Of a stretch of DNA of 64,000 nucleotides, positions 1 to 64,000 are shown in pieces (positions within the stretch are counted from its first letter, which is position 1; each line of letters starts with the position of its first letter). The stretch is from an uncultured delta proteobacterium (lineage in GTDB: Bacteria; Desulfobacterota; Binatia; Binatales; Binataceae), in assembly GCA_963724765.1 (NCBI GenBank), contig CAVRVY010000004.1:32001-96000 (forward strand), read 5' to 3'. Position numbers and translations under genes: made by a program. The notes under the pieces were generated by a model. It saw only the letters and a list, made by a program, of their open reading frames with translations, did no database searches and was not told where the DNA came from.

Positions 1-145
1 CGTGCGCGACGCGATTGCACTGGGCGATCTCAGCGTGCGGCGGTGCGGCGGCGACCTCCTGATGGAGGCCGAAATCGTGAGCCGGCGCCGCGCGCTGTTG
101 CGGCGGGCCGAGCCGGGCGCGCTGGTCAGCCTACGGAGGCGGTGA
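1..145 (+). CDS. ribD: 3' end of riboflavin biosynthesis deaminase/reductase (partial)
   Basis: Frame 2 reads VRDAIALGDLSVRRCGGDLLMEAE..., resembling the RibD reductase C-terminus; TGA at 143-145; directly upstream of ribBA. Confidence 0.65.
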   Translation, partial: VRDAIALGDLSVRRCGGDLLMEAEIVSRRRALLRRAEPGALVSLRRR

Positions 146-168
146 TAATATTTGAGTTCGGAACTGTG

Positions 169-1386
169 ATGGTCACGTCGTCCAAATCGCTGGAGGAGAT
201 TTTCAGCCGCATTCGCGCCGCCCAGATGGTCCTGATGGTGATGGAGGAGGGCGAGGAGGCGGAGGGCGATCTCGTGATGGCCGGTGAGAAGGTGACGCCG
301 GAGCACGTCAACTTCATGGCGCGCCATGCCCGCGGTGTGGTCTCGGTGGCGTTGCCCGAGCGGCGGATGCGCGAGATGGGAATCCCGCTGGTCGCCTCCT
401 CCCGCAGCGAGCTTGCAGAGGAGCAGGCGGGCTCGCTGGTCGAGGCGCGCGAGGGCGTGACCACCGGAATTTCCGCGCACGACCGCGCTCGCACTATCCA
501 GGTGCTCGCCTCCGACAAGAGCGGCCCGCAGGACATCGTGATGCCCGGCCACGTGCTGCCACTGATGGCCCTGAGCGGCGGCGTCATGATGCGCCTGGGA
601 CGCGCAGAGTGCGCGGTCGACCTGATGCGGGCGGCCGGGATGCGGCCGTGCGGCGCGCTATGCATGGTGCTGCGCGAGGACGGCGATGTCGCGCGCCTGT
701 CCGAGTTGCGCGAGTTCGCCGAGACTCACGATCTGCCGATCCTGTTCGTCAAGGATCTGGTCTCTTATCGCCTCACCAACGAACTGCTGGTGCAGCGTGT
801 CGCCGACCTCGATTTTCCGATCGATTCGGGCGAGCTTAAGGCGGTGGTCTTTCGCAGCACGGTCGACGGCCGCGAGCATCTGGCGCTGGTCAAGGGCAAC
901 GTCGGCGGCGGGCGACCGGCGCTGGTGCGGCTCCATTCGCAATGCCTGACCGGCGATGTGTTTGGCTCGCAACGCTGTGACTGCGGCGAGCAACTGGCCG
1001 AATCGATCAAGCGGATCATGGCCGCCGAGGCCGGCGTGATCATCTACCTGCATCAGGAAGGGCGCGGAATCGGGCTGGCGAACAAGATCAAGGCCTACGC
1101 GCTGCAGGACCAGGGCCTCGATACGGTCGAAGCCAATTTGCAGCTCGGCTTCAAGGAGGACCTGCGCGACTACGGAATCGGCGCTCAGATTCTGCGCGAC
1201 CTCGGCGTCGGCGAGGCCAGGCTGCTGACCAACAATCCGCACAAGATCGAAAGCCTGCAAAGCTACGGCGTGCGCGTGAGCCGTGTGTCGCTCGAGGTCA
1301 CGCCGCACCTGGGCAATATCGATTACTTGCGCACCAAGAAAGAGAAGCTTGGCCATCTCTTCTCCAAGCTCAAGGTCATAACGTAG
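169..1386 (+). CDS. ribBA: GTP cyclohydrolase II with degenerate N-terminal DHBP synthase domain (RibBA architecture)
   Basis: GCH-II motifs RLHSQCLTGD, RCDCG, QEGRGIGL, LLTNNP intact; RibB-like N-domain (TTGISAHDR, PGH) with several catalytic positions altered; start 169 or GTG 142. Confidence 0.92.
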   Translation: MVTSSKSLEEIFSRIRAAQMVLMVMEEGEEAEGDLVMAGEKVTPEHVNFMARHARGVVSVALPERRMREMGIPLVASSRSELAEEQAGSLVEAREGVTTGISAHDRARTIQVLASDKSGPQDIVMPGHVLPLMALSGGVMMRLGRAECAVDLMRAAGMRPCGALCMVLREDGDVARLSELREFAETHDLPILFVKDLVSYRLTNELLVQRVADLDFPIDSGELKAVVFRSTVDGREHLALVKGNVGGGRPALVRLHSQCLTGDVFGSQRCDCGEQLAESIKRIMAAEAGVIIYLHQEGRGIGLANKIKAYALQDQGLDTVEANLQLGFKEDLRDYGIGAQILRDLGVGEARLLTNNPHKIESLQSYGVRVSRVSLEVTPHLGNIDYLRTKKEKLGHLFSKLKVIT

Positions 1387-1457
1387 CTTGCGCCGCTGCT
1401 CCCCGGGCGGAGCCTGCGCGACCGGCGCAAGTAGCGGACGACCGACGGGTTTTTCTG

Positions 1458-1913
1458 ATGGGACTCAGACATCTGGGGCGAGAGCTCGCGCTCAAAGCCC
1501 TGTACCAGATAGATATCAGCGGCGGCAGCTCGCGCGAGGAGCTCGCTCTGTTGTTCGACGGCTTCAATGCTGACGATCGCGCGCGCAAGTTCGCAGTCGA
1601 ACTGGTCGCGGGGGTCGAGCGCGAGCGAGCGACGCTCGACCAGCATCTGGCTGGCGCGCTGGAGCATTGGACGATTGGGCGACTCTCGCGGGTGGACCAT
1701 AATATCCTGCGGATCGGGTTGTACGAGCTGCTATGGATGAACGAAATTCCGGCGCGCGTCACGATGGACGAGGCGATCGAGCTGGCCAAGGCCTACGGCG
1801 ATCAGGAATCGGGACGCTTCGTCAACGGCGTGCTGGATGAGCTTGCGGGGCGGCTGGGATTCAAGCAAAAGGGTGAGGAACGTGGCGAGCGAGGCTTTGA
1901 CAAAGCGCACTAG
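1458..1913 (+). CDS. nusB: Transcription antitermination factor NusB
   Basis: RELALKALYQ, DHNILR, DEAIELAKAYG, FVNGVLD motifs. Confidence 0.95.
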   Translation: MGLRHLGRELALKALYQIDISGGSSREELALLFDGFNADDRARKFAVELVAGVERERATLDQHLAGALEHWTIGRLSRVDHNILRIGLYELLWMNEIPARVTMDEAIELAKAYGDQESGRFVNGVLDELAGRLGFKQKGEERGERGFDKAH

Positions 1914-2092
1914 GATTTGTGCTTCTAGTGCGGCAAGTTTCAAATTCGTTGAATAAAATTCTCCGTCGATCATCGCTCTTTGGCCCGTTGCGCTTTGGCC
2001 TTTTGTGTCATCCTGAGCGAAGGCTGCCGGAGTCGAAGGATCTCGCGCGGTCTTCCGCGCGATAACCGTTGGTGGCGTGAGGCGGTCAACGG

Positions 2093-3172
2093 ATGGCGGT
2101 CGAAACGGCGCTTTCCATTCTCCGTGCGGGCGAACGTGCGACGCTCGCATCGGCGATCGTAATCAGCGGCCCTCACGCGTTTTTGCGCGAATACGTCTTC
2201 GACACTGTGCGGCGGCGGATGCTGCGGCAGGGGATGAAGTACCGCGGCTTCCAGGTGGGCGGCGCAGAGGGCTTCGACGCCGCGCTCGCGGAGTTGCGCG
2301 AAGCCGACCTGTTCGCGCCGGTGCGGGTCGTCGGATGCCGCGTGCTGCGTTCGCATCGCGGCGGCGGAGAACAGAATGACGACGGCGGCGACGAAGGCGC
2401 AGCGTCCGGCAAATCGCGCTCGGGCGCGGGCGGCAGTGAAGCGGCGCTCGCCGAGGCGCTCGAGACGATGCGCGGTCCGGGAGCGCTGATCGTCGTTTAT
2501 GAGCGCGATACGGCGCCGGCCAAAATCCGCCGCGCAGTAGAGCAGGGCGGGCTTGCGATAAACTGCCCGCGCGCCTACGACAACCAGCTCATGCAATTCG
2601 CCGAAGCCTTCGCCCGCGTCCAGGATTTGCGCCTCGGACCCGGCGTCGCCGAACTGCTGATTTCGCGCCACGCCGGCGACCTCTCCGCGATCGCCAACAC
2701 GCTCGCCAAGGCCGCGATCCATCGCGAGCCCGGGGCTACGCTCAGCCCGGCCGACCTCGGCGAGCCGGCGGCGGCCAAAATTCCCGATCTGTTCGAGCTG
2801 GCCGAGGCGCTCTCGAACGGGCGTGCGGCGGCCGCGCTTGCGGTGCTGGGGCGCGCGATCGCCGCGGGGCGCGATCCGTTCGAATTGCTGGCGGTCGAGA
2901 TCGCCCCGGTGATGCGGCGGATGATGCTGGCGGCGTCGATGGCGGCGCACAAGCAGAGCGCGCCGCAAATCGCCGCGGCGCTCGGGATGTCGCCGTCAAG
3001 CCCGCTCGCGATGCGCGCGATCGAGGGTGCGCGCCGCTTCGGGATGGTGCGGCTGACTGAGGCCTATCGGCGGGTCGTGCAACTCGACGCCGACTTCAAA
3101 AACGGACGAATCAAGGAGCGCGAAGAGGCGCTGGCCGGGATGCTGCTCGAGCTGATGTCGCCGCGGGTCTAA
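2093..3172 (+). CDS. holA: DNA polymerase III delta subunit
   Basis: Length, DLFAP and LDADFKNG-like motifs, convergent with rpsT (conserved synteny). Confidence 0.75.
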   Translation: MAVETALSILRAGERATLASAIVISGPHAFLREYVFDTVRRRMLRQGMKYRGFQVGGAEGFDAALAELREADLFAPVRVVGCRVLRSHRGGGEQNDDGGDEGAASGKSRSGAGGSEAALAEALETMRGPGALIVVYERDTAPAKIRRAVEQGGLAINCPRAYDNQLMQFAEAFARVQDLRLGPGVAELLISRHAGDLSAIANTLAKAAIHREPGATLSPADLGEPAAAKIPDLFELAEALSNGRAAAALAVLGRAIAAGRDPFELLAVEIAPVMRRMMLAASMAAHKQSAPQIAAALGMSPSSPLAMRAIEGARRFGMVRLTEAYRRVVQLDADFKNGRIKEREEALAGMLLELMSPRV

Positions 3173-3176
3173 GCGA

Positions 3177-3467
3177 TCAGGCTTTGGCGGCGGCGCCGTG
3201 CTTGCGATGCAACGCGCGGGAGAGCCGCGCGATCTTGCGCGACACGGTGTTGCGATGGAGCGCACCCTTGCCGGCGGCCTTGCAGAGCACGCGGGTCGCC
3301 TGGCGCAGCTCCTGCGTGGCGCTGGCGGCGTCGGTGCCCTCGATCGCCTTGACGGCCTGTTTGACTGCGCTGTGTACGCGGGTCTTTATCGCACGATTGC
3401 GGTCGCGCCGCTTGAGGCTCTGGCGATGGCGCTTCTCTGCTGACGGGTGAACTGGAATATGCGGCAT
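3177..3467 (-). CDS. rpsT: 30S ribosomal protein S20
   Basis: SAEKRHRQSLKRRDRN and KGALHRNTVSRKIARL motifs. Confidence 0.95.
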   Translation of the reverse strand: MPHIPVHPSAEKRHRQSLKRRDRNRAIKTRVHSAVKQAVKAIEGTDAASATQELRQATRVLCKAAGKGALHRNTVSRKIARLSRALHRKHGAAAKA

Positions 3468-3529
3468 AACCAGTCTTAGCTAACAGTGCCAGCGCGCCAG
3501 GTCAATACGCGGCGAATTTGGGTAGTGTC

Positions 3530-4029
3530 CTAATTTGAATTCTGGCGAGGCCGGGTAGGCTGTTCAGGAAGTGGGCGCAACTTATTTTCGCGCTCCTTCC
3601 GTTGTTCTGTCCGACCGTAAATAAGCGCGCCGATAAGCGAACCTACCGCGAGAATGATTGCAGCAAAGCCTTCAAGACTTCTCCCTTCTGCGAGTAAATA
3701 GACACCACCGCAGATCACAACGAGTGCGAGAATGAAGGCGAACCATTGACCTCGGCCTTGTGCTTTGCAGTTGCTCTCAACAACCGCCTTTTCAAGCCCC
3801 TGCCTGTGTGCCGACTGCCTTTCTGCCATAGCAACGACGCGCTCAGCGCAACCCAAGCGAACGCGTCGTTGTAACCTTTGAGAAGTTGAGGTGGTGGTAA
3901 AGGCCCAGAGAACTGGAAAGTTTGCTGAACTCTTAATTCGGTAGTTGATCGGCCGGATGCTTCCGCTGGCTCTGAACCCTCGTCGTCAATCTCCGGCTCT
4001 ACCGAATCGTCGTCGTCATTTTCGGCCAT
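3530..4029 (-). pseudogene. DUF2335-like membrane protein, frameshifted near 3855
   Basis: FSGPLPPPQLLKGYND in ORF 3715..4029 continues as GCAERVVAMAERQSAHRQ plus two TM helices in ORF 3530..3856. Confidence 0.8.
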
Positions 4030-4360
4030 GCGCTTGCTTTAAGGGGGTAGCAGTTGCCCTCTTTCTGTGAACAGAATAATCAGTCGCCTTACCGCATGAC
4101 GGGCACACAGAGCGGCCGTCTATCCTTTTTTCCATATTTCCAGATTCATCTTGGTGGACCAAAAACCAAGAATCCCTAAGGGTTTGGCCAACGATGCGCC
4201 AATCGCTATAAAGCGCACGCATATCGGCCTCTTCGGTCGTCCGGCTCACGTTGTAGTCGTCAAATTTGCCCCACAGATCTAGGGCGCGGCCAACTCCCGA
4301 CCAGAACGAGGGTCGCGCATAGAGGAAATCTGCACGGACATCTCTTTCTTCATCACCCAT
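4016..4360 (-). CDS. Hypothetical passenger protein coupled to the DUF2335 gene; C-terminal CxxC
   Basis: ATG ORF overlapping the next start; ADMRALYSDWRIVG motif. Confidence 0.65.
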   Translation of the reverse strand: MGDEERDVRADFLYARPSFWSGVGRALDLWGKFDDYNVSRTTEEADMRALYSDWRIVGQTLRDSWFLVHQDESGNMEKRIDGRSVCPSCGKATDYSVHRKRATATPLKQAHGRK

Positions 4361-4392
4361 GTTTTATATTCTATAGGACAATACCCCTCGAA

Positions 4393-5235
4393 TCAGCAAG
4401 CAAAAGAGCCCTCCTCTCTGGCCGCTTCCAACAGGGTTTCGATAGACCATAGCCGATCCGTGACGCCAGCGGCCATTGCCGGCGTACAGCACAGCGTCCG
4501 ATGGACGCGGACGAAATTGTAATGGGCGAAGTGGAGACAGACCGCCGCTGCGTGATTCACCCGTTTCTTGCTGAAACCGTTGGTCAGCCGTGTAAATCGG
4601 CGCATCTGCATCCGCATGGTTAAATTCCGCTTAACATACGACGTTGAAATGTGCTCATCATCGGGATTGCCGATGATTGGATCGCGTTCGCACTTCATCA
4701 ATATCGACGGAGAGTAGCGGCCACGGCCAGCATTCAACTCCGACGCAAAAACCTTATGAATCTGTGCATAATCGACGTTATTGCCGAACACTTCCATGAT
4801 CGTCCCGTAATACGGCTGAAAAGCATCGCTAGTGATTTGCGGCCTGTTTACAATCCGTCCCTTCAAATCCGCGATGAATTCAGCGTTATCACTCATAGGG
4901 CGTCTTCCGACATGGAAGCTCGGCACTAGCTTGGTATCCGCATCAATGGCAACGAAAGTATAAACGTCACCAAATTCGTCCGTCTTATTGAGCATTCTGG
5001 CGGTTTTCTGCTTCATCCCGACACACGCCCAAATCTCATCAAGCTGGAGACGCTTGCAAGTAAGGCCGCGCATCACGTTGTCCATCAGCCGGTCGCAGCC
5101 GTCACCGACGCTCACCGCCAATCGCATAATGGTGTCTCTGTGAATGCCGGTCATCCTTTCGATGCTACGAATGGAGTTGCCTTCAACTAGTGCTGCAATG
5201 ACTTGACACTGGCATTCACGATCCAGCTTGTTCAT
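4393..5235 (-). CDS. IS1-family DDE transposase, probably inactive
   Basis: N-terminal HTH (VEGNSIRSIERMTGIHRDT), QLDEIW, ITSD, MRMQMRRFTRLTNGFSKK, TPAMAAG; true start MNKLD at 5235. Confidence 0.88.
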   Translation of the reverse strand: MNKLDRECQCQVIAALVEGNSIRSIERMTGIHRDTIMRLAVSVGDGCDRLMDNVMRGLTCKRLQLDEIWACVGMKQKTARMLNKTDEFGDVYTFVAIDADTKLVPSFHVGRRPMSDNAEFIADLKGRIVNRPQITSDAFQPYYGTIMEVFGNNVDYAQIHKVFASELNAGRGRYSPSILMKCERDPIIGNPDDEHISTSYVKRNLTMRMQMRRFTRLTNGFSKKRVNHAAAVCLHFAHYNFVRVHRTLCCTPAMAAGVTDRLWSIETLLEAAREEGSFAC

Positions 5236-5242
5236 ACAAGCA

Positions 5243-5271
5243 AATATACTTGAGCGCATATGCAATATCAA
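5243..5271 (-). promoter_or_regulatory. Sigma70-like promoter, probably leaderless, for the transposase
   Basis: TTGATA-17 bp-TATATT ending 7 nt before ATG 5235. Confidence 0.55.
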
Positions 5272-5370
5272 GCGGATATGCTTGACCACTACTAAGAGAC
5301 AGTTGAGGAAAACTCCGAACCATGCTACAAGAATCAAAGGATCGGAATGCTCCGTGGTTGATGGTAGTTT

Positions 5371-5443
5371 CACGCCCGAGAGGAATTGAACCTCCATCTA
5401 CCGGATTCGAATCCGGTGCTCTGGCCAATTGAGCTACGGGCGC
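5371..5443 (-). tRNA. tRNA-Arg(TCG)-like gene with abnormal 6-nt anticodon loop (possible pseudo-tRNA)
   Basis: Acceptor GCGCCCG/CGGGCGT, D-arm GCTC/GAGC, anticodon arm CCGGA-TTCGAA-TCCGG, T-arm GGAGG-TTCAATT-CCTCT; no encoded CCA. Confidence 0.75.
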
Positions 5444-5496
5444 AAACTCGATCCAGAACCGCTTTGGCGCTGGCACGCTGAGGCGGTTCGCTTTTT

Positions 5497-5940
5497 CTAG
5501 CTGCTATTCACAGTGCCTTCCTTACCGTTGGCTGCCAGAGTTCCCACTAAACTAGCGAACTTTACTCGGCCCTGGTCTGTCAAAGAATATGTCGTTACGT
5601 ACCGTTTATTGACATATCCCGGCCTTCGGTTAATAAGACCTTCAAAATCCAGTTTCTTGCGCTCGCACCACTTTTTGAGGGTGCGCAAGACTGGCGGTAA
5701 ACTCTTTGCTCCAATACCGAGCTCAAGGGCTAGCTGGTCGGTATTGAGGCCGGAAGTGGATTTCAACAGAGCGTTTAGGAACAGCTTGGTGGGTTCGGTC
5801 AGCTCGATAGCTTTGGGTGCTGTTGGCTTAGTCCGATCAACCGAGCGAGGTTTCTGTGTTGGCCGCCTAGATTGCAGCTTGCGCAATTCCTCGATGGTGT
5901 CGCACTCGACAACGCCGTTGGACAACATTCGAAAAGCCAT
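5497..5940 (-). CDS. Hypothetical passenger protein, possible winged-helix
   Basis: Basic ORF with LNTDQLALELG and YSLTDQGR wHTH-like segments. Confidence 0.6.
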   Translation of the reverse strand: MAFRMLSNGVVECDTIEELRKLQSRRPTQKPRSVDRTKPTAPKAIELTEPTKLFLNALLKSTSGLNTDQLALELGIGAKSLPPVLRTLKKWCERKKLDFEGLINRRPGYVNKRYVTTYSLTDQGRVKFASLVGTLAANGKEGTVNSS

Positions 5941-5980
5941 ACGGAAGAAATAGCACAGTTGATGCGGGTCCGCAATCTAT

Positions 5981-6271
5981 CTACTGTGCGGTATCGCCCT
6001 TATCGGCTGTGTGTGAAGGGAGTCCTTGCTGTTGCGGACGTTTCCAGCGCGCAACGGCCGCTTTGCGCGCAATTTCCTTGCGCTTCTTGGCCGACAGCTT
6101 TTCAGCGCGAGCACGTCCGCCCTTCAACCCGCCGAGCCGTCCGAGCGCTACTGCGTTCGGATTTTTGGTTGGATCTTGTTCTTCGACAGGAAGATCACCT
6201 GAAATCGCGTCGATGAGGTTGGCCGCCATCTGGTTAACGTCCGGTTTGCCGGTTCTTGAGCGCTTAGGCAT
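5981..6271 (-). CDS. Small basic KGG-motif protein of the type often found with IS1/IS1595-like elements
   Basis: KNPNAVALGRLGGLKGGRARAEKLSAKKRKEIARKAAVARW. Confidence 0.8.
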   Translation of the reverse strand: MPKRSRTGKPDVNQMAANLIDAISGDLPVEEQDPTKNPNAVALGRLGGLKGGRARAEKLSAKKRKEIARKAAVARWKRPQQQGLPSHTADKGDTAQ

Positions 6272-6412
6272 CCATCAATGATGCATGGATGCCGCAATTC
6301 TGGCAAATTCAAATTAGGACATTACCCGAATTTGGGTCCCGGCGGCACGCCACTAACGATTCGTTAAAGGTTCTACCTTTAACTTGTCTAGACCGCGGGA
6401 TAAAACCTGATC

Positions 6413-6688
6413 ATGAAAGCTCGCCACGCAACCGTGCTCGTCCTGGTCGGATGGTATCTACTAAGCCCGGCATCTCCATCTGGAAGCTCCGGTTATCTGA
6501 GTAGGCTTCAAGACCGAGTGTTCGGACCGGCCTCGATCCCCCCGATGTCGGAGTGGAATCAATTGGGCGCTTTTGACACAGCGGAAAGATGCGAGGCCGC
6601 GAAAATTCAAATCGGGAATTCCGGCGGAGAGAATATCGGTCAAGCCGTTTGTATTGCTTCGGACGATCCTCGCTTAAAAAGAAATTAG
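6413..6688 (+). CDS. Small secreted two-Cys protein, GWYL...CIAxDDPRLK family (copy 1)
   Basis: Signal-like N-terminus; paralogous to 23444..23662 and 38017..38313. Confidence 0.75.
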   Translation: MKARHATVLVLVGWYLLSPASPSGSSGYLSRLQDRVFGPASIPPMSEWNQLGAFDTAERCEAAKIQIGNSGGENIGQAVCIASDDPRLKRN

Positions 6689-6952
6689 GGCACTCTTCTT
6701 TTAAACTTACGATAAATCCGCCTCACGGAAAAAAATCAGAACGAGGAAGCGCCACAGAGGACAGACATCCGCGCTTCCTCGCTCGCCCGTCACCCTTTCC
6801 CTCCGGCAAGACAATAGGTGGAGGGAGTCAGGGGCGCTTGACCGCTGATCTTCAGATCCCTTTTCTTGAAACAGATAGAGGTTTCAGGTCCGGGATGTGG
6901 GCGGAGCCGCGGACCGCGTACTCGCCTAAATTGGCGTGAAATATGATGGGAG

Positions 6953-7765
6953 TCAGCGGCTCTCGTCGTCCTCCAGGCGCCGCTTGGCCTCCTGCCAGAG
7001 ACTCTCCACCTGCTGCGGCTCGAGCTTCGCAAGTTCGAGCTTGCGCGCGGCGGCGACTCGCTCGACCTCCCTGAAGCGCTCGATGAACTTGTCGCAGGCG
7101 CGTCTAAGCGTCGTTTCCGCATCATGACCGACGAAACGGGGCGCGTTGGCCAGCGCGAGCATCGCGTCGCCCATCTCCTCCGCCGCATGGTCGCGGTCGC
7201 CGCGCACAAGCGCCACGCGCGCCTCCGCGATCTCTTCGTCGACCTTATCGAGCACCGCGGCCGCCCCCGCCCAGTCCATCCCGGCGCCCCGCGCCCGCTC
7301 GCCGAGCTTTTGCGCTCGCGTCAGCGCCGGCAGCGCGCGCGCCACGCCGTCGAGCGCAGAGATCGCGCCCGCTGCCGCGCGCTCCTGTTGCTTGAGCTTG
7401 TCCCAGTTCTGGATGACTTCGGCCGAGCTTTCCGCCGCGACCCCTGCGTAGACGTGGGGATGGCGCCGCACGAGTTTCTCGCGTGCCCGCCGGAGCATCG
7501 CCGCGACGCTGAGGCCCCGTTGCTCTTCGGCAATATTCGCCGCGAACATCACCTGCACCAGCAGGTCGCCGAGTTCGTCGTCGATCTCGCGATCGCCGCC
7601 GTGCTCAATTGCGTCGGCGGCTTCGTAGGCTTCCTCAACCAAATGGCGCGAAGCGGTCGCGAGCGTCTGCTCGCGGTCCCATGGGCATCGCTGCCGCAGT
7701 TCGCGGACGACTTCGAGCAGCGCGAGAAATTCTTCCGCCGCCCCGCGCGTCGCTGCATCATCCAT
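6953..7765 (-). CDS. mazG: Nucleoside triphosphate pyrophosphohydrolase MazG
   Basis: CPWDREQT, EEAYE, DELGDLL, RRHPHV, second EEMGD domain. Confidence 0.95.
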   Translation of the reverse strand: MDDAATRGAAEEFLALLEVVRELRQRCPWDREQTLATASRHLVEEAYEAADAIEHGGDREIDDELGDLLVQVMFAANIAEEQRGLSVAAMLRRAREKLVRRHPHVYAGVAAESSAEVIQNWDKLKQQERAAAGAISALDGVARALPALTRAQKLGERARGAGMDWAGAAAVLDKVDEEIAEARVALVRGDRDHAAEEMGDAMLALANAPRFVGHDAETTLRRACDKFIERFREVERVAAARKLELAKLEPQQVESLWQEAKRRLEDDESR

Positions 7766-7784
7766 GACTTAGAATCAGCCCGGT

Positions 7785-8447
7785 CTACGCCGTGATCACT
7801 GGTTGGATGACTTTTTCCATCAGAAACGCCGACAAGTCCTTCAGCGCATCCACCGTGATCTCGTGCGCACAGTCATATTCGCGATAAGTCATTGGCATCT
7901 TGAAGGTGCGCAGGCGCTCGACTGACTGGCGCGCCTTGGTTATCTCGATCATGTTGTCGGCGCGCCCATGCTGCACCAGCGTGAGCATCTGCGCGAGCGC
8001 GTCGCGATTGCCGGCGTGCTCGGCCAGCTCCTCGGGAAACCAGGTCGAGAGCGCGACCAGCGCGGCGAAGCGCTCGGGATGGCGAACCGCGAGGTTGTAG
8101 GCCATCACGCCGCCCTGGCTGAAGCCCATCACGATGAGCTTGCGGCGGTCGATAGGGTAGCGCTCGAGCGCGGCGTCCACGAAGCGCATCAGGCGGTCGG
8201 CCGCCTGGCCCATCGCTCCCATGTCTGGCGGCGCGCCCATCCGTAACTGGTACCATCCGTAACCGTTGACCGCGCCGATCTCGAGTTCGAGCGGGCCTTG
8301 CGGACATAGCGTCAAGCATCGCCCACCCGCGATGTACGGCGCGAGACCCATCAGGTCGAGTGCGTTGGAACCCCATCCGTGCATCGCGAGAATCGCCGGA
8401 TGCGGCCCGTCGCCGGCCGGCTCGAAGGCGGCGTGAACCAGGTCCAT
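7785..8447 (-). CDS. Phospholipase/carboxylesterase (alpha/beta hydrolase)
   Basis: HGWG, GFSQGG nucleophile, HGxxD and AHEI motifs; GGAGG RBS before 8447. Confidence 0.85.
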   Translation of the reverse strand: MDLVHAAFEPAGDGPHPAILAMHGWGSNALDLMGLAPYIAGGRCLTLCPQGPLELEIGAVNGYGWYQLRMGAPPDMGAMGQAADRLMRFVDAALERYPIDRRKLIVMGFSQGGVMAYNLAVRHPERFAALVALSTWFPEELAEHAGNRDALAQMLTLVQHGRADNMIEITKARQSVERLRTFKMPMTYREYDCAHEITVDALKDLSAFLMEKVIQPVITA

Positions 8448-8678
8448 GCGCAAAGCCTCCTCGATTCGAGTTGGAGCCATCATAGACTGCCGCCGCCGCC
8501 GCCTGCCAGTTGCGCCCGTGAGGCTATTCAAGGTGCGCCGATTCTTGCAATGCTGTGCGTCGTCGCGACCGCTTGGCCGCGCGCCGGGAATATAAGGCGG
8601 GGGGAGGAAGAGACAGTGGTGAGGTGCGATTGTGTTCCGCGCGCAAGTGCCGAGGCGCCGCGACGGATCGCCTCGCGC

Positions 8679-11663
8679 ATGCGGCGCATCGCGCCGTTGT
8701 GGATGTTCGCATCGCTGATGCTTTTGGCGCTCGCCGGCGTATGCGCAGCGGCGGGCGCGCCTACTGCGGCGCCGGCGCAGACCGGCAAGCTGCCCGGAAT
8801 GATCTCCGGCCTGCTGCTGCTCGCGCTGCTTTGCTATTCGATTTACGTCTTGGCCGCTCCGCTACTGAAGGATCGCGACCGTTCGCTGATGTGGGCGCTC
8901 GCGATTCTGCTCGCAGTCGCGATCGTCAAACTCGCGCTGCTGCCGTGGTTTGACGGCTACAAAAACGACGTCTCCAGCTACGAATCGTGGGCGCTCGAGA
9001 TGGCCTCCGGGGGCCCCGCGGGCATCTATCGCGCCGGCTACTTTCTCGACTATCCGCCCGGCTACCTCTACGCGCTGTGGCTTGCTGGAATTATCGCGCA
9101 AGCGACCGGCGCGGCGGGTGTCATGCTCAGGATGATCGTCGAAGCTCCGGCGCTGGTGGCCGACTTCGCGCTCGCTCTGCTGGTTTTTATTTTCGTCCGG
9201 CGCACCGCGCCGGCGCGGCGCACGGCGGCCTACGTCGCGATGCTGCTGGTGGCGCTGAATCCGGCGCTCGGCTTCGACACGATCGTGTGGGGCCAGAGCG
9301 ACTCGGCCCTGACCGTTGTGATCATGCTGAGCGCGGCGCTGGCGCTCGACGGCGAGTTCGAACTGGCCTGGGGCGTGGCCGTGCTAAGCGTGCTGGTGAA
9401 GCCGCAGGCGCTGATGTACGTACCCGTGCTCGGATTGTGGACGTGGCTCAAACTGCCGTACGAGCAATGGTGGCGTTCGGCACTGGCCGCCGTGGTCGTG
9501 GCCGTGGTGGGAGTGCTGCCATTTCAGTTCGGCCATCCCTGGTACTGGATTATCGAGCTGTATCATTCGACCGCGGCGTATTATTCCGAGACTTCCGTTA
9601 ACGCGTTCAACCTGATGGCGCTTATGGGCGGGCTACGCAGGCCGGACGCCGGCACCATCGCGGGCCTGTCGTATTTCAGTCTCGGAATGGGGCTGCTCGT
9701 GCCGCTCTACGCGTTTATCGGATGGCGGCTTTGGAATGAGCGCGCGCCGTGCGGCCTGATGTTCGCGATTTTCGCGGCGGTGTTTGGATTCTTCATGCTC
9801 GCGCCGCGGATGCACGAGCGCTACCTTTACGCGAGTCTGGTTTTCGCCGCGCCGCTCGCGGTGGAAGGCGCGGAAATGGCGACCGTGTTCGCGATCCTCA
9901 CGGCCACCTGCCTGTTCAACCTCGCCTATGTGCTGCACATACTCGACACCACCGTATTTCTCGATTCGCGCGACACTCTCGCGATGTTGGCGTCGGCGAT
10001 AAACGTCGTGGCTTTTGCGCTGGCGGTCGACTATGGCCTCGGCCTGGCCGATGGTGCAGGACCGCTCTGGCGGAAGCTTGTTCCGCATAGTAGCCGGCCG
10101 GACCGGCTGAGCGCGGACTTCACGGATGCCCACCCGCGCCGGGACGGGGCCTTAAAGGACGCGGCTTCAAAGGACGCCCCTTCAATCGAGCGCGCGCCCG
10201 AACCGCTGATCGCTATTCCATGGTTGCGCGCCGACACGATAGTGCTGGCGGCGCTGGTCGCCGCCGCCGCCGCGACCCGCCTTTGGCATCTCGGACATCC
10301 GGCGGAGATCGTCTTCGACGAGGTTCACTTCGTGGCGCAGGCCCGCCATTACATCCGCGCCGAGCCGTTCCTCGACCCGCATCCGCCACTGGCGAAGCTG
10401 GTGATCGCGGCCGGCATCCTGCTCTTCGGCGACCATCCGTGGAGCTGGCGGATCGGCAACGCGCTCATCGGAATTCTGCTGGTCGCGCTGACCTACATGC
10501 TGGGGCGGCGGCTGTTCGCCTCGCGCCTGGCGGGCGCGCTCGCGGCTTCGTTCATCATCTGCGACGGGATGTTCCTGGTGGACTCGCGCATCGCGGTGAT
10601 CGATATCGTCTATCTGACATTCGCCGCGTGGTCGTACCTGCTGCTGTTCCGCTTCGCCGAGTCGAGTGGTCATCGCGACCGCCGCCGCGCCCTGGCCGCG
10701 ATGGGCATTACGCTGGGACTGTGCCTGGGCTCGAAACTATATGTCCCAGGGGTGACATTCCTTTTGTGCACGGGCTTCGCAGCCTATTTCGTCATGGCCA
10801 CTGTGCGCTCCCAGCGCGCCGCGCCGCTGGCCGCGCGCACCTGGCGGGCGGCGGGTGCGCTGTTGATAGTCGGATCGTTGAGCGCGGCGTTTTACATCGC
10901 GGTCTTCATGCCGCATTTCTTGCTTGGATGGTGGGCCGGGATCGCGGACCTCTTCCACTACTACGGCGACGTGATGTGGTACGAAGCCAGCGTCAAGAAC
11001 GCGACCCATCCGTATGCCTCGCCGTGGTGGAGTTGGCCGCTGATGCTGCGGCCGATCGCGTACTGGCAAAACTTTCCGCCGCAGGGCAAAGTTGCGACGA
11101 TCTGGGGCGGCGGAAATCCACTTCTGTGGTGGAGCGCGCTGACCGCAATCACGATCACCGCCGTGCGCGCGCTGGAACGGCCGAACCCGGCGCGCACGTT
11201 CCTGGTCGTTGGCTACCTTTCGTATCTCGTGATGTGGATGCCGGTCGGGCGCACGCTGTTCCTGTATCACTATATGCCGTCGGTCTACCTGGGCTATCTG
11301 GCGCTGGCGGCGATCGTCGCCGATGCGTGGCGGGGCGAGGCCGAGATGTGGGAATGCGCCGCGCTGCTGGTAACGATGGTACCGGCGTGCCTTTTGGGAC
11401 TTGGCTTTTGGGCGGGGCTGCTGCCGAGTGCCGCGCTGGCGCTGTTGGCGATCTACCTGCTCGCTACAGAAATAGCTCCCGGCAGCCTTCCCGATTTCGA
11501 GCCTGCGCGATGGGCGCCGCGGCTGGTCGCGGTCCTGTTCGTGATCGCGGCGGTCAGCCTGTTCGTCTACTACTTTCCGATCTGGACAGGAATTTCGATC
11601 GATCGCGCGGGTTACTATAGGCGGATGTGGTTGCAAGGTCCGGGGCTGCGCAACTGGATATGA
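8679..11663 (+). CDS. Fused double GT-C glycosyltransferase (N-terminal DYPPG-type plus C-terminal PMT/GT39)
   Basis: DYPPGYLY, WGQSD, MHERY motifs, then FDEVHF, DPHPPLAK, HPYASPWWSWP, FLYHY; many TM helices; start uncertain. Confidence 0.85.
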   Translation: MRRIAPLWMFASLMLLALAGVCAAAGAPTAAPAQTGKLPGMISGLLLLALLCYSIYVLAAPLLKDRDRSLMWALAILLAVAIVKLALLPWFDGYKNDVSSYESWALEMASGGPAGIYRAGYFLDYPPGYLYALWLAGIIAQATGAAGVMLRMIVEAPALVADFALALLVFIFVRRTAPARRTAAYVAMLLVALNPALGFDTIVWGQSDSALTVVIMLSAALALDGEFELAWGVAVLSVLVKPQALMYVPVLGLWTWLKLPYEQWWRSALAAVVVAVVGVLPFQFGHPWYWIIELYHSTAAYYSETSVNAFNLMALMGGLRRPDAGTIAGLSYFSLGMGLLVPLYAFIGWRLWNERAPCGLMFAIFAAVFGFFMLAPRMHERYLYASLVFAAPLAVEGAEMATVFAILTATCLFNLAYVLHILDTTVFLDSRDTLAMLASAINVVAFALAVDYGLGLADGAGPLWRKLVPHSSRPDRLSADFTDAHPRRDGALKDAASKDAPSIERAPEPLIAIPWLRADTIVLAALVAAAAATRLWHLGHPAEIVFDEVHFVAQARHYIRAEPFLDPHPPLAKLVIAAGILLFGDHPWSWRIGNALIGILLVALTYMLGRRLFASRLAGALAASFIICDGMFLVDSRIAVIDIVYLTFAAWSYLLLFRFAESSGHRDRRRALAAMGITLGLCLGSKLYVPGVTFLLCTGFAAYFVMATVRSQRAAPLAARTWRAAGALLIVGSLSAAFYIAVFMPHFLLGWWAGIADLFHYYGDVMWYEASVKNATHPYASPWWSWPLMLRPIAYWQNFPPQGKVATIWGGGNPLLWWSALTAITITAVRALERPNPARTFLVVGYLSYLVMWMPVGRTLFLYHYMPSVYLGYLALAAIVADAWRGEAEMWECAALLVTMVPACLLGLGFWAGLLPSAALALLAIYLLATEIAPGSLPDFEPARWAPRLVAVLFVIAAVSLFVYYFPIWTGISIDRAGYYRRMWLQGPGLRNWI

Positions 11664-12571
11664 GTATGCGCGTGAAGGCCGCATTAGCTATCGTCGCCGG
11701 TATCGCGATCGAATTCGCAATCGCAATCGTTATCGCTATCGGGATGGTGCCGCTCGCGAGCACCTGTTGCCGCGCCGCCGCGAGCGCGCCGCTTTCAGGC
11801 AGCGCCCAAACGACGGGCGTCACTGCCGCGTCACCAACGGCCAGCGCCGGCGCCACGGGGGTTCCGGCCGGGCCCAATCTGCTTTCCAATGGCGACTTCG
11901 CGAAGGGCGCTGGTAAATCGCCCGACCACTGGCGCACCGGCGGATGGAACGAGTCGCCGGCGTTCACGACCTACGACTGGCTGCACACCGACGGCAGCGA
12001 GCCGGAGTTGGTCGTCAACAACCTTCAGGCCAACGACGCGCGATGGCTCCAGACGCTGACCCTCGGGCCGGGATGGTATTACGTCGGCGCCGAGGCGCGC
12101 ACCGAGGAGGTCCCGCTCAACGCCGCCGGCGCGAGCGTGAGTCTCGACGAGGACAGTATCAATTCCCCGGATCTCCATGGCGCCGCCGACTGGCAGAGGC
12201 TTGGCTTGTATCTCAAGGTCGGCGCGCACGGCGCGGACGTCGACGTCGCGCTCAGGCTCGGCGGCTTCGGCAGCCTCAACACGGGCCGCGCATACTTCCG
12301 CAAGGCGCGCGTGGTGAAACTCGACGCGCTGCCCGCGAACGCGGCGCCCGTATTCGATCTCAGCGTCGTGCGGCGGAGCCTGGTGGCGCCGCCGGTGGGC
12401 AGACCGTGGACGCTGGTGGCCGTGTTCATGCTGCTGGCGATCGTGACGGTGGTCGGATGGATTATCTATGGCGCCGACGATCTCGCGCCGGCGCCGACCA
12501 AAACCGAGCCGCCGCGACCGATGACGAGGAGCGAGCGCCGCCGCCAGGATGCTGCCCGCCGCCGCCGCTGA
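11660..12571 (+). CDS. Membrane-anchored protein with putative carbohydrate-binding (CBM4/9-like) domain
   Basis: ATGA overlap with the GT gene; NLLSNGDF motif; N- and C-terminal hydrophobic helices. Confidence 0.65.
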   Translation: MSMRVKAALAIVAGIAIEFAIAIVIAIGMVPLASTCCRAAASAPLSGSAQTTGVTAASPTASAGATGVPAGPNLLSNGDFAKGAGKSPDHWRTGGWNESPAFTTYDWLHTDGSEPELVVNNLQANDARWLQTLTLGPGWYYVGAEARTEEVPLNAAGASVSLDEDSINSPDLHGAADWQRLGLYLKVGAHGADVDVALRLGGFGSLNTGRAYFRKARVVKLDALPANAAPVFDLSVVRRSLVAPPVGRPWTLVAVFMLLAIVTVVGWIIYGADDLAPAPTKTEPPRPMTRSERRRQDAARRRR

Positions 12572-12592
12572 AATTCCGTAACGCGGCTTTCC

Positions 12593-13678
12593 TCAGCCCT
12601 GCTGCGGCAGCAACGCCGCGCGCGTCACCTCGCGCCGCTCGCTCTTGTCCAGCGCTTCGGCCGCCCTCGAGAGCGGAAAGGTCGCGTCGCACAGCTCGCG
12701 GTACGGATAGCGGTCGATATGCATCGCGAGGAAGTCGAGCGACTTCTTGAGATAGTTCGGCGGATACATCACCACGCCGATTATCTCCAGCGACTTGAAC
12801 GTCACCCGCCACGGCGCGATTGGCGCGGTCAGCGCGGGCGAGATGTTGCCGATTTCGATCACCCGGCCGCCGATCGAGGCAAGTTCGAGCGCGTCGACGA
12901 ACGCCTCGGGCACACCGGCGACTTCGATTACGACGTCGGGCGCGCCGCCGATAAGCTCGCGAATCCACTTCTGGCGCGCGTCGGCCGTCGCATACTGGCG
13001 CAGATCGATCGTGGCGTCGGCGCCGAACTTTAGCGCCTCTTCGAGCCGATGCTCGACCCCGTCGATCGCGATTACGTGCGCCCCGCGCGCCTTCGCGAGC
13101 GCCATCGCATGCAACCCCAGTCCGCCCGCGCCCTGCACCACCAGGCTCTCGCCGTAACGCACGCGGGCCTTGTCCAGACCCCAGTAAACCTGCGACATCG
13201 CGCAGTTGGCCGACGCCGCGACCAGGTCGGGCACGTTGTCAGGGATGCGGTAGAAGTTCTGGTTGGCGCGTACGATGTAGTGCGTAGCGAAGGTCGAAGT
13301 GAAGTGCGGCGCTTCGCTGGGATGGCGCACGCCGAAGCCTTTGTTGGTGCACGCGGCCTGGTTGCCCACGACGCAATTCGAGCATCGGTTGCACACCGAG
13401 TAATACACCGGCGCGATGCGGTCGCCGGCCTTGACCGGCACTCCCGCCCAATCGGTCTTCACCCCGTCGCCCAACGCATCGATGCGCCCGGCCATCTCAT
13501 GGCCCGGCGCGATGCCGTGGCGCCCACCGAACTCGCCGCGCCACATGTGGACCTCAGAGCCGCAGACGTTGCTCTGGGTAACCTCGGCGATAAGACCGCC
13601 GGGCGGTGGGGCCGGAACGTCGTATTCATGGAACTCGATCTTGTGCTCGCCGGGGATAAAGGCGATTTTTCCTTTCAT
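12593..13678 (-). CDS. Zinc-binding alcohol dehydrogenase (MDR family)
   Basis: CGSEVH, GHE, CxxCxxC...C, GAGGLG. Confidence 0.92.
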   Translation of the reverse strand: MKGKIAFIPGEHKIEFHEYDVPAPPPGGLIAEVTQSNVCGSEVHMWRGEFGGRHGIAPGHEMAGRIDALGDGVKTDWAGVPVKAGDRIAPVYYSVCNRCSNCVVGNQAACTNKGFGVRHPSEAPHFTSTFATHYIVRANQNFYRIPDNVPDLVAASANCAMSQVYWGLDKARVRYGESLVVQGAGGLGLHAMALAKARGAHVIAIDGVEHRLEEALKFGADATIDLRQYATADARQKWIRELIGGAPDVVIEVAGVPEAFVDALELASIGGRVIEIGNISPALTAPIAPWRVTFKSLEIIGVVMYPPNYLKKSLDFLAMHIDRYPYRELCDATFPLSRAAEALDKSERREVTRAALLPQQG

Positions 13679-13797
13679 CTCACTGACTCCTTGATGGGCT
13701 TGGTCCGCGCGCCAGTTGCGTAGCGCGAACCGCTTGATCGTGATGTTGGGTTTCGCTTTCCCAATGAGCAATGTCAAGGGTGACGATCGTCGCGCCA

Positions 13798-14322
13798 CTA
13801 GCTCGCCGGCTTGACGTAGGTGGGGCGATGGAGTGTGGCGGCTTCCTCGGCGACTTGCTTGAGCAGACGTGCCTCGGCTTTGCCGCGCGAGACGCATTGG
13901 ATGTCGCGCGGCGGATGGAGTGGAACATAGAGCGGCGCGCTGAAGGTCGCCTGCACGCTGACGGTACTTGCCTCGTGGCCCTTGGGCTTGACCTTGAAGT
14001 AGTAGACCACGGTCGCGGCGCGGTCGGGCACGGCGGCGTATTTGCTGCTGACGCCTTTGAGCTTGCCGCAGTCGGCGTCCTCGAGCGTGAATTGATTCGT
14101 CTCGGTCTCGACGATGCCTTGGTTGGGGTCGTCGGCATTGACGCGGAGCTTGTTGTCCCTGATTACATTGTGCACGGCGTCCCAGACCAGGTCGTAAGGC
14201 TGCCCGAGTGTGATCATGTCCTTGCTCGGGGCGGGAGGCTTCTGCGTCGGCGGATAGAAACATCCGCTCGCCATTGAGGCCATCCCGAGGGCCATCACGG
14301 CCCATCGTCGTACCAGCGTCAT
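13798..14322 (-). CDS. Hypothetical lipoprotein
   Basis: Lipobox-like ASGC; GC-rich codon usage. Confidence 0.7.
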   Translation of the reverse strand: MTLVRRWAVMALGMASMASGCFYPPTQKPPAPSKDMITLGQPYDLVWDAVHNVIRDNKLRVNADDPNQGIVETETNQFTLEDADCGKLKGVSSKYAAVPDRAATVVYYFKVKPKGHEASTVSVQATFSAPLYVPLHPPRDIQCVSRGKAEARLLKQVAEEAATLHRPTYVKPAS

Positions 14323-14543
14323 CGTTACGGTCGCGCACTCATTCCAAATTTATTCTGGCCAAATCGGTTCTGGCCAATTCTATTCCGGCCTTTCAGCGGG
14401 CGCCCCATTTCAGCCGACGGGACGGGTCCGGTGCAACGGTTTTGGCCCGCAGGCAAATTAATGGCTCCCCCGCGATGTGCCGATGTGGTAGGCTGACGGC
14501 GGGGCGGACGGCCACGATGGGCCGCGCCCGCGGGGCGTTACCA

Positions 14544-15296
14544 ATGTCGGGTCATTCAAAATGGAGTTCGATTAAGCATAAGAAAGCGGCGCGCGACTCC
14601 AAGCGCGGCAAGCTTTTTACCAAACTTATCAAGGAAATCACTATAGCGGCGCGCCTGGGGGGCGGCGACATCAATTCGAACCCGCGCCTGCGCACCGCGG
14701 TCACCACTGCGCGCGCGCAATCGATGCCCAATGACAATATCGATCGCGCGATCAAAAAGGGCACCGGCGAGCTCGGCGGCGGGCAGCTCGATGAAGTGGT
14801 CTACGAGGGTTACGGGCCGGGCGGCGTCGCGATCATCGCCGACGTGCTGACCGACAACCGCAATCGCGTGGTCGCCGAGCTGCGCTTCATTCTCTCGCGC
14901 CACGGCGGCAACCTTGGCGAGTCGAATTGCGTGGGCTGGATGTTCAAGAAGCGTGGCGTGATTACGGTCGAGCGCAGCGCGATCGATGAAGACCGCCTGA
15001 TGGAGCTTGCGCTGGAGGCCGGCGCCGACGATGTCGTCGCTGACAGCGAAACTTTCCAGGTGATGACCGCGCCCGAGGCGTTCGGCGCCGTGCGTGACGC
15101 GCTGGACGCGGCCAGGATTCCGATGGTCAGCGCCGAGGTGGTCAAGACTCCCGAGAATACGGTGCGGGTCTCCGGCCATACCGCCGAGCAGGTGCTGAAA
15201 TTGATGGAGGAGCTCGAGGACCATGAAGAGGTCCAGAGCGTCGCCTCCAACTTCGACATCAGCGACGAGGAATTGGCGCAGTTCTCGGCGGCCTAG
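14544..15296 (+). CDS. yebC: YebC/PmpR family protein
   Basis: MSGHSKW start, YEGYGPGG, TDNRNR. Confidence 0.95.
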   Translation: MSGHSKWSSIKHKKAARDSKRGKLFTKLIKEITIAARLGGGDINSNPRLRTAVTTARAQSMPNDNIDRAIKKGTGELGGGQLDEVVYEGYGPGGVAIIADVLTDNRNRVVAELRFILSRHGGNLGESNCVGWMFKKRGVITVERSAIDEDRLMELALEAGADDVVADSETFQVMTAPEAFGAVRDALDAARIPMVSAEVVKTPENTVRVSGHTAEQVLKLMEELEDHEEVQSVASNFDISDEELAQFSAA

Positions 15297-15359
15297 ATTT
15301 TCCGCCTCGCGGGTAAGTGGCTCGTGCCAGCAGGTGGCTCGAGCGAAGAGCTGGTGGTG

Positions 15360-15899
15360 ATGCGGGTGATAGGGCGGGTGATAGGAGTGGACCCGGGCAA
15401 CGTGGTGACCGGGTTCGGCGTGATCGAGGGCAGCGTCGCCCATCCGGCCCATATTGCGGCAGGCACGATTCGTCCCGCGGCCGCATTGCGCGGCGGCGAG
15501 CGCCTCAAGACCATCCACGACCGCCTGCTCGACATTATCGACCAGTACGCGCCGGCCGCGATGAGCCTGGAGCGCAGCTTCGTCGCGGCCAACGTGCAAA
15601 GCGCGTTTCGCCTGGGCGAGGCGCGCGCGATGGCGATGCTGGCGGCGGCGGCGCGCGGCCTGGTGCTGTTCGAGTACACGCCCAACCAGGTCAAGCTGAC
15701 AGTCGCCGGCCACGGCCACGCCGACAAGGCGCAGGTCAAGTTCATGGTGCGCCGCGCGCTCGGCGTGGGCGAGGAAATCGCGCTCGCCGACGACGCCTCC
15801 GACGCGCTCGCGATCGCGCTTTGCCATCTGCTCTGCGCGCGTGTTACGGCGGTGGTCGCCGCGAGCGTGCAGGACAAGCACAAGGCGGGCGCCAGATAG
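15360..15899 (+). CDS. ruvC: Holliday junction resolvase RuvC
   Basis: IGVDPG, LGEAR, GHADKAQV, DDASDALA. Confidence 0.93.
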   Translation: MRVIGRVIGVDPGNVVTGFGVIEGSVAHPAHIAAGTIRPAAALRGGERLKTIHDRLLDIIDQYAPAAMSLERSFVAANVQSAFRLGEARAMAMLAAAARGLVLFEYTPNQVKLTVAGHGHADKAQVKFMVRRALGVGEEIALADDASDALAIALCHLLCARVTAVVAASVQDKHKAGAR

Positions 15900-15931
15900 G
15901 AATCAAATAATCCGATGCGGATGGACGCGAA

Positions 15932-16564
15932 ATGATTGCCAGCCTAAGCGGCAGGCTAAAGCAGCGTGACGCCGGGCGGGTGGTGATCGAAACCGGCGGC
16001 GTCGGCTACGAGGTCTTCATCCCGCTTGCGACCTACTATCGCCTGCCCTCGTTGGGTGCGCCGGTCGCGCTGGAGATTCGCCAGGTGGTGCGCGAGGAGG
16101 CGCTCACGTTGTATGGGTTTTTCACCGCGGCCGAGAAGCAGGCCTTCGACCTCCTGATGCTGGTGCAGCACGTCGGCCCCAAGCTCGCGCTCGCGATACT
16201 TTCGGTGCTGTCGCCTGATGAACTGGTGAACGCGATCGCCCGCGAAGACGTGGAACGGCTCGACGCCGTTCCGGGCGTGGGGGCAAAGGTTGCCGAGCGC
16301 GTGGTGCGCGAGTTGCGCGACAAGACCGCGGAGCTGAAGCTGGTCGCCGCCGAACGCGTCGAGGAACTTGACGGCGCGGTCGACGGCGCCGAGGCCGGAG
16401 CGTCGGAGCTCGATGACGCAGTTTCCGCGCTGGTCAACCTGGGCTACAAACCAATCCACGCGCGCCGGGCCGTCGACGCGGCGGCGGCGCGCGGCGGCGG
16501 CGCGAAGCGCGAGCTCGAAGTGATAATCCGCGAATCGCTCGCGGTGCTGGCTGGTGAGAGATAA
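15932..16564 (+). CDS. ruvA: Holliday junction DNA helicase subunit RuvA
   Basis: MIASLSG, GGVGYEV, LYGF, HhH motifs. Confidence 0.95.
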
Positions 16565-17600
16565 ACCAGACACGTTGGAGGCCGAGGCCGCCGAAGCGGC
16601 ACGCCTGGCGGCGGCGGGCCAGAGCGAGGAGGATCGCGCGCTCGACCTCTCGTTGCGCCCGCGCGTACTCGGCGAGTTCGTCGGCCAGGAGCGCACGCGG
16701 AAAATTCTCGGCATGTCGATCGAGGCGGCGCGCCAGCGCGGCGAAGTGCTCGACCACGTGCTTTTCTCCGGACCGCCCGGACTGGGCAAGACCTCGCTCG
16801 CCCATATAATCGCGCGCGAGCGCGGCGTCAGCATGCGCTCGACCTCGGGACCGGCGATCGAGCGAGCCGGCGACCTGGCCGCGATCGTCAGCGGCCTGGA
16901 TGAGGGCGACGTGCTGTTTATCGATGAGATTCATCGCCTCGCCCGCCCGGTCGAAGAGGTGCTGTACCCGGCGATGGAGGATTTTGAGCTCAACATCGTG
17001 GTCGGCAAGGGGATGGGCGCGCGCACGATGCCGCTGGCGGTAAAGCCGTTTACGCTGGTCGGCGCGACCACGCGCTCGGGCCTGTTGAGCGCGCCGCTGC
17101 GCGATCGCTTCGGCCAGCATTTTCACCTGGATTTCTACGAGCGCGACGAGCTGACCGAGATTGTCGCGCGCTCGGCGCGGCTGCTCGGCGTCAGGGTGAA
17201 CGACGACGGCGCGCGCGAGATCGCGGGCCGTGCGCGCGGCACACCGCGCGTCGCCAACCGGTTGCTGCGCCGCGTGCGCGACTTCGCCCAGGTCAACGAG
17301 GCCGCCACGGTGACGCGCGAAGTCGCGGTCGGCGCGCTCGAGTTGCTGGAGATCGACGCCTGCGGCTTCGACCGGATGGACCGCGCGATCCTGGCCGCGA
17401 TCATCGACAAGTTCGACGGCGGGCCCGTCGGAGTCGAGAGCCTGGCGGCGGCGGTGGGCGAGGAGGCCGACACTATCGGCGAAGTCTACGAGCCTTACCT
17501 GCTGCAGGAGGGATTTATTGCGCGCACCGCACGCGGCCGCGTCGCGACCGCACGCGCCTACAGCCACCTCGGCCGCACCCGCCGCGGCACGCTACTCTAG
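16554..17600 (+). CDS. ruvB: Holliday junction DNA helicase subunit RuvB
   Basis: [25 protein letters not shown]. Confidence 0.97.
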
Positions 17601-17799
17601 ATCGCCGGTCAATGGCTTTTTCAGCCGGGAGTTTTTGCAGTCGCCGGCCGCTGTGGCGAAGCCTCGGCAATGCTTTCAGCGTTGAGCTGGAAGAAAAACA
17701 GCGAAGCGGGGTAGGCCACGAGGAAGCAGCGCGACCGGTCCATACAGCCGCAATCGCTTGCCGCCGCGGACTGTCCTGCTCGGCCGTTCGTCGGCTCGT

Positions 17800-18222
17800 C
17801 TATGCCGAGGGCGCGGACGAATTGTGGCGGCAGGCCGGGCAAGGACCCTTGATCCTGACCGCCTCGCCGGTGACCGAGATCGTCGATACCTCGGTGCCGC
17901 CGACCTTCGTGGTGACGAGAATGATCGCGTCGACCTGCTGGCCCCATCGCTCGATCGCCATCTCGCGCAGTTTCTCGTTGATGTGGTCGGTGTCGATGGT
18001 CTCGCCGCTGAGCGGATCGGTGTAGCTGAGTTCGCCAAGCTTCTCGTAGGGTTCGGTGAGGTCGCTGGTATAGATCATCAGCCTCAGACGATCCTGCTCA
18101 ACGTTGATCTTGTGCTGGACTTCCTGCTGCTGGACGTAAGACTGGCACGCAGCCATCAGGAACGTCGCAATAAATATCGGCCAGAACTTCGGCAGGGCCG
18201 CACATTCGACAGGTCTTTTCAT
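17800..18222 (-). CDS. Hypothetical lipoprotein (YbjQ-like small domain)
   Basis: Lipobox LMAAC; PYEKLG...VDAII pattern. Confidence 0.65.
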   Translation of the reverse strand: MKRPVECAALPKFWPIFIATFLMAACQSYVQQQEVQHKINVEQDRLRLMIYTSDLTEPYEKLGELSYTDPLSGETIDTDHINEKLREMAIERWGQQVDAIILVTTKVGGTEVSTISVTGEAVRIKGPCPACRHNSSAPSA

Positions 18223-18240
18223 AGCGGCCAGCGTCTGCGC

Positions 18241-18411
18241 CTAGCGCGGCGGCTTTCCGTTACGGCTCTTGTCGCGGCGGCTGTCTATCGCTTTGTTGCC
18301 GAGGCGCAGGATCAATTGACGCACTAAGATTGCCAGCACCACGACCGCGACGATGCGGATCACCGTTGGTACGTTGAAGGTGATTCCGCCGAACTGCTGT
18401 GTTCCGTCCAT
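18241..18411 (-). CDS. Small single-TM protein (56 aa, not in ORF track)
   Basis: MDGTQQFGGITFNVPTVIRIVAVVVLAILVRQLILRLG...; GGGAG upstream. Confidence 0.5.
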   Translation of the reverse strand: MDGTQQFGGITFNVPTVIRIVAVVVLAILVRQLILRLGNKAIDSRRDKSRNGKPPR

Positions 18412-18653
18412 CCGCGATAGCTCCCGATTTTGCCGCGTCCGAAATCAGCGCCGGCGTATCCAGACTAAGTAGCGCGAAAGTGCCGCTATCGAAAGCGCCG
18501 ATGCCGCTGCGGGCAACCCCCTCGCCGCGCCACGCGCCGCCGGATGAATCGAAATGCGCGACCCCTGCGTCATCGTTAATGCTCAATCCGGGCGCGCCGC
18601 CATTTTAATCCAGCGGCAGTTCGGCTAATAAGAGCTTCAGCGGGTTTGTTCGA

Positions 18654-19205
18654 ATGACGATGGCAAACAGAGGCCGCGCAGTGCTGGCCGCGATACTGGT
18701 CGCCACTGCGGCGTCGGGGTGGGGATGTGTCTCTCCGGCGGCGGTCAATCCCCCCATCGTGAGTACGACGCCGTTGGGAGTCGCTACGCGTCCGGCCAAG
18801 CCACCGGATTGCGCGATGCCGGTGCTGGACGTCATGCCGCTTGCCGATCATCAGCAGATAGCGCTGGTCGACGCGTGGGGTGACCTTGCCGCCAAGGACC
18901 AAGATCTGCTCACGTATATCAAACGCGAAGGTTGCCAGGTCGGCGCCGATGCCGTCGTGTTGACCTCTAAGCAGACGCAACACGAGGGCGACCTTGTGGG
19001 TGGGGCCGCGCCTGGCCGCTTTGGCAGCATCGGACCCGGCTCGGGGGAGACGCCCGAGGAAGGCGCGCACCTTGCCACTGATGTCGAGGGAGGCGGAAAG
19101 AAGCATCACGCCGTGGTGGGCGAAGCAGGCCATCCCGGTCACTTCATGGGCGGCATCGCAATCGTCTACATCAAGAACGGGAGCGTCCCGGGCAGTAACC
19201 AGTAA
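18654..19205 (+). CDS. Hypothetical lipoprotein
   Basis: Signal peptide ending GWGC; GCQVGADAVV motif. Confidence 0.7.
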   Translation: MTMANRGRAVLAAILVATAASGWGCVSPAAVNPPIVSTTPLGVATRPAKPPDCAMPVLDVMPLADHQQIALVDAWGDLAAKDQDLLTYIKREGCQVGADAVVLTSKQTQHEGDLVGGAAPGRFGSIGPGSGETPEEGAHLATDVEGGGKKHHAVVGEAGHPGHFMGGIAIVYIKNGSVPGSNQ

Positions 19206-19358
19206 AACGAGGTGACCGCCCTAGAATAACAAATAAAGATTAATATAGACAAAAATATTGACGACTCCTCTCCCATCAGGTTAAGATCGAGCGAACATTG
19301 CAGCGTGTCGCTTGGCCCGGCAGGTTGTATGCCGGTCCGGTGCGGAGGAGGTCCAAAG

Positions 19359-19562
19359 ATGGACAAGTCTGCCGCCATTCGGGTATTGCCCGGAAGCGTC
19401 GTCGTTTTTCGCGGACGCCGTCATCAGGTGATGAGCGCCAAGGCAGGTGCACAGAGCGAGGCGCCGTTCTTTCGTTTGCGCGACCTCGGCGACGGCGCGC
19501 TGACCGGACTCATCAGCCATAGGATGGTCGAAGCGGAAACGGATAAGACGACGCAGAACTGA
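19359..19562 (+). CDS. Small hypothetical protein
   Basis: Strong GGAGGAGG RBS before ATG 19359. Confidence 0.55.
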   Translation: MDKSAAIRVLPGSVVVFRGRRHQVMSAKAGAQSEAPFFRLRDLGDGALTGLISHRMVEAETDKTTQN

Positions 19563-20027
19563 TCTGCGCGGACCGGTCGGCCGCGACGGCCGGTGTAAGG
19601 ATGACAAATCCTTAGATTGTGCTGCCCGAAGTGCGGGAGCACGGCGGCCAGAGTCTGGTTTGTGCCGCCGATAGCGAATCGCCGTCCAGGTCAAAAAAAA
19701 TCGTCGTCGCCACAGACGCTCTCCACGCCCAGAACCTCGCGCCATAGGCCGCATCTCCAGATCGTCCGCAGACAAAGACTTTTGTGCAGCGGACGCCGGC
19801 GCCAGAGGCTCGGCTGCCTGGACGCTTGCTCCGAGCGCTCGATCATCTCTTTGCTGGAGCCTTTGAAGCGCATGGAAATCCACTTTGCCGGCGACCGAGC
19901 GCGGCCATTTTCGCCCGATCCGTCCCCTGTTCTGGACTGTGCGGCTTCGCGCGAGGCATCATCTTGGCCTTAGCGCGTGAAGAGCGTTCTCGCGCGCAAT
20001 CCATCGACAGCAAAACGGAGACAAGCG

Positions 20028-20426
20028 ATGACTGCGGCTCAATACAGGGAGCGGGCAATCCGGTTCCTCGAAAATTTCAACCATCCCGACCCGCGAGTGT
20101 TCGAGGATCTGATCACTGATGATTTCAGGTTCGAGATGATAACCACGATGAAGGAGTTCGCGCCGGTGCGCGGCAAGGCGGCTTTCGCGCGGGCGGAAAC
20201 CGAGCGCCTCAACGCGCTGTTTCCCGATGGGCTCAGGATGAAGCTCGGCACGATCATCTGCGAGGGCCCCCACGTCGCCGTCCAGGCCGAGTGCGACACG
20301 GTCGCGTCAAATGGACGGCGCTACGTGCAGCGCTACCATTTTTACCTGCGCTTCGAGGGTGAGCTGATCGCCGACGGGCTCGAGTACAACGACACCAACC
20401 TGGTCCGCGAAGTCTTTCTGACCTGA
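20028..20426 (+). CDS. SnoaL/NTF2-like protein
   Basis: RGK, EGPHVAV, GRRYxxxY, EYNDT motifs; GGAG RBS. Confidence 0.85.
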   Translation: MTAAQYRERAIRFLENFNHPDPRVFEDLITDDFRFEMITTMKEFAPVRGKAAFARAETERLNALFPDGLRMKLGTIICEGPHVAVQAECDTVASNGRRYVQRYHFYLRFEGELIADGLEYNDTNLVREVFLT

Positions 20427-20737
20427 TCCGCGGCTTCACGGAAACCCCGCCGCAGCAGCGGAATCGGGCACCGGCGGCCTCACGTATCGACAATCTGTGT
20501 CTCGGTCCGCTGAGACATCGTAGTGGGGCTTGACACGGTCGCATGCGAAACCCGCGCGGCTCGGCGGTCACATCGAAGCACATTTGCGACGCTCGACTGG
20601 CGTTTCTGTATCGAGGGCAGCGCGGATGGATCGAAGCGCAACCTCGTCACTTGCGCCTGACACTTCGCGATGGCTTCAGCCTTCGGAACCATCCCCGGCC
20701 CGATTGTTGCGGTAACACCCTTCAAGAGGGCTTAGCC

Positions 20738-21136
20738 GTGAACACTGAAATTGAAATCGATCTGGGGCTGGCGAGAGTCAGCGATAGCGCTCTGGCGATG
20801 CTTGAAGCGGCAAACGGGGTTGCCAGCCTGTCCCCGAGCCTGTTCAGCGGACTGTTGGACGCGCTGGCCGAGGAGCATCTGCGCCGATTTGGTGCTCAGG
20901 GAGGTGCGGCGGCCATGCTGAAAATGCCGACGAGGACGCTTGACGCCGACGAGCTATGGCATTCGCTGCGAATGCTGGGGAACTGGCTTGGCCATAGCGA
21001 GGAGGCGTCTCGTGGCGATCCTGACTTGGAAGCCGTAAGCGAGGTTATTGCACGCATGTGGCTGGGGATGCGCGGAGCGCTCAACCTGGTCACCGAAGGT
21101 TCGACCGACGGGACGTCTGGCGAGACTATCAACTAG
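20738..21136 (+). CDS. Hypothetical protein
   Basis: Helical ORF followed by the palindrome GCGCAGGAGTATACTCCTGCGC. Confidence 0.55.
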   Translation: MNTEIEIDLGLARVSDSALAMLEAANGVASLSPSLFSGLLDALAEEHLRRFGAQGGAAAMLKMPTRTLDADELWHSLRMLGNWLGHSEEASRGDPDLEAVSEVIARMWLGMRGALNLVTEGSTDGTSGETIN

Positions 21137-21238
21137 GACCCGCAGGAGGGTTTGAGGAGCGCAGGAGTATACTCCTGCGCGTCGTACCCGCGTCCGAGCG
21201 CAAGCGCGAACTTCACCCGGCGATTTTTTGCGCGAAGA

Positions 21239-21430
21239 CTATGCGTTGGTCAGCACGGAGTCGGCTCCGCTTGCCAACGATGACACACTATTGCCTAGGG
21301 CGAGATAGGTGCCATAAACGACTATCGCGATAGCTGAAACTATCATGATGTATTCAGTCATCGTTTGTGCGTTCTGATTTCTGACCAGAACCTCGCGCAC
21401 GCGAACGAAAAGCTTCTGAGCAAATTCCAT
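21239..21430 (-). CDS. flp: Flp family type IVb pilin
   Basis: AQTMTEY followed by a hydrophobic helix, 63 aa. Confidence 0.88.
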   Translation of the reverse strand: MEFAQKLFVRVREVLVRNQNAQTMTEYIMIVSAIAIVVYGTYLALGNSVSSLASGADSVLTNA

Positions 21431-21547
21431 CGGTCCCCCCTCTGTACGTTCCAATAGATTTGCGTGAAAGGATGTTAGATGAATGTACGATACGATCCAA
21501 GACTCCTTGGTTTCGAGTAGAGAGCGGTCTGGCACACCTGTTGTCAG

Positions 21548-21710
21548 GATAGGGCTCGATACGCTGTTGCGCAGGCGCCTAGCCAGGGTCAGTCCGTGTT
21601 TATCGCCTCGGGGCGACTGGGGCGCGACCGGCCAGCAGTACGACGCAACCAGCAACTCGTGCGTGACCGGCACGACGCAGAACGCCGGCGAGATGACGGG
21701 GAGCCCTCAC
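21548..21710 (+). ncRNA. Candidate structured ncRNA (alternatively 77-aa ORF 21483..21716)
   Basis: Nested helices (AGGGCTC/GAGCCCT, GCTGTTGCG/CGCAACCAGC, two hairpins) followed by an intrinsic terminator. Confidence 0.45.
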
Positions 21711-21722
21711 GTATGATCGCGC

Positions 21723-21760
21723 AAGGCCGGGCCGCTCCACGAGCGGTCCGGCCTTTTTTT
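21723..21760 (+). terminator. Intrinsic terminator
   Basis: GGCCGGGCCGCTC-CAC-GAGCGGTCCGGCC followed by T7. Confidence 0.85.
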
Positions 21761-21816
21761 GCGCGAATCGAAGAATTCCCCCGAGGGGGGCGGCCTTCCG
21801 CTCCCCCCGGTTCGAT

Positions 21817-22245
21817 CTAGTTGGGTTGGATACAGGTGGCGTAGGTCGTCACGGATGCGGCCTGCGCTGCGTGATTAATGACCGTAACCGACCAGCCGCG
21901 TGGACTGCTGTTCTCGGCAGTGCCCGAAAAGACCGGACCGTCATTCAACACCTTGGCCGCCACGACGTAGCCGACCTGCGCATTCTTCGGCATCACCGTG
22001 TAGCCGCCGCCCACTGCGTAGGTTTCGTCACCGTCGCAGTCAGCCTGCACGGTTACAACGTGATTAATCTGAACGAGTTCGGTCGCAGTCTCAGTGACGA
22101 TCGAGAAAGTAGGGTTGGTATCCGTCTGCCAACAATAATGTGGATTGCCTCTTTCGTCTGTACACGAATGTCCGTTCGCGCTGGCGACACCGACGGTTCC
22201 AATCAGCGCAACCGCCGCCATCAGCAATATTATCTTTGCGTTCAT
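21817..22245 (-). CDS. Secreted Cys-containing protein with C..GGG..W..YAxC domain
   Basis: Signal peptide (ASA site), four Cys, AGGAG upstream, downstream hairpin. Confidence 0.7.
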   Translation of the reverse strand: MNAKIILLMAAVALIGTVGVASANGHSCTDERGNPHYCWQTDTNPTFSIVTETATELVQINHVVTVQADCDGDETYAVGGGYTVMPKNAQVGYVVAAKVLNDGPVFSGTAENSSPRGWSVTVINHAAQAASVTTYATCIQPN

Positions 22246-22706
22246 AATTCTTTACCTATCTCCTTGCGCCGTTACTCCTGGCTTCTCGTCCATCTCAAGC
22301 CAGCCAGTGGATTTTTGAAGAGACGCTGGACCGAGAAAAACGTGACTAAAATTGTATTAAGGAATAACTGGCACTGTTTAGGCTATAGATACTATCTAAA
22401 CATGTCTAGAGTTAGATATGACATAATTTGAATATCAAGGCATTGTGTCGCAATTTGAAGCACGAGCGGATTCTTCCTGATGGAAATGTCCAGGCAGACG
22501 TCATGTGCTCGCGCTTGCGTCGGATTCCCCTGGCGACGTTCTCTTACGCGATAGGGGTCATGGTGAATGTGATTCAAAATGGCACGCGGCCGAAAGCTCT
22601 TAGCCGAATCGAAAGTTGAATTCGGGTTAGCGAAGGGTCTGGGTAGACCAGGATTCGGACTTGATCCGACCGACATCCGCTAAAACATCCAAGCTGGCTC
22701 TCTTTT

Positions 22707-23174
22707 TTGATCGACGTTGCGCATTCCGGCGTCCCGGCGGTGCTGGATCGGAACGCGATGGTGCGGCAAACCGGCTCCAACACTTTGTCAATCAGCGGAC
22801 GAGATCGCTTGGGCGCGCCGGTCGGAGAGATGGCGCGCAGCGTGTTGTCACAGGATTTGGCGCAGCGCATGCCGAAGGGGACTGTCATTTTGCCGAACGC
22901 GCCCTCGTCACCATCGACGGCGCATCTGGTAGTCAATATTGCGAGATTCACAGAAGAGGAACAGGGGCGTGTGCAGCTCGCGGCAAGTTGGACGCTGATG
23001 CGAGGCCAGCCCGCACAGCCTGTTCTGAATCGTGACGTGAATCTGCAATGCAGTGCCGGTGGCAACGGGGCGCAAGCGCAAGCGGCTGCCATGAGTGAGC
23101 TGCTCTCGCAACTCGCCGGTCACATAGCCACCGACGTGACGGCGAACTCGACAGGTATCAGAAATCTCGATTAG
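22707..23174 (+). pseudogene. PqiC-like ABC auxiliary lipoprotein, N-terminally truncated
   Basis: PAVLDRNAMV, VQLAASWTL, AAAMSELL motifs; no lipobox; no pqiAB nearby. Confidence 0.6.
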
Positions 23175-23209
23175 GTATAAACGTCTGTCATTCTCTTCGA
23201 CGAAGCGCC

Positions 23210-23320
23210 ATCGAAGACAAGGCGAGCGTGCGCAGCGCGCTCGGGCGCTCACCTGACATCGCAGAAGCGCTCATGCTGGCGCTCGGCGGGCCTGAATGGG
23301 CCCTAGGCGCTGTAACCTAG
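23210..23320 (+). pseudogene. Relic of phage terminase large subunit C-terminus
   Basis: Translates IEDKASVRSALGRSPDIAEALMLA, matching the IExK...RxGRSPDxADAL tail of TerL. Confidence 0.6.
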
Positions 23321-23443
23321 ATCGTGGAGGTGGGTCAACGGCCTCCAGTTAAAGGCACTGCTGGATGGAAACCCGCCGACGCGCCCGGCGTACTTTGGAT
23401 ACGTCCATGCCCGAGTTTCAAGGAAGCAGCGATGAGTGCTGAC

Positions 23444-23662
23444 ATGAGTCCCCGGCCCGCCGCGCTCGCCCTGGTCGTCTGGTATCTGATGCGGCCGCCG
23501 CTGCCGCACCTCAACGCTCATGCCATCCATACGGAGGCCGCCGCACCCCTATCGCGATGGATAGTAGTCAGAACCTTCCCTACGCAGAAGAAATGCGAGA
23601 CCCACCGAGCCAACCCGTGGGACCGGTGCATCGCGACCGACGACCCGCGCCTCAAAAAATAA
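23444..23662 (+). CDS. Small secreted two-Cys protein, GWYL...CIATDDPRLK family (copy 2)
   Basis: AALALVVWYLMRPP...APLSRW...CIATDDPRLKK. Confidence 0.75.
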   Translation: MSPRPAALALVVWYLMRPPLPHLNAHAIHTEAAAPLSRWIVVRTFPTQKKCETHRANPWDRCIATDDPRLKK

Positions 23663-23870
23663 GGCGAACAGCTTCCCTGATTCGCCGCGCTGCCGGTTAC
23701 GGTTGAGTCGGTTTTAGGCAGAAGAACTAAATACCAGCCGAGCAGGGTGAGGACGGTGACGCGAGGGAGTTTCAATCCCAGGGCTTATGGACTGCGCGAA
23801 TCTCGCGCTCTTTCAAAATCCCGTTGGCGCGTTCCAAGTCTTCATTTTTGACCCCTGAAATTCGCTCGAT

Positions 23871-23934
23871 GGGGGTATAAAGCGGGGGTAAACCGCGGAG
23901 CGAAGAATCATAGAAAGCCGCTAAGTACCTGATT
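23871..23934. promoter_or_regulatory. Putative integrase arm-type repeats and IHF site beside the att core
   Basis: GGGGGTA x2 (23871, 23884); AATCAGGTACTTA on the minus strand (23922-23934) fits the IHF consensus. Confidence 0.5.
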
Positions 23935-23939
23935 TTATA

Positions 23940-23988
23940 TGGTGGGCAGGGAGTGAATCGAACACTCGACACGAAGATTTCAGTCTTC
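23940..23988 (-). repeat. att core: duplicated 3' part of tRNA-Phe
   Basis: Identical to 38579-38628 except for one missing T in the anticodon loop. Confidence 0.95.
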
Positions 23989-24052
23989 AAAATACCTAAT
24001 CACGCCAGTATCTCTAGGCGCGAAGCTGAAACGCTGCGAAACCCCTAAGCCC

Positions 24053-25124
24053 TACCGCCATCAGGGCCGGCAGCGGCGATATGCGATCGGCACCTATCCG
24101 CCGCTCAGCTTGGCCGATGCCCGCGAGGAAGCGCGCAACGCGCTGGCGCGGGTCCAGACCGGCACCGACGTGGCCGAGGTCAAGCAGACCAGCCGGCAGG
24201 GTGACACGTTTGGCGAGCTGGTCGAGCGCTACGGCCGAGCACGCCACGGTCAAGAACAAACCGGGGACGCTGCGCGAGAAACGGAAGCTGGCGAAGGCAC
24301 TCGCACAGTGGGAGCACCGCAAGGCGTGCGACATCACACGCCGCGAAGTAATCGCCCTGGTCGATGGGATTGCGGCACGCGCAGCGCGCATCCGGGCTAA
24401 CCGCATGGTCGCATTCCTAAGCTCGGTGTTCTCGTTCGCGGTCGCCAAGGAGATCGTGCCCGCCAATCCCGCATTCCGCATTCCAAAACCCGGACTTGAG
24501 AATCAGCGCGAGCGCGTGCTGACCGACGCCGAAATCAAGGCCGTGTGGGCGGCGCTAGACAACGAGCCGGCGAGCACCGCGGCGATCTTCAAACTGGCGC
24601 TGTTGACCGGCCAGCGGCGCGGCGAAGTTTGCGGGATGCAATGGGCCGAATTGGACTTTGATTCGGGCTGGTGGAGCATCCCAGCCGAGCGGACCAAGAA
24701 TCGCCTGGCGCATCGCGTGCCGCTCGGCCCACAGGCTCATGCGATCCTGGCCACGCTGAAAGCCGAGGCGCAGAAGGCTTCGCGTCCTTCCGTGTTCGTC
24801 TTCCAGAGTGCGCGACACCTCGGGCAACCGCCGCTCAACATCCACAAGCCCCTAGCCCGACTGATGGCGAGCACGGGCGCCAGTTTCCGAGTCCACGATC
24901 TGAGGCGTACAGCCGCGACGGGCATGGCGCAGATTGGAATCCCGCGCATGGTCATCTCGCAGATCCTCAACCATCGCGAGGGTGGCGTGACGCAAATTTA
25001 TGACCGCTACTCCTACGACCGCGAGAAGCGGATGGCGCTTGCCAAGTGGGATGAGCGCCTGCGTCAGATCGTAACCGGCGAAGCCTCAACCAAGGTAGTC
25101 GAGCTTGACCAGTACCGCGCTTGA
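24053..25124 (+). pseudogene. P4-like tyrosine integrase, N-truncated and frameshifted near 24230
   Basis: Arm-domain tail IGTYPPLSLADAREEA lies in a different frame from the core domain (GQRRGE, TKN, HDLRR, LNH, IYDRY). Confidence 0.88.
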
Positions 25125-26285
25125 TCGAGGCCGTGATAGAAGACCGACCGCTTGAAAATTACGGCAACCCACGACTATCAGGCGCAAAATCCGGTACTGG
25201 CCTACTTTCGCGTCGAGCGGCCTAATTTGAAAGGCGAAGTGGCTAGTTTCGGAAGGGAAGGAAACGGCGAATCGTTGGGCCAGTTGGGTGGGGCCAGTCT
25301 CTCGAATTGCCGCGAGCCTCGAGCCGAGGGGGGGTCAACGCGAAGCCTGACTGCAACCTCTCAGAAAACACTACTTCCTGTCAAAACGGAATTGTCTCGC
25401 AGAGAACCAATGCGAACGAAGCGGCGTGGCGGAGCTTCACGAATCTTTGATTTTGTAGACCCTATCCAAAGCTTTCAAAAACAGGCGCGCCCAGAAGTCT
25501 CGCTCCTCGCGTGTCCGTGTGTGCGCTGTGAATAGGGTTTTAGGGGACGGGGCAGTGGCCTAATCTGCCGGGTCGGGTCGCCCAATTCAGCCATTACCCA
25601 AAATCCTACAATTAGTTTAGTAGCGCGATGCGTCAAGCTATGAACGACAAGGCGGCGATAACTCCATCGCAGGCCACGCCGGGACGGCCGGTGTGGGTGC
25701 CGTTGCCGAGTACTGGGGCGTGGGTCCGGGGATTGATCGACGGCCTGAAATGGGACGAGGGCACGTCTGGCTACGTTGCCTGTGTGCGCATTGCGGCTCT
25801 AGGCATTGGACGTTTGTATTTCAGTAAACGGGTGACCAACCGCCCCCCCAGACTGCCAAGCTGGCTCGAAAGCGCGACGGATGGGTAGCCGGTAACCGGG
25901 CGCCGTCGGAAACCCTTGTGGCACAAGGCTTTCCGCAGACAAAATATCTTTTCCTAATTCTATGGGATTTCTGTTCTTCCGGCCGCTTGTCCCGTTGAAA
26001 GTCCGAATTCATCCAAGCTGTTGCGTGAGAGGTTTCAAAGAGCGGATAGTGAGAGCTGTCACACGTTCCCGGCTCGTACGGCGAGCACAACGGCTCCGCC
26101 TTTCCAACGTGCGCGCCTTCACCGGGGCCCCACAGGCCCCCAAACACAAATGGCTCCCCAGGCGCGGCGTCAGGTCGAGGAGATGGCCCCGTCCTTCTGC
26201 TGGAATCCTTTCGGACGGCAAGCACAACACGACATCAAACTAAAATGACGTTTAGTCTCTGAATCGTGAACGGAGTACGTAACGT

Positions 26286-26612
26286 ATGGCTGATTATTTA
26301 CTCATCGAGTCGCGTGATCCTTTCGAAAGCAACGACACGGCCTACTTTTATGATCTCGCCGAGAGCCTCGTCCGGGAAGGCAACCGCGTTTCGCTGTTCC
26401 TGATTCAGAATGGCGTCCTGCCGACCCGCCGCAGCGAGCGCTCGGCGGCGCTGTCTCGCATAGCGAAGGCCGGCGTCGAATTGCTGGCTGATGATTTTTC
26501 CCTGCGTGAGCGTGGGATCCGCAACGAAAAACTGATAGCCGATGTGCGACCCGCGTCGCTGGATTTTGTGATCGATTGTATGGCCGCAGGCCGCAAAACT
26601 CTCTGGCACTGA
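26286..26612 (+). CDS. DsrH/TusB-like protein (DsrE superfamily)
   Basis: LFLIQNGV, DDFSLRERG, C-terminal W. Confidence 0.75.
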   Translation: MADYLLIESRDPFESNDTAYFYDLAESLVREGNRVSLFLIQNGVLPTRRSERSAALSRIAKAGVELLADDFSLRERGIRNEKLIADVRPASLDFVIDCMAAGRKTLWH

Positions 26613-26628
26613 ACATCGAGGTTCCGCT

Positions 26629-27042
26629 ATGGCTGCGTCGAAAACTCTAACTTTCGCACTGATGGATCCACCTTACGAGAACGCACGCTCGACCACCGCG
26701 TTGCGCCTGATAGATTGCGCGCTCCGGCGCGGGCACAACGTCAACGTCTTCGCTTACGAAGGCGGGGTCGGCCTCGCGTTCGCGAAACAAGCCCCTCATC
26801 CAAACGCAATGCACGGGAGGGACGTTGCCCAGGAGGACCATCCAAATCCGAAAGATTGGATCACTGCGCTACTCAAAGAGGCGGAGCAGCGTGGGACGAA
26901 ACTCGACTGGGTGCAATGCGGCATGTGCGTTGACGAGCGCGGCGCGGGCGAAGCGGTCGCTGGGTTGCGCCGCGGAAGTCCGGCGGATCTTTGGAAGTTC
27001 GCGCAGGCCTCCGACAACACGCTTATCATTCCGAGCAAATAG
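26629..27042 (+). CDS. DsrE/TusD-like sulfur-transfer protein
   Basis: PPY motif, VFAYEGGV, CGMCVDERG at the active-Cys position. Confidence 0.8.
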   Translation: MAASKTLTFALMDPPYENARSTTALRLIDCALRRGHNVNVFAYEGGVGLAFAKQAPHPNAMHGRDVAQEDHPNPKDWITALLKEAEQRGTKLDWVQCGMCVDERGAGEAVAGLRRGSPADLWKFAQASDNTLIIPSK

Positions 27043-27051
27043 GAGCCTTCT

Positions 27052-27438
27052 ATGCCCCGCCGCGTGCTGAACATTATCGAGAGCGCTTATCGGGCCACGA
27101 TCGAGGAGCAGGATGACACGATCGTTTGGCTAAGCTACATGCTGCGAGACGCGGGTGCGGAGCTCAGCGTTCTGCTCCGAGGCAACGCCGTCAACTACGC
27201 TGTCAGCGGACAGGACTGTTCCGGGCTTTCATTTGGGGAGCGACGACAAACGCAGCCGCCGCGCCTCGATCCGGATCTCGTAAAGCTGATGGAAAAGGGC
27301 GTACCAGTCCTCGCGGTCGCAGAAGATCTGACGGAGCGCGGCATCGACTCGCAGGATCTCGTGGGCGGAATCAAGACCATAGCCCGATCCGGTGTGGCTA
27401 AGTTATTCGATTCCTACGACCTGGTCTGGCACTGGTAA
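27052..27438 (+). CDS. DsrF/TusC-like protein
   Basis: LLRGNAVNYAV, EDLTERGI, YDLVWHW. Confidence 0.75.
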   Translation: MPRRVLNIIESAYRATIEEQDDTIVWLSYMLRDAGAELSVLLRGNAVNYAVSGQDCSGLSFGERRQTQPPRLDPDLVKLMEKGVPVLAVAEDLTERGIDSQDLVGGIKTIARSGVAKLFDSYDLVWHW

Positions 27439-27523
27439 ATCACCGCGCCCAACTGCGGCGTGCCGCCGATGCCCGCTGGCGGGCGCGGCTGACGCCGAAC
27501 GTTAAACAAATCGCATAAAACGT

Positions 27524-29067
27524 TCAGGCGGCAGCCTTGGCTGCTACGTCCTTCCGCAGGCGCGTCCATTCGCGCGGCGTCAGCTCCAAGACCAGCCGCG
27601 CCGGATGCGTCGATACCCGCTCGATGACATCGCGCAGATACACGAACGGATTGATCTGTAGGTGCTTGCAGGTCTGCACCAGCGAACACAGGATGGCGGT
27701 GCGATGCGCCGCGGCTTCGCTGCCCGCAAACAGCCAGTTCTTGCGGCCCAACACGATCGGTCGTAGCGCCTGCTCCGCCCCGTTGTTGTCGATCTTGAGC
27801 CGTCCGTCTTCGGCGTAGCGCGTCAGGGCGACCCAGTTGCGCAGCGCGTAGCCGATGGCTGCACCGAGCGGGCTCTTCGGCAACGCCGCCGCCCGCTGCT
27901 CCTGTAGATACGCATGAAGTTTCTCCAGGATCGGCCGCGCCTGCTCCTGCCGCAACTGCTGTCGTGCGGGCGCATCGAGATGCCTGTCGCTGGCCGCCCG
28001 CTCGATCCGGTAGAGCTGCCCGATGATCGCCAACGCCTGCGCGCACGGCACCGCCGCCGTCGGCAGCGCCTCCTTGAAGTACCGGCGGGCGTGCGCCAGC
28101 ATCCGACTTCGATGATCCCGGGATATTGCGCAAACACGTCGTCATAGGCGGGCGCCGCATCCACCTGGAGATACCCACGGTAACCGGCCAGCATCTTCAG
28201 CGGCCCGTCTCGATTACGTGACCAGGTGAAGTCGTAAACCACCTCGCCCAACTCACCCCGATACACCCACAGATGGCCGGTCCGAATCTCTGGCGCTCGA
28301 CTCGGGTCCTGCACATCCAGGGTCGTGTCGTCGCATTGAATCCACGGTGACTGGCATACCTGCTCCCGGTGCATGGCGCGCACGATCGGTTCCAGTAAGT
28401 CTGCCACTGCCCCGTTCCACTCCGAGAGCGTGCGCCGGGTGATCTGCACTCCGTGGCGCTCGAAGATCTGCTCCAGCCGATACAACGGCAAATGGTCCGC
28501 GTACTTGGAGCTGACCACGTGCGCCAATAACCCCGGCCCCGGTCGTCCCTTCTCGATGGGACGCGCCGGCAGGGCGGCTTGCACCACGCCTTGTTGGCAG
28601 CGCCCGCAGGCGTATTTCGGTCGCACATACTCCCGGATTACAAACGAGGCCGGCACGTAGTCCAGCTCCTCGGTGATGTCGGCACCGATGCGCACCTTCG
28701 CGGTATCGCAGTTCGTGCAGTGCCGCGCACTGGCCGGGGGCACTACCTCAATGCGTTCGCGTGGCAGATCGGCTGGCAATCGACGCCGGCCGGGGTGGCG
28801 CCGACGGAGTGATGCAGGTTCGGCGGTCTCGTCCTGTCGTGACTCGTCCGTGGTTTCGGCTTGTACTGGCCCCGCTGCTGCGGGCTCCAAGGGCAGCACC
28901 CCTTGCTCGATTACCGGCACGCCCTTCTCGCTGCGCCGCCCGAACAGCCGATGTGTCAGCAACTGCACCCGCTGGCGCAGCGCCGCGTTCTCTTTGTTGA
29001 GCCGATCGATCTCGTTGCTGAGTTCATCGAGGACTGCCTGGGTCTCTGCGCCGCTTGCCGTCGCCAC
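27524..29067 (-). pseudogene. tnpC: IS66 transposase TnpC, frameshifted near 28100
   Basis: LFGRRSEK, KYADHLPLYR, DDT, GC(W)AHARR split across two frames, IDNNGAE, GRKNWLF. Confidence 0.93.
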
Positions 29068-29134
29068 GTTCCACCACCACCCGAAGATGCTATTACCACA
29101 GTGTATGTGGAATAGCTATTCGCACTGAGTATCG

Positions 29135-29473
29135 TTACCCACCGATGGCTAAGCGAGTATAGCGTCGACGCTCGCGCACGACCTCGATCCCTTCCAGCAA
29201 CAGGTACAGCTCCCGGGCGTTAATCTCATCGCGCTCCAGCGCCGCGAAGGTCCCAGCCTCGAGGCGCTTGTACAGCAGCCAGAACCCGTCCCGCTCCCAC
29301 ACCAGCATCTTCACCCGATTGCGTTGGCGGTTGAAGAATACAAACACGTGGCCTGACAACGGGTCCTGGCGCAGAACCTCCTGCACCTGTGCGCTCAGCC
29401 GATCGAACGACCGGCGTAGGTCGGTAGCGCCGCGGGCGACGAAGACCCGCACCGACGCTGGTAGCGTCAGCAT
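29135..29473 (-). CDS. tnpB: IS66 accessory protein TnpB
   Basis: TDLRRSFD, FVFFNR, KRLEAG motifs (IS66 TnpB, not the RNA-guided TnpB). Confidence 0.92.
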   Translation of the reverse strand: MLTLPASVRVFVARGATDLRRSFDRLSAQVQEVLRQDPLSGHVFVFFNRQRNRVKMLVWERDGFWLLYKRLEAGTFAALERDEINARELYLLLEGIEVVRERRRYTRLAIGG

Positions 29474-29821
29474 GCCGTCTGCAGGGCCTGGAGCACCCGC
29501 TGCAGCGTGTCGGTATCGGCTCCCGCCGGCACCCGCACAACATGCCCGCTGTGCAGGACGATCTCCAAAACCGCTGGTGTCCTTCGGAACGCTCGCCGGT
29601 GGTGGCACTTCGGTGAACACTACCGCGTTCTCCACCGCTGCGCCGTTCCCATCCTCATCGCCGGCATACCGGAAGACCCGCCGCCACCAGCTCAGAGTGC
29701 TCAGTGGGATTCCGCGTTTCTCCCCAAACTCGCGCAGCGTCAACCCGCTACGCTGCCAGCCCGCCAACACCCGGCGCATCTGCCGTGCCCGCACTGATGT
29801 CGTCGACCCCAGGCTCCCCAT
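29467..29821 (-). pseudogene. tnpA: IS66 accessory protein TnpA, frameshifted near 29580
   Basis: WQRSGLT...WWRR HTH; natural tail LEIVLHSGHVVRVP...AC* is in another frame. Confidence 0.8.
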
Positions 29822-30624
29822 CGACCCGTACCTCTGAATCCATTCTGCGCTATCGACCGCTCGCCGGGGGAGATGTAATTGGTCACCCAGTTACGTATTT
29901 CACTTTCCCTCTCCGGCAGCTCCGGGCACGCGATCCGAATTGTGACGGACGCGACAAGCCGGAAGCTAAGACGTGATCCTGCCAGACCGGGAGTGAAGGA
30001 AATCTGGCGAGGCAAGGTGTGCGCGCGGGCAGAGGATGGATTAAGGCAACATGGCCGTAGCGCAAGCCCTTTTACTCCTGGCGGGCGATTGCGCGCCGGG
30101 AGCGTGACATTTCGGGGTCTGAGTTACCTAGTTGCTACCTATTCCCGTCCGCCTGCCGCAAAGGGAGCAGCAATCAAGGGCTTTTAGGTAGTAGGTAGGA
30201 AGACAACGAATCAGCGATGCGCGTCTGGGGAGACGCACGATCCGCAGCAAGTATCCTTCCCCCGGTTTTCACACAGCAGGGAATAGGGGGTCCTGCCTCG
30301 TCTGGCTGGTGGTTGTCGATGGGATGTGTCATCGGCGGGATTTTAGAATTGTTTGTCGAACTGTGCCTCCATCGTCTCCAACGTCTCCGTCGTCGGTATC
30401 TCGGCAAAGATGGGCTTCGGTTCGATGGGGCCCCAGCCTAGAGATCCCTTGGGGCCGGGGGTCCCCCCGACCCGCCGAAAAGAATTCCCGCACCTGCGTC
30501 GTGTCTGCGGGACGAGACGCGCAAAATTTCCTATCGCGCGACGAAAACTCAATGGGGCCCCAGTATGGGGGACACCTAAATCCGGGCCCCGTGAGCATCA
30601 AGGGAGCATCTGCAATTGAGTCCA

Positions 30625-30684
30625 GATTCTAAAGTCGTGGCTCCTTCGGAGGGCGAGATTCCAAAACCGTGGCTCCTTCGGAGG
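30625..30684. repeat. Two-copy direct repeat, 32-bp period
   Basis: GATTCTAAAGTCGTGGCTCCTTCGGAGG and GATTCCAAAACCGTGGCTCCTTCGGAGG. Confidence 0.7.
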
Positions 30685-30758
30685 TGAAGTTACGAATTGG
30701 CGAGTAGGTCCTGTCTGTAGGGCCGGCGCGAACTCGCCCTCCTAAAAGGTGCGGATTT

Positions 30759-30865
30759 CATCGTCACCATCGTCACTCGTTGTGATTTGCGCCTGGTTTT
30801 CGCGGATTTCATTGGGATTTTTCGGTGACGATGAACGCGCACCTCCATCGTCACTCCATCGTCAC
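30759..30865. repeat. Iteron/ori-like CATCGTCAC cluster
   Basis: Direct copies at 30759, 30768, 30846, 30857; inverted copy at 30825. Confidence 0.7.
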
Positions 30866-31070
30866 CTCCCCATTGGATCCCGCTCTTGCGGCCCGATTCC
30901 GGGAGGGTGGATCAGTTGAGGCTCGCGCCACCGATCGAAGTCGACTCCACAGATACAAAGTGAGGAATGGGATAGGGGGTCCCATGTCGGGGGTAGGAGC
31001 GATTTTGGGTGCTGCCCTAATTCGAGGATGAGCGTGTTCCTAGTTTGAAAGGTGGGATGACCTAATTTCC

Positions 31071-31289
31071 CTATTTCCGACCCCCAAGCTCGCGCGCAAT
31101 CCGTTCGATAGCGTCGTCGCATACTTTGAGGCGCTCTTGCGGCGTCATCTCAGTCGGGAGAGCCCCGAGCTTGGCAATCGTCGATACCGCGCCCCTCAGA
31201 GCATCGACCAGTTGCCCGACATCACGCCTGGTGGACGCGCGTGAGGCAATCTCGTCGAGTTTCTCGGTAATTTTCTCGATGGTAGTCAA
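31071..31289 (-). CDS. Small hypothetical phage-like protein
   Basis: Amphipathic helical ORF. Confidence 0.45.
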   Translation of the reverse strand: MTTIEKITEKLDEIASRASTRRDVGQLVDALRGAVSTIAKLGALPTEMTPQERLKVCDDAIERIARELGGRK

Positions 31290-31292
31290 GTC

Positions 31293-31544
31293 TCACAGCG
31301 ACGCGGCCCAGATTACTAGGCGCGCAAGGCCATAATAGAAACTCGCGCTGAACAGCAACATCCCGGTCCACACACCAACCTTCTGCAAAACCGCCGTCAA
31401 TTTTGCGGTATCGGAGTACTCGCAAACAGTAAGATGAGCCAGTACCAGGTGGCCGGGTTCTCCAGACATCGCCTCTTGTCGGAGGTTCACTTCATATGCT
31501 GCCGGCTGCTGCCGGATTTCTTGCGTCCTGGCCAATTCCTGCAT
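31293..31544 (-). CDS. Small hypothetical membrane protein
   Basis: ATG start, GAGGG upstream, hydrophobic C-terminus. Confidence 0.4.
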   Translation of the reverse strand: MQELARTQEIRQQPAAYEVNLRQEAMSGEPGHLVLAHLTVCEYSDTAKLTAVLQKVGVWTGMLLFSASFYYGLARLVIWAASL

Positions 31545-32276
31545 ATTTACAAAGCCCTCGGATTAAAACACTGATCCCCACTTACCACCTACACCACCAA
31601 CGCGTGACAGAGCAGGATTGATGCCCGGGAGTTTTTCTAGCGCGATTCGCAATATTATCTTTGGATTCCTTATGGTTCTCGCCCACTCTCCTCTACATTG
31701 AGTTGCGCTTCTGCAACGCTCACCCGTACGCGAGCAACGAAAGCGCCAAAGCGCGACGGCGGAATTGCCGGCGGGTGGCCCGGACGGCCAGGGCGGTCTA
31801 CGAAACAGACCTTGCCACTCAGCCGCTTCGATTCAACTACCTTGTTTGATTCTTTCGGCAAGCCATTCGAGCGCGTCCCTGCGCATAGCCTGCGGATCGG
31901 TGAGGCCGTTGTCGGATAACTCCTCTAGGCCGATAACGTCAGGCTCGCTCCTTCGGTAATCGGCGAGCTATTGTCCTTTGCGGCGAGCGCGCACGTAGCC
32001 TTTGTGCCAGTCGCTCTAGATGTATTCTTCATCTTCGAGCATTCTTTCCGCCTCGATATCATTTAGTTGAGGCTTCATCCGCGTCTCTCCGCTTTTGGTT
32101 TCTCCGCGGCCGGATTCAACTCTGGCCCAGCGCCCACCGAAGGGCAGAAGCACTTCAGCCATCAACTGACAAGGGCGAGTGCGGCGTGATGGAACCTCGC
32201 GGCTGGAAAGCGTAGGGCCGCGAACCTGCGGGCGTCGAGGCGCATTGCTAGGCTGCGATCCCGTGGTCCACGATGA

Positions 32277-32364
32277 AGGCCGGTCTAGGAATCGAACCTA
32301 GCGGCAACTGCAGCTGCCCAACGGTTTTGCAGACCGCGGAGAACGCCAGTTCTCTGTACCGGCC
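32277..32364 (-). tRNA. Non-canonical tRNA-Cys(GCA) with Sec-like D-arm and long variable arm
   Basis: GGCCGGT/ACCGGCC acceptor, U73, D-stem GAGAAC-TGGC-GTTCTC, GCGGT-CTGCAAA-ACCGT, V-arm GGCAGC-TGCA-GTTGCC, CTAGG-TTCGATT-CCTAG; followed by TCA rather than CCA. Confidence 0.82.
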
Positions 32365-32405
32365 CAGCCGACCAGGAGGAGTGCAGCGGCGTGGCGGGGC
32401 TTCAC
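32364..32405 (-). pseudogene. 5' module of the GWYL/DDPRLK family fused to the tRNA
   Basis: GTG AAG CCC CGC CAC GCC GCT GCA CTC CTC CTG GTC GGC TGG = MKPRHAAALLLVGW. Confidence 0.8.
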
Positions 32406-32477
32406 ATTCTGCCATCTACCAGAGACGACCAGAAATTCGTCGGACGGCATCGGGGCCCCTAAGAGCGTTTGCGGGCG

Positions 32478-32666
32478 TCAGAGCCGCCAGAGAGCGTTGA
32501 CGATCAAGATGGCGATGAGGATGAAGGGCGCGATGATAAAGCCGAATATGTTAGCTCCTTCTTTGTCCTTATCCTTAGAAAAGAGGCTAAAGAGGGCGCC
32601 TGTGATGATGGCCGTCGCGTACAGCGCGATGGCACTACTAACCAGCCATATCGCAGCGTGAACCAT
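32478..32666 (-). CDS. Small two-TM membrane protein
   Basis: AGGAAGGA RBS, two hydrophobic helices. Confidence 0.6.
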   Translation of the reverse strand: MVHAAIWLVSSAIALYATAIITGALFSLFSKDKDKEGANIFGFIIAPFILIAILIVNALWRL

Positions 32667-33231
32667 AATCCTTCCTTTGGCTAAGGTTATCTGGCGCGAC
32701 TCACCCTCTCGATTGATGAGATATATTGCTTTTGGCCATTTTATAACATCAATATCTATATATGGCCAGTAATGACGCTATTTTAGACTTTTTGACTGTT
32801 CTACGCAAGTGAATACTCGCGCTACCGCCGAGTAGTTGCACTTTCTCAAGCGCCCTCAAACATCCGGTCGCGAGATCGACGGGAATGGGCCCCAATAATT
32901 TCCCGGCTAATCAGCGGGGAGATTCGGGCGCGCTGTCAGGGTCTGCAGCGTCTTGGCGGTCGAGGGGCCTAAAAGGCGTTAGGGCCGCCAAATTCGGTTG
33001 ACATGGGCACGCAGGGCGCGTCGGGAGCGACGATCTAAAAGTGGAGTCTCTCCTAACTTTGGCGTGAATTTTCGGAGGAGGGCGATCTTGTCTTCATCCT
33101 GAAGGGGTGTCCCAATGCCGATCGCAAACATGCGCGGCGACGTGGCGAAGCTTCATGGAACAGCGATTCTACTCAGAGCGGTGCCGGCGATCGATCACCT
33201 TCAGCTAAAGTGATCGTTTCACTCAGAGTCT

Positions 33232-33495
33232 TTACGTGTCTGTGCTTTCGGCACGGGTTGCTTGGTCAACAGCCTTCCGCACTTCCTGCAATCGCCCGCC
33301 AGAGTTCCGGGCGCCAAAAACCCTTGGCCCATCCCAGCGGGATTCCTGTGCGATCTCTGCGGAATCCATGCACCGCCAGTGGCCGTCTCCCAAAGTCCAA
33401 CGGCGCATGGTCCGATCGATTCCGGAACCCCAATTGTCTAGAACGATGCGGACCTTGTTTCCCTCGCTCGTTTGCAGTTCGACAATTCGTTTCAT
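33232..33495 (-). CDS. Hypothetical phage-like protein
   Basis: GAGGG RBS and AT-rich promoter region upstream. Confidence 0.5.
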   Translation of the reverse strand: MKRIVELQTSEGNKVRIVLDNWGSGIDRTMRRWTLGDGHWRCMDSAEIAQESRWDGPRVFGARNSGGRLQEVRKAVDQATRAESTDT

Positions 33496-33633
33496 GGACT
33501 TTATCCCTCTATATCATTCAGTAGCAGCTAGAATTAATATATGTTTACTTTAACAAATAAATAAGCGTCTATACTAGCCTCAATGAAGGATAGGCCACGA
33601 TTCTAGAGCGCGGAACCAATCATCAGGGCACCT

Positions 33634-33825
33634 TTACGCGCTGGTTAGAGCGGAATCGATGCCACTGGCGAGCGAACCGATGTTGTTGCCCAACTTACGG
33701 TAGGCGCTGTAGACCACGACCGCGATCGCCGCCATGATGAGCGCATACTCGGTCATCGTCTGGCCACGCAGCTTGCGAACCACGGACTCACGAGCACGGA
33801 TGAACATCTTCGTCACTGAATCCAT
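33634..33825 (-). CDS. flp: Flp family type IVb pilin (second copy)
   Basis: RGQTMTEYALI motif, AGGAG RBS. Confidence 0.92.
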   Translation of the reverse strand: MDSVTKMFIRARESVVRKLRGQTMTEYALIMAAIAVVVYSAYRKLGNNIGSLASGIDSALTSA

Positions 33826-35156
33826 TTTTCTATCTCCTGGTTGTAAGTTGGCTCCTAGAACACCATCAAAGATACATACATTACTTTATTTTGTCTAGAA
33901 TGTGTTTAGTTTTGCTTTGATATTTGAATTTAGGCAATATTCGCCTCCCGACGCGACGCTGTGCCATTTCTGCATGGTGGGAAAGAAAACGGGGCGAGCC
34001 CGGCCAAGGGTCCGCCCCGCGGTATCGAGTCTCGACTGCGAGGTCATGCCGCAGCCTTGCGCTCGTCGGCCGGCTCGATGGCCTGCAGAATTTCGTGCTG
34101 CACCTCGCCCAACTCGCTGATCCTCCGCCAACAATTGTTTAACTGTCTTCTCGGCGACCGTGCGGGCATGGCCGGCGTCCTCAAAGTCGAATAGACCGGC
34201 CTCGACTTCGGCTGAGAGCTTGTCGGCGCGTTCGGCTATTTGCTTTGGTATACACAAGAGCAAGGGCATAGTGCCCATGCTCCAGTCTTTGTGGAGTGCC
34301 GTTGCACGGCGCATGAGTGTCTGGTTGTTCGCGGCCCACGCGGTAACGGCCTCGGCCACCCCCTGGGCTATCTCCCGGCCGCGGCGGGCTCTGTAGGTCT
34401 TACTGGGCCTCCAGCTTCCGTTAGCGGCGCGCGTGAAGCGCCAGCCCCTCCGTTATTTAAGTCTTCCTAAAAGCCGAAAACCTTGAGCGGGTTCTCGGCT
34501 TCACGGCAATCGATTTACCAATCTTGGTCAGATAGCGTCGCGTCTCGAACGTCCGAACGCCACGTGCGTCAAGAAATATCTAGGACGGTGACTCTATGAA
34601 TGAAGATTTCGTGGTCGCACTACTTACGATAACTTTTTTGCTCATTATTATTGCGGGAGAGTTGAGTGTCATCAGCTCTCGCGCAGCTGAATGCCTTAGC
34701 GTGCTGGAACAAATACGTAACAAAATCATCAGCGATTGATCCGATTCTCAGTTGAGGATCGCGGACTGTGGCTGCGTCGGCTCGACGATGACACCCTCAA
34801 GTGTCGCGATGGCGGCGCGGCGCGCGGGTTTCCGCGCACGCACTACCAACGGCGGTCGTACGCTTCAGAAAGTGACATCATTTGAACGTCAATGATTAGT
34901 AGACCCGCTTTCTCAGTCGGCGCGATGGTTGTAGTCGAATAGCCGGCCGTTTTGACCGCGCCCCAACGTTTCATACATGCTCATTCGTAGCTGGAATCTC
35001 ACCAGTCGCGGGCCGGAGCCGCCATCTTCCGGGGGGCGCGCCCATCGCGTCCCGGCCCAAGAGCCGGACTCGTCGTGCTTCCGCGGCGATAGGTCGGAGG
35101 CAGTAACGCATCCCAACCGGCACCATCAGGGTTGGCGCCAAGGGAGTGTACTGCCC

Positions 35157-35399
35157 ATGGACGACCGGCGTCCGCTCGATCCTCATTCCGCCCCCAGTCG
35201 AGATCTTCGTCAGGCTGAAGTCCTCGCGCTCCTGCGTGTATCGCGAGCGACTTTCTGACGATTAACCCAACGATTTCCTGAGTTGAGACCTACCCGCTTA
35301 ACCCGGCGCGTCCCACTTTGGGATGCCCTTGTAATTGGCCGCTTTCTCGACAAACGACGACCTTCCGACGATACGGTACGCGTAAATGAACGCGCGTGA
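35157..35399 (+). pseudogene. AlpA/excisionase-like HTH with in-frame TGA
   Basis: LRQAEVLALLRVSRATF*RL...FPELRP...LW. Confidence 0.65.
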
Positions 35400-36192
35400 T
35401 CGTCTCCTCGACTGGTTGCTGCTTAAAAACGGCAGCCAGTATATCACCATCTTCCGATATTGGCCCGAACTCGGCTCGGCCCTCATAGATATCTGGTCTG
35501 GTTGTTGGGATTGCCTACAATGAGGCTTCTCTTGGCCGACCTCGACGCCGCAACGATGGATATGCGAGATCTCGCCGCGGATGTGGATTTTTCTGATCCC
35601 AGTCAGGACGAACTATTTATCACAGCAGACGCCTCGCTCTACTTGCAGATTACGCATTTTTTGCCTGATTCGATTTCGATTCCTTTCGAAGTCCAGCGGG
35701 CACTGTTTCTACAAGCCGTGGTGGCCCATGACGCGGGCGTGGTGGACCTGCTTCTAGGCGAACCTGCCGCCGATCTCGCATCGCGCTTCCTTCCGCCAGC
35801 GTTCGTGCACTTGTTTCCTACGCTACCGAGATCGGTCAGGACGGCGACTATCTGCATAGCGACAGAGGAACTGGGGGAAGCGAGCCTTTTTCGAGGCTCA
35901 GCGGCGCGGATGCGAACACATCGGGCGCCACGCTGCGGACCTCCTAGCGCTCCAGGCTGTGCTACGTGAGCGCGTGCTGGTAGATATGGCGCGCGCGGTC
36001 GCAGATGCGGACGGCATCGAGATCGGCGACCTGCTGGGCGCGCAAACCTATGAGGCGGCGGCCGAACTAGCCGGAGACCGGGACCTCGTCGACCTGACGG
36101 TCTATCCCGGAGCTGGACGAACCTTCTGCGAGCAGGGGCACAGGTTTAAGATGCTGGCGCCCGACCAAGCGCGGACGCTTCGGACTTGGTGA
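35386..36192 (+). pseudogene. Fragmented hypothetical gene
   Basis: Protein-like segments continue across three frames (35386, 35460, 35959). Confidence 0.35.
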
Positions 36193-36271
36193 GTTACAAA
36201 TCTTTGTAGATCGACGAGAAGCCGAAAGCCCGACTGGGCGTTCGGCTTTGAATGGAAAGAAGCGGGGAAGC

Positions 36272-36802
36272 TTAGAGTTTGACCGGCGGGCGTATCTTCT
36301 TCTCCTCGATCCGGCGCACCCAGCGGTTGCCACCCTCCTCACAGCCGAATTCGCGCACCAGCTCTCTTAGCTTGTCGTCGTTGCGCGCCAGCTCGCACCC
36401 TCGCGACAACGAGGCGCAAAGGTTCCAAAGAAGATTCATGCACTCTCTGCGGGCTTCCGCGCTCTCCTCAAATTCCGGCAGTTCGGATCTTAAATCGTCC
36501 ATGAGATCACATGCGGTATCGATCACCGTTTCAATACTGCCCGCCTCGACATTTTCCTGCTCCTGCAATTCGCCGATATTTCCCGACGCGCACTCGGGGC
36601 ATCGGCACCATTCGGCGAAATTTTCGGGGAGTTCGGATCTGTATCCCTGCGCGAGCAACATAAGCTCAGCCCGCCGCGCCGCGTCGAAAAGTCGATCCGC
36701 CAGAAAATAGGCTTGGCAATCGTGACACCGCCACGTTGAGAGCGTCCGCTTCGGGGCGTTGTCCGACTTTCCTACGGTGGTTGGTTTCGTTTTTTTTGCC
36801 AT
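36272..36802 (-). CDS. Hypothetical protein with CxxC...CxxC zinc finger
   Basis: AGGAGG RBS; CHDC and CPEC; downstream hairpin at 36219-36249. Confidence 0.65.
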   Translation of the reverse strand: MAKKTKPTTVGKSDNAPKRTLSTWRCHDCQAYFLADRLFDAARRAELMLLAQGYRSELPENFAEWCRCPECASGNIGELQEQENVEAGSIETVIDTACDLMDDLRSELPEFEESAEARRECMNLLWNLCASLSRGCELARNDDKLRELVREFGCEEGGNRWVRRIEEKKIRPPVKL

Positions 36803-36996
36803 TGCTGCTCGTTCCTCCTTTCCTTTAGCTCAGATTGGGGCCGCCGTGGCGACCTCGATAGACGAGCGCACCGAAGCTATCACGCCAACGGTCTGCATGT
36901 CCACAGGCAGACGGACGGCTTGTCAGAGCGCTAGAGAACCGGCTAGCTTGGGAGAACATTTACATTCTTTTGTAAATCGACGGGGGTGGGTAACGA

Positions 36997-37230
36997 ATGG
37001 CGGAAAAAGACAACAATGCCCTTGTTCGGCGCGCGATGTCAGTGCTGGGCCGTCGAAGCGCAGCGAAGCTCACGGCGGAGGAACTGACCGAGCGAGGCCG
37101 GAAAGCCGCGCAGTCTCTCTGGGCAAACATCGCCCCCGAGGAGCGCAGTGTCGAAATGAAGCGTCGAGCCAAGGTCCGCGAACGCAACAAAGCCAAGGTG
37201 CGCAAGACGGACATGCCGTCATCGCGATAG
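36997..37230 (+). CDS. Small basic protein related to the KGG-type passenger
   Basis: LGRRSAAKLTAEELTERGRKAAQSLW. Confidence 0.6.
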   Translation: MAEKDNNALVRRAMSVLGRRSAAKLTAEELTERGRKAAQSLWANIAPEERSVEMKRRAKVRERNKAKVRKTDMPSSR

Positions 37231-37273
37231 ATCGGGCTCGCCGCGTGGCTGGTCCTCGGTACCAGGAGGAGCG

Positions 37274-37543
37274 ATGAGGAAGCTTCAACTCAAACTGATT
37301 CTTTTGTTCCGCTCCGTTCCCAATGACGACATCGCCCTGCGGGGGCTCTTGGATAGATTCCATCTCATCGAGCGATTCACACCCTATGTGGCCGGTGGCC
37401 TAGCCGGCGCCCGAGGGCCACTCCGGAGCGACGAGGCAAGGGAGTGGCTGGAGAAGCGACGAAACGAGGCGATCGCTGAACTGACTTTGGCGGTCGCGAC
37501 AATCGCCATGCTGGCAGCGATAGTTGCCGCAGTGCGCATCTAG
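37274..37543 (+). CDS. Hypothetical protein with C-terminal TM helix
   Basis: AGGAGGAG RBS. Confidence 0.55.
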   Translation: MRKLQLKLILLFRSVPNDDIALRGLLDRFHLIERFTPYVAGGLAGARGPLRSDEAREWLEKRRNEAIAELTLAVATIAMLAAIVAAVRI

Positions 37544-38016
37544 GACAGAATCTGAGCGATGACGGAACCGCGGGAGATAGAGCGTTGGCCCCGCGGCTAC
37601 ACCGCGCGATGCTCAGCGCCCGGATGTCGGAGACCGCTGAAGAGGAATGGGCAGTGAAAGGCGTCTTGAAGATCGGCTAATGGATGCGTTGAAAATCCCC
37701 GAAGCTATCGGGCCAAGGAAACGCCACTCGGGTGCGCGATAGGCGTGGCGGCGATTATCGTGGGCGTCACCGCATACTTCTTTTTGGCTATGCGGCTGGC
37801 CGAGCGGATATGGAGTCTCCTGTGACGTTTCGTGGACACGGCACAGGTTGTAGAAGGCAACACAACGCCACGTCGGCGCTTAAGGCTGAGGACATCGGGA
37901 TACTCGCGATCCTCTGAGCAAAGGGAATACCCCGCGCCAGAGCCCGTTACGGGCGTTTACAGAGGCCGGAGCCAAAGCTCTGGTCTCTCGCTTTCTTGGC
38001 TGTTAGAAACAGACCG

Positions 38017-38313
38017 ATGAAGCCCCGCCACGCCGCCGCGCTCGCCCTGGTCGGCTGGTATCTGATGATGCCGCCAATTCCGCCCAAGGGCAGCACTCCG
38101 ATGGTCGGCGTTGACGCTCAGGCTCCGCTGTCCAAGTGGACCGTGTCCTCCGGGTTCGACACCGCTGCCGCCTGCCACGTGGCCCACGGTAAACTCCTCG
38201 ATGACGCCGCGAAGCTAGGGAACCCAAAAGAGCTGGAGGTCATACGAATTCAGGTAGCGATGGCTGATTCCCAGTGCATCGCGACCGACGATCCGCGCCT
38301 CAAGGAAAAATAG
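38017..38313 (+). CDS. Small secreted two-Cys protein, GWYL...CIATDDPRLK family (copy 3)
   Basis: MKPRHAAALALVGWYLMMPP...APLSKW...FDTAAAC...CIATDDPRLKEK. Confidence 0.8.
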   Translation: MKPRHAAALALVGWYLMMPPIPPKGSTPMVGVDAQAPLSKWTVSSGFDTAAACHVAHGKLLDDAAKLGNPKELEVIRIQVAMADSQCIATDDPRLKEK

Positions 38314-38578
38314 CGCGTCGCAGACGGCCTGAATGTTCGGGCCAAGATTGGTTTCACGAGGGATACGTCGCGGGAATAGCGTTGGGCGATTTTGCGGGCG
38401 TGGTCTTCACAAGAGAACCAACCACAGCGAAGTGAGAAGCACGAAGACGACGCCGCAAAAGCGAACATTGAGCGATGTTCAGTCGTGAGCGTGGCCCGAT
38501 CTATTACCTAGCTGTTACCTAACCGCCAAGCGCCGGTTTTCTAACTTTCAGGAAATCGTTTGTTCTCGCGCGGTTATT

Positions 38579-38654
38579 TGGTGGGCAGGGAGTGAATCGA
38601 ACACTCGACACGAAGATTTTCAGTCTTCTGCTCTACCGACTGAGCTACCTGCCC
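38579..38654 (-). tRNA. tRNA-Phe(GAA)
   Basis: Canonical 76-nt cloverleaf, CTGAAAA loop, encoded CCA. Confidence 0.97.
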
Positions 38655-38774
38655 ACCGGGACTTGCAGGCGTCAGGCCTTCGCGGCGGTCTTAATTCGTA
38701 TCTGTCCCGGGTTCCCCTTGCAACAGTCAGCAGGCTGCAAGGCTGTGCGCAGGACAGTAATGGGCGCGCCCGCG

Positions 38775-39734
38775 CTAGTGCTTGAGCGCCGCGACCCGTG
38801 CCTCGACGAAATCGATCACCTTGGCCTCCAGGTTGGCGCCGTCGAGCCGATCGATTTCCTGAATCCCCGTGGGCGATGTCACGTTGACTTCGGTCAGATA
38901 GTTGCCGATGATGTCGAGCCCCACGAAATAAAGTCCGTCGCGTTTGAGGCGTGGCCGCATCATCGCGCAGATCTCGCGGTCGCGCGCGGTAATCTCGGCC
39001 TTGACGCAATTCCCGCCGACGTGGATGTTGCCGCGATTCTCGTCGTCGCGCGGCACCCGCAGCGTGCATCCCAGTGGTTCGCCGTCGAGCACGATCAACC
39101 GCTTGTCGCCGTCGCGGATTTCGGCCAGGTAGCGTTGCGCCATGATCGGACGCGACTCGAAACGGGTGACAGCTTCGAGGATCGCGTTCAAGTTGCGGTC
39201 GTCCGCCGCGGCCAGGAACACACTTTCGCCGCCGTGTCCGTCGAGCGGTTTGACGATCATCTGTCCGCCCTGCTCGGCCATGAATTTTTTGAGTCGCGCG
39301 AGGTCCTGGCTCACCAGCGTAGGCGGTATCGCGTTGGGGAAATTCAGCGCGTAGAGCTTTTCGTTGGCCTCGCGCAGGCCCGCGGGCTCGTTAAGCACGA
39401 ACGTGCGCCGGCGGTCGGCCAGGCTGAGCAGCATCGTGGCGAACAGGTAGGGCGCGTCGGCGGGCGGGTCCTTGCGCATGAAAATCGCGTCGAATGCTTC
39501 GAGCGGGTAGTCGGCGCCGTCGTCGACAAAGCGGTAATGCGCCGTCCCGCGCATCACCGTGCAGCGCCGCGCCCCGGCAAAGGCGTGACTGCCGATCGCG
39601 TAGAGGTCGTGCAGCGCGACAAAGTAGGCCTGATGCCCGCGGCCGATCGCCTCCAGCATGAAGGCGAAGGTGGTGTCCTTGTCGGGCAGCACCTTCTCCA
39701 ACGGGTCCATCACGAAGGCGAATTTGTAAGCCAC
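38775..39734 (-). CDS. gshB: Glutathione synthetase
   Basis: FVMDP, MRKDPP, NEKL, GDKR, EVNVTSPTG. Confidence 0.96.
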   Translation of the reverse strand: MAYKFAFVMDPLEKVLPDKDTTFAFMLEAIGRGHQAYFVALHDLYAIGSHAFAGARRCTVMRGTAHYRFVDDGADYPLEAFDAIFMRKDPPADAPYLFATMLLSLADRRRTFVLNEPAGLREANEKLYALNFPNAIPPTLVSQDLARLKKFMAEQGGQMIVKPLDGHGGESVFLAAADDRNLNAILEAVTRFESRPIMAQRYLAEIRDGDKRLIVLDGEPLGCTLRVPRDDENRGNIHVGGNCVKAEITARDREICAMMRPRLKRDGLYFVGLDIIGNYLTEVNVTSPTGIQEIDRLDGANLEAKVIDFVEARVAALKH

Positions 39735-39737
39735 CGA

Positions 39738-40502
39738 TCAGTCTTCTCCGCCAACTGCTCCATCAAGTTCGTCGAGCGCGCCGGCTGCGATGCTGAGCGC
39801 GGCGAGCGCCGCGGTCTCGCTGCGCAGTCGCCGCCCACCCAGTCCCGCGGGGAGGAAACCGGCCGCGCGCACTGTCGCCAGCTCCTCGTCCGTAAAATCG
39901 CCCTCCGGCCCGCAGAGCAGCAGCAGCGCGCGCTTGCGGGCCTCGCGCAAGATCGCGCTCAAAGCCGGCGCGCCCGCGCTCAGAACCACGCAAAGCCTGC
40001 CCTCGTTGAGCCGCCGGATCAAGTCTCCCAGCTTAAGCGGCGCGATGACCTCGGTTGGACGCGGCGCCAGGCTCTGCTTGGCCGCCGCGGTCGCGAGCCG
40101 GCGCCATCGCGCGAGCCGCTCGCCGCCGACCTCGCGCACGACCCCTCGCTCGCACAGCACCGGCCATAGTTCCGCCGCACCCAGTTCGGCGGCCTTCTCG
40201 ACCAGGAAATCCATCCGCGGCCCCTTGATCACCGCCGCGGCCAGGACAAGGCCTGCGGTGGCTTGCGGGCGCGAGCGCTGCGCGGCGGCGATTTCGACCA
40301 CCGCGTGCCGCGCCTGGAAACTGCGGATCGTGCCCGCGTACTCCGCGCCGCACTCGTCGAACAGCGCGACCTCGGCTCCGGGCGCGAGGCGCATCACGTC
40401 GCGCATATGATGAAGTTCCGCGCCGCCGACCAGCGCGACCGCACCCTCGATCGTCGCCGACGATATCGCAAACCTCATCGGCAACCTGGCCGCCCGCTTC
40501 AT
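39738..40502 (-). CDS. rsmE: 16S rRNA m3U1498 methyltransferase
   Basis: HMRDVMR, EKAAELG, GPEGDF, LRSETAA; ATGA overlap with prmA. Confidence 0.92.
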   Translation of the reverse strand: MKRAARLPMRFAISSATIEGAVALVGGAELHHMRDVMRLAPGAEVALFDECGAEYAGTIRSFQARHAVVEIAAAQRSRPQATAGLVLAAAVIKGPRMDFLVEKAAELGAAELWPVLCERGVVREVGGERLARWRRLATAAAKQSLAPRPTEVIAPLKLGDLIRRLNEGRLCVVLSAGAPALSAILREARKRALLLLCGPEGDFTDEELATVRAAGFLPAGLGGRRLRSETAALAALSIAAGALDELDGAVGGED

Positions 40503-41410
40503 CGCGTCAGCACCAGCGTGCTCCATCCGCGATCGCGCCGCATGGAGAGGCATCGCAGGCGCGGCCCGTAACTGCTGAGCACCGCGGCCGCCTCGCGATT
40601 GAGGATTCCGCCCAGCACCAGGCGGCCGCGGCGCGCCAGCAGCCGCGTCAGCGCGCTCCCCATCGCGATCAAAGTTGAGCTAAGGATGTTGGCCGTGATC
40701 AGGTCGAAGCGCCGGCGCAGCCGCGCCAGCGGCGTGGTGGCGAAACGGATTTTACCGCCGGCGAGCGAATTGAGCGCCGCGTTCTCGCGCGCGTTCTCCA
40801 GCGCCAGCGCGTCGATATCGATCGCGCTCACCTCCGCGACGCCCATCAGGCGCATCGCAATCGCGAGCACACCCGAGCCCGTGCCGACGTCGAGCGCCTG
40901 CTCAAAGTGCCGCGTTGCGCAAAGCTTCTCGAGCGTCGCGAGTGCGCCATAGGTCGTAGGATGATGCCCGGTGCCAAAGGCCTGTCCGGGATTGATCACC
41001 AGCCTCAGGCGGCGCGTAGCAACATTGGAGTTCCATGGCGGAACGATCAGCAGGCGGCGTCCCACCGGCAGCGGCTCGAAACGATCCATCCATGCGGTCG
41101 CCCATCCAGGATCCGCGATGAGCTGGCGAGGCGGCGTCGAGCCGGGACGCGCGAGCATTCCGGCCGCCGCCATCGCACGCCGAATCGTCGCGAGCCCCGG
41201 GCGGCTTAGCCGCTCGAAATACGCCTTTAGTTCCAGCGTCGCGTGGCGATGCGCGCTGCGATGGTCGCCGCCGACCGCGCATCCCAGCGCTCCTTGCGCG
41301 ACCAGCACCGCGGCCGCATCGTCGACCATCGCGGCCGGAATCGCGAAAGCGACTTGCACGTATTTGCGGGCGGCAAGTGTGGCGATATTGGTATTAGCGA
41401 TACGGGTCAT
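40499..41410 (-). CDS. prmA: Ribosomal protein L11 methyltransferase
   Basis: PGQAFGTGHHPTT, DVGTGSGVL, ANIL. Confidence 0.92.
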   Translation of the reverse strand: MTRIANTNIATLAARKYVQVAFAIPAAMVDDAAAVLVAQGALGCAVGGDHRSAHRHATLELKAYFERLSRPGLATIRRAMAAAGMLARPGSTPPRQLIADPGWATAWMDRFEPLPVGRRLLIVPPWNSNVATRRLRLVINPGQAFGTGHHPTTYGALATLEKLCATRHFEQALDVGTGSGVLAIAMRLMGVAEVSAIDIDALALENARENAALNSLAGGKIRFATTPLARLRRRFDLITANILSSTLIAMGSALTRLLARRGRLVLGGILNREAAAVLSSYGPRLRCLSMRRDRGWSTLVLTR

Positions 41411-41583
41411 CGTACTTAGCCTCAAGCATAGGGGTCGTCGCGCGGCTTGACGAGTGGGGGAACTGCCGGTCAAGAGCACTGCCTGTGGAGAGGAGGCGCG
41501 GGCGGATTTGCCCGTCACGATGCGCCGCGGATAAACTCGTTTGCAATGAAGGCGGCTTGGCTGGGTCTGTGGTGGCGCATACG

Positions 41584-42309
41584 ATGCTGACGATCGCGCA
41601 TCGGGGAGCCAGCGCTTTTTATCCTGAAAACACCCTGCGCGCATTCATCGCCGCCGCCGACATCGGCGCCGATATGTGCGAGTTCGACGTGCGGATGACT
41701 CGCGATGGCGAAGTCGTGGTGATTCATGATGCTACCGTTAACCGCACTACAGACGGGCGCGGCCCGGTCGCCGCGATGAGCGCGGCGGCGATCAAACGTT
41801 TGGACGCCGGAGTGCGCTTCGGCGCGAAATTTCGCGGCGAGCGCATCCCAATGCTTGCGGAAGTCACCCAAGCGCTCGCCGGACGATGTGGCCGACCATG
41901 TGGGCGACGATGTGGGATGGACGTGGAACTCAAGACGCGCGGTCTCGAGACGCGCGTGTGCGAAATCATTCGCGGGTGCGGCGCGCTTGAAAGCGCAATA
42001 GTATCGAGCTTCGATTGGGATCAGCTCAAGATAGTGGCTGAGGCAGAGCCGGCGATGCGCCTGGCGCTGCTCGGCGAGAAAGCTCCGGCCGCGATGCTCG
42101 ACGCCGCCTTTGCGATGCATGCCTTCGCGATCGCGCCGCGATTCGATATTGCGGACGCCGCGCTTTGCGCCGAGGCACATCGCCGCGGCCTTGCGGTTTA
42201 CGTATGGACGGTCGACGACGTACCCGCGATACGCCGGCTCGCCGCCGCCGGCGTTGATGGAATCATGACCAACAACCCCAAGCGGCTTCGCGAGGTAGTG
42301 GCGGCCTGA
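41584..42309 (+). CDS. Glycerophosphodiester phosphodiesterase
   Basis: IAHRGAS, PENT, EFDV, VIHD, WTVD. Confidence 0.92.
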   Translation: MLTIAHRGASAFYPENTLRAFIAAADIGADMCEFDVRMTRDGEVVVIHDATVNRTTDGRGPVAAMSAAAIKRLDAGVRFGAKFRGERIPMLAEVTQALAGRCGRPCGRRCGMDVELKTRGLETRVCEIIRGCGALESAIVSSFDWDQLKIVAEAEPAMRLALLGEKAPAAMLDAAFAMHAFAIAPRFDIADAALCAEAHRRGLAVYVWTVDDVPAIRRLAAAGVDGIMTNNPKRLREVVAA

Positions 42310-44069
42310 TGGCCCGTTTCTCCGACGACAAGCTCGAAGAGGTCCGCACCCGCGCGGACATCGTCGAGGTGATCGGCGCGCACGTGCGGCTCAAGCGCGC
42401 CGGACGCAACTTCGTCGGGCTTTGCCCGTTCCACAACGAAAAAACGCCGTCGTTTTCGGTCAACCCGGAGCGCGGATTTTTTCATTGTTTCGGCTGCGGC
42501 GCGGGCGGAACCGTGTTCAACTTCGTGATGCGGACCGAGGGACTGAACTTTCCCGAGGCGATCGAGTCGCTCGCGCGCCGCTATGGCGTGACGCTGCCCG
42601 AGCGCGGTGGCGAAGCTGGGCCCGGCGCGGGCGAGCGCGAGGCCGCCTTGCGCGCCAATCAGACCGCGGCCGATTTTTTCGTCCACGTCTTGTGGAAAAC
42701 GCCCGACGGTGCCGCGGCCCGCGACTACCTGGCCGCGCGCGGGGTGGCGGCAGAGACCGCGCGCACGTTCGGGCTTGGATTCGCGCCCGAGCGGCCGGCC
42801 AACCTTGCGCGCGCGCTGGATAAGCGTGGATTGCTGGCGGCGGCGGTGCGTCTGGGCCTGGTCAAGCAGGACGGCGCGGGAACGCGCGACATGTTTCGCG
42901 GACGGTTGATGTTCCCGATTCGCGACGGGCAAGGCCGGGTGCTCGCATTCGGCGGCCGAGTGCTCGATCAGCGCCTACCGAAATACATCAACTCGCCTGA
43001 ATCGCCGCTCTACTCCAAGTCGCGCAATGTCTACGGTTTGTATGAGGCGCGCGCGGCGATCGCCAGCGCCGACCGCGCGATCGTGGTCGAGGGTTACCTC
43101 GACGCGATCGCGGTGTGGCAGGCGGGCTTCAAGGAGACGGTCGCGAGCCTCGGCACGGCGCTGACGGTCGATCAACTCCGGCTGGTTGGACGCCATACGC
43201 GCAACGTGCTGGCCTGCTTCGACGGCGACGCGGCGGGGCGCAAGGCCTCGCTGCGAGCGCTCGAGATTTTTCTCGCGGCTGGGCTGCTGGGGCGGGGAAT
43301 TTTCATCCCGCCCGGCTTCGATCCCGATACTTTCATCAAGGAACGCGGCGCGCAGGCGTTCGCGGAACTTATCGCGTCGGCGAATTTGCTAGTCGATTAT
43401 TTCCTTGCCGAGCAAGCGGCGGCAGCGCGCGGATCGCTGGAAGCGCGCGCGCGCGCCGCCGCGACGGTGGCTGAGGTCCTGAAGGCCGTACACAACGCGT
43501 TCGAGTTCGACCTGCTGGCGCGCAAGGCCGCCGACGCGCTGGGCGTCGGCGAGGAGCTGCTGCGCGCCGAGGCGCACCGTCCGGCGCGCGGCGGCGCGGT
43601 TGGCGCCGAGGCGCGCGGAACGAAAGAAGCGCAGCGGCCGACCTCGTCGGCCGGCGCGGGCGACGGCGCGACGGCCGCCGAAGTCGGGCTGCTCGCCATA
43701 GCGCTGCTGCATCCGGAGTTGCGCGGCGAGATCGCCGCGCACGCCGCGCTGCTCGAGGACGCGGCCATCGCCGCGGTGCTCGGCGAAGTGTGCGCATCGC
43801 AGGAACCGGCCGCCGTGCTCGAAATGCGCGTCGCCGAGCGGCTCGGCGACGCGCAGCGCTCGCGGCTGAGCGCGCTCGCCGTCGGGCCGCTGATCGAAAC
43901 GGCGGCGCAAGCGCGCGCGCTCGCGCGCGATTTCGCCGAGGCGCTCGCGCGCCGGCGTCAGCAGCGCGCGATGGAGACCACGCGCCGGGCCGCTGCGAGT
44001 GCGGGCAGCGATGATGAAGCGATGGCGGCCGCGCAGCAGATGATTGCACTTCGGCGGCGTGGAGGATGA
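42309..44069 (+). CDS. dnaG: DNA primase
   Basis: CPFHNEKTPS...CFGC zinc finger, KYINSPE, EGYLD, FDGD Toprim motifs. Confidence 0.97.
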   Translation: MARFSDDKLEEVRTRADIVEVIGAHVRLKRAGRNFVGLCPFHNEKTPSFSVNPERGFFHCFGCGAGGTVFNFVMRTEGLNFPEAIESLARRYGVTLPERGGEAGPGAGEREAALRANQTAADFFVHVLWKTPDGAAARDYLAARGVAAETARTFGLGFAPERPANLARALDKRGLLAAAVRLGLVKQDGAGTRDMFRGRLMFPIRDGQGRVLAFGGRVLDQRLPKYINSPESPLYSKSRNVYGLYEARAAIASADRAIVVEGYLDAIAVWQAGFKETVASLGTALTVDQLRLVGRHTRNVLACFDGDAAGRKASLRALEIFLAAGLLGRGIFIPPGFDPDTFIKERGAQAFAELIASANLLVDYFLAEQAAAARGSLEARARAAATVAEVLKAVHNAFEFDLLARKAADALGVGEELLRAEAHRPARGGAVGAEARGTKEAQRPTSSAGAGDGATAAEVGLLAIALLHPELRGEIAAHAALLEDAAIAAVLGEVCASQEPAAVLEMRVAERLGDAQRSRLSALAVGPLIETAAQARALARDFAEALARRRQQRAMETTRRAAASAGSDDEAMAAAQQMIALRRRGG

Positions 44070-44096
44070 CGCGGAGGATGAGATCATGTGGAGAAC

Positions 44097-44138
44097 GAGA
44101 TGTGGATGATGAGATGTGGATGATGAGATGTGGATGAC
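44097..44138. repeat. 14-bp tandem repeat x3
   Basis: GAGATGTGGATGAT unit. Confidence 0.85.
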
Positions 44139-44265
44139 GAGGACGAGCGGCGCAGCGGCGCGCGTGAAAGCGTTGCATCGCGCTAGTCAAGTATAATGAT
44201 GCCGGGGACTCTTTAATTTGTGACGCGAAACTTGGTACGATGGTGATTGCACGATGCGCTCGCGA

Positions 44266-44341
44266 GGGCCCATAGCTCAGTCCGGTTTAGAGCTGCCGGC
44301 TCATAACCGGCTGGTCCCAGGTTCAAATCCTGGTGGGCCCA
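44266..44341 (+). tRNA. tRNA with CAT anticodon, probably Ile2 (lysidine)
   Basis: GGGCCCA/TGGGCCC acceptor, CTCATAA loop, no initiator features; CCA not encoded. Confidence 0.9.
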
Positions 44342-44451
44342 TATCATCAACAAGTGAGAAGATTTTTTGGCCGAAGCGAGCAATGCGCGCGATAGTCCTT
44401 GTGGGCGCGCATCACAGCGCATGAATCGGCCGACAGCAAACGGAGGCAGAA

Positions 44452-45156
44452 TTGCGTGAAGAGATAGCCCGGTTAATGAGTTTGCAGACCATCGACCGGC
44501 AGTTGCACGAGCTCGGGCAATCATTGTCTTCGGTCGCGGAGCGCGTCGAGCAGCTCCGCGGCGAGATCGAAACCTCTCAGGCCGAACTAGACCGACTCAC
44601 CGAGGAAGACCAGCAGGCGGCGACAGCGCGCCGCCTGCTCGAACGCGAACTCGCTGATGGTGAGGCGCAGATCCGCAACAAGCGGATGCGCTTGAACCTG
44701 GTGCGCAACGACAAGGAGTTGCAGGCGCTCGGCCACGAGGTCGAGTCGCTCAAGGAAAACAACCAGCGCCTGGAAAGCGAAGTGCTGGCCTCGATGCAGG
44801 CGGCCGAGCCGCGCACCCCGCGAATAAAGGAATTGACCGAACTCATCGCGGGTAAGCGCACGGAGCTCAAGGCGGCCGAGAAAGAGATCGCGGCCGAGGT
44901 CGAGGAGCTGAAGATGTCGATTCAGCGTCAGCGCGTCGAGCGCGACCGCGCGGCCGCTTCGATCGACGACGTGCTGCTGCAGCGCTACCAGATGATCTTC
45001 AGCCGGCGCGGCGGGCTCGCGGTCGCGATGGCGAGGTCAGGCACCTGCCAGGGCTGCCGGATGCGGCTGCCGCCACAGCTCTACAACGAGATCCAGAAAC
45101 ATCTTCAGATCCACTTCTGCCCCAACTGCCAGCGCATCCTCTACTACGAGGGCTGA
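44452..45156 (+). CDS. Coiled-coil C4 zinc-ribbon protein
   Basis: LQTID, long coiled coil, CQGC...CPNCQRIL. Confidence 0.9.
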   Translation: MREEIARLMSLQTIDRQLHELGQSLSSVAERVEQLRGEIETSQAELDRLTEEDQQAATARRLLERELADGEAQIRNKRMRLNLVRNDKELQALGHEVESLKENNQRLESEVLASMQAAEPRTPRIKELTELIAGKRTELKAAEKEIAAEVEELKMSIQRQRVERDRAAASIDDVLLQRYQMIFSRRGGLAVAMARSGTCQGCRMRLPPQLYNEIQKHLQIHFCPNCQRILYYEG

Positions 45157-45223
45157 TCCGTCAGCTCTGGGCCGGATTTGGGCGTGGCGGCCGTATCGCG
45201 CAGCCGTGCTAAGATCGCCGCTG

Positions 45224-45552
<329 letters not shown>

Positions 45553-45561
<9 letters not shown>

Positions 45562-46821
45562 CATTCGACCAATTTCGCCGTCTGACTTTTTGCCGTCGCG
45601 CAGACCGCGCCTGAGCGGCGCGCGCCCCTTGGGCGCCGCGGCGGCGTTCGCGCCGCGCGCCGATCGCGCCACAATCGCCTGCGGCGTGACCAGAAAATTC
45701 GCGAGCCGACCCAGCGCGGCGAGGCTGGGAGTGCCCGGCCGGATTTCCGGCGCGAACGCGACCTTCACGCGCGGCGGCAATCCCTCGACGAAGCGGCTCA
45801 CGCGACAGATATCCTCCTCGGCGCACGCCCGATAGGTCTCCAGGTAGGCTAGCGCCGCGGCCACGCCGTCATCGACGGCGCCATCCGCCTCCAGCGCCGC
45901 CCTAAGCCGGTGAATTTCATCGAGCGCACCGTCGTGTATGGATTCGCGGCAGATCGCTTCGTCGAGAAAGCGGTTGATCACGATCGCGCCGAGATGAAGC
46001 CCCTCGGACTCCATCTTGTCGATAACCTTGCGCGCCTGGCGCAGCCGATCGGGCTCGGCGGTGGTGACCAGTACGAAACGCACGGCAGGCGAGCGCAGCA
46101 GCGCGGAGACCTTTCGCATCCGGGCGGCGATCCGTTCCGCCGCGCCGGCGGTGGCGGCAAAGAAGTCTGCGATGGAAGAGAGCGTGTGGCCGCCGGCGAA
46201 GCGCTCCAACTCACGCGCGACGTAGCTCGTGATGCGCCCGGCCAGCCTGAGCGCCAGCGAAGCCGGCCGCCCCGCCGGCTTGAGCAGCCATCGCGCCGCC
46301 TGCGAGTCGAGCAGCCGTATCAGACGCGCCGGCGCCTGCACGAACTCAAAGGCTTGCGCGGCGGGGGGAGTATCAACGACCTCGAGATCGAAATGGCCCG
46401 CGACGTGAAGATCGTGGAGCGCCTCCAGCGCGGCGTAGGCGTCGGAGCCGGCGAACCGGGTGCTGAGACTCTGATAAAAGGCGTTGTCGAAAATGCGCTT
46501 GCGGATGGCCGGGTCGGTCACGTGCTCGGCCACCATCGCGTCCCATTCGCCCTTCACGTCGAGCACCATCGCGCTGAGCTTGAGCGCGGGATCGAGACCG
46601 GCGGCACGCAGGCGGCGCGCGTCGATCCGCGTCTGCTTGCCGCCCAGGCGCGCCAATCCAAGCGCTTCGCGCAGCCGGCGCGCCGGGTCGACCGTGATGA
46701 CCGCGGTGCGCAGATGGGTGGCCGCGGCGGCGAGGCCTAGGGCGGCGGCGATAGTGGTTTTGCCAACTCCGCCGGAGCCCAGGACGACCAGGACGGAGCG
46801 CGGTTTGAGCAATTCCTTCAC
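45553..46821 (-). CDS. ArsA/GET3-family ATPase
   Basis: GSGGVGKTT, TVDPARRL, VVDTPP. Confidence 0.88.
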
Positions 46822-46904
46822 GGGTTGCGGCGCGTCCGCAGAGCACCGCGGACGTCACGCGCCAAAATAGCAGAACCCACTGATGCAACGCGCTATGCAC
46901 GAAG

Positions 46905-46954
46905 CTGTGCGAACGGAACCTGTGCGAACGGAACCTGTGCGAACGGAACCTGTG
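46905..46954. repeat. 15-bp tandem repeat x3.3
   Basis: CTGTGCGAACGGAAC unit. Confidence 0.9.
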
Positions 46955-47055
46955 GATGACGTTTCCAGGTCTAATTGGACGCCGGTGCGGCGCGGCGGAT
47001 ATTATCATCAAGGCTGCGCCGGCGTGGGGGCTCAGCACCTGGGGGAGGGTAGCGC

Positions 47056-48267
47056 ATGGAATTGCTGGCGGCTGTGATCGTGGCGATGGCGGTGGGTGCG
47101 ATAGTCGCCTGGCTTGCCGCCGCCCGCCGCTGGGAAGGCAAGGTGCGCGAGGCCGAAGTGCGGATGGAGGAGCGCGAGCGTGGCTTCTCCGAGCAGAAGG
47201 CGCTGCTCGAAAGCTCGGAGCGCAAGCTCGCCGACACCTTCAAGTCGCTCGCGGCCGACGCGCTGGAGGCCGCCAACCACAGTTTCCTGACGCTCGCCGA
47301 TCAAAAGCTCGGCTCGGTGGTCGGTCCGGTAAACGAATCGCTGGGCAAGCTCGACCGCGAAATCCGCGAAATTGAGGGGGCGCGCCGCCAGGCCTACGGC
47401 GCGCTCGGCGAGCAGATAAGTTCTCTCATCACCGCGCAGAAGGAGTTGCGCTCGGAGGCTTCCAACCTCTCGCGCGCACTGCGTGCGCCGTCGGTGCGCG
47501 GGCGCTGGGGCGAGATTCAGCTCAAACGGGTGGTCGAAATGGCCGGAATGCTGGAGCGCTGCGATTTTTTCCAACAGGACAGCGCGGCCGGCGACGACGG
47601 CAAGCTGCGCCCCGACTTGCGCGTGCAGTTGCCCGGCGCCAAGAACATCATCGTCGACGCCAAGGTTCCGCTGCAGGCCTACCTCGAAGCGCTCGAAGCG
47701 CCGACCGAGGAAGCGCGCCAGGAAAAGCTCAAACAGCACGCGCAGCAAGTGCGCGCGCACATGATTGCGCTCGGCTCCAAGAACTACTGGGACCAGTTTC
47801 AGCCCACGCCCGAGTTCGTGATCCTGTTTTTGCCGGGCGAGCCGTTCTTCAGCGCCGCGTTGGAGCAGGACCCCTCTCTGATCGAGCAGGGCGTCGCGCA
47901 GCGCGTGATTCTCGCTACACCGACGACGCTGATTTCGCTCTTGCGCGCGGTGTCCTATGGATGGCGCCAGGAGCAGTTGGCGGAAAATGCGCAACGCATC
48001 AGCGAGATGGCGCGCGAGCTCGCAGACCGGTTCGCCACGATGGTCGAGCACCTACGGCGCGTCGGCACTTCGTTGAAGTCATCGGTGGGCGCGTTCAACG
48101 ACGCGGTGGGATCGTTCGAGGGCCGCGTGATGCCGTGGGCGCGCCGCTTTCGCGAACTTGGTGTGGTCGGCAAGAAGGAGTTGGGCGAACTCGAGAAGAT
48201 CGACCTCGTGCCGCGCGAACCGGCCACCGCCCTGGAGGAGCGGCCCGAGACGGCCGCGGCGAAGTAA
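47056..48267 (+). CDS. rmuC: DNA recombination protein RmuC
   Basis: RGRWGEIQL, RPD, VDAKVPL, TPTTL. Confidence 0.94.
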   Translation: MELLAAVIVAMAVGAIVAWLAAARRWEGKVREAEVRMEERERGFSEQKALLESSERKLADTFKSLAADALEAANHSFLTLADQKLGSVVGPVNESLGKLDREIREIEGARRQAYGALGEQISSLITAQKELRSEASNLSRALRAPSVRGRWGEIQLKRVVEMAGMLERCDFFQQDSAAGDDGKLRPDLRVQLPGAKNIIVDAKVPLQAYLEALEAPTEEARQEKLKQHAQQVRAHMIALGSKNYWDQFQPTPEFVILFLPGEPFFSAALEQDPSLIEQGVAQRVILATPTTLISLLRAVSYGWRQEQLAENAQRISEMARELADRFATMVEHLRRVGTSLKSSVGAFNDAVGSFEGRVMPWARRFRELGVVGKKELGELEKIDLVPREPATALEERPETAAAK

Positions 48268-48286
48268 TGTGGCGCGCGCGCAAGGG

Positions 48287-49501
48287 CTAAGGCGGCTGTT
48301 CCATGTTGGAGGGCGGGGGCGGCTTGAGCTGGCTGCGCTCGTGGCCTTCGGCGATCCAGGCCTCGACCTCGCGCCGTTCGTGGGTCAGGAAGTTGGCGAT
48401 CGCGCGGCGCAAGCCGTCGTGCGCGATGTAGTGGGCGCTATGCGTGAGCGCGGGGTCGAAGCCGCGCAGCCACTTGTACTCGCCGCCGGCGCCCGGCTCG
48501 AAGCGCGCGATTCCGTTGGCGATGCAATGCTCGATGGCCGCGTAGTAGCAGACGTTGAAGTGCAGGTACTTCAGGTCTTCGAAGCATCCCCAGTAACGCC
48601 CGTAGAGCACGCCGGACTTCTGCAGGTTGAAGGTCCCGGCCACCAGCTTGCGACCGCGATAAGCGCAGACCAGGCAGACGTAGCGCTTGAAACGCTCGCG
48701 CATCTCAGTGAAGAACTCGCGCGTCAGGTAACGGCGGCCCCAGTAAAGTTTCTCGATCGTGGAGAGGTAGAGATCGAACATCGGGCCGAAGATGGTGTCA
48801 GGAATATCCTCGCCCGCGTGCACCTTGATGGTCACGCCCTGGGCGGTCAGCGCGGCCCGCTCGTGGCGTACGGCGTAGCGGCGCTTGCTCTTGAGCGCTC
48901 CCAGGTAGTCGTCGAAAGTGGCGAAGCCGGTGTTGCGCCAATGATATTGATAGCCGAGGCGTTCCAGGAAACCGAGATCGCGCAGCGCCGCCGCCTCGTC
49001 GGCGAGGCAGAAGTTGACATGCACCGAGGAGAGCTTGTTGTCCGCGCAGAGCTGGGTCAGCGCGCGTCCCAGCGCTGCGACCAACGGCGCGCGCGCGATA
49101 CCGGGCGCGGTGAGAAAGCGTCGTCCGCCATGCGGCGTAAACGGAACTCCCGCCAGCAGCTTGGGATAGTAGCGAATGCCGCTGCGCTCGGCCGCGTCAG
49201 CCCATCCCTGGTCGAACACGAACTCGCCCATGCTGTGCCCCTTGAGGTAGAGCGGGCAGGCCGCGATGAGCGTTTTGCCGCGATGGATCGTCAAGTGGCA
49301 CGGGCCCCATCCGCTGGCCCGCACCGCACTCCTGGAGTTCTCCATCGCGAACAGCCAGTCCCAATCGACGAAGGGGCTGTCGTCCTCGGCCAGCAGCGCG
49401 TTCCAGTCCTCGCGAGCGATGCGATCGATTCCTTCGACGACGACGACTTCGATCGTCGCCGCATCCGGACTCGCTTGGCGAACCGTCGTGCCCTTGGCCA
49501 T
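48287..49501 (-). CDS. FemAB-like GNAT protein (DUF482 type)
   Basis: KGHSMGEFVFD, YYPKL, YGRYWG, LHFNVCYY. Confidence 0.88.
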   Translation of the reverse strand: MAKGTTVRQASPDAATIEVVVVEGIDRIAREDWNALLAEDDSPFVDWDWLFAMENSRSAVRASGWGPCHLTIHRGKTLIAACPLYLKGHSMGEFVFDQGWADAAERSGIRYYPKLLAGVPFTPHGGRRFLTAPGIARAPLVAALGRALTQLCADNKLSSVHVNFCLADEAAALRDLGFLERLGYQYHWRNTGFATFDDYLGALKSKRRYAVRHERAALTAQGVTIKVHAGEDIPDTIFGPMFDLYLSTIEKLYWGRRYLTREFFTEMRERFKRYVCLVCAYRGRKLVAGTFNLQKSGVLYGRYWGCFEDLKYLHFNVCYYAAIEHCIANGIARFEPGAGGEYKWLRGFDPALTHSAHYIAHDGLRRAIANFLTHERREVEAWIAEGHERSQLKPPPPSNMEQPP

Positions 49502-49628
49502 CGTGTCCTTGTGGTCGTGCCGTGCCATCGGAGCTATGGGCGAGCTTAGCCGTGCCGGAAGCCGCCGCAAAGGGGCTCGCGTCCGGCGCTCCCATGAGCA
49601 TGCGCCGATTTGCTATTCTATATGAGAG

Positions 49629-50024
49629 ATGAGCGACGAAGTTTTACGGCGAGCAGTGCGAGCGCGCAAGCGCGAAGACAAGCACGACGATGATGGCGTC
49701 GGCGGCGGCGCCCGTCCGCCCGATGGCGACACGGTCGTCGAGCGGCGCACGCGGCCCGAGACCCGCACCAAAAAGCCGCCGATGTACAAGGTCGTTCTGC
49801 TCAACGACGACTACACTCCGATGGAGTTCGTGGTCGAGATATTGAAGGTTGTGTTTCATAAGCAGCACGCCGAGGCGACCAGGATCATGCTGCACGTGCA
49901 TCAGAACGGGATGGGCGTGGCGGGCGTGTTTCCGTACGAGATCGCCGAAACCAAGGTGCGCACCGTGGACGAACTGGCGCGCCAGAGCGAATTCCCGCTG
50001 AAATGCGTGATGGAGAAAGCTTAG
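49629..50024 (+). CDS. clpS: Clp protease adaptor ClpS
   Basis: [16 protein letters not shown]. Confidence 0.96.
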
Positions 50025-50129
50025 ACGGCGCGATCAATTATGATGATTATCTGGTTTTAGTGATTACTTTGGAGATTATGCCAAGTAGAAAGGATTGTGG
50101 CCGGAGCGGTCACCCACAGGAGTCGGCGG

Positions 50130-52499
50130 ATGGCGTCGCCAGGCGTGATGCTTAGCCGCGAATTGCAGGTCACGCTGCAATTGGCGATGACCGAGGCGCA
50201 GAGCCGGCGCCACGAATATGTCTGCCTGGAGCACGTGCTCTACGCGATGCTCCATGACTTCACCACCAGCAACGTACTCAAACAGTGCGGCGCGAATATT
50301 GATTCGCTGCGCCGCAAACTGCAGGGCTACCTGGACGACTCGGTCGAACGCCTCGGCCGCGGCGCCGAGGCCACGCCGCGCTACGCCACGGGCGTGCAGC
50401 GCGCGTTGCAGCGCGCGGCACTGCACGCGCAGTCGGCCGGCCGCCAGGAAATAAACGGTCCGGCGGTGCTGATCGCGATGTTCCAGGAACCCGAGTCGTA
50501 CGCGCTCTACTTCCTGCAGGAGGAGGGCGTCACCCGCTTCGACGTGATCAACTTCGTTTCGCACGGTGTTTCCAAAGTTGGCGCCGACGACGACCGGACA
50601 ATACGCGGAGCCCACGAGGGCCACCAGGCCGATAGCGAGGACGAGCACGATCACGAAGAAGGCGAGGGCGACGACGACGAGGACGGTGCTCCGAAACTCT
50701 CCCCTGCGCGCGCGCTCAAGCGTTACGCGATAAACCTGGCCGAGCGCGCTGCCCAGGGAAAGATCGATCCGCTCATCGGGCGCAAGAATGAAATCGAGCG
50801 CGCGGTTCATATCCTGCTGCGCCGGCGCAAGAACAACCCGGTGTTCGTCGGCGAGGCCGGCGTGGGCAAGACCGCGCTCGCCGAGGGGCTGGCGCTCGCG
50901 ATCCATGACAGCCGTGTGCCCGAGGCGCTCAAGGGCGTGGAAATCTTCGCGCTCGACATGGGCGCTCTGCTCGCGGGGACCCGCTTTCGCGGCGATTTCG
51001 AGCAGCGGCTGAAGGCCGTGATCAAGGCCGCGTCGGGCAATCCGAAGATTGTGCTCTTCATCGACGAGATACACACCATCGTGGGCGCCGGCTCGGCGTC
51101 GGGCTCGACGATGGACGCCTCCAACCTGCTCAAGCCGGCGCTCGCCTCGGGCGAGTTGCGCTGCATCGGATCGACGACCTACCAGGAGTACAAGCGTTCG
51201 TTCGATCGCGACAAGGCATTGGGCCGCCGTTTCCAGCGTATCGACGTGCCCGAGCCGACCGTGGAAGAGGCGGTACAGATTCTCAACGGACTCAAGAGCT
51301 ACTACGAAAAGCATCACAACGTGCGCTACACCGCGCCGGCGATTCGCGCTGCGGTCGATCTTTCCTCGCGCTACATCAATGACCGCTACCTGCCCGATAA
51401 GGCGATCGACGTGATGGACGAGGCGGGTGTCGCGGCACGGCTGCGCGCGAGCGGCCCCGACGCGGTGACGGTGGGCGCGCGCGACGCCGAACGCACGGTG
51501 GCGCGGATGGCGCGGATTCCGGAGCGCACGGTGTCCTCCAGCGACCGGGCGCGCCTGCAAAACCTCGAGGACGAGCTGAAGCAGGCGGTTTTTGGACAAG
51601 ACCCGGCGATAGCGGCGGTGGCGCGGGCAATCAAGCTCGCGCGTTCGGGCCTCGCGCATCCCGACCGCCCGGTCGGCGCCTTTCTGTTCGCCGGTCCAAC
51701 CGGCGTGGGCAAAACGGAAGTCGCGCGCCAGCTCGCGAAGGTGATGGGCGTCGAGTTTCTGCGCTTCGACATGAGTGAGTACATGGAGCGCCACACCGTC
51801 TCGCGGCTCATCGGTGCGCCGCCGGGCTACGTCGGTTTTGACCAGGGCGGGCTCCTGACCGACGCGGTCAACAAGAACCCGCACTGCGTGCTGCTGCTCG
51901 ACGAGATCGAGAAGGCCCATCCGGACCTGTTCAGCATCCTGCTGCAGGTGATGGACCATGCGACGCTGACCGACAACAACGGCCGCAAGGCGGACTTCCG
52001 CAACGTGATTATCGTGATGACCACCAACGCCGGCGCGCAGGAGCTGGCGCGCACGATGATCGGATTCGGCACCGACGTCTCGACCGGCAATCCGCGCAGC
52101 GCCATCGACCGGATGTTCAGCCCCGAGTTCCGCAACCGCCTCTCCGCGATTATCGAATTCGCGGGACTTGGCCCCGAGGTAATCGCCCGCGTGGTCGACA
52201 AGTTCGTGGGCGAGCTGGCCGAGCGGCTGGCGGCGCAGAAGGTGAAGCTGGAGGTCTCGGAGGCGGCGAAAAAGTGGCTCGCGCAAAAGGGCTACGATCC
52301 GCGCTTCGGCGCGCGGCCGCTGGGGCGGCTTATCGAGTCCGAGGTTGCGCGCGCGCTCGCCGACCAGGTGTTGTTCGGCGCGCTCAGCAAGGGCGGCGTG
52401 GCGAAGGTCGACCTAGCCGACGACAAGCTGGTGTATAGCTTCGAGGCGAATGCGCCCAAGGCCACGACACCCGCTGCGCCGGCCGAGCCAGTCAGCTAA
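50130..52499 (+). CDS. clpA: ATP-dependent Clp protease ATPase ClpA
   Basis: Two AAA+ modules ([16 protein letters not shown]), no M-domain, follows clpS. Confidence 0.96.
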
Positions 52500-52501
52500 G
52501 G

Positions 52502-54175
52502 CTAAACGCGCACGCTGCGCAGGTCAGCGGCCTTAGCGATCACCGTGTCATGCAGCCACTTGGCGTCGTCGCGCTCGGGATAGTCGATAGTGTAGTGCAG
52601 CCCGCGCGACTCCTTGCGCGCCGTCGCCGAGCGCACCACGAGTTCGGCGACCTCGACCAGGTTGCGCAACTCGATCAGGTCGGAGTCGATCAGATGATCC
52701 CAGTAGTAGCCGTAGACCTCCTGTTTGATTAGCTGAAGGCGGCGCGCCGCGCGCCCCAGGCGCCGGTCACTGCGCACGATCCCGACGTAGTTCCACATCA
52801 GGCGGCGAATCTCGTCCCAGCTCTGAGTTATCAGCACGCGCTCCTCGCTGCGCATCGCGCGCCCGGGATCCCATCCGCGAAAGTCCGGCGAACGCCGACC
52901 TCCGGCGGCGGCATCTTCGCGCGCCGCAACCGCCGCGCGCCGGCCCATCACGGCCGCTTCGAGCAGCGAGTTCGACGCGAGCCGATTCGCGCCGTGCAGC
53001 CCGGTCATCGCGGTTTCACCGGCCGCGTATAGCTGCGCGATCGCAGTGCGCGAGCTGAGGTCGGTCACCAGCCCTCCGCACATGTAGTGCGCAGCCGGCA
53101 CTACCGGAATCGGCGCGCGAGTCAGGTCAAAACCAAAGCTCAAGCATCGGTTGAAGATATTTGGAAAGCGGCTGCGGACGAAATCGGCCGGTCGATGGCT
53201 GATGTCGAGCAGCACGAAGTCCAGCCCGTGGCGTTTCATCTCGGAATCGATCGCGCGGGCAACCACGTCGCGCGGTGCGAGTTCGCCGTCGGGATGGTAG
53301 CCCTTCATGAAGGGCGTACCGTCGGGCAGCCGCAGGATCGCGCCCTCGCCGCGCAATGCTTCGGAGATGAGAAACGACTTGGCGGCCGGATGGTAGAGGC
53401 AGGTCGGATGGAACTGGATGAATTCCATGTTGGCGACCGGCGCGCCCGCCCGATACCCCATCGCGACACCGTCGCCCGAGGCGATGTCGGGATTGGTGGT
53501 GTAGAGATAGACCTTGCCCGCGCCGCCCGTGGCGAGCAGCGTGGCGCGCGCGACGAATTTGTCGACCGCGCCGCTCGCGCGGTCGAGCACGTACGCGCCC
53601 CAGCATCGCGCGCCGCCGTCGCGCTCCGCGCCTGGCTCGATCAATAGATTGACCGCGATTTTGTTCTCGAGCACGCGAATGTTGCGCCGCGCGGCGGCGG
53701 CCTCGCCCAGCGCGCGCATGATTTCGCGTCCAGTCAGGTCCTGCGCATGGAGCACGCGACGATGGCTGTGGCCGCCCTCGCGGCCGAGATCGTATTCGTC
53801 CTCGCCGCCTTCCTCGAGCCGGGTGAAGCGCGTGCCGAGCGCGATAAGCTCGCGCACCGCCTCGGGGCCGTCGCGCACGATCGTTTCAACCGCGCGCCGG
53901 TTGCACAGGCCGGCGCCGGCCCGCAGCGTGTCGTCGACGTGCGACTCGAACGAGTCGTCAACGCTCCACACGCTGGCGATTCCGCCCTGCGCGTAGGCGG
54001 TGTTGGCCTCGTTGCTCGCGGCCTTGGTCAGCACCGTGACGGTGCCGGTCTCAGCCGCTTTGATCGCGAAGACCAGTCCCGCGATACCGCCGCCGATAAC
54101 CAGGTAGTCGCTCTCGAAGGTGCCGCTGCTGGGCCGAGTTATAACATCAGTCATCTCAGCAATCTCATCAGTCAT
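52502..54175 (-). CDS. nadB: L-aspartate oxidase
   Basis: AQGGIA, EGGHS, QFHPT, AHYMCGG, HGANRLASNSLLE. Confidence 0.95.
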   Translation of the reverse strand: MTDEIAEMTDVITRPSSGTFESDYLVIGGGIAGLVFAIKAAETGTVTVLTKAASNEANTAYAQGGIASVWSVDDSFESHVDDTLRAGAGLCNRRAVETIVRDGPEAVRELIALGTRFTRLEEGGEDEYDLGREGGHSHRRVLHAQDLTGREIMRALGEAAAARRNIRVLENKIAVNLLIEPGAERDGGARCWGAYVLDRASGAVDKFVARATLLATGGAGKVYLYTTNPDIASGDGVAMGYRAGAPVANMEFIQFHPTCLYHPAAKSFLISEALRGEGAILRLPDGTPFMKGYHPDGELAPRDVVARAIDSEMKRHGLDFVLLDISHRPADFVRSRFPNIFNRCLSFGFDLTRAPIPVVPAAHYMCGGLVTDLSSRTAIAQLYAAGETAMTGLHGANRLASNSLLEAAVMGRRAAVAAREDAAAGGRRSPDFRGWDPGRAMRSEERVLITQSWDEIRRLMWNYVGIVRSDRRLGRAARRLQLIKQEVYGYYWDHLIDSDLIELRNLVEVAELVVRSATARKESRGLHYTIDYPERDDAKWLHDTVIAKAADLRSVRV

Positions 54176-54471
54176 GGCGTGAGACCGGCGACAGCGGAGT
54201 CATCGAGTCCGAGCGCGATTCGCGAAGCGGGGAGCGCGATGGACTCCGTGAAATGACTGTCGCAGTGGAGCAAACCGACCATGTCTGACCGTACGCGAGG
54301 CAAACGCGGCCCGTCAAGTTTGGAGCGTGATGCGGGCTTGGTGGCGCATCAAACCGGACTCGATTGCCTCTCTTATTGGATTGCCATACCCTTGTGACAG
54401 AAGGCCTGTCGTTGTATCGAGGCGCCGAGGGCACAATAGAGGAAGTGGGGTAGGGGCCGCTCGCCCGCATC

Positions 54472-55056
54472 ATGGAGCTTACCGCACCCAATCTGCTGAC
54501 CCTGATGCGCATCGCGCTGGTGCCGGTGCTGGTGTGGCTGCTGATGTATACCGGGCCGGGGCCGTCGGCGGTGGCGGCCGGGGTCTTTTTCGTCGCCACC
54601 CTGAGCGACTTCTTCGACGGCTATATCGCGCGCAGTTACGGCTCGGGCACCACGCTGGGCAAGTTCCTCGATCCGCTGGCGGACAAGCTGGTGGTGGCCT
54701 CCGCGTTGATCATGCTGGCCGCGATGCAGCGTTTCCCGCGGGTGCCGGCCTGGATAGTGGTGGTGCTGGTGACACGCGAATTCGCGGTCACGGGGTTGCG
54801 CGCGATGGCGGCGGCGGACGGCCAGGTGATGGCCGCCGAGGAACTGGGCAAGTACAAGATGGTGCTCCAGTCGATCGCGATCCAGGGGCTGTTGATCAAC
54901 TACGTTTATTTCCACGTGGATTTTTTCGCAGCCGGGATGTTCGTGTTATGGATCGCGATGGCGGTGACCGTGTGGTCCGGGTTGGATTACTATTTGAGGG
55001 CGCGGACGGTGCTTGGCGCGCGGATGGATGCACCGACGCGGCGAGCGGCGGTTTGA
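54472..55056 (+). CDS. pgsA: CDP-diacylglycerol--glycerol-3-phosphate 3-phosphatidyltransferase
   Basis: PNLLTLMR, DFFDGYIAR...GKFLDPLADK; upstream of tRNA-Gly. Confidence 0.93.
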   Translation: MELTAPNLLTLMRIALVPVLVWLLMYTGPGPSAVAAGVFFVATLSDFFDGYIARSYGSGTTLGKFLDPLADKLVVASALIMLAAMQRFPRVPAWIVVVLVTREFAVTGLRAMAAADGQVMAAEELGKYKMVLQSIAIQGLLINYVYFHVDFFAAGMFVLWIAMAVTVWSGLDYYLRARTVLGARMDAPTRRAAV

Positions 55057-55114
55057 CAAGCCGCCCGCGGGCGGATAAATCGATCTATCCGGCCGCGCGA
55101 CGAAAAGCCTGGGG

Positions 55115-55190
55115 GCGGGTGTAGCTCAGTTGGTAGAGCGTGTGCTTGCCAAGCACAAGGTCGTCGGTTCGAAACCGATCACCCGCTCCA
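55115..55190 (+). tRNA. tRNA-Gly(GCC)
   Basis: Canonical cloverleaf, TTGCCAA loop, CCA end. Confidence 0.97.
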
Positions 55191-55571
55191 GTTTAAACCT
55201 TTCGCAAATCTACGCAGTCAGCGGCCAGTTGCGAAAATCGCAACATTCGCCTCGTCGCGCATAACCCATCCGTCACCCAAATTCGGCGGCGCAGAGGAGT
55301 ATAGCGGCGAGTCGCCGTGGACTGCCGAACGACGAACGAATACACGGACGCCCGAATCGGCGTCGGCGGATGCGCTCGCGGAAACTCACAAGGCTAGGCT
55401 CACGCCGACGCCTTGAGTGATCCCGCGCGACCTTCTCAACAGCCACGGAAGGTCGAGCGGGAAACTGTATTTATAGAGGGCGAAGGGGGCTAGGGAGTAT
55501 TGCGTCCGCGGCGTGCCACCTACGTGGCGCGTGCGGCGCACGACGTACCGACCAAACCTTTTCAATTCTTT

Positions 55572-56111
55572 TTACGGTTGAGTTAGGTCCAGAAGCTTTT
55601 GGAGTATCGGCTCTAAATTTGCGCGAACGAGAAGCGTTTTCCCATGCCATTCCACATCTTCGAAGGAATATTCCCCTATGCGCCAAGATGAGTAGTTAGT
55701 GGACCAAGCCAGATCGCTTCAATTCGCGTCTTTTTCCTGCCTTTCGATTTCGTATTGTTCGGACCATACGAGGAGCGTCCCCCCGTTATCTTTCAACCTG
55801 TGGACACTTATATATCCGCGGCGATCAGGCACGTCGTAGCCTGACGGTAGAAACTCAACGGCGAGTCCCTCAGGCTCGGAGAGTTCTAACTTCCCGATTT
55901 CGTAGTCCGCGCCGGTTTTTGCGCTGTTCCGGCGAATTGTCGAGCGACGTACCTCCAAAAGCCCGCCTGCGATGAGGTCAGAAAACTCTTTTTGGATCGT
56001 GTTCAGGAGTACATCCACCGCAGCAATCCACTTAGCCAGAAAGATAGACTCCTCGCGTCGGGCGGTCTCGCGTGCTTTCCTACGCGTCAAAATGTCATCT
56101 CTGAGGTTCAT
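55572..56111 (-). pseudogene. Lower-GC hypothetical gene with internal TGA at 55719-55721
   Basis: Frame stays open for 48 more protein-like codons after the TGA. Confidence 0.45.
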
Positions 56112-56597
56112 CCCTTGTTCTCGGGAGCACGATCTTTCGGCGCGCCATGATCGAAACACACCGGCACGTTTTGGTTCTGAAACCCGCGTGCTAAGTTTTC
56201 GCAGCCCTGAGCGGAACAAAGTGCGACCAGAAGTGGAGGGGTATCAAAGTACTCGATGAGTCTCACTCTGTCCGCGATAGCTTGTGCACCTACGCGTATT
56301 GCCATACAGTCTGCTCCTTCAAACGAACGTCCCATCACGCGCGCCGCGCGCCTGAAGCTCTAGCGCGACCGCCCGCGGCGTACCGTTCGTACTCTGCTAA
56401 ATACGCAGCTTCCTTCTCCGAGTTGGGCATAAACGTCCCGTCGAAATATCGCCACGCGCTCTTTGCCCGAGCGATACCGCCCGCGCGGCCGCGAGGCAGA
56501 GATGGAAAAGGCGTACGCGTTGCTTCAGTGATCGCTCGATCGCCGCAGCGATGGCAGATGCCGCCTGAGCGGCAGCGGCGGTGCCTATCTGGTCGAT

Positions 56598-57056
56598 TCA
56601 CGGCATCGCGGGCGGCGCCTGACCTTCGTGATACGAAACATCAAACATGGTGCCGCGGGCGGAAGCGACGGCGTTGGGAGTGTGAACCTCGAAGTTGGGC
56701 GAGCTTCCTGGGCCAAAGTGAACGAGGCTGCGGACCAGTCCGCTTAGCAAAGTGATCTTGGTACTCGCCCGTGATCCGTCCGGATTGAGAACATATTCGG
56801 TTAGTACAAGAGTGCTCGACTCGTTCAATTCCAATTGGCTGCCGTCGCTGAGACTGATCGTCATGCGGCTGTTGGGCCCGGTCGTAAGCTTATCACCGAC
56901 CAGAAGACCGGTGCCGGAGGCGGCCTGAATCGATTTGCCAGCACGCTCGATCGTGACCGTGCCGGTGACCACGCTGACCGAACCAGCGGAGGTCTGCGCC
57001 CACGCGTGAGGCGCAAGTATCAGCAGGGCTATTACAATGAAGGTCGCTAATCTCAT
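56598..57056 (-). CDS. Secreted FecR-domain protein
   Basis: Signal peptide; GDKLTTG, LSDGS, TPNAVASARGTMF. Confidence 0.85.
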   Translation of the reverse strand: MRLATFIVIALLILAPHAWAQTSAGSVSVVTGTVTIERAGKSIQAASGTGLLVGDKLTTGPNSRMTISLSDGSQLELNESSTLVLTEYVLNPDGSRASTKITLLSGLVRSLVHFGPGSSPNFEVHTPNAVASARGTMFDVSYHEGQAPPAMP

Positions 57057-57599
57057 TTTTTCACCCCGTTTCTTCGCTCTCCTTACTTGAGCGTACAGCC
57101 TACTCTTAGCGATATAAGGTGTCTACAGATAAAAATAGGGCAATCTCAGCGCACCGTGGGGTTCCTTTTCCAGTGCAATCTTTCACGCCGAGCGCTTAAC
57201 CGCCGATGTGGATTTGCTGACCCAGGAGTTTCCGCAGACTACCCTCAGGGTAATTGTAGACGGCGGTCACATCCGCAAGGTGGAGATCCGAGGCAGATTT
57301 CATGCTCTCTCCCGCTGGTCAGGTGCTCGCACATCTGTCCTCAAGACCTACAGAGCGCTTCTTCTCGCTCGCCCCGCCGCCAGGTCACAACCGCATGAAT
57401 TCGGCGCCGTTGCGAGAGTTCCGACGCATGTGCAGCATCGCGCAACCGTATTCCGTTATTCTTCGCTGACCGCATCGGATCGCAGAAACCTACTTTGCGC
57501 TCGCCCAAGCCCTGCAAATTGCCTACTATTGCTTACGATCTGCCTTGGGGGGATCTCGAGGGCTAATACTCTCGTCAAAAAAACGACAGGAGGAAACTT

Positions 57600-57884
57600 G
57601 TGAAGCGAACTATCGGTATTTTGATGGGGACATTGATGGTCGGCGCCACGCTTGCGCTGCCTGTAGTTTCATTTGCACAGACGTCCACGGAACTCCAACG
57701 GCAGCGGCGGAACAACTTTCCGGTTATGCATGGAGCAATCCAGCAATTGGAGCAAGCGAAGGCAGCACTTGTACACGATGCGGCCGGCGATTTCGCGGGT
57801 CACAAGCAAAATGCGATCAATCACATCGACGCTGCCATCCAGGAGCTGAAGCTCGGTATCCAGGCGGATCGCGCGCACCACTGA
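57600..57884 (+). CDS. Small secreted His-containing helical protein
   Basis: AGGAGG RBS, signal peptide, DFAGHK...AINHID. Confidence 0.75.
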   Translation: MKRTIGILMGTLMVGATLALPVVSFAQTSTELQRQRRNNFPVMHGAIQQLEQAKAALVHDAAGDFAGHKQNAINHIDAAIQELKLGIQADRAHH

Positions 57885-58231
57885 GCCGCAGTTCCGATTC
57901 GCCGAGCCGTTGTCTTCGGCCGCTGGCGCGAAAACCTGACATCTCATAAGCGGGCGGCGCCAGCCGGGATTTTCCGGCTGGCGCCGCACGACCTCCCGTC
58001 CTTCCGCATCTTTCCACCACCGAGGCGAGTTCCGCTGCCGCCCTGGCGGCGTGCCGATGGCGCGGATCGAGCCCGCTGCCGCCCGCCACGATTTCGCGTA
58101 ATATAAAGTCGACAGGTTCGGAGAACCACACAGCCGCGACTGTTTCGTCGGGTAAAACGGCCACGTCCGGAGTCACCGCCGCGGACTACGGATCCCGGCC
58201 GCCGGATCAGTCATTCGAGTGAGGCGCAAAA

Positions 58232-58696
58232 ATGATCCGCTTGAAAGTCAATGGTGTCGAGCGTTCGTTCGACGACGACCCCACGATGCCGCTGCTTTGG
58301 TACCTGCGCGACGAACTGGCGTTAACGGGCACCAAGTTCGGTTGCGGGATGTCGTTGTGCGGAGCCTGCACGGTGCATCTCAATGGAAAGGCGGTTCGCT
58401 CCTGCGTGACACCGATGCGTCAGCTCGAAAATGCCGAGGTCATCACCATCGAGGGAATCTCCGCGAAAGGACCGCATCCCGTCCAGCGGGCTTGGATGCG
58501 GCTCAATGTTCCGCAATGCGGCTACTGTCAGTCGGGGCAGATCATGTCGGCGGTGGCGCTGCTCAACTCCAATCGCAGTCCCAGCGATGAACAGATCGAC
58601 GAGGCGATGTCGGGCAACATCTGCCGCTGCGGGACCTATCAGCGAATTCGCGCGGCGATAAAAGCCGCCGCGGAGGCCTCGCGTGAGCACGATTGA
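58232..58696 (+). CDS. 2Fe-2S subunit, isoquinoline 1-oxidoreductase alpha-like
   Basis: [25 protein letters not shown]. Confidence 0.93.
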
Positions 58697-60980
58697 CCAT
58701 CGCGTGAATATGATCGAGCGCACGATCGAGAACGTCAGCCGGCGCGGCTTCCTTAAAGGCGTGCTCTCAACCGGCGCGCTCATCCTGAGCGTGCATCTTC
58801 TTCCACGTGGCGCGAGCGCGGCGGCGCCCATCTCCATCGGCATGACGCACGCCGACCGCGCCACGCTGCATCCCAGTGCATTCGTCGGCGTGGATTCCGA
58901 CGGCACGGTTTATATTGTGGCTCATCGCTCCGAGATGGGCACGGGCATCCGTACCTCGCTGCCTCTGGTGGTCGCCGATGAGTTGGACGCCGATTGGAAG
59001 CTGGTGAAGGTGGAACAGGCGATCGGCGACTGGCGCTACGGCGGACAGGACACTGACGGTTCGCACTCGATCCGCGATTTCTTCGACGTGATGCGCCAGG
59101 CGGGTGGGGCCGCGCGTATGATGCTGATCGAGGCAGCCGCCGCGCGATGGAAGGTGCGTCCGGGCGAATGCGAAACTGGCCTTCATGAGGTGATACATCG
59201 TCCGACCGGCCGCAAGCTCGGCTATGGAGCGCTGGCCACGGCCGCGTCGAAGCTTCCCGTGCCGCGCAAGGAAGCGCTCAGGCTTAAGAGCAAGAGTCAA
59301 TGGCGTTACATCGGCAAGGGACATCCGAGCTACGATCTGACCGCGATTTGTGCGGGGCAAGCCATTTACGGAATGGACGCCCGCGTGGACGGAATGGTCT
59401 ACGCGGCGGTGATGCATCCGCCGGTGTTAGGCGGCAAAGTCAAATCCTATGACGACAAGGAGACGCTGAAGGTAAAAGGTGTGCGCCAGGTCGTCGCGAT
59501 CGAGCCGTTCAAGCCGCCAGCCGCGTTTCAGCCGCTGGGCGGCGTCGCTGTGATCGCCGACAACACTTGGGCGGCGTTCCAGGGCCGCAAGAAGCTCGCC
59601 GTGGTGTGGGACAATGGTCCCAACGTGGTTTACAACTCGGCTCAGTACAAGGAGGAACTGTTCGAGACGGTGCGCGCGCCGGGCAAGGTCGCGCGCAATG
59701 CGGGTGACGTCGACGCCGAGTTCAAAAAAGGCGGCCGGGTGATCGAGGCCGAGTACTACATACCGCATTTGGCGCATGCTCCGATGGAGCCGCCGGTGGC
59801 GCTGGCGGAATATCGCGACGGCAAGGTGACGGCATGGACCTGCACGCAAAATCCGCAGGCCGTGCAGGACACCGTGGCCGAGCAGTTGAAGATTCCGCGC
59901 GACAACGTGATTTGCCACGTCACCCTGCTCGGCGGAGGATTCGGGCGCAAGTCGAAGCCCGACTACGTGGCGGAAGCCGCGGTACTGTCGAAGAAAGTCG
60001 GCCACCCGGTGAAAGTGGTATGGAGCCGCGAAGACGATATCAAGTTCGGCTACTACCACACGGTGTCCGCCATGTATATGAAGGCCGTGCTCGACGCCCG
60101 CGGCAAGCCTGCCGCATGGCTGCAACGCTCGGTGTTTCCGCCCATCGCGTCCACGTTCAAAGTGGGTGAGCGCTATGGCGACGCCGGCGATCTCAGCCTC
60201 GGATGGACCGACATCCCGTACGACATTTCCAACCTGCGCGTCGAAAACGGCCCGGCGGAGGCCTACGTGCGGATCGGATGGTTGAGGTCGGTCGGGAATA
60301 TCTATCACGCCTTCGCCATCCAGTCGTTCTCCGACGAGCTGGCGCACGCGGCCGGCCGAGACCCCGTTGACTATTTGCTGGAGTTGATTGGACCGCCGCG
60401 AATTGTCGATCTGAAAGGTACTGACTATCCGAACTACAACGCATCGTATACTGCCTATCCGATCGATACCGGCCGTTTACGCCGCGTGGTCCAGATAGCC
60501 GCCGAGAAAGCGGGCTGGAGTAAACGCAAGACCGGCAACGGGACCGGGATGGGTATCGCCGTGCATCGGAGCTTTCTCACTTACGTGGCGACGGTGGTCG
60601 AAGTCGAGGTCGACGGCCACGGCAAACTCAAAATCCCGCGCGTGCATACGGCGGTCGATGCGGGACTGATCACCAATCCGGAATTCGCCCGCGCCCAGTT
60701 CGAAGGTGCAGCCGTGTTCGGCGCGAGCCTCGCGCGCAGCGGCGAAATCACGGCGACCAATGGCGCAATCGATCAATCCAATTTCTATGATTACCCCGTT
60801 GCCCGCATGCCGGAGGCGCCGCAGCATACCGACGTCTACCTGGTCGAGAGCGACGCCCCGCCGGCGGGTATCGGCGAGCCCGGTGTTCCGCCGTTCGCGC
60901 CGGCGCTGTGCAATGCGCTATTCGCGGCGACCGGCAAACGGGTGCGCGAGCTTCCGCTCAGCAAGCATCAGATCACCTGA
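58683..60980 (+). CDS. Molybdopterin-binding subunit, isoquinoline 1-oxidoreductase beta-like, Tat-exported
   Basis: SRRGFLK, EMGTG, GGGFGRK, GIGEPG. Confidence 0.92.
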
Positions 60981-61007
60981 CGGGCGCGCGCTTGCTGCGC
61001 CGTATGA

Positions 61008-62135
61008 CTAGGCGACGGCCGGCGAGGCCGAGCGAATGTACTGGTAGCGGGCCTTGAGCCGCAGGAACGGCGTCTCGAACCAGCGGTAGGAAATGGCCGA
61101 AATAACGATCGTCGCGCCGAGGCTGAGCGGTGGGCAGATCGACCATCTGAGCCATCCGGGCGCCGAGGCGAAAATAGCCAGCGTCATCAGGATCGCAGCC
61201 CCATGATAGACGTAAAGTCCGTATGAAATCCGCCCAAGATAGATAAGTCGCGGATTGTCCATCCACGAGCCCGCGCCAATCGCCGCAAGTGTAAATGCGC
61301 CGCATCCGATCGCTACCGCGGGAAAAGCTACTATAAAGTCGATTGGAGCCGGAGTACTCGAGTGGTAGAGGCAAAATCCGGCGAACGCCCAGAGATCGGC
61401 ACCGATGATGACGAGTTTTCGACGCGAGATTCTCAGCTTTGGCTCCGTTGATCCGCCGAGAAACGACGATAGCAGCATGCCGCATGCGATCGGGTCGAGC
61501 CGGCAAAACGTACCGATCTCAATCAAGTGAACTGAGAATCCTTCCCGGATCATCAGCCATCGGCTGCAGATAGAGAACAGCCAGATTACGATCCCCGCAA
61601 TGGCGACTCCACGGCGCGAAAGATATCGCGCGATCAATGGCCACGTGATGTAGAACTGTTCTTCAACGCAGACGCTCCACAGCGGAACCATCGCCAGACC
61701 GGGTGTGAGCCCGATCACAGCCAACGCGAAATTCCCGATGAACACCGCGAAACAAGCGAAGAACTTCCATCCGATCTGAAGTACAGGAAAGAGCCTTGAA
61801 GCGACAAAGAACGCAGCGATGAATCCGAAGTACAGCGGCCAGATTCTCAAGATGCGCCGCACGTAAAACGCACGTACGTCAAGCCGTCCGAACCGCTCCT
61901 TCTCGCGCATCAGCAGTTCAGTGATTAGATACGCGCTCAGCGTGAAAAACAGGTCCACCCCGAAACCGCCAATGTTGGACAGCACGTTTCCATATCCCAT
62001 TTCGTGAACAATGTGGCAGACGAAGACTCCGAAAAAGGCGAAGAAACGGAGGCTATCCAGTTCGGGAAGGTAGAAGCGCGCGGCTTCCGGCTGTGATTGC
62101 GGAGCTTCTAAATGCTCTGTAAGCGCACTAACCAC
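61008..62135 (-). CDS. Acyltransferase family 3 (OafA-like)
   Basis: LDSLRF, VDLFFTLS, RRILRIWP, WSVCVEEQFY, SYGLYVYH. Confidence 0.92.
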   Translation of the reverse strand: MVSALTEHLEAPQSQPEAARFYLPELDSLRFFAFFGVFVCHIVHEMGYGNVLSNIGGFGVDLFFTLSAYLITELLMREKERFGRLDVRAFYVRRILRIWPLYFGFIAAFFVASRLFPVLQIGWKFFACFAVFIGNFALAVIGLTPGLAMVPLWSVCVEEQFYITWPLIARYLSRRGVAIAGIVIWLFSICSRWLMIREGFSVHLIEIGTFCRLDPIACGMLLSSFLGGSTEPKLRISRRKLVIIGADLWAFAGFCLYHSSTPAPIDFIVAFPAVAIGCGAFTLAAIGAGSWMDNPRLIYLGRISYGLYVYHGAAILMTLAIFASAPGWLRWSICPPLSLGATIVISAISYRWFETPFLRLKARYQYIRSASPAVA

Positions 62136-62249
62136 AGCTTGCAGTGTTACAGTTGGATACGGCTAGGCGCAACCGCCTTTGCGTCCACCTTGGATTGAGC
62201 AGCCGTTAAGCTTCCGACCCCGGCATCCGAAGCAACACGGAAAAAGAGC

Positions 62250-64000
62250 TCAGGCCGCCGCAGTACGCGGCTGAAGTTGCCAGTGGGGTACGGCCCTGGT
62301 CAGTGCGATGCGTGATAGTTGATCGGAAAGCTCGCCGGCCAGGACCACCAGGCGGCGATAGGTCTCGATGTCGGCTAGCAGAGTTCGCCGCGAGGCGAGT
62401 GGCCACGATGAAATGGCGCTGAAATTGTCGCTCGCGATCTGTTGATGAAGATTGTCCAACAGCGCTCGAGCAGCGTCCTCGTGCCACGCCCTGAGCGTTG
62501 CGCCGCCGGCGGCGCGGCGCCTTACGTAATCGAGACATGCCTCGAACTGGGCTCGCAAGGCGGAGTCAATCGCGTCGCGCGCGCTCTGCAACTGCGGCGG
62601 GAGCGCGGGCATCTCCTGCGAGTTGCGTCCGGCTGCGACGCTGCCCAGCCGATGCGCAATGCGTCTCAGAGTGCCGACCGCGTCGACCACCGCGTCCGGG
62701 TCGAAGCCGCTGCGGCCGCCTTCGATTCGCGCATCGTCGGCGACCGACAGAAGTTCGCCCAGGGTCCGGGAGCAATCTATCTCTATCGACTCGGTCTGGC
62801 TCTCGTTGGGAGCGCGCCCGCCACGCGGCATCAATGACAGGATCATCTCGAGCATCTTTTCCAGCCGCGGAACCATCGCTTCACCCGCATACTCTGGCCA
62901 CAGCACGATGAACACGATCGCCACGACGATCACGCCAAGAAAGACGCCCCACAGCCGCCACAACGCTTCGTATTCTCTGACGCTGGGCGACAACCCCGCG
63001 AACAGCAGGCAGAAGGTGACGCCAGCCTGCTTGCCGGGATAGCTCAGGCGTCCACCGCTCAGTCCTAGGTAGGCGCAAGGCATGAGCGCGATGAAGCACA
63101 CGGCCATATAGGTCACGATGGTCTCGAAATTCGGCGAGACCACGATTATCGCCGCGAGTCCCAGAACGCCGCCGAGCATGCCGCCGACGAAGCGCAGGAT
63201 CATCTTTCGCATCGAGGCGCCGTACGTCGGCAGACCGGTGATCATCACGGTCCACAAAATCGTTGTCAGATCGCTGCGATGCGTGGTCACTCCGACCACG
63301 AATGCCAGCGCGACCGCGGCGGCAAGCTTGAGACAGTAGCGCATGCGCGCCGGATCGATCCGGGCTCCCACCGGATCTGAATCGGGCCGGGCGGCTCTGC
63401 GGGCGGCTGCGGCCAGCGGAATTGGAGTGTGAATGAAAAGCCGGGCGATGCGCTGCAAGCCCAGGACGAAGGCGCTCAGATTGCTCAGTTCGTCGGGCCG
63501 CGTGTCGACGATGAACTGCGACTGAAGCTCACCGACGCGCCGATTGTAGACTTCCAGCATCGAGTAGATGGGTCCCGCGGCGTCGGGCATCGTCTCTTCC
63601 GCCTGATCGAGCCCGCCTGCGAGCAGCCCTTCATCAATCACCAGCGCCGCATCGATCGCGTCGAGTATTGCCTGCAACTGCGGCTTGAACATCTCGCGAA
63701 TCCGATGCGGCAGCGATTCGCGTGCGATCGACAGCAGGCGTTCCACTTCCAGCCTCATCCTCTCACTGACGCTGACCGCGGCCAGCAGCCGGGCGTGGCG
63801 CAGCGGGCTCAGGTTCTCGCGATTGGCGCGCTCGAGCAGGGCCAGATGCGCGCTCATCGCGCCATGCATCGACGGTTGCGGCAGCTCTTTCGCGCCCGTC
63901 GTATCGAGGTAGGCGCTGCCTGTGGCCGCAAGGCGTTCGCGGGTTCTCTCCGCACTGGCGGCCAGCAAATGCAGCAAATGCCGCTCGGCGGGGTCGGGCC
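62250..64000 (-). CDS. FUSC-family membrane protein (5' end outside window)
   Basis: Second FUSC-like TM repeat (KMILRFVG...GG) flanked by helical regions. Confidence 0.75.
   Translation of the reverse strand, partial: PDPAERHLLHLLAASAERTRERLAATGSAYLDTTGAKELPQPSMHGAMSAHLALLERANRENLSPLRHARLLAAVSVSERMRLEVERLLSIARESLPHRIREMFKPQLQAILDAIDAALVIDEGLLAGGLDQAEETMPDAAGPIYSMLEVYNRRVGELQSQFIVDTRPDELSNLSAFVLGLQRIARLFIHTPIPLAAAARRAARPDSDPVGARIDPARMRYCLKLAAAVALAFVVGVTTHRSDLTTILWTVMITGLPTYGASMRKMILRFVGGMLGGVLGLAAIIVVSPNFETIVTYMAVCFIALMPCAYLGLSGGRLSYPGKQAGVTFCLLFAGLSPSVREYEALWRLWGVFLGVIVVAIVFIVLWPEYAGEAMVPRLEKMLEMILSLMPRGGRAPNESQTESIEIDCSRTLGELLSVADDARIEGGRSGFDPDAVVDAVGTLRRIAHRLGSVAAGRNSQEMPALPPQLQSARDAIDSALRAQFEACLDYVRRRAAGGATLRAWHEDAARALLDNLHQQIASDNFSAISSWPLASRRTLLADIETYRRLVVLAGELSDQLSRIALTRAVPHWQLQPRTAAA

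What the first reader, a model, noticed from the sequence alone, without database searches (positions are those of the whole stretch)
32277..32364. Island-borne non-canonical tRNA-Cys(GCA) with a selenocysteine-tRNA-like body
Seen: a fully paired cloverleaf with GCA anticodon and U73, plus a 6-bp D-stem with 4-nt loop (GAGAAC-TGGC-GTTCTC), a 6-bp variable arm, no U8, and either a 7/5 fold with a 3-nt linker or an 8/4 fold with a bulged A. Known: GCA and U73 are CysRS identity elements, ordinary tRNA-Cys has a short variable loop, and the 6/4 D-arm with long V-arm is the tRNA-Sec architecture, echoed in selC*-type tRNA-Cys and allo-tRNA classes. Inference: every stem is intact inside an otherwise decayed island, which suggests selection; it could be a Cys donor for a special elongation factor or non-ribosomal chemistry, a Ser/Cys mistranslator, or an anticodon-nuclease decoy. 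No selB-like gene is visible in the window.
Basis: partly seen in the sequence, partly recalled or inferred. Interest (0 to 1): 0.85.

Follow-up and report, generated by a model that had tools for sequence, protein, structure and literature searches.

The report
Selenocysteine-shaped cysteine tRNA on an island
This is a real, intact-looking tRNA gene shaped like a selenocysteine tRNA but carrying the cysteine anticodon and discriminator, so it belongs to an already described class (selC*/tRNAReC), here as cargo of a decayed genomic island in a soil bacterium.

Summary
On the minus strand at 32277-32365 lies a 89-91 nt tRNA gene. ARAGORN calls it tRNA-Cys(GCA), and Rfam matches it best to the tRNA-Sec model (61.9 bits, cut-off 47). 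It has a 6-bp D stem with a 4-nt loop, a 6-bp variable arm, 5-bp anticodon and T stems, a 7-bp acceptor stem with a possible eighth G.U pair, and U at the discriminator. Eight related copies show compensatory changes, chiefly in the D stem. This anatomy matches the published selC* tRNACys, also called tRNAReC: charged by CysRS, carried by SelB, reading UGA+SECIS as Cys. The genome has selA, selB, selC, a UGA-containing selD, one cysS and a normal tRNA-Cys, but no second selB or cysS. The gene sits in a 14.6-kb island at tRNA-Phe, and its 5' end abuts a truncated ORF start. Relatives are rare, occur in four phyla, and about half are decayed. Expression and charging were not shown. Verdict: a new member of a known kind, of moderate interest.

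The parts
32277..32365 (-). tRNA gene with a tRNA-Sec-like body, GCA anticodon and U discriminator. G at 32365 is either position -1 or position 1, and U at 32277 is accordingly position 73 or 72.
   Evidence: ARAGORN, Rfam RF01852 at 61.9 bits, fold.
32358..32364 (-). Acceptor stem, 5' strand GGCCGGU. It pairs with 32278-32284.
   Evidence: Fold. Across relatives, the 7 pairs are 93.9% paired.
32339..32354 (-). D arm: 6-bp stem GAGAAC/GUUCUC with 4-nt loop UGGC.
   Evidence: Fold. In 8 relatives, 5 of the 6 pairs show changes on both sides.
32321..32337 (-). Anticodon arm: 5-bp stem, loop CUGCAAA, anticodon GCA at 32328-32330.
   Evidence: The loop is invariant in alignment A1.
32303..32318 (-). 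Variable arm: 6-bp stem with a 4-nt loop.
   Evidence: Fold. Intact relatives keep a hairpin of 5-8 bp here although the sequence differs.
32285..32301 (-). T arm: 5-bp stem CUAGG/CCUAG with loop UUCGAUU.
   Evidence: Fold. The stem is 100% paired in relatives, and the outer pair is CG in 6 and UA in 1.
32278..32284 (-). Acceptor stem, 3' strand ACCGGCC. It is followed by U (32277) and U (32276), and no CCA is encoded.
   Evidence: Sequence. By a crude test, 47 of 59 ARAGORN calls in this genome carry CCA at the 3' end, and this gene does not.
32364..32435 (-). 5' flank, made of the upstream region and first 14 codons of a small paralogous ORF family (MKPRHAAALALVGW...). It joins the tRNA at a GG microhomology.
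   Evidence: blastn against the genome and the printed alignment. The same junction plus the first 16 nt of the tRNA recurs, truncated, at G000:C1:471177-471223.
23935..23988 (.). Left island boundary: a partial copy of the 3' part of tRNA-Phe.
   Evidence: It is 96% identical over 55 nt to 38574-38628.
38579..38654 (-). tRNA-Phe(GAA), the integration site and right island boundary.
   Evidence: ARAGORN, Rfam, repeat.
24081..25124 (+). Tyrosine integrase of the island.
   Evidence: Pfam Phage_integrase, E 2.7e-26.
27823..29821 (-). IS66-family insertion: transposase at 27823-29067 and TnpB-like ORF at 29135-29821.
   Evidence: Pfam DDE_Tnp_IS66, zf-IS66 and TnpB_IS66.

Best explanation
This is a gene of the selC* tRNACys / tRNAReC kind: a tRNA with the architecture of bacterial tRNA-Sec that has the cysteine identity marks.

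Shown here: the architecture, namely a 6-bp D stem with a tetraloop, a long variable arm, and an acceptor that can stack 8+5 pairs through a G.U pair at its end. The Cys marks (anticodon GCA, discriminator U) are also shown.

Inferred from the published behaviour of the class:
- The genome's single CysRS charges it with cysteine.
- The extended acceptor/T helix lets the genome's single SelB carry it to UGA codons followed by a SECIS, so that Cys is inserted where Sec is encoded. This genome's own selD has such a UGA.
- It may also read UGY codons.

The gene arrived by horizontal transfer inside an island integrated at tRNA-Phe. Whether it is still expressed here is not shown, and I put that at roughly even odds.
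For: Structure:
- ARAGORN calls tRNA-Cys(gca), and the best Rfam family is tRNA-Sec at 61.9 bits; the genome's true selC scores 70.2.
- All stems are intact, z = -3.33.

Relatives:
- In 8 relatives, 95% of pair cells are paired, against 87.8% in shuffles (0 of 500 shuffles reach it). Five of 6 D-stem pairs show double changes.
- The outer pair of G or A with U holds in 7 of 7, as GU in 6 and AU in 1.
- U after the 7-bp stem is present in 7 of 7 full-length copies.
- Between the window and metagenome copy L265, the 93 bases of the tRNA are 93.5% identical and the flanks do not align. The differences fall in the linker, the base of the variable arm and the variable-arm loop region.

Genome:
- It holds selC(UCA), one selB, selA, a selD with one in-frame TGA at the active-site Cys/Sec position, and one cysS.
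- All 5 other host genomes tested also have a selC(UCA).

Literature:
- U73 and GCA are the main CysRS identity elements. selC* tRNACys carry U73 with GCA or UCA, and occur in genomes with complete selABCD (PMC5389517, sections 13 and 17 read).
- tRNAReC is defined as at least 80 nt, UCA or GCA anticodon and discriminator U. It decodes UGA+SECIS as Cys with both anticodon types (passages of PMC13582414, citing Vargas-Rodriguez 2018, which I could not read).
Against: - No RNA data: no RNA run holds the locus.
- No sigma-70 promoter or terminator consensus lies nearby.
- No CCA is encoded, although most tRNA genes of this genome encode it.
- The native 5' flank has been replaced by a truncated ORF start.
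- The surrounding island is largely without recognisable genes and is IS-invaded.
- Family members are often broken. G002 has stem mismatches and an altered T loop, with no ARAGORN or Rfam call. L106 has two D-stem mismatches. L264 is cut in the T loop.
- Co-occurrence with selC is weak evidence, because 45 of 60 relatives have a tRNA-Sec match anyway.
- The one relative with an encoded CCA (L040, in a genome whose neighbouring tRNAs encode CCA) places it right after the 7-bp stem plus U. That favours 7/5 with G-1 over a true 8/5. SelB binding is thought to need the 8-bp stem.
- The published selC* hosts are anaerobes of other phyla.
Confidence: 0.6

Rival explanations
1. It is a hitch-hiking relic: a tRNAReC-type gene carried in by the island that is no longer expressed or used. 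It looks intact only because it is young or by luck.
For: - The island is decayed and IS-invaded.
- The 5' flank is a recombination junction with a truncated ORF, and a second copy of that junction is cut after 16 nt of the tRNA.
- No CCA is encoded and no promoter or terminator consensus was found.
- Both other copies found among the 164 other genomes of the same family are decayed.
Against: - All five stems and the T and D loop signatures are intact.
- It has the highest Rfam score of its family, 61.9 against 59.8, 59.3, 45.6, 41 and 33.7.
- A second allele (L265), in a different context, differs only outside the acceptor, D, anticodon and T stems.
- The upstream ORF-start fragment brings its own 5' region, which could drive transcription.
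Confidence: 0.25
2. It is an ambiguous Ser/Cys adaptor used by EF-Tu in ordinary elongation. SerRS would charge it through the long variable arm, or CysRS through U73 and GCA, and it would read UGY codons, as some allo-tRNAs insert Ser at non-Ser codons.
For: - The long variable arm and U73 are compatible with SerRS, and allo-tRNAs with Sec-like D arms were active with EF-Tu in E. coli (PMC5389517, sections 13 and 15).
- L040 supports a 12-bp 7/5 acceptor branch.
Against: - GCA and the U discriminator are invariant in the family, which points to CysRS.
- The family does not have the 8/4 or 9/3 branch that defines allo-tRNAs.
- The purine at -1 pairs with U in 7 of 7 copies, which suggests an extended stem.
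Confidence: 0.07
3. It is a true tRNA-Sec with a sense anticodon: charged by SerRS, converted by SelA, and inserting Sec at UGC/UGU codons followed by a SECIS.
For: - It has a tRNA-Sec body and the genome has a complete sel machinery.
- 50 of the 120 long-arm GCA tRNAs found by my pattern carry G before CCA, as tRNA-Sec does.
Against: - This family has U, not G, at the discriminator in either register in the window copy.
- U73 with GCA would make it a CysRS substrate.
- The genome already has a normal selC(UCA).
Confidence: 0.05
4. It is a decoy or spare tRNA of a mobile element, for example against anticodon nucleases, or a substrate for non-ribosomal chemistry.
For: It lies in mobile DNA in at least three contexts: integrases, IS66 and IS3 nearby.
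Against: - Apart from integrases, no gene is shared between the contexts of the family members. In the window and flanking regions that Pfam scanned, no nuclease, toxin-antitoxin or peptide-tRNA ligase gene was found, though many of those ORFs had no match.
- Two viral scans gave no family member. The hits of the loose viral pattern were not analysed.
Confidence: 0.03

Closest known systems
selC* tRNACys, also called tRNAReC (Mukai et al. 2017, NAR, PMC5389517, sections 13-17 read; Vargas-Rodriguez et al. 2018, RNA Biol, not held and known to me only through citing passages and recall)
   Same: - tRNA-Sec-like body with a long variable arm and an extended acceptor.
- U discriminator and GCA anticodon.
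- It coexists with a normal tRNA-Cys, a true selC and complete selABD.
- It meets the working definition in PMC13582414: at least 80 nt, GCA or UCA anticodon, discriminator U.
   Different: - The host is a soil or peat bacterium of the same GTDB family as a MAG titled Candidatus Binataceae. It is not one of the anaerobic Firmicutes, Thermodesulfobacteria, Nitrospirae or delta-proteobacteria named in 2017.
- There is no adjacent selB* or cysS*.
- The branch is 7/5 or 8/5 with a G.U (once A-U) terminal pair, not the 8/4 with bulge A51a.
- No CCA is encoded.
- It is carried in islands, is patchy across phyla and is often decayed.
Bacterial tRNA-Sec (selC), Rfam RF01852
   Same: - 6-bp D stem with a 4-nt loop, long variable arm, 5-bp T stem and a possible 8-bp acceptor.
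- It scores above the family's gathering cut-off.
- Its architecture parallels the genome's own selC.
   Different: - The anticodon is GCA, not UCA, and the discriminator is U.
- The linker is 3 nt (ACA) rather than the 2 nt of the genome's own selC.
- The eighth acceptor pair is a G.U wobble.
tRNA-Sec with a GCA sense anticodon (Mukai et al. 2016, Angew Chem; recalled and cited in PMC7609411, paper not held). Seen here as the Burkholderiales-type sequences.
   Same: tRNA-Sec shape with a GCA anticodon.
   Different: The Burkholderiales-type sequences are 8/5. In the pattern hits as a whole, 50 of 120 carry G before an encoded CCA. The window's family has U and mostly no CCA.
allo-tRNA (Mukai et al. 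2017)
   Same: - Sec-like D arm and long variable arm.
- Found in soil bacteria including Acidobacteria.
- Often near mobile or toxin-antitoxin genes, and often as pseudogenes (section 16).
   Different: - allo-tRNAs are defined by an 8/4 or 9/3 acceptor branch and by diverse, mostly non-cognate anticodons.
- Here the 8/4 fold fails and the anticodon is invariant GCA.

Membership tests
selC* tRNACys / tRNAReC | Long tRNA (at least 80 nt) with a long variable arm and a tRNA-Sec-like body | tested here: met
   89-91 nt, 6-bp variable arm, 6-bp D stem with tetraloop. The best Rfam family is tRNA-Sec at 61.9 bits.
selC* tRNACys / tRNAReC | Anticodon GCA or UCA | tested here: met
   GCA at 32328-32330. 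It is invariant in 8 of 8 relatives.
selC* tRNACys / tRNAReC | Discriminator U73 | tested here: met
   U at 32277 and U at 32276, so the discriminator is U in both the 7/5 and 8/5 registers. The U after the 7-bp stem is present in 7 of 7 full-length relatives.
selC* tRNACys / tRNAReC | Acceptor stem longer than 7 bp (8-bp stem, needed for SelB) | tested here: inconclusive
   An eighth pair of G or A with U is possible in 7 of 7 copies, as GU in 6 and AU in 1. However, L040 encodes CCA in the 7/5 register. The RNase P cleavage site is unknown.
selC* tRNACys / tRNAReC | The genome also encodes canonical tRNA-Sec and selA, selB and selD | tested here: met
   selC, selB, selA, selD with UGA. The 5 other host genomes tested also have selC. 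Control: 45 of 60 relatives have a tRNA-Sec match regardless.
selC* tRNACys / tRNAReC | Charged with Cys by CysRS, bound by SelB, and recodes UGA+SECIS as Cys | not testable with these tools
   This needs aminoacylation, binding and reporter assays. One cysS and one selB are present.
selC* subgroup with selB*/cysS* (Syntrophobacterales, Desulfobacterales) | A second selB, and sometimes a second truncated cysS, downstream of the tRNA | tested here: not met
   Only one match above the cut-off for TIGR00475 and one for TIGR00435 in the whole genome, and neither lies in the window.
allo-tRNA | 12-bp acceptor branch arranged 8/4 or 9/3 | tested here: not met
   The 8/4 pair 10-87 is unpaired in 3 of 7 copies. 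The competing T-stem pair 70-87 is paired in 7 of 7, with one double change.
Bacterial tRNA-Sec (selC) | UCA anticodon (or a sense anticodon) with a G or A discriminator; Ser then Sec identity | tested here: not met
   The anticodon is GCA and the discriminator is U. The genome's true selC has UCA and A before CCA.
Canonical tRNA-Cys | Class I tRNA: 4-5 nt variable loop and a 3-4 bp D stem | tested here: not met
   It has a 6-bp variable arm and a 6-bp D stem. The genome's canonical tRNA-Cys is 76 nt.

The most novel reading that the evidence does not exclude
This family may be a mobile Sec-to-Cys recoding cassette. Under this reading a tRNAReC-type gene moves between phyla (Binatota, Planctomycetota, Acidobacteriota, Actinomycetota) as a single-gene module inside tRNA-targeting islands and beside insertion sequences. 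It would work with whatever SelB and CysRS the recipient has. Hosts whose SelD is itself a selenoprotein could then make a Cys form of SelD and restart selenoprotein synthesis after selenium starvation. Its 8th acceptor pair would be formed by a retained G-1 opposite the discriminator U, as in tRNA-His. That would be a new way of building the 13-bp helix.
Probability: 0.15. Interest if true: 0.6.

Novelty: new member of a known kind. Interest (0 to 1): 0.35.

Why it matters
If functional, this tRNA lets one codon context (UGA+SECIS) be read as Cys or Sec depending on which tRNA SelB picks up. That is a natural case of conditional genetic-code ambiguity.

Finding such a gene as island cargo, in soil lineages far from the anaerobes where the class was described, would show that the recoding trait can spread as a single 90-nt module. 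The many broken copies also give a natural series for asking how quickly such a module is lost.

For annotation, it shows that tRNA-Sec model hits with a GCA anticodon and a U discriminator should be labelled tRNAReC-like rather than selC or tRNA-Cys.

Tried and rejected
Fold. The 8/4 fold with a bulged A is rejected by the pair counts.

Extra factors. A search for a second selB or cysS found none.

Integration target. I tested whether the odd tRNA is itself an integration site. No second copy of its 3' 20 nt occurs in the window at up to 3 mismatches.

Promoter and terminator scan. Nothing was found. This is uninformative for an organism of this type.

Expression. No RNA holder is listed for the locus. 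The contigs of 4 DNA runs laid on it show only that the same sequence occurs in soil and peat samples, including a contig bridging the junction at 32364/5. This says nothing about expression.

Relatives by blastn.
- 60 relatives: one hit, G002.
- A 400-genome class sample: six weak partial hits. One is a true selC and five have no tRNA call.
- All 164 other genomes of the family: two hits, both decayed.

Pattern scans.
- The metagenome pattern gave 23 loci, of which 5 were new family-member contigs. Three of those overlap one another. One further locus, L274, repeats L040.
- The viral scan with the family pattern gave 2 loci, both ordinary tRNA-Cys.
- The hits of the loose viral pattern (116 loci) were not analysed.

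Shared neighbours. Among ORFs of at least 70 aa around 5 relatives and the island, only integrases are shared.

Second Sec-like hit. The second hit in relative G040 is a tRNA-Leu(UAA) call, not a tRNAReC.

Literature.
- Vargas-Rodriguez 2018 (PMC6103700) and Mukai 2016 (PMC4833512) are not held.
- Supplementary tables of Mukai 2017, which list the selC* genes, are closed, so I cannot say whether this family is already listed there.
- The searches turned up no paper describing an island-borne tRNAReC. One search was too broad to be a real test.
Full report
WHAT IS THERE

The minus strand of 32275-32365 encodes a tRNA. ARAGORN calls it tRNA-Cys with anticodon GCA, 91 nt long. Against all of Rfam, its best family within the tRNA clan is RF01852, tRNA-Sec, at 61.9 bits (gathering score 47, E 3.6e-10), over 32277-32365.

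Read 5' to 3', the RNA is: G, GGCCGGU, ACA, GAGAAC-UGGC-GUUCUC, C, GCGGU-CUGCAAA-ACCGU, UG, GGCAGC-UGCA-GUUGCC, G, CUAGG-UUCGAUU-CCUAG, ACCGGCC, U, U, C. The minimum-free-energy fold is this cloverleaf with the first G paired to the first trailing U. The energy is -41.5 kcal/mol, z = -3.33, and 0 of 200 shuffles fold as well.

The D loop keeps GG, the T loop keeps UUCGA, and position 33 is U. No CCA is encoded. By a crude test, 47 of 59 ARAGORN calls in this genome do carry CCA at their 3' end, including the canonical tRNA-Cys and selC.

THE GENOME AROUND IT

The window is G000:C4:32001-96000, part of a four-contig, 5.4-Mb, 62% G+C assembly. That genome has:
- an ordinary 76-nt tRNA-Cys(GCA) at C1:1125925-1126000;
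- a true selC (UCA anticodon, 8/5 branch, CCA encoded, 70.2 bits) at C3:1323593-1323688;
- one selB above the family cut-off and one selA;
- one selD next to selB, with a single in-frame TGA in the motif AAGUAGK, the place I recall as the active-site Cys of E. coli SelD;
- one cysS.

There is no second selB and no second cysS. The genome belongs to the same GTDB family as a MAG whose record is titled Candidatus Binataceae bacterium. That MAG is locus L106, reached as G410 and again as G457 at the same contig coordinates.

THE ISLAND

A 55-nt stretch at 23935-23988 is 96% identical to 38574-38628, the 3' part of tRNA-Phe(GAA) at 38579-38654. A tyrosine integrase gene lies just inside the left repeat, at 24081-25124. 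Together these bound an island of about 14.6 kb integrated at tRNA-Phe.

The island contains:
- three DsrE/DsrH-like ORFs at 26286-27438;
- an IS66-family insertion at 27823-29821;
- a short Flp-pilin-like ORF;
- otherwise ORFs without family matches.

G+C drops to 0.54-0.59 between 30 and 38 kb, against 0.63-0.70 outside the island.

The tRNA's 5' flank is not a tRNA leader. From 32364 to about 32435 it is homologous to the upstream region and the first 14 codons of a small ORF family (MKPRHAAALALVGWYLM...). A full copy of that ORF lies at 38016-38313, and others lie elsewhere in the genome. The homology ends at ...GGCTGG, and its last two G overlap the first two G of the tRNA. The same junction, followed by only the first 16 nt of the tRNA, occurs at C1:471177-471223. 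So the gene has been through at least one illegitimate recombination and one duplication.

RELATIVES

By blastn:
- Among 60 relatives there is one hit, in a genome of the same genus (G002, locus L010, 83% identity). That copy has acceptor and anticodon-stem mismatches and a T loop changed to UUUGAUUU. Neither ARAGORN nor Rfam calls it.
- A 400-genome sample of the class adds nothing.
- All 164 other genomes of the family add only the Binataceae MAG copy. It has two D-stem mismatches and scores 33.7 bits.

ARAGORN calls a long tRNA-Cys(gca) in 112 of those 120. A G precedes an encoded CCA in 50, a U in 43, a C in 1, and 26 have no CCA in register. Sequences from Burkholderiales-titled records, such as Rubrivivax, show the 8/5 form ending in G-CCA. 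Sequences from Nitrospirota and Thermodesulfovibrionales records show the form ending in U-CCA. Long-armed GCA tRNAs with a U discriminator are therefore common.

Four of the 120 are close to the window's gene:
- L106, Binataceae;
- L138, a Planctomycetia MAG;
- L019, a Solibacteraceae MAG;
- L040, a Thermoleophilia MAG.

A family-specific pattern in metagenomes gave 23 loci:
- L274 repeats L040.
- Five are new family-member contigs. L265, L278 and L282 overlap one another and are identical where they overlap. They are 93.5% identical to the window over the tRNA. L264 is cut inside the T loop.

The same pattern in viral contigs gave only ordinary tRNA-Cys genes.

Between the window and L265 the alignment covers only the 93 bases of the tRNA, and the flanks do not align. 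The differences are one base in the linker, one at the base of the variable arm, and an indel with a neighbouring substitution in the variable-arm loop region.

The genomic contexts are:
- two integrase genes and a tRNA-Thr fragment near L106;
- an IS3-type transposase remnant 250 nt from the tRNA in L265;
- a tRNA-Lys fragment 1 kb from the G002 copy;
- metabolic genes around L019, and ORFs without matches around L138 and L040.

Apart from integrases, no gene is shared between these contexts.

STRUCTURE FROM COVARIATION

I aligned 8 sequences (A1) and counted pairs for the cloverleaf.
- 95.0% of 180 cells are standard pairs, against 87.8% in shuffles (0 of 500 shuffles reach it) and 34-57% when the partners are slid.
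- 8 of 24 pairs show changes on both sides.
- In the D stem, 5 of 6 pairs do so: GAGAAC/GUUCUC, GGGGAC/GUCCCC, GUCGGC/GCCGGC, GGAGGC/GCUUCC.
- The outer T-stem pair is C-G in 6 and U-A in 1, with none unpaired.

It is unpaired in 3 of 7, so that fold is rejected.

The base before the 7-bp stem pairs with the U after it in 7 of 7 copies, as G.U in 6 and A-U in 1. An eighth pair is therefore plausible.

Two registers remain:
- 8/5 with a G1.U72 pair. The next base is then the discriminator: U in the window, L265 and L138, but C or G in the others.
- 7/5 with an invariant U73 and a conserved purine at -1 lying opposite it.

L040 lies in a genome whose neighbouring tRNA-Ser and tRNA-Arg genes encode CCA. 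It has CCA directly after that U, which favours the second register. In the window copy the discriminator is U in either register.

The intact members keep a variable-arm hairpin of 5-8 bp despite unrelated sequences.

WHAT IT IS

This anatomy is that of the selC* tRNACys of Mukai et al. 2017 (PMC5389517; I read sections 13 to 17). These are tRNA-Sec-like tRNAs with U73 and a GCA or UCA anticodon. They are found in genomes that also have the complete selA, selB, selC and selD set. Some delta-proteobacterial subgroups add a dedicated selB* and cysS*.

A 2026 paper (PMC13582414; passages seen) uses the later name tRNAReC. It defines the class operationally as tRNAs of at least 80 nt with a UCA or GCA anticodon and discriminator U. 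It summarises Vargas-Rodriguez et al. 2018 as showing that such tRNAs allow UGA followed by a SECIS to be decoded as Cys, with either anticodon. I could not read the 2018 paper. My recollection of its abstract is that a clostridial member is charged by CysRS and recognised by SelB. That is recall, not a tool result.

The window's gene meets the operational definition and the genomic-context criterion. It does not have the selB*/cysS* neighbours. It does not show the 8/4 branch with a bulged A51a that was described for some members.

HOW IT MOST LIKELY WORKS

Shown: the fold, the identity marks, the covariation, and the presence of one CysRS, one SelB and UGA-containing selenoprotein genes such as selD.

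Inferred from the class:
1. The gene is transcribed, possibly from the 5' region of the truncated ORF.
2. RNase P and the CCA-adding enzyme process the transcript.
3. CysRS charges it with Cys through U73 and GCA.
4. SelB binds it if the eighth pair forms.
5. Cys is delivered to UGA+SECIS sites.

In a genome whose SelD itself needs Sec, this would provide a Cys form of SelD when no selenophosphate is available. This last idea is my inference. It follows the logic of the selD reporter in section 17 of Mukai 2017.

CAUTIONS
- Nothing shows expression.
- About half of the family copies are broken.
- The co-occurrence with selC (6 of 6 host genomes) carries little weight, because 45 of 60 relatives have a tRNA-Sec match anyway.

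VERDICT

The object is a new member, in new hosts and a mobile context, of a class described in 2017-2018. It is not a new kind of tRNA.

Noticed in passing
window 5370-5444 (minus strand): A tRNA-like gene that scores 60 bits on the Rfam tRNA model. Its anticodon arm is a 7-bp stem closed by a 4-nt loop (CGAA), so it has no usable anticodon; ARAGORN labels it tRNA-???. It lies in a low-G+C patch (0.514 at 4001-6000)..
   Followed up: partly
G000:C1:1040721-1040913: Two adjacent irregular tRNA-like genes. One is 95 nt, with a roughly 10-bp anticodon stem, a 4-nt loop and a long variable arm, and ends in CCA. The other is a 74-nt call with a UCA anticodon..
   Followed up: no
window 26286-27438 (plus strand): Three consecutive DsrE/DsrF/DsrH-like (sulfur-relay type) ORFs inside the same island, just before the IS66 insertion. 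They are not found next to the other family members..
   Followed up: partly
window 38016-38313, 23457-23655, 32364-32435; also G000:C3:941739-941985 and C2:30423-31130: A small paralogous ORF family starting MKPRHAAALALVGWYLM. In the window, two copies lie about 260 nt before a tRNA-Phe 3' end or its repeat. One truncated copy forms the 5' flank of the odd tRNA..
   Followed up: partly
G000:C3:660784-660830, C3:706573-706617, C3:181828-181877, C1:650016-650062: Four copies of the same 45-50 nt 3' part of tRNA-Thr(CGT), which suggests several islands integrated at or derived from that tRNA. The fragment is identical to one in the Binataceae MAG locus L106..
   Followed up: no
G000:C3:1462704-1463630: selD carries one in-frame TGA in the motif AAGUAGK, so SelD is itself a selenoprotein here. 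It lies directly beside selB..
   Followed up: partly
loci L020-L136 (genome contigs): Many MAGs and isolates titled Burkholderiales, Rubrivivax, Piscinibacter, Rhodoferax and the like carry an 8/5 tRNA-Sec-shaped gene with a GCA anticodon and G-CCA. They make up a large share of the 50 G-CCA sequences among 120 pattern hits..
   Followed up: partly
window 33634-33825 (minus strand): A short Flp/Fap-pilin-like ORF (Pfam E 4e-5, below the family cut-off). It has paralogues at 83-97% DNA identity on all four contigs..
   Followed up: no
window 45226-45563 (plus strand): Bacterial RNase P RNA class A, 281 bits..
   Followed up: no

Follow-up and report, generated by a model that had tools for sequence, protein, structure and literature searches.

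An accessory tRNASec-like tRNA(GCA) joined without a spacer to the orphaned start of a small secreted-protein gene on a decaying genomic island, probably by a single old deletion or recombination event

In the stretch of DNA analysed here (64,000 nucleotides, hereafter the window), an accessory tRNASec-like tRNA with the anticodon GCA directly follows the start of a dead gene from a multi-copy family of small secreted proteins. Our preferred reading, to which we assign a probability of roughly 0.6, is that the junction is one old product of illegitimate deletion or recombination that has been kept, and that the relic possibly serves as the 5' expression flank of the tRNA. A family gene would have lost everything 3' of codon 14, and its 5' flank and 14-codon stub would have become joined to nucleotide 1 of the tRNA at a G/GG overlap of 1-2 nt, the partner being an accessory tRNASec-like tRNA(GCA) in a decaying island at tRNA-Phe. 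This would have happened once, with the product then inherited or transferred to give the copies in the genome of the window (G000) and close strains, at the diverged metagenome locus L061 and, as a fragment, on contig C1. Transcription from the family start region would yield a precursor in which about 40 nt precede the tRNA; RNase P would cut this leader away, and the relic would act as the tRNA's 5' expression flank. The elements of the junction and the two family sequences most useful for comparison are:

32277..32365, minus strand: accessory tRNASec-like tRNA, anticodon GCA (ARAGORN, Rfam RF01852, fold)
32364..32405, minus strand: relic, the first 14 codons of a family gene (VKPRHAAALLLVGW); the final 2 nt double as nucleotides 1-2 of the tRNA
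32406..32437, minus strand: family-type 5' flank of about 32 nt, with a weak -10-like TAGATG inside and homology to C3:941768
38014..38313, plus strand: intact reference family gene (MKPRHAAALALVGWYLMMPP...CIATDDPRLKEK; ORF list), adjoining tRNA-Phe
25384..25440, minus strand: second orphan leader of the same island (VKLRHAASFALVLCETIPF*; BLAST, 21 nt at 95%), similar to the family up to about codon 12

Positions 32405-32364 of the minus strand read GTG AAG CCC CGC CAC GCC GCT GCA CTC CTC CTG GTC GGC TGG, which reproduces the 14-codon reading ending on base 32364 given in a preliminary description of this DNA. The 42-mer occurs once in the window and was matched by 0 of 100 shuffles. In a BLAST-type comparison 37 of its 42 nt agree with the beginning of the intact family gene at 38014, all of the first 14 codons align with 12 of 14 residues identical (85.7%), and the local score against the family leader is 31, the shuffle maximum being 16. 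When the flank is included, the similarity to a paralog on contig C3 of the same genome (G000:C3:941768) extends over 72 nt at 80.6% (window 32364-32435), continuing about 30 nt 5' of the start codon, with CTCTG-TAGATGGCAG present in both. These two homologies bear out the earlier proposal that a 5' segment of the family is fused to the tRNA without a spacer; the segment consists of some 32 nt of flank plus 14 codons. No family gene body was found 3' of the tRNA by tblastn or three-frame translation, and the C-terminal motif C[IV]A[ST]DDPRLK is likewise absent downstream of it; since both body and C-terminus are missing, we regard 32405-32364 as a relic and not as a gene.

Because both ARAGORN and Rfam place tRNA nucleotide 1 at 32365, 2 nt of the TGG codon belong to the tRNA as well. 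The overlap shrinks to 1 nt if the acceptor stem is read as 7 bp, and it is only with this reading that the previously suggested G1 at 32364 agrees. Under either reading the spacer is zero and the overlap is a G run of 1-2 nt, and a chance deletion at GG microhomology, mentioned in the preliminary description as a fallback, is the best fit.

The junction is bridged by contigs in two of the four metagenome runs compared, and these two come from different studies: record 7 of run X2 covers 32114-32501 with 0 differences, and record 13 of run X5 covers 32275-32464 with 1 difference. In runs X1 and X4 the pieces stop near the junction and there is no bridging contig. Since contigs from runs of different studies bridge it, the junction is not an assembly artefact. 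Viral contigs gave 0 matches to the junction pattern, and the 50-codon ORF running across the junction, used as a protein query, gave one candidate, which matched the tRNA-derived part only and came from a contig of 1175 nt, equal in length to the contig of L066; further junction copies did not emerge.

The tRNA is called by ARAGORN as tRNA-Cys(GCA) of 91 nt (32275-32365) and scores 61.9 bits on the Rfam tRNA-Sec model RF01852 (32277-32365; gathering cut-off 47). Its minimum-energy fold is a clean cloverleaf (-41.5 kcal/mol) with stems of 8 bp (acceptor, first pair G1:U), 6 bp (D, closing a loop of 4 nt), 5 bp (anticodon) and 5 bp (T, CUAGG/CCUAG, without a bulge) and a variable arm of 6 bp. 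A U follows the acceptor stem, and CCA is not encoded. The consensus fold of six homologs (the window tRNA and five others) has the same shape, and CUGCAAA is invariant in all six. The G1:U pair is seen in 5 of the 6 aligned homologs; for L062 the alignment shows a gap at this place, and its sequence has a C at position 1. Since this C cannot form the eighth pair, L062 fits the 7-bp acceptor reading only. The discriminator differs with the reading as well. With 8 bp it is U in the window and L063, C in L003 (in one alignment also in L062) and G in L061 and L068, and only the 7-bp reading gives U throughout (6/6). Given the GCA anticodon and the U after the acceptor stem, cysteine is the most likely amino acid with which this tRNA would be charged.

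The same genome has a true selC at C3:1323597, which scores 70.2 bits on the tRNA-Sec model and encodes CCA, together with selA (561 bits), a single selB above the cut-off (383 bits, on C3) and a normal tRNA-Cys. No second selB and no cysS lies beside the odd tRNA, whose neighbours are small ORFs without a family match. Elsewhere in G000, ARAGORN reports further over-long or odd tRNAs at C1:1040721-1040913, C1:265448-265535, C3:1300532-1300628, C4:931320-931408, C4:1046304-1046388 and C4:1438922-1439014. They include a 95-nt tRNA of undetermined type adjoining a 74-nt 'tRNA-SeC(tca)', an 88-nt Pro(tgg), a 97-nt Ala(cgc), an 89-nt Val(cac), an 85-nt Ala(tgc) and a 93-nt Gly(gcc), and may be allo-tRNA-like genes or false calls. 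In the window itself, ARAGORN calls a minus-strand tRNA at 5370-5444 to which it assigns no type and a two-base 'anticodon' (cg), and which Rfam scores as a normal tRNA at 60 bits; a family gene at 6413-6682 lies about 1 kb from it. A 'tRNA-Stop(UUA)' called beside an orphan leader at locus L015 folds poorly and was set aside as unrelated.

The odd tRNA lies within a segment of 14.6 kb (window 23935-38654) bracketed by tRNA-Phe and a repeat of its 3' end. The features of the segment and its surroundings that matter here are:

38579..38654, minus strand: tRNA-Phe(GAA), integration site of the island (ARAGORN; Rfam tRNA, 72.3 bits)
23935..23980: 46-nt direct repeat of the 3' part of tRNA-Phe at the far island end (repeat family D10, 98% to 38574-38619)
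24081..25124, plus strand: tyrosine integrase of the island (Pfam Phage_integrase PF00589, E 2.7e-26)
26286-27438: three DsrE/DsrH-like genes, in the island
27524-29067: IS66 transposase, frameshifted and split into two frames, in the island
29135-29821: TnpB of IS66, in the island
33634-33825: Flp pilin gene with copies elsewhere in the genome, in the island
23444..23662, plus strand: short family gene just outside the island, beside the displaced tRNA-Phe 3' fragment (repeats D1 and D13; ORF list; tblastn)
45226-45563, plus strand: bacterial RNase P RNA, class A (281 bits)

The island is ORF-poor, with many short ORFs that have no family match, and its GC content is 0.52-0.65 against about 0.65-0.70 in most flanking bins. 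It is a decaying genomic island.

Two stretches of the family proteins are conserved, MKxRHAAALALVGWYLMxPP at the N-terminus and C[IV]A[ST]DDPRLK at the C-terminus. G000 contains 12 clear copies, weaker ones and the tRNA-fused relic. A database search returned at least 983 relatives at E <= 0.001, all of them called 'hypothetical protein' or without a name; Pfam and NCBIfam scans of the family gave no match, and the relatives have no precomputed Pfam domain. Leaders were collected with tblastn at a permissive E <= 1, which gave 35 leader-like hits in G000 and 15 relatives' loci, those near the cut-off being marginal. When these 35 hits are stacked, the first 48 nt (38014-38061 in the reference) are nearly invariant in DNA, synonymous positions included; upstream flanks and gene bodies diverge freely, with flanks common to sub-groups only. 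Gene conversion, a function at the mRNA level and recombination are all possible reasons for this invariance. Family genes lie at both ends of the island and, in relatives, often beside tRNA genes. The DNA-level conservation of the gene start, combined with a high turnover beside tRNA genes, makes the family worth a separate look.

Orphan leaders are common. In the 15 relatives' loci, which were chosen by leader match, the family C-terminus (DDPRLK-type motif) is missing in 14 of 23 leader copies and follows in 9 of 23; some of these orphan leaders may be frameshift errors of metagenome-assembled genomes, with no real truncation. Among copies that break early, similarity to the family ends at codon 9 (L007:425), codon 11 (L016 and L011:34), codon 12 (window 25440-25384), codon 14 (the tRNA junction at 32364 and L011:1113, the latter right after TGG) and codon 16 (L011:1495), and leader copies beyond these seven break later still. 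A mini-gene at L020:1542-1471 (G013, minus strand) has the leader fused to the last five codons (MKPRHAAALALVGWYLMVP joined to RLKEK), an internal deletion between both conserved gene ends.

The hexamer TAGATG occupies 32418-32413, is followed by 7 nt and then by GTG, and has a TG at 32421-32420 (TGnTAGATG). The preliminary description was therefore right about the position of a TG-TAGATG -10-like element 7 nt from the GTG, but the element is a weak one: it agrees with TATAAT at 3 of 6 positions, and a search for sigma-70 consensus promoters (-35/-10 with spacing) in 31900-32800 returned 0 sites. Terminator-like sites were absent from the same interval. The family has no conserved promoter, and the regions upstream of the 35 leader-like hits have none in common. 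A search for sequencing runs that contain this stretch listed no RNA run. Several sub-groups have a -10-like hexamer (TAGAAT, TAGATG or TAACAT) 7-9 nt 5' of the ATG, a spacing which suggests that these sub-groups may make leaderless transcripts, and the flank at 32406-32437 is a possible promoter for such a transcript.

RNase P takes off any 5' leader, and the promoter of a dead gene can drive a tRNA without a precise junction. Since the leader would be trimmed, and since RNase P RNA is encoded in the window, the stub would be harmless and the family start could drive the tRNA. Capture of a promoter by the tRNA, with RNase P removing the relic leader, is a plausible hypothesis. In the predicted fold of a precursor spanning 32270-32406 (minus strand), GUGAAG, around the start codon, is paired with CUUCAU in the 3' trailer immediately past the tRNA; the four tRNA arms are kept, and the energy is not better than that of shuffles (z = -0.02).

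Homologs of the tRNA are rare. Of 165 genomes of the order 3 have the tRNA, of 401 genomes sampled at class level 1 has it (G000 itself), and a metagenome scan with a single pattern gave 6 loci representing 3 lineages; the negative tallies take in genomes flagged as unpublished (G033, G081, G083, G097, G109, G122 and G165). Viral contigs gave 0 matches to the tRNA pattern. In an RF01852 search of 151 genomes of the family, the 8 non-selC loci examined among the matches listed were Ser, Leu and other long tRNAs. Relatives also have a second tRNASec-like gene with UCA and a 93-nt tRNA-Leu(UAA) that scores on the tRNA-Sec model (L052, G124:C70:11402-11488; L053, G155:C12:24478-24565). The homologs, with their identity to the window tRNA, are:

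G002 (L003/L060), same genus: 83-85%; no ARAGORN call (degenerate)
G130 (L068), same family: 77%; ARAGORN tRNA-Cys(GCA)
L062, metagenome: 92.3%; ARAGORN tRNA-Cys(GCA)
L063 (= L065 = L066), metagenome: 94.6%; ARAGORN tRNA-Cys(GCA)
L061 (duplicate L064), metagenome: 80.4%, the most diverged in its comparison set; degenerate, no ARAGORN call

According to tblastx these loci have no neighbour genes in common; they share the tRNA alone. No significant leader is found 5' of four of the five other homologs (p = 0.47 for L003, 0.28 for L068, 0.07 for L062 and 0.38 for L063). L062 has its own TAGAAT 12 nt 5' of the tRNA (ARAGORN start L062:159), and therefore this type of tRNA can do without the family flank. 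A supposed family C-terminus upstream of the L063/L066 tRNA was rejected (9 residues, E 0.3). At L061 a leader is present which is degenerate but significant, its score of 22 being reached by 0 of 1000 shuffles (shuffle maximum 14). L061 is homologous to window positions 32398 to 32277, up to the 3' acceptor end of the tRNA and no further; it is surrounded by unrelated genes and flanked by short imperfect repeats of chance size. One neighbour of L061 has a 67% homolog at C4:800302 of G000, and there is no tRNA at that place.

A third occurrence of the junction is partial. Positions 471177-471219 of contig C1 in G000 are identical at 42 of 43 nt to window 32392-32350, a block made up of 27 nt of leader followed by 16 nt from the 5' end of the tRNA. 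Its edges are sharp, and the DNA on either side is unrelated. As to the origin of this copy, the homologous flank in three relatives stops about 40 nt before the 43-mer, in variable DNA. The 43-nt copy lies inside a 13.7-kb region (L001, G000:C1:459618-473405) which is bracketed by a duplicated tRNA-Lys(UUU) (56-nt repeat, 96%) and contains phage terminase and portal-like ORFs as well as TadE/TadG-like genes.

Since the junction recurs in the C1 copy and in the diverged L061 copy, it has been inherited and is no fresh accident, and by the same comparison the fusion appears old enough to be common to L061 and to have left a partial copy on C1. Speaking against a single origin, the closest homologs, L063 (94.6%) and L062 (92.3%), are without the leader, whereas the diverged L061 (80.4%) has it; a single origin thus implies that the leader was lost later or that L061 decayed faster. 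Alternatively, fusion at this point may have happened twice, in G000 and in L061 independently.

The junction as such is ordinary genome decay, and the alternatives to our preferred reading differ mainly in what they make of it. The one to be taken most seriously, although we think it unlikely, is that the relic leader is neutral debris without a role, the tRNA being transcribed from elsewhere, for instance by read-through from the 62-codon ORF at 32666-32478, or being silent and decaying. Two of the six homologs (L003 and L061) are already degenerate and receive no ARAGORN call, no consensus promoter is found in 31900-32800, the island is ORF-poor with a frameshifted IS66, and orphan leaders are common, all of which is what such decay would look like. 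Yet every stem of the window tRNA is intact, the junction is unchanged in near-identical genomes from different studies, and at the 5' flank the identity with a living paralog has remained at 80.6%.

We give only a small chance to a more elaborate version of promoter capture, in which the invariant first 48 nt would be a recombination handle that puts a leaderless-transcript promoter onto foreign cargo; GGCTGG would have been fused to the initial G of tRNA(GCA) more than once, in G000 and L061 independently, and a protein gene's start would thereby be reused as the 5' leader of a tRNA. The chance is smaller still for the portable module with a defined exchange point, the reading of the preliminary description; here the conserved 48-nt gene start would be a recombination handle, and cargo would be exchanged at GGCTGG, behind the family promoter. 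Such a module would account for the conservation of the first 48 nt in DNA across paralogs and genomes whose flanks and bodies differ, for a second orphan leader (L011:1113) that ends right after the TGG codon, and for the identical junction of G000 and L061, the leaders of which deviate from the family consensus at different positions; the C1 copy, too, resembles a crossover inside the leader. However, a break at codon 14 is found in only 2 of about 7 independent truncated leaders, four of the five other tRNA homologs lack the leader, and the family lacks a promoter common to all members. Apart from an exact 10-nt direct repeat of chance size, the unit has neither recombinase-type repeats nor target duplications at its flanks. 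With breaks at codons 9, 11, 11, 12, 14, 14 and 16, the scatter leaves a site-specific exchange point at GGCTGG unsupported. The preliminary description had itself counted scattered breaks in truncated copies, together with a general absence of the leader from homologous tRNAs, against the module: the breaks are indeed scattered, but the leader does accompany one tRNA homolog, that of L061.

The 10-nt repeat consists of 32227-32236 and 32470-32479 (GACGCCCGCA on the minus strand), which surround the flank-leader-tRNA unit at a spacing of 243 nt; terminal inverted repeats around the unit are absent.

Very unlikely, in our estimate, is the idea that the 43-nt sequence on C4 and C1 is the core of an integrase attachment site lying over the leader and the 5' end of the tRNA. 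The two copies agree at 42 of 43 nt, their edges are sharp and their flanks unrelated, and both sit in tRNA-linked islands (at tRNA-Phe in the window; within a tRNA-Lys duplication with phage genes on C1), but there is no second copy on the same contig, the 3' half of the tRNA is duplicated nowhere in the genome, and in relatives the homologous C1 flank runs out in variable DNA. Moreover, integrases that target tRNA genes act on the 3' part of the gene. That the junction is an artefact or a chance resemblance, as might be feared for GC-rich sequence of fairly low complexity, can practically be dismissed, given that 0 of 100 and 0 of 1000 shuffles reached the match, independent contigs bridge the junction, and it occurs at three separate loci.

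For the tRNA itself, the closest known systems are the selC* tRNACys genes (Mukai et al. 2017, NAR 45:2776, PMC5389517; review PMC7609411). In the parts of these two sources on which we draw, selC* tRNAs are described as having a GCA or UCA anticodon, a U73 discriminator and a tRNASec-like fold with an 8/4 branch and, in its T stem, an A51a bulge; only a subset of lineages have a dedicated selB* or cysS* downstream, and the hosts are anaerobic Firmicutes, Thermodesulfobacteria, Nitrospirae and Proteobacteria. The window tRNA resembles them, as portrayed there, in its long variable arm, 8-bp acceptor stem, 6-bp D stem with 4-nt loop and GCA anticodon, and possibly in the U after its acceptor stem, which is constant among the six homologs only with a 7-bp acceptor; its host genome likewise has selenocysteine machinery (selC, selA and selB in G000). 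In contrast to what those accounts give for selC*, the window tRNA has an 8/5 architecture with a bulge-free 5-bp T stem, has no selB* or cysS* beside it, is island-borne and rare, and belongs to a metagenome-assembled lineage from soil or peat.

The allo-tRNAs of Acidobacteria and other bacteria are, in the same parts of these sources (PMC5389517, PMC7609411), credited with serine identity elements and an acceptor branch of 12 bp (8/4 or 9/3); pseudogenes that overlap mobile-element ORFs occur among them, as do members linked to transposable elements or toxin-antitoxin loci. Like the window tRNA, they are tRNASec-like accessory tRNAs from soil or peat metagenomes, but the latter has 13 bp (8 + 5) instead of the 12 reported there. 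Bacterial tRNASec (RF01852) is matched above its cut-off, and the 8/5 architecture is that of the genome's own selC; unlike tRNASec, however, the window tRNA has GCA and not UCA (reading UGA), does not encode CCA, and scores 61.9 bits compared with 70.2 for selC.

Finally, the junction can be set beside tRNAs whose 5' flank derives from a neighbouring gene. RNase P processing would tolerate any leader here as there, but the flank in the window differs in that it is the recognisable start of a multi-copy protein family, has zero spacer and recurs in a second organism. If the relic does drive the tRNA, this would be a clear natural case of a horizontally moving non-canonical tRNA being expressed via the start of a dead protein gene, and would be relevant to the question of how new genomes come to accommodate accessory tRNAs with the potential to alter decoding. 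With respect to the selC* and allo-tRNAs as those sources describe them, the window tRNA extends the group by an 8/5 form that resides on genomic islands in a soil or peat bacterial lineage.
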